Positions 1 to 11,992 of a stretch of 11,992 nt of DNA are shown here, one piece after another. Each line of letters begins with the position of its first letter. The first letter of the stretch is position 1. Below the pieces are notes generated by a model. It was not told where the DNA came from. It did no database searches and saw only the letters and a program-made list of their open reading frames with translations. The DNA comes from Thermoplasmatota archaeon (GTDB lineage: Archaea; Thermoplasmatota; Penumbrarchaeia; Penumbrarchaeales; Penumbrarchaeaceae): NCBI GenBank assembly GCA_965234725.1, contig CBDDUX010000107.1:1-11992 (forward strand). The letters are read 5' to 3'. The translations under genes were made by a program, and so were the position numbers.

Positions 1-349
1 TGGTCTCCTCGGCCAAGGTAGGTGTTGACATAGATTTCTTCGGGTTTGGCACTCTTTTGAAGAATACACCTTTATACTTCAGATAAGAGTAGATCGCCTT
101 GAACTCTGAAACGATGTATGATGGGGTTCTACCCTTTCTCTGTTCCTCCTTCGCAAACTCCATCATCTTGTCATATCGATCCTCGGTACTTAGTTCAATA
201 ATGCTCTGAGGTGTCTCGTTCATCCAATCAAGAATGGCGGATACTCTCCTGATATATGTGGTGGCAGTGACCTCCACTCCGGAGTAAACCATCTCCCCGT
301 ACCAGCCTTTGATATCCTTATCCTTCAGCATCTCTTCCACAATGGTCAT
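1..349 (-). CDS. Tyrosine recombinase / site-specific integrase, N-terminal (core-binding) part; partial, continues past the left edge
   Basis: Hand translation from ATG 349: MTIVEEMLKDKDIKGWYGEMVYSGVEVTATTYIRRVSAILDWMNETPQSIIELSTEDRYDKMMEFAKEEQRKGRTPSYIVSEFKAIYSYLKYKGVFFKRVPNPKKSMSTPTLAEET..., 116 codons with no stop. The pattern D..WY......TA..Y.RR....TP.....G...SYI....KA..S.L......TPTL.EE resembles the N-terminus of archaeal (Thermoplasmata/Nitrososphaeria-type) integrases as I recall them. The catalytic R-H-R-Y residues would lie outside the window. It is adjacent to an att-like site. Confidence 0.75.
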   Translation of the reverse strand, partial: MTIVEEMLKDKDIKGWYGEMVYSGVEVTATTYIRRVSAILDWMNETPQSIIELSTEDRYDKMMEFAKEEQRKGRTPSYIVSEFKAIYSYLKYKGVFFKRVPNPKKSMSTPTLAEET

Positions 350-370
350 AAGGTGGGTGATGGGCCCCTT

Positions 371-380
371 CTATATATGA
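371..380 (-). promoter_or_regulatory. Candidate archaeal TATA box for a leaderless integrase transcript
   Basis: Minus strand reads TCATATATAG, ending about 22 nt before the ATG at 349. There is no SD-like sequence between the two. Confidence 0.4.
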
Positions 381-409
381 ATTGCTATGGCCCGTGCAAG
401 AAGTTGTAT

Positions 410-427
410 AAGTCCGGACGGGCCCAC
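410..427 (+). repeat. att-like site, copy 1: tRNA 3'-end fragment AAGT-CCGGA-CGGGCCC-A-C (13-bp core at 415-427)
   Basis: Parses as tRNA positions 57-74: T-loop 3' half AAGT, T-stem strand CCGGA, acceptor strand CGGGCCC, discriminator A, first C of CCA. No 5' tRNA body lies upstream. It sits 60 bp from the integrase start, and its core is repeated at 1984-1996. Confidence 0.7.
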
Positions 428-436
428 AAATTTTGT

Positions 437-1048
437 TTATATATCTAATATCCTGACCGTGAATTCCCTTGTCTTTCTGTCGAATCTTTTCGAAAGATCA
501 AGAGCCTTCTTTCCATCTAGCTCCTCAATATACATGTCATCGATTAATGAAAGTATTACATTCTCCTTTGCATACCGATTTCTCGTGATCCTGACATAGA
601 TCAGATCAAGCAGAGCCTTCTCTGGTTCAGCAACCTGGACCGTTCCCTCAATTTTAAATCCCCAAAACAGGGACCTTTTGATCTGATGGTATTCAAAGAT
701 ATCGTCGTCACTTCGGTAAGTATGTGGAAGCTTTGTCGTTACCATCGTATAGGTGTGAACATCCTGACTCAGGATGCCATGCCTGGAAAGAGCATACTCC
801 ATGGAAAGATAGCTAGGAGCCCTGAGAACCATAGATAATTCCTCGGAATTTGGTGTATTGAAGGGATTTTTGTACCAGCCTTTGATCGGATTCTCAACCA
901 ATCCAGACCTTGACAATCTTGAGAGTTGAACGGAAATGGTTGACGTATTCTCACCGGTCAGGACCTTGATATCGTTCAATGAGAAGATCTTCTTGATGGG
1001 ATGTTCCCTGAAGAAATCCATCCATTCATTGACCTTCAATGTCATCAC
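437..1048 (-). CDS. abiEi: Type IV toxin-antitoxin system AbiEi-family antitoxin (N-terminal winged HTH)
   Basis: wHTH-like N-terminus (FSLNDIKVLTG...LSRLSRSGLVENPIKGWY) and family motifs PSYLSMEYALSRHGILSQ and VAEPEKALLDLIY. Overlaps the abiEii stop. The start is uncertain: GTG 1048, ATG 1045, or TTG 1039 (well spaced after the SD-like GGAGAGTGA). Confidence 0.9.
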   Translation of the reverse strand: MMTLKVNEWMDFFREHPIKKIFSLNDIKVLTGENTSTISVQLSRLSRSGLVENPIKGWYKNPFNTPNSEELSMVLRAPSYLSMEYALSRHGILSQDVHTYTMVTTKLPHTYRSDDDIFEYHQIKRSLFWGFKIEGTVQVAEPEKALLDLIYVRITRNRYAKENVILSLIDDMYIEELDGKKALDLSKRFDRKTREFTVRILDI

Positions 1049-1859
1049 TCTCCATGGGTCCTTTGAATCCAGAAATGAGTTCGATCACGGAAATAAGGAT
1101 GTCATTGTAAATCGGCCTGTAACTATCAAGAACCTGTTTTGGAAGGAACCGGTCCATTTCATTGGAGAGGATCGAGATACCATCTACCTGGATCTTCTTT
1201 TTGATCTTTTCATATCTAACCACGATCTCATTGACATTTTCATTGTAATCATCGATCTTCTTAATAACAAGACCCATATCCAATTCTACTGATCTCTCTG
1301 AATTCAGGAAATAAATGTCCCAGAGGTCCCTACCTTTCAGGAAGGGCCTGTAACCAAGAGCTCGAACTTTATCTGCAAGGATCTCCTCTTCGTCCTCAAC
1401 TCTCACAGCTGGTTGATAGGGGGGGAAATTTAGGATCTTCGGACTATTTTTATATGAAGGTACATCTGCGATCTCGATATGGACCCTAATGTTCTGCCTG
1501 GGATCCTCGGAAATGGTCTTCAATATGTATCTCTGTAGTTCATGTTCATTCTTCTGAACCTTCACTTTCACATTCTGCAGGAAGGGAAATGTATCAAGAC
1601 AGGTCCGTTCCATAGTGGCCATGTATTTTGACAGATCAAAGTAATCAATTCCTTCTTTCAATACAAGATCAATATCTTCTGAGAACCGTGGATTGCCATG
1701 GAATAATCTAAGAGCGGTTCCACCATGAAATACGATATCATCAAAGCATCCATTTCTAGATAAGGATGTTAGTATCGCTTTTTGCATCTCTTCTTGATAT
1801 ACACTCTTGACACGCGCATCCAACATCCTGGCCAACGCTTCGATCTCAGCCCATTCCAT
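1026..1859 (-). CDS. abiEii: AbiEii/AbiGii-family nucleotidyltransferase toxin (DUF1814, Pol beta superfamily)
   Basis: Motifs VFHGGTALRLFHGNPRFSEDIDL (GGT...R.S.D.D), EILADKVRAL and KGRDLWDIYFL. SD-like GAAGTGA 5 nt before the ATG. Confidence 0.93.
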   Translation of the reverse strand: MEWAEIEALARMLDARVKSVYQEEMQKAILTSLSRNGCFDDIVFHGGTALRLFHGNPRFSEDIDLVLKEGIDYFDLSKYMATMERTCLDTFPFLQNVKVKVQKNEHELQRYILKTISEDPRQNIRVHIEIADVPSYKNSPKILNFPPYQPAVRVEDEEEILADKVRALGYRPFLKGRDLWDIYFLNSERSVELDMGLVIKKIDDYNENVNEIVVRYEKIKKKIQVDGISILSNEMDRFLPKQVLDSYRPIYNDILISVIELISGFKGPMESDDIEGQ

Positions 1860-1983
1860 TCATATCACTTCATTTTATTAACAAATATGCATAAGATATC
1901 AAGTCATATATCAACGTTTTGGTTCCATTGCTCAGCAACCATGTAAAGAACGAGGCGATACAACAGGACCATTAATGCGGACT

Positions 1984-1996
1984 CGGACGGGCCCAC
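1984..1996 (+). repeat. att-like site, copy 2 (CGGACGGGCCCAC)
   Basis: Identical to 415-427. It is 11/13 GC within an AT-rich intergenic region between divergent genes. Confidence 0.65.
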
Positions 1997-2063
1997 TATG
2001 AATATTCTAACTTTCACACACCCGTAAAAAATTACTATTATCTTCAAACAATAGTTGAATAAC

Positions 2064-4298
2064 ATGAGAAGGACCTTGCTTGTTTTATCAATCGTTATTA
2101 TCTTCCTTTCCTCATCGATTCCAGGTTGCTTGAAGAAGGCAGATGACGAGGGGGAAATCGTTGAGGATACTTTCATTTTCGAACTCGATGAAAAGAATAT
2201 CGAGGTCCGATTCTCGGTCTCGGATGGTATGATAAGGACCTATGAAAAAGGTGAATGGAAGGAGGTCCTTGTAAAGGGTGTAAATCTCGGGATGGGAAAA
2301 CCAGGATACTTTCCGGGAGAAGCGGCAATTACAAAGGATGAATATGCAAGATGGATAGAACAGATAGGGGAAATGAATGCCAATACTATCAGGGTTTATA
2401 CAATACACCCCCCCGGTTTCTACGAAGCTCTTAATGAATATAATGAGAGATCAATGGATCCAATATACTTGATTCATGGAGTATGGTTGAATGATGAGAC
2501 ATATCATTCTCATCCTTCAGTATTCGAGGATACCATTGAAAATGAGTTCAAGGACTCCATGAAATTAGTGGCCGATGTAGTACATGGAAACGTCGTTATC
2601 GAGAAAGAACCGGGTCATTCCCACGGACAATTTACCGCTGATGTCTCGAAATATCTTATGGGATACATTATCGGAGTGGAATGGGATCCTATTGTTGTAT
2701 CAACAACCAATGATCTTGAAGAAGGTCACATTGATCAGCATGGTAAATACCTTGATACCAACAATGCGTCTCCATTCGAGATCTGGCTTGGAGGTATGAT
2801 GGAGCATATCATCGATTATGAAACAGATGAATATGGACAACAAAGACCTGTCAGTTTCGTCAACTGGGTAACCACCGATAAACTCAGCCACCCTAGTGAA
2901 CCACTGCAGGATGAAGACCTTGTATCCATCGATCCGGATAGGATAACATCCACAGAGGACCATTTTCCAGGCCTTTTCGGGTCCTATCAAATCTATCCCT
3001 ACTATCCTGATCTCTTGAATTACGACAGGAATTACACCAATTATATTGATCATAGAGGTGAAAGGAACAGTTATGCCGGATATCTGAACGATCTGAGATC
3101 ATCGCATGATATTCCACTCCTGGTAGCAGAGTTCGGGATCCCATCATCAAGGGGAATGACGCACAGGAATGTCAACGGATTGAACCAGGGGAATATGACC
3201 GAAGATCAGCAAGGGGAAGCCCTTGTCCACATGTTCGAAGATATCATCCATGAAGATTATGCAGGTGGCATCCTATTCTCCTGGCAGGACGAATGGTTCA
3301 AGAGGACCTGGAACACCATGGACCTGATGGACCCTGACAGGAGACCCTACTGGCATGATGTTCAGACATGCGAGCAGAACTTCGGATTGCTCTCCTTTGA
3401 CCCAGGTGGCTCAACAAGAATATTGATAGACGGCAGATCGGATGATTGGTACGGATTGCCATCCGATGAAAGGACCTTTGGAGATATCGACCAAGGTCCT
3501 GCAAGCAGGTTAATGATAACAAGCGATGAGACCTATCTATACATAGGTATGGAGTTTCAAGATGGGTCCATTGACTGGGAGGAGGAATCGTTCCATATCT
3601 ATCTCGATACGGTGGATGGAATGGGTATAACAACACCGAATGATGATAAGATATACTTCTCATCTGGAATGGAATTCCGGATTGATATCCAGGATCGTGA
3701 TGGGTCCAAAATAATGGTGGACAGCCATTATGATATGTTTTACTATCAGTATGCAGAAGAACTGTCCATGATGGATGAACTTGAATACCCAAAGCAACCC
3801 GATAACGGGATCTTTCATGATATCCACTACTGTGTCAACAAGCCGACATACCTGCCTGAGCAGGAGGTCCTTCTACCGCTGGACAAGTTCGATACCGGTC
3901 ATCTGAAATGGGGAAATTCGGATCCAATATCTCCGTATTATGATTCCAATGCGGATATACTTGGACCAGGAGAGGACCCTATCATCGAAATGAGGATACC
4001 ATGGCTGCTTCTTAATTTCAAGGATCCTTCCCGGAGGATGATAACAGGAGATATCTGGACCGACGGGTTGAAGGCAGAGGTCAAAAAAGATGGCATTAAA
4101 TTCGCTCTGGTGACGCATACCAAAGAAGAAGGAAAAATTTTGATAAGTTCTACCTTTCCCGAGAGGAAAAACGATCAGATCGGATCGGATGACATGCTGC
4201 TTCATTCCTGGGAGGAATGGGACCTGCCAATTTATCATGAAAGACTGAAGACATCTTACAATATTGTCAAGGACTGTTTAGCTGATCAACCTCGTTGA
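2064..4298 (+). CDS. Lipoprotein with a putative clan GH-A (beta/alpha)8 glycoside hydrolase domain and a C-terminal beta-sandwich (CBM9/DOMON-like) domain
   Basis: MRRTLLVLSIVIIFLSSSIPG-C is a signal peptide with a lipobox-like Cys. Barrel motifs: KGVNLG, ANTIRVYT, IIGVEW (candidate acid/base Glu), LLVAEFG (candidate nucleophile), GGILFSWQDEW, EQNFGL. IDGRSDDW...SDETYLYIG marks the sandwich domain. The ORF track starts at TTG 2055; ATG 2064 is preferred. Substrate unknown. Confidence 0.72.
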   Translation: MRRTLLVLSIVIIFLSSSIPGCLKKADDEGEIVEDTFIFELDEKNIEVRFSVSDGMIRTYEKGEWKEVLVKGVNLGMGKPGYFPGEAAITKDEYARWIEQIGEMNANTIRVYTIHPPGFYEALNEYNERSMDPIYLIHGVWLNDETYHSHPSVFEDTIENEFKDSMKLVADVVHGNVVIEKEPGHSHGQFTADVSKYLMGYIIGVEWDPIVVSTTNDLEEGHIDQHGKYLDTNNASPFEIWLGGMMEHIIDYETDEYGQQRPVSFVNWVTTDKLSHPSEPLQDEDLVSIDPDRITSTEDHFPGLFGSYQIYPYYPDLLNYDRNYTNYIDHRGERNSYAGYLNDLRSSHDIPLLVAEFGIPSSRGMTHRNVNGLNQGNMTEDQQGEALVHMFEDIIHEDYAGGILFSWQDEWFKRTWNTMDLMDPDRRPYWHDVQTCEQNFGLLSFDPGGSTRILIDGRSDDWYGLPSDERTFGDIDQGPASRLMITSDETYLYIGMEFQDGSIDWEEESFHIYLDTVDGMGITTPNDDKIYFSSGMEFRIDIQDRDGSKIMVDSHYDMFYYQYAEELSMMDELEYPKQPDNGIFHDIHYCVNKPTYLPEQEVLLPLDKFDTGHLKWGNSDPISPYYDSNADILGPGEDPIIEMRIPWLLLNFKDPSRRMITGDIWTDGLKAEVKKDGIKFALVTHTKEEGKILISSTFPERKNDQIGSDDMLLHSWEEWDLPIYHERLKTSYNIVKDCLADQPR

Positions 4299-4420
4299 TC
4301 GAAAAAATAAGAAACCCGTAATAAGCAGACATAATTGATCTCCATTGGATCACCCTTCTTGTCTTATCTTCCGATAAAGGTATTTACCCAACCTGCATTG
4401 CTTTTCATAGGAGATCGTCC

Positions 4421-6205
4421 ATGGAGAACAGACACCTTGGCCGAATGATCCTTGAAAAAGGAACAGAGTTCCCGGATCATCCCACAATGAAATGGAAGGA
4501 AAATGGTGAATGGAGGTCCATTTCCTACTCTGAACTCTCAAGAAGGATCCTGAATATCGCTTCCAGTTTGAAGAAACTGGGGATAGAACATGGGGATCGG
4601 GTAGGAATATTCTCTGATAATCGACCTGAATGGTCCATAGGGGATTTCGCGATACTCGCAATAGGAGGGACTACGGTTCCCATATATGCCACAAGCACCT
4701 CAGATCAGGCTGGTTATATCGTTAAAGACTCTGGTTGCAAGGCGATAATGATAGGATCCAGGCAGCAGTATGATGATATCTTCCATTTCAGAAAGGAACA
4801 GGACCTGATCGTGATATCGTTCGAGGAAGAACCCTCACCCGGTACCATCCCATTTAATGACCTCTGGAATAAGGATACCAATGACAAGGATCTCATGAAT
4901 CTGAAAAAGGAACTTTCCGGTTTTGGGTCAGAAGAGCTGGCAACGATAATCTATACATCTGGTACAACCGGTGAACCAAAAGGGGCCATGCTGACACATT
5001 CCAACCTATTCCACCAGATAGATACTGTGGATGCCTATTTCGATGTGGGACCGGAAGACAGGTCCCTCTGTTTCCTTCCTCTCTCCCATGTTTTCGAAAG
5101 GTCCTGGTCCTATTTTATATTCCATTCAGGTGCCGTTAACCACTACATGGAGGATCACAAACTGGTGAGAGAATACATGGAAGAGGTCAAACCCACGGTG
5201 ATGGTCTCTGTTCCCAGACTCTTCGAGAAGATCTATTCCGGTGCCAACGAAAAATTGAGGAAGGCCTCTCCCCTTAAAAAGATCATGTTCAGGTGGTCCA
5301 TGGGTGTCGGAAAGGAATATCATACCATGAGAACCGAGGGAAAGGAACCAGGGTCCATCCTTTCCTTGAAATACAAGCTTGCTGACAGACTTGTCCTTTC
5401 AAAGCTAAGAACGATCGTGGGAGGGGATAAGAAGTTCTTCGCATCGGGTGGAGCACCACTGTTGAAGGAGATCGGAGAGTTCTTCCTTTCAGCAGGGGTC
5501 CTTGTCTGTGAGGGATACGGCCTGACCGAGACCTCGCCGATCATATCCTTCAACAGGCCCACCGATATCAGGTTCGGAACCGTCGGAAAAACCGCTCCAC
5601 TGGTAGAGGTGAAACTGGGAAAGAACAATGAGATCCTGGTGAAAGGACCCAATGTGATGAAAGGATACTGGAACAAATCCGAATTGACAGAGGAAGCATT
5701 TATCGATGGATGGTTCAGAACTGGAGATGTCGGAGAGTTCGATGATAAAGGGTTTCTAAAGATCACCGATAGGATAAAGGACATTATAATCACCTCGAAT
5801 GGAAAGAACATAGCCAGACAAAGAGTGGAGCTTATGATCGGAAAGGACCATTATATAGAGCAGATCATGGCGATAGGGAACAACAGACAGTTCCTTTCTG
5901 CTCTTGTTGTTCCATACTTCGAAGCGCTTGAGGAATATGCAAAGGAAAAAGGTATCTCTTTTACTTCCAGAGATATGTTAGTTAAGAAAAAAGAGATCAT
6001 CGAGTTCTATAAAAATAGGATAGATGCGGTCCAGAAGGACCTTGCCCATTTCGAACAGATCAAGAAATTCACACTACTGTCTGAAGAATTTTCCCAGGCA
6101 GCTGGAGAGATAACACCTACCCTGAAGAACAAGAGAAGAGTGATCATGAAAAGGTATGGTGACCTGATCGAGAATATGTATTCATCTTCCTCAGCTTCAA
6201 ATTGA
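4421..6205 (+). CDS. fadD: Long-chain-fatty-acid--CoA ligase (AMP-forming, FAA1/FadD15 type)
   Basis: P-loop IIYTSGTTGEPKG, FLPLSHVFER, EGYGLTETSP, GWFRTGDVG, ITDRIKD and C-terminal GEITPTLK. SD AGGAGA 6 nt upstream of the ATG. Confidence 0.93.
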   Translation: MENRHLGRMILEKGTEFPDHPTMKWKENGEWRSISYSELSRRILNIASSLKKLGIEHGDRVGIFSDNRPEWSIGDFAILAIGGTTVPIYATSTSDQAGYIVKDSGCKAIMIGSRQQYDDIFHFRKEQDLIVISFEEEPSPGTIPFNDLWNKDTNDKDLMNLKKELSGFGSEELATIIYTSGTTGEPKGAMLTHSNLFHQIDTVDAYFDVGPEDRSLCFLPLSHVFERSWSYFIFHSGAVNHYMEDHKLVREYMEEVKPTVMVSVPRLFEKIYSGANEKLRKASPLKKIMFRWSMGVGKEYHTMRTEGKEPGSILSLKYKLADRLVLSKLRTIVGGDKKFFASGGAPLLKEIGEFFLSAGVLVCEGYGLTETSPIISFNRPTDIRFGTVGKTAPLVEVKLGKNNEILVKGPNVMKGYWNKSELTEEAFIDGWFRTGDVGEFDDKGFLKITDRIKDIIITSNGKNIARQRVELMIGKDHYIEQIMAIGNNRQFLSALVVPYFEALEEYAKEKGISFTSRDMLVKKKEIIEFYKNRIDAVQKDLAHFEQIKKFTLLSEEFSQAAGEITPTLKNKRRVIMKRYGDLIENMYSSSSASN

Positions 6206-6218
6206 ATGATCTGAAAGA

Positions 6219-6488
6219 TCAGTACCAGATGGTTATCTTGTTCGGAATATGGTCGAGTAATGCACCTATATCAAGTTCTGAATTCTCGAATTCCAGAATA
6301 GGATGCTTGTAATGTCCGAATATCTGGAACTTGTCATCTATCTGGACCTCGACTTCCTTCCCGTGCATCAGTTCTTCGGGAACAGGGTTCATGCCTGATT
6401 GGAATTCAAGGTAATATTCGGAATCCTGATGACCATCTTCTAACTCTCTCTTCTTTGGATTATACACAACAGGATGATAAGGTTCCAA
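6219..6488 (-). CDS. Small acidic hypothetical protein (89 aa)
   Basis: Fills the gap without overlapping neighbours and converges on fadD with a 13-bp gap. SD-like GTGGTG precedes the TTG start. Composition is protein-like, with no motif I recognise. Confidence 0.65.
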   Translation of the reverse strand: MEPYHPVVYNPKKRELEDGHQDSEYYLEFQSGMNPVPEELMHGKEVEVQIDDKFQIFGHYKHPILEFENSELDIGALLDHIPNKITIWY

Positions 6489-6536
6489 TTCAACACCACT
6501 TGATACAATAATTCAATTGGTAAATAATAGTTACTA

Positions 6537-6702
6537 GGTTTTCTAGACTCCCTATCACAACAATTAAAGAAAATTTCATATTTCTATCAATATTGAAAAC
6601 CAGCACTCTGAGCAATATCTCTCGATTCTGATTTGATACCTACCTGGCCCGTACACTATCTCCCCTCTTTAGCTTGATAACAGAGTTAATGGTCTCGATC
6701 AT
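6537..6702 (-). pseudogene. IS5-family DDE transposase C-terminal fragment with an in-frame stop
   Basis: Minus strand from 6702 reads MIETINSVIKLKRGDSVRAR*VSNQNREILLRVLVFNIDR..., resembling the ET..S.IK...G..VRAR....Q.RE..L.....NI.R tail of archaeal IS5 transposases. The TAG is at 6642-6640. Confidence 0.78.
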
Positions 6703-6719
6703 AGGGTTTCTACAGAGCC
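6537..6719 (-). mobile_element. 183-bp internally deleted IS5-family remnant (MITE-like) with imperfect terminal inverted repeats
   Basis: Left end GGTTTTCTAGACTCCCTAT (6537-6555) matches the reverse complement of 6701-6719, GGCTCTGTAGAAACCCTAT, at 14/19 positions. GGCTCTGTAGAA is a typical end of archaeal IS5-family (IS903-like) elements. A transposase C-terminal fragment lies between the ends. No target-site duplication is visible. Confidence 0.75.
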
Positions 6720-6797
6720 GATCTTTGGTCATGTTCATATACAATAACTCGATTCATCTAAAGGGAATATACCAGTATCCTTTGATGAGGAGAAGAG

Positions 6798-9710
6798 GTG
6801 AATAATTTGACAAATATCACCAGAAGGATAAACCTTGCAATTACAATAATGTCTTTGATAACACTTCCTTTTATTATATCCATTAATGGTCATGATGATT
6901 ATTCAGAAAAGGAATCAGATGTAATAATTGAGTATTTGGAAATAAAGGTCCCAAGCATCGCAGCTGATATGAATGGGAATGTTTTCATAAGTCATTCATA
7001 CATGATGAACGATGTTGCAAGAACATACAAGATCTTTTTTGATAGATCCCTTGATGGTGGTAACACATTCAATAAAGGGGGGATGATACAATCCAGTTAT
7101 TACGATGACACCTATAATGGTAAGCTTTATGTTGATAATAATGGGATTATACATTGTTTTTACGAGATTCAGAATCTATTAGAGGATAGAAGATTGGGAT
7201 ATGCTAGATCGAACGATCACGGTGGGAGTTTTATTGGTAAGCGAGATGTAAATACAGATAATGCTTTTTTCCCTGGACATGAATTTGTTGTTTTTGATAA
7301 TAATATCTATCTTCTTACAAGAATGGGGGGTGGACAATCATATTCTTACTATCTGCATGTATCAAGGGACCTTGGAAAGACATTCGAGGACCCGGTAGAA
7401 ATGGGTATTTCTCATGGATATCATATTGATGTTGACATTTATGGCAATGTATACATTCTTAACAACACATACGAAAACAGTTGGCTAACAATTTCCTATG
7501 ACAACTGCACAACTTTCACTGAACCACTACTTGTATGCTCAGACCCATATCTTTCAAGAAGAGCATTTTTCAGTGTAGATGGAAATAAAAAAGTCCATGC
7601 TATTTGGCCCCACGGAACGGAAGATAAAACTTATTATGCATCCAAGGGTCCTGAAGATGATGCTTTTTCAGAGCCTGTAATAATGTTCAATGACCTCTTG
7701 AACGATACCAGGATAGAGACAGATCATTGGGGAGGAATATATGTTGTATGCTCGATTCCTGACACACAAGGAAATAATGAGATATATCTGATATATTCAA
7801 ATGATGGGGCCAATTTTGAGGACCCGGTTCAATTGAACGACAATACAATGGATGACCAAAGGAATCCCGCTATATCGTATGACGGACGAAATGGTATCCA
7901 CATCATCTGGAGAAGGCCTGGAGAAGTGTATGATGGTGGTCTGTACTACACTAACCTTCTTATCGGTGATCATCCACCAGATCAAATAAGAAAAATTCCC
8001 GAGGTCCATATTGATGAGGATTCTATCGATTTCACACCTACTTTAGATCTTAACTACTATGTATTCGATGACATGGGAGAGGAAGGTATGCATTTCAATG
8101 TCGAGGATACAAGCAACGCAGGAACCATGAAGGTATATGTTGATAATGGATTCCTTGAATTTGAACAGATCATCGAACACTGGTACGGTAAAGCAGAATT
8201 TTCCATATCATGTCATGATGAAGGAAAGGATGGGATTGAAGGAAATTCGGATGACAATTATATTGATCTTGGTGAATTCACATTGATAGTAGAACCTACC
8301 GATGATCCACCTGAGATCGACACGATCGGAGATTTCAATATCACTGGTGAATTTTCTTCAATTGATGTTTTTGAGGACATGAGATACAATCTTCCAATCA
8401 ATACCATTGAATATGATGATGAAGAGTGTGAATTGATCCTTTATTCAGCAAGTCCTTTTATTACACTTGATAGATTAAATCAATCCCTGAGGATTGATCC
8501 ATTGAAAGACTTTATAGGAACAATGAACATCTCACTGATGATAACTGATATTAATGGTTCTTCGATACTCTATAACATCACATTCAATATTTTGAATGTA
8601 AACGATCCACCAATGCCCTATGATGATTCACTGACAATCTCCATGAATGAGGATACTGTAAATGAAGCATGGAATATTGGTTCCATGTTCTATGATATTG
8701 ACAGTGACAAGCTTGAATTCAGTTGCATTGGCTCAGAAAATATTAAGGTAGTTCAGGGTGAGGACCTAGGATTGAGAATAATTCCTGATCAAGATTTCTA
8801 TGGTAGCGAGAATATTACTCTGATATCCTCTGATGGAGAAAATACAACAAGTTGCCATGTGCTCGTAATAGTCTACCCTGTAAATGACGCCCCTGTCAAC
8901 AATGATTTTACTTACGATATAGATGAAAATAATACCTGTAAGGTTACCCTTAGAGCCAATCCCGGATATGATATTGATAGTATAAATTTCACCTATACAT
9001 GGTTGATCGATGATTCATTTACGTTGGTGGGCCAGGTGATAGAACATACTTTTATTGAATCTTTTTCCGAGAGGAAATATAATGTTATTATGACGGTATC
9101 AGATGGTGATCTGATATCTTTACCAATTAATCATACTGTTACCATACCTCCTCATCGGATCGAGAATAATCTACCGGATGATCAAAATAATACAGATGGC
9201 AATATCACGGACAATAATGGAAAAGATATATCAAATGGTGAAGAAGATGAAAAAGATCTTGGCCAGATGATTATCCTTCTGTTAATTTCACTCATCATTC
9301 TAATGATCATCTCTTTTATATTGATCTTTATGATCATTAGGATAAAAAAGAATGTTCCAGTTAATGTCCATAAAGATAAGGAGATTGATGGTATAATCAA
9401 GGGAGAACCTGATGATGATCTAATTCTCAACAGTCTTCATCAATCTCCAATAAATCCTGAACAAGAACAGACAGGTTCATTTGATCAAGTAGAAAATGAG
9501 ATGGTGGAACAGTTTGGACAGAACCTAGACAATACTTTTATGAATGGATTGAATACACAAGAATTTGAGAGTCCTTCTGAGGTTGAACCATCAAATGAAA
9601 AAGAAGTTATTGAACAACCCAAACCAGATGATGAAACCTATCTTCCCTCACCAGACGATGAAATAAAAGAAGTTCAAGATCTTAGTTTGGATGAGATATT
9701 TTCTCCTTAG
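6798..9710 (+). CDS. Membrane-anchored cell-surface protein: Asp-box (BNR/sialidase-like) beta-propeller, cadherin-like/tandem Ig repeats, PKD-like domain, TM helix, acidic tail
   Basis: N-terminal hydrophobic signal; Asp-boxes SLDGGNTF, SNDHGGSF, SRDLGKTF, SYDNCTTF, SNDGANF; repeat linkers GDHPP, PTDDPP, NVNDPP, PVNDAP; PKD-like YTWLID...MTVSDG; TM helix MIILLLISLIILMIISFILIFMII followed by RIKK; ~120-aa acidic tail. The true start may be TTG 6807, 5 nt after GAGGTGA. Confidence 0.85.
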   Translation: MNNLTNITRRINLAITIMSLITLPFIISINGHDDYSEKESDVIIEYLEIKVPSIAADMNGNVFISHSYMMNDVARTYKIFFDRSLDGGNTFNKGGMIQSSYYDDTYNGKLYVDNNGIIHCFYEIQNLLEDRRLGYARSNDHGGSFIGKRDVNTDNAFFPGHEFVVFDNNIYLLTRMGGGQSYSYYLHVSRDLGKTFEDPVEMGISHGYHIDVDIYGNVYILNNTYENSWLTISYDNCTTFTEPLLVCSDPYLSRRAFFSVDGNKKVHAIWPHGTEDKTYYASKGPEDDAFSEPVIMFNDLLNDTRIETDHWGGIYVVCSIPDTQGNNEIYLIYSNDGANFEDPVQLNDNTMDDQRNPAISYDGRNGIHIIWRRPGEVYDGGLYYTNLLIGDHPPDQIRKIPEVHIDEDSIDFTPTLDLNYYVFDDMGEEGMHFNVEDTSNAGTMKVYVDNGFLEFEQIIEHWYGKAEFSISCHDEGKDGIEGNSDDNYIDLGEFTLIVEPTDDPPEIDTIGDFNITGEFSSIDVFEDMRYNLPINTIEYDDEECELILYSASPFITLDRLNQSLRIDPLKDFIGTMNISLMITDINGSSILYNITFNILNVNDPPMPYDDSLTISMNEDTVNEAWNIGSMFYDIDSDKLEFSCIGSENIKVVQGEDLGLRIIPDQDFYGSENITLISSDGENTTSCHVLVIVYPVNDAPVNNDFTYDIDENNTCKVTLRANPGYDIDSINFTYTWLIDDSFTLVGQVIEHTFIESFSERKYNVIMTVSDGDLISLPINHTVTIPPHRIENNLPDDQNNTDGNITDNNGKDISNGEEDEKDLGQMIILLLISLIILMIISFILIFMIIRIKKNVPVNVHKDKEIDGIIKGEPDDDLILNSLHQSPINPEQEQTGSFDQVENEMVEQFGQNLDNTFMNGLNTQEFESPSEVEPSNEKEVIEQPKPDDETYLPSPDDEIKEVQDLSLDEIFSP

Positions 9711-9747
9711 GAATATTCACCAATGATCAAAATTTCCCATTAGGTAT

Positions 9748-11919
9748 TCAATATTCTTTCTTTCTATTCTTCAAAGATATCACAAGAAACACTATCAAAA
9801 AGAGCACTAAAACAAACATGACCAATACTGAAACAGAGAGAATTATAAGTATTATTTTTTCATTTTTTTGATCTTCTCCTTTTTCCTCCACCTCGATTTC
9901 TCTCTCCTTTGGTCGGATTGTTATTTCCTCTGAGGTCATCACAAATTTCCCCTGGCTATCTGTAACTTCAAGGGTTATTAGATGATCTCCATAGACCAAT
10001 TTTGAAAGTGGAAGGTATTTACCAGTTCCAAGAAAACCTGTAATATTGGATGACCAGACATATGTATGATCATCGGAAAGGATCGAACATTCAAGGTCTA
10101 TGTCAACACATTTCCCGGTGAGATTCAAGGAATTATTCTCATAGAAAATGTTGGAATCCTGAGGAAGCTCGATAATTGCTTCAGAGGGGGGATCATTTAC
10201 ATTATGCACTTCTATAACGAATTTTCTTGTAACACTGAAAAATCCATCATCTATTGTCATATTGAAAATATGAAATCCAACTTTATCATTTTCAGGGTAT
10301 AAAGATAGAGCTCCAGTTCCTTGACTGAATAATATCCATTCCGGAATATCATTTGAATAGAATTCTATCGGCTCACCATCTACATCTGTTATATTGATCC
10401 TGAACTGATAGGTTTCATCCTCATTTAGATGATAATGTATGTGTTCACCAAAGAAATCGTCGACAATAACCCCATTGAATACTGGAGGGTCATTTACAGG
10501 AGAAACAGAAACCGAGAAGATATTGCTCAATACCCAAACATTTGATTCGTTCTTCAACTTAATCTGGAATTTAAGTTGTCCATTCCAGTCTTTTTCCAAC
10601 TGTTCAAAATCAAGTTTTGTTCCATTTATGATACATTTTAAAATCATTTCATTTTCCATGTAATGAACTTGAATTTCTACATTATCGCTCCGATCCAGAT
10701 TATAATGACCCAAGGCATCAATAAGTCCAGAACCGTTTCCAGAGTCCTCCTCAAATGATATATTTTTTATTGGAACATCGCATTTTAAGAATGGAGTCAA
10801 TGTCACCGATAGGTTTCCTGATAGATCGGGGAACATCGTTTCATTGTAATGTTCGAAACCATCTTTCCAAACTAATACCCTATAGGGTGATGAAGAAACT
10901 ATCTCACCCAGATCTTTGCAATCATGATCATCATTCAGATCTTGATATAAAATGGAATGAAATTCAATCCATCTTATTGAGGACATTGGTGGTAATGTTG
11001 TATCAAGCAGGACATTGCCAAAGTTGTCTGAAATGTTAACAGATGCACCCTCTACCGGCTCTTGATTAATGTCCATTAACTTCAGGTATAGATCATCAAT
11101 AACGTATACTTTTGAATTATTACGCTCAATTGATATATTATCTCCGTTTATGTAAGTATCATCCAGGAATGCTTTTGAATATCTGAGTGAAAGCATTCCA
11201 TCTTTTCCCACTAATTTAGATCTCTCAAGGTTTGCAATGGTATTGGAGAGTGTAATAGCATAACCATCTGATGCCCTGATATCAACATCTCTAAAAACAA
11301 TATCATCCCCTCCGTATGAAGAGATCCCCTGCCCAGATTCCATTGTGATATTCTCTATCATAGTTTCATCATTGAACCAACCAGCTATACCTCCAAAATG
11401 GGAACATATGAAAACATTCGAAATTGTTGCTCCACTTACCTTGTTCATTACAATGGATGTTGACGCGTGTTCGATAATGCAATTATCAATAATTGTAGAT
11501 GAACATGTCTCATCCAATTTGATACCACTCCAGTGGCTTGGCCAGTATTCCGGCCAATCACCCTCAGGGTCTTGAGTGAATTTTATAGGTTCTTCTGGTG
11601 TCCCATCAGCAATCAAAGTGCCTCTGATTTCCAATCTTGCAAGGGCAAGGAATTTAATAACCTTTCCAGGAGAAATTGTAAGAGAATCCGTTTCTTCAAT
11701 AAAAACAGGATTTCTGATCAGATAACAGCCATCTTCCCTGGTCACGATACCATTCGAGTTTTCAACCATGTATTCAAGATCTATTTCTAAAAGGGAATTT
11801 GGAGTGTAATATGCTGCGCGTGTCATAGAAGAAATATTTTCCTCTGAGTTTACAGGTGATAATAACAAAAGTGATGAAAATATAAACATGCTCAAAATTA
11901 TTAAAACATGACTCCTCAC
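9748..11919 (-). CDS. Membrane-anchored cell-surface protein: right-handed parallel beta-helix (pectin lyase-like fold), beta-sandwich, cadherin-like repeats, PKD-like domain, C-terminal TM anchor
   Basis: LEIRGTLIADGTPEEPIKFT...WSGIKL...IIDNCIIEHA is a typical beta-helix start. Also EPVEGASVNISD (carboxypeptidase-regulatory-like sandwich), PVNDPP/NVNDPP linkers, YVWSSNITGFLGTG...HLITLEVTDSQG, and a TM helix followed by KNRKKEY. GTG 11919 follows GGAGGA by 6 nt and gives a clean signal peptide. The ORF track uses 11955, and the frame stays open to the window edge. Confidence 0.85.
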   Translation of the reverse strand: MRSHVLIILSMFIFSSLLLLSPVNSEENISSMTRAAYYTPNSLLEIDLEYMVENSNGIVTREDGCYLIRNPVFIEETDSLTISPGKVIKFLALARLEIRGTLIADGTPEEPIKFTQDPEGDWPEYWPSHWSGIKLDETCSSTIIDNCIIEHASTSIVMNKVSGATISNVFICSHFGGIAGWFNDETMIENITMESGQGISSYGGDDIVFRDVDIRASDGYAITLSNTIANLERSKLVGKDGMLSLRYSKAFLDDTYINGDNISIERNNSKVYVIDDLYLKLMDINQEPVEGASVNISDNFGNVLLDTTLPPMSSIRWIEFHSILYQDLNDDHDCKDLGEIVSSSPYRVLVWKDGFEHYNETMFPDLSGNLSVTLTPFLKCDVPIKNISFEEDSGNGSGLIDALGHYNLDRSDNVEIQVHYMENEMILKCIINGTKLDFEQLEKDWNGQLKFQIKLKNESNVWVLSNIFSVSVSPVNDPPVFNGVIVDDFFGEHIHYHLNEDETYQFRINITDVDGEPIEFYSNDIPEWILFSQGTGALSLYPENDKVGFHIFNMTIDDGFFSVTRKFVIEVHNVNDPPSEAIIELPQDSNIFYENNSLNLTGKCVDIDLECSILSDDHTYVWSSNITGFLGTGKYLPLSKLVYGDHLITLEVTDSQGKFVMTSEEITIRPKEREIEVEEKGEDQKNEKIILIILSVSVLVMFVLVLFLIVFLVISLKNRKKEY

Positions 11920-11992
11920 AATTCTTCCTCCAAAAGTGTAGGTGGAAAGGCTCACAACATCGTTTACCTTTTCATTTTGATGTTTTTGGCTC

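Follow-up and report, generated by a model that had tools for sequence, protein, structure and literature searches.

Can a toxin-antitoxin gene pair that encodes no recombinase of its own move between the tRNA genes of archaea? The question arises at the left end of an 11,992-nucleotide stretch of DNA from an uncultured Thermoplasmatota archaeon (the window), where an abiEii-abiEi pair lies between two short direct repeats next to a truncated integrase-like gene (Table 1). The reading that we favor, with a probability of about 0.58 for the whole, is that elements were inserted successively at the 3′ end of tRNA-Pro(CGG), that the first 2 kb of the window are the distal end of the resulting stack, and that the recombinase-less cassette within this stack was moved by an integrase encoded elsewhere.

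A repeat-bounded AbiE pair at the contig edge

We searched the window for exact matches to the 13-mer CGGACGGGCCCAC and found it on the + strand at positions 415-427 and 1984-1996. Allowing up to two mismatches added no further match in the window, and none of 200 dinucleotide shuffles of the window contained two or more matches. Counting further copies, a check proposed with the original prediction, gave just two in the entire assembly of 3,535,829 bases, both inside the window. The repeat positions and the integrase-like minus-strand ORF starting at 349 were reproduced as first described. Window position 1 is also position 1 of the contig (C107), and this ORF runs off the edge. The repeat-to-repeat unit measures 1,569 bp and its only genes are abiEii and abiEi; the ORF coordinates bear out the earlier description of a pair accompanied by about 124 bp, with the abiEi stop 9 bp from the first repeat. 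Beyond the second repeat lies a chromosomal gene with homologs in 5 of 40 relatives.

Table 1 Features at the left end of the window
Feature	Position	Strand	Evidence or remark
IntB, N-terminal 116 codons of a predicted integrase, cut by the contig end	2..349	-	weak domain matches and paralogs
19-nt arm CTATGGCCCGTGCAAGAAG, right end of the IntB element	385..403	+	conserved in the C30 paralog
Repeat 1, copy of the tRNA-Pro(CGG) 3′ end; attR of the IntB element, also the left end of the AbiE cassette	413..427	+	matches the tRNA on C75 over 14 identical nt
Spacer from repeat 1 to the abiEi stop	428-436		9 bp
abiEi (antitoxin/regulator), 203 aa	437..1048	-	PADLOC AbiEi 1.9e-31
abiEii (nucleotidyltransferase-type toxin), 277 aa	1026..1859	-	Pfam PF08843 1.3e-26; PADLOC 3.7e-45
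Leader/promoter region of the cassette, 124 bp	1860..1983	-	inside the homology block; terminus ...GGACT conserved
Repeat 2, at the right end of the AbiE cassette	1984..1996	+	exact 13-mer
Flanking chromosomal gene, 747 aa, weakly GH113-like, outside the element	2055..4298	+	

Pfam and PADLOC agreed with the proposed AbiE cargo and identified a complete pair; abiEi also matched NCBIfam TAA_AbiEi (1.5e-10), below the cut-off of that model. The toxin gene lies upstream of the antitoxin gene with a 23-nt overlap, its translation contains GGTAL ... EDIDL, and both genes point to the integrase side. As in AbiE type IV toxin-antitoxin systems, the AbiEi-family gene adjoins and overlaps the gene for AbiEii, a DUF1814 nucleotidyltransferase, and both genes are intact. 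The studied bacterial AbiE systems have the opposite gene order, unlike the toxin-first arrangement found here and in the related genome G015.

The repeats match the 3′ end of tRNA-Pro(CGG)

No tRNA lies inside the window. An ARAGORN search of the whole genome returned 40 tRNAs. A single-copy tRNA-Pro(CGG) on contig C75 ends in ...TTCAAATCCGGACGGGCCCA, identical to the repeats at 12 of the 13 bases of the 13-mer and, for the first copy, over 14 bases (413-426); no other tRNA among the 40 has this tail. The proposal that the repeats are tRNA-like is thus borne out by 12-14 identical nucleotides, and the locus shares with tRNA-targeting integrative elements direct repeats that exactly reproduce the 3′-terminal sequence of a tRNA gene in the same genome. 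The tail belongs to a class, TCCGG-NNN-GGCCCA, common to 6 of the 40 tRNAs, and the cores found with IntB-type elements and with the AbiE cassette (Pro-CGG, Ile and Met) are all of this class. Contig C75 overlaps C56 by 55 nt, and an integrase begins 57 nt past tRNA-Pro(CGG). We found no overlap between C56 and C107, and the window's contig is not joined to this tRNA-Pro locus (C75-C56) in the assembly.

Repeat 1 ends an integrase-bearing element

The IntB fragment gave weak matches to Phage_int_SAM_1 and to XerD/XerA N-terminal domains. The window holds residues 1-116 only, and the C-terminal catalytic motifs were read from full-length paralogs of 421-425 aa (47-48% identical to IntB). GLRP, RPY(V/I)LR, MMGH and RYT are invariant in four of these and line up with Arg, HxxR, His and Tyr in XerA 4A8E; the paralog profile matched this protein with an E-value of 2.2e-5. 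Pfam PF00589 gave no match at E ≤ 1 or ≤ 0.001 in the three paralogs scanned; a more distant homolog on C68 did match it. Some of the 342 homologs of the family are labelled site-specific integrase by their sources. The aligned motifs suggest that the full-length paralogs are divergent tyrosine recombinases and that the IntB ORF is the predicted N-terminal domain of a tyrosine-recombinase-type integrase family, in agreement with the integrase originally proposed.

The gene starts 66 bp left of repeat 1 and reads inwards. A copy of the fragment, 97% identical, lies on another contig of the same genome (G000:C30:2-349). The two contigs are homologous over positions 1 to 427 and unrelated beyond, and the C30 element has its own repeat, which equals the tail of tRNA-Ile(GAT); repeat 1 can therefore be identified as the attR of the IntB element. 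The reverse complement of the arm CTATGGCCCGTGCAAGAAG sits 5-6 nt past tRNA-Ile(GAT) on contig C2 and is the matching left end of the paralogous element. Homology to other AbiE units starts at 413, and repeat 1 is accordingly the left cassette boundary as proposed, but it marks in the first place the right junction of the IntB element. By eye, the cassette ends show no likeness to the arms of this element. An IntB-family integrase was found in one of the five genomes searched, and none was found in the two other cassette holders G007 (96% complete) and G015 (79% complete).

The same cassette lies between tRNA-Met tails in other genera

We compared the window with related genomes by blastn. Positions 413-1995 matched contigs G015:C74 and G021:C198 at 89.7% identity over 1586 nt with unrelated flanks; G015 and G021 hold one sequence present in two MAGs and count as one independent instance. 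The homology starts at 413 and stops at 1995, that is, it runs from repeat to repeat. In G015 and G021, the tail of tRNA-Met delimits the unit, as TCCGGCCTGGCCCAC at its left end and CTCGGCCTGGCCCA at its right end, and the unit is the last of four behind that tRNA. A genome of a third genus, G007, carries a 73%-identical unit between the same tRNA-Met-tail 12-mer, and the right terminus GGACTCGG together with the core is common to the window, G015/G021 and G007. AbiEii is 89% identical at the amino acid level between genera but was found in none of four genomes of the window's own genus, and a neighboring chromosomal gene shares just 62% identity among members of the genus. The discrete recombinase-less unit of the original prediction thus recurs with the same ends in other genera. 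Because the same pair lies between tRNA-Met tails elsewhere, the AbiE pair appears to behave like a small mobile cassette that lacks its own enzyme.

The independent instances are few, comprising the window, G015/G021, G007 and the one-sided metagenome contig L124. No tRNA-like repeat was found at a 74%-identical AbiE locus (L122), and a wider survey of 20 genome and 41 metagenome AbiE loci showed such repeats solely in the closest clade. Close to the G015 and G007 cassette loci we found no integrase, and within about 6 kb of the G015 array no recombinase; a 428-aa ORF near this array was considered as an integrase and rejected as glutamate dehydrogenase. More distant AbiE pairs in other Thermoplasmata have flanking repeats of 55-80 nt that may be attC-like.

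We searched the assembled contigs (Logan) of four sequencing runs, which cannot show rare forms, and found no circle junction, empty site or joint. Three runs from other studies cover just 432-1938, at about 90% and in the tRNA-Met context, and none of the runs extended the window's contig to the left. An empty site was also sought through synteny of the flanking gene at 2055; its homolog in G003 adjoins tRNA-Val(CAC), not tRNA-Pro, so no empty site can be read there.

The missing signs of mobility in these runs would fit an inert remnant, in which the AbiE pair is left from an older and larger island, kept by addiction, pushed outwards by later insertions and immobile. Displacement of older elements to distal positions is the pattern in print for tRNA islands (bioRxiv 10.1101/2020.12.28.424599). 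The cassette also has neither arms nor a hairpin like those of the neighboring element, and the IntB family went unfound in G007 and G015. Decay, however, should give arbitrary deletion end-points, and instead the same 1.57-kb content and termini recur at a different tRNA at 90% and 73% identity, with homology ending at the repeats. The patchy distribution, with no copy in four same-genus genomes, also speaks against a remnant, and we consider it unlikely.

The local origin of the repeats raises a second alternative. In the window, G015 and G007 alike, both repeats carry the three variable bases of the local tRNA, as would be expected if a casposase-like or other transposase duplicated 12-13 bp of the tRNA tail at each insertion. 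Two Cas1-family genes are present in the genome, one of them, on C59, with some 1.1 kb separating it from the tRNA-Leu(CAG) 3′ end. Casposons of a Thermoplasmatota relative insert at tRNA-Pro with 14-15-bp duplications. Unlike these, the repeats here have no fixed length (12-13 nt at this locus, 12 to about 22 nt across the arrays), and no terminal inverted repeats were seen on the cassette by eye. The right repeat begins with CTCGG, not TCCGG, in all three genomes; therefore the "repeat" is partly cassette sequence, contrary to a pure target duplication. Moreover, a 56-codon piece of an aTrm56 gene is fused to the right junction in G015; its sequence at that point resembles the core, and the other half of the gene is missing from the opposite side. 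Such a fusion would be the expected outcome of recombination at a secondary site. Duplication by a transposase is very improbable.

A possible route of cassette movement

In the stacked-element reading, we infer that the cassette would be cut out and inserted by a tyrosine integrase encoded elsewhere, either in trans or while the cassette travels as a passenger of a neighboring element. The tRNA tails recognized by this enzyme would have the form TCCGG-NNN-GGCCCA. That both repeats carry the three variable bases of the local tRNA is not what a simple one-step integrase reaction predicts. In site-affinity (saf) variants of phage lambda attP, the element takes the overlap sequence of a mismatched secondary target after re-excision. 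A similar re-targeting would explain the local core bases of the cassette: its three variable bases could come to match the new tRNA through insertion at a mismatched site followed by re-excision. Three core bases that change with the target offer a concrete handle on integrase target drift. Once the cassette is inserted, addiction to the AbiE pair might prevent its loss, and the pair may also abort infection by viruses.

Bacterial precedents for such a stack exist. Published accounts describe additive flexible genomic islands, in which cassettes are added at tRNA genes and each leaves a partial-tRNA direct repeat (PMC7771536), and tycheposon islands, which dock at tRNAs and in which newer insertions push older ones outwards (bioRxiv 10.1101/2020.12.28.424599). 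These islands share with our locus docking at a tRNA 3′ end, outward-pushed older units, partial tRNA repeats and cassette exchange across genera (PMC7771536; bioRxiv 10.1101/2020.12.28.424599). Unlike them, our locus has an archaeal host and a 1.57-kb two-gene toxin-antitoxin cassette without an integrase or replication module, one cassette carries the repeats of two different tRNAs, and most units of the arrays are non-coding and 113-261 bp long. tRNA-anchored cassette islands are already published for bacteria. If our reading is true, the locus would show clearly, for an archaeon, a defense or addiction cassette that lacks a recombinase and hops between different tRNA genes, and the "additive island" mode of gene gain of marine bacteria would also work in sediment Thermoplasmatota.

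The cassette also resembles cis-mobilizable elements (CIMEs), known from the accretion and mobilization of integrative elements in streptococci. CIMEs are bounded by att sites and lack recombination genes of their own; they probably arose from ICEs through deletions and probably move in cis with an ICE. Similarly, repeats 1 and 2 flank abiEii and abiEi alone, and the unit stands in tandem with an integrase-bearing element with which it shares repeat 1 as att site. Unlike in CIMEs, conjugation genes are not in view here. Moreover, repeat 1, the internal junction, has the local sequence type, and this speaks against a composite that arrived in one piece.

Toxin-antitoxin cassettes are typical integron cargo, and small recombinase-less cassettes next to a tyrosine recombinase gene recall integrons, whose cassettes mostly hold one or two genes and stand in series, and CALINs, which are attC clusters lacking an integrase. 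The label "integron-like" nevertheless has to be dropped, as no attC-type palindrome was found at either cassette end and the genes point towards the integrase. Inverted matches near repeats 1 and 2 reached 5-7 nt at most, and folding gave no significant hairpin at repeat 2 (z = +0.26 and +0.43). Further differences from integrons are the tRNA tail as docking site, an integrase family distinct from IntI with only weak N-terminal XerD/XerA-type matches, and a leader of the cassette's own.

tRNA-tail arrays across the genome

Stacking at tRNAs, as originally suggested, proved common in this genome, with extra tail copies for 27 of the 40 tRNAs. The repeat-bounded units comprise 26 of 113-261 bp, most units being non-coding, and four larger, gene-bearing ones; none contains a recombinase. 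The idea of a defense stockpile is an overstatement: short non-coding units prevail, and two of the five gene-bearing units are toxin-antitoxin modules. At tRNA-Pro, a 156-bp repeat-bounded unit shows precise presence and absence between two genomes of one genus (G023 vs. G014; L020 vs. L018). Arrays of tRNA tails break assemblies at tRNAs and can pass for partial tRNA genes. In the open-access literature that we searched, no paper describes arrays of this kind in Thermoplasmatota or any other archaea.

Among the small units, certain sequence types recur, and their hairpins are conserved. An inverted copy of at least 8 nt follows 32 of 92 tail copies within 90 nt (vs. 0 of 92 in the reversed control), and the 3-5 trailer bases covary. 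These features would suit tail copies that serve as functional RNA ends, with tRNA-linked small-RNA genes processed via a tRNA-like 3′ helix and the AbiE flanks as two relics. The AbiE unit, however, has no inverted partner, its genes lie on the other strand and its homology block ends at the repeats; in addition, Rfam returned only tRNAs in nine such loci, and only tRNAs or sub-threshold noise when the window was included. This reading is very improbable, though it might apply to the small units without applying to the AbiE cassette.

A broader and tentative idea, which we regard as doubtful, is that tRNA-anchored capture is family-wide. Almost any tRNA tail would then serve as a docking site, and tyrosine integrases of ~430 aa with easily re-targeted cores, acting in trans, would stack two kinds of unit behind it: short non-coding ones with a structure, and cassettes of one or two genes (AbiE, ParE, methyltransferase, surface proteins). 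If true, such capture would be functionally analogous to an integron, the tRNA tail taking the part of attI. For the methyltransferase unit on C28, we found no relatives beyond its tRNA-Ala part. The ParE unit on C89 matched relatives piecewise, with about 500 nt of toxin-antitoxin genes in one match and other segments apart.

The AbiE pair lies between two copies of a tRNA-Pro tail

Position 1 of the window is one end of contig C107. The original prediction placed an identical 13-mer on either side of the AbiE genes, and CGGACGGGCCCAC was indeed found at 415-427 (repeat 1) and 1984-1996 (repeat 2). No further match occurred in the window with up to two mismatches allowed, and 0 of 200 shuffles reached two matches. 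A search for extra copies, which had been proposed as a check, recovered only these two in the whole 3.54-Mb source assembly (G000). The predicted spacings of 9 bp (abiEi stop to repeat 1) and 124 bp (upstream of the pair) also hold in the window sequence and its ORFs. The gene order is toxin, then antitoxin, with a 23-nt overlap, and the toxin's translation includes GGTAL...EDIDL. The rest of the window encodes an AMP-binding enzyme as well as two large proteins, secreted or on the surface, that contain cadherin-like, Big_9, PKD and beta-helix domains.

ARAGORN identified 40 tRNAs in the source genome, among which tRNA-Pro(CGG) alone ends in AAATCCGGACGGGCCCA. Its tail matches copy 1 over 14 nt and copy 2 over 12 nt, confirming that the repeats are tRNA-like: both are the tail of a tRNA in their own genome. 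The tRNA-Pro genes listed for relatives (L016-L044) all end in CCGGGCGGGCCCA or a near variant; among the tRNA-Pro compared, A at that position (CCGGACGGGCCCA) occurs only in tRNA-Pro(CGG) of the source genome, and the same A is seen in tRNA-Val(GAC) of a relative (G012). An inserted element may have changed the tRNA-Pro(CGG) tail. In the source genome and relatives, the first 27-29 nt of tRNA-Pro are duplicated 130-170 nt ahead of the gene, at times as two consecutive copies; stacking may occur on the 5' side too.

Features of the window, the source genome (G000) and related loci
Feature	Location	Strand	Content or evidence
AbiEii	window 1026-1859	-	Pfam 1.3e-26; PADLOC 3.7e-45
AbiEi	window 437-1048	-	PADLOC 1.9e-31; NCBIfam 1.5e-10, under its cut-off
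AMP-binding enzyme and two surface proteins	window 4421-6205, 6798-9710, 9748-11991		
tRNA-Pro(CGG)	G000:C75 c[80,156]	complement	ARAGORN
tRNA-Pro 5'-end copies	G000:C75:288-316; relatives G004:C14, G022:C313, G002:C62		
ParE unit	G000:C89:18164-19538 (L051 3627-5000)		
Larger unit, 1296 bp			ParE-like toxin and DUF7557 protein
Larger unit, 1488 bp			SAM methyltransferase and 110-aa ORF
Larger unit, 3488 bp			FG-GAP protein
Larger unit, 3039 bp			751-aa membrane protein
Small-unit arrays, examples	G000 C20:24656-25430; C109:20622-21128; C5:2574-3006		
Tail-copy hairpins	G000 tail copies; L061 (G015:C74) 8354-8579; L016-L044		
C/D-box-like and T-loop-box small units, examples	G000 C38:77446-77662; C31:30883-31046; C109:20622-20783		
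Distant AbiE pairs with direct repeats	L071 2395-3988; L079 3356-4968; L076 2733-4669		
Cas1 genes and tRNA-Leu(CAG) area	G000:C59:27-896 and c[2370,2456]; C106:688-1533		

The AbiE unit recurs at a different tRNA

We compared window positions 1-2400 by blastn with loci carrying AbiEii relatives. Positions 413-1995 matched two MAG contigs, G015:C74 and G021:C198, with 89.7% identity across 1586 nt and unrelated flanks. In these contigs TCCGGCCTGGCCCAC forms the left boundary of the unit and CTCGGCCTGGCCCA the right one, corresponding to the tail of tRNA-Met(CAT). Behind the G015 tRNA-Met, units of 225, 185, 229 and 1570 bp follow in order, the AbiE unit being the last; no recombinase is among the genes around it, which encode glutamate dehydrogenase, a PPDK-like protein and an FG-GAP protein. 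The two contigs are 99.6-100% identical over 3.4 kb, their MAGs being assigned to two genera, and were therefore counted as one instance; double binning of DNA from a single organism is probable, the other option being a very recent transfer.

A third genome, G007, carries a 1625-bp unit (73% identical) bounded by CGGCCTGGCCCA, with the same right terminus as in the window, GGACTCGG plus core (the tRNA 3'-end copy at the boundary). One metagenome contig (L124, 72%) has a Met-type core on the left, its right side lying beyond the contig, and another (L122, 74%) has no tRNA-like repeat. Contigs from three runs of other studies (cold seep, marine sediment) cover only 432-1938, with a Met-type left junction. 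This gives three independent instances and one partial. AbiEii was detected (E ≤ 1e-20) in 6 of the 37 class members searched and in none of the 4 other members of the window's genus.

Because its content and termini are shared with loci of another genus at a different tRNA, the AbiE unit appears to have moved as one piece, with no recombinase of its own. The mundane alternative, an eroded remnant of an older island, is unlikely, since a decayed remnant would not retain the same content and termini at tRNA-Met in another genus. The sequence comparisons thus point to an AbiE cassette of archaea that lacks an integrase, is stacked at a tRNA and occurs at two different tRNAs.

The G015 right junction runs directly into a 56-codon aTrm56 fragment (PF01994; L061 6202-6369), which begins at the point that reads ...GACCTCGCCCATTTCAAC... 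in intact genes. An intact trm56-HD copy lies elsewhere in both MAGs that share this contig. The junction looks like recombination at a core-like secondary site. In other Thermoplasmata MAGs, direct repeats of 55-80 nt, 1539-1857 bp apart, flank more distant AbiE pairs (44-45% aa); in L071 and L079 the repeat contains GTTGAAC and a short stem. The pairs in L071, L079 and L076 may be integron-type cassettes.

Repeat 1 coincides with the end of an integrase element

The integrase ORF predicted beside AbiE (IntB, 2-349, minus strand) belongs to a family with tyrosine-recombinase motifs, as judged from a profile of its paralogues; the window copy comprises only 116 N-terminal codons. Contig C30 begins with a near-identical fragment (97% aa) at the same position, so the assembly broke inside a repeated gene. 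Full-length paralogues (421-425 aa, 47-48% identical) lie on C55 and C66, and more distant ones on C56 and C97, the latter directly behind tRNA-Arg(TCG). PF00589 matched none of the three paralogues scanned with Pfam. A four-paralogue profile aligned with Pyrococcus XerA (4A8E; E 2.2e-5), placing GLRP, RPY(V/I)LR, GH and RY at the catalytic Arg, HxxR, His and Tyr. The family comprised 342 homologues among 2,916 candidates (E ≤ 1e-10), several labelled 'site-specific integrase' by their sources and a few with PF00589. It was present in one of five genomes searched; neither G007 (96% complete) nor G015 (79% complete) yielded a member.

C107 and C30 are homologous over positions 1-427 and unrelated beyond, and repeat 1 is therefore the end of the integrase element. 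The C30 core, TCCGGCTTGGCCCAC, corresponds to the tail of the C2 gene for tRNA-Ile(GAT). A 19-nt arm (window 385-403) stands left of both cores, and its reverse complement lies 5-6 nt past tRNA-Ile(GAT); the two are therefore sister elements at two different tRNAs, each apparently with inverted arms around a core matching its own tRNA.

C75 and C56 (a 2.9-kb contig) were joined via a 55-nt overlap, which places the start of IntA, a 425-aa integrase, 57 nt past tRNA-Pro(CGG); this tRNA is therefore occupied by another element. No overlap from C56 to C107 was found. The proposed arrangement is a single stack that runs from the tRNA through the IntA element, possibly further elements and the IntB element to repeat 1, the AbiE genes and repeat 2.

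How both repeats could become local

Every core observed with an IntB-type element or with the AbiE cassette (Pro-CGG, Ile, Met) follows the pattern TCCGG-NNN-GGCCCA, which occurs in 6 of the 40 tRNA tails of the source genome. This common form fits one enzyme family, on small numbers. The NNN of both repeats is the local one in each genome with the AbiE unit. Integration by an integrase in a single step leaves one local and one imported core copy; in the lambda 'saf' route, an element is re-excised and re-inserted. Such a cycle would even out the NNN of the two repeats. Target-site duplication would also be expected to make both repeats local, but it is highly improbable here: repeat length is not fixed (12 to about 22 nt), and no inverted termini were seen on the AbiE unit.

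The comparison covered assembled contigs, in which no circle, empty site or joint was seen for the AbiE unit. The proposal of a tRNA-anchored, integron-like cassette holds for the tRNA-tail repeats, the discrete unit and movement without its own recombinase, but the cassette ends have no IntB-like arm or hairpin. A preprint on tycheposons describes one insertion after another at a single tRNA, with partial tRNAs scattered about (bioRxiv 10.1101/2020.12.28.424599), a stacking that resembles the AbiE unit's setting. Among open-access texts, no paper on such tRNA-tail arrays in archaea was found.

Tail-copy arrays occur behind most tRNAs

The last 13 nt of 27 of the 40 tRNAs have extra genomic copies, some counts including isoacceptors that share a tail, compared with 0/40 for reversed, 10/40 for 5' and 3/40 for internal 13-mers. 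Between consecutive tail copies lie 26 short units (113-261 bp) and four larger units, with no recombinase in the latter. The ParE unit on C89 reproduces the window's layout: a gene start, a Val-type core (64 nt to its right, at the contig end), the 1296-bp toxin–antitoxin unit and a second core; its parts match relatives only piecewise. A 156-bp unit behind tRNA-Pro is present in G023 and missing from G014, with an identical flank past the repeat.

The 26 small units sort into recurring types that are found behind various tRNAs, always with the tail of the local tRNA, and a 143-bp unit occurs four times in near-identical form behind tRNA-Arg(GCG). After many tail copies come 3-5 trailer bases, then an AT-rich loop of 22-24 nt, the trailer complement and an inverted tail; together they form a 19-25-bp hairpin whose trailer bases covary between loci. 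Inverted matches of at least 8 nt within 90 nt accompany 32 of 92 tail copies vs 0 of 92 reversed controls. Rfam returned nothing on the small units of the source genome. One type carries ATGATGA/ATGATTA and CTGA-like boxes with a conserved stem ahead of the tail copy, by eye recalling archaeal C/D-box RNAs; another has an inverted T-loop box, GGGATTYGAACC. The source genome also holds two Cas1-family genes, one of them located at the start of a contig and some 1.1 kb away from the tRNA-Leu(CAG) 3' end; this C59 locus is a possible casposon.
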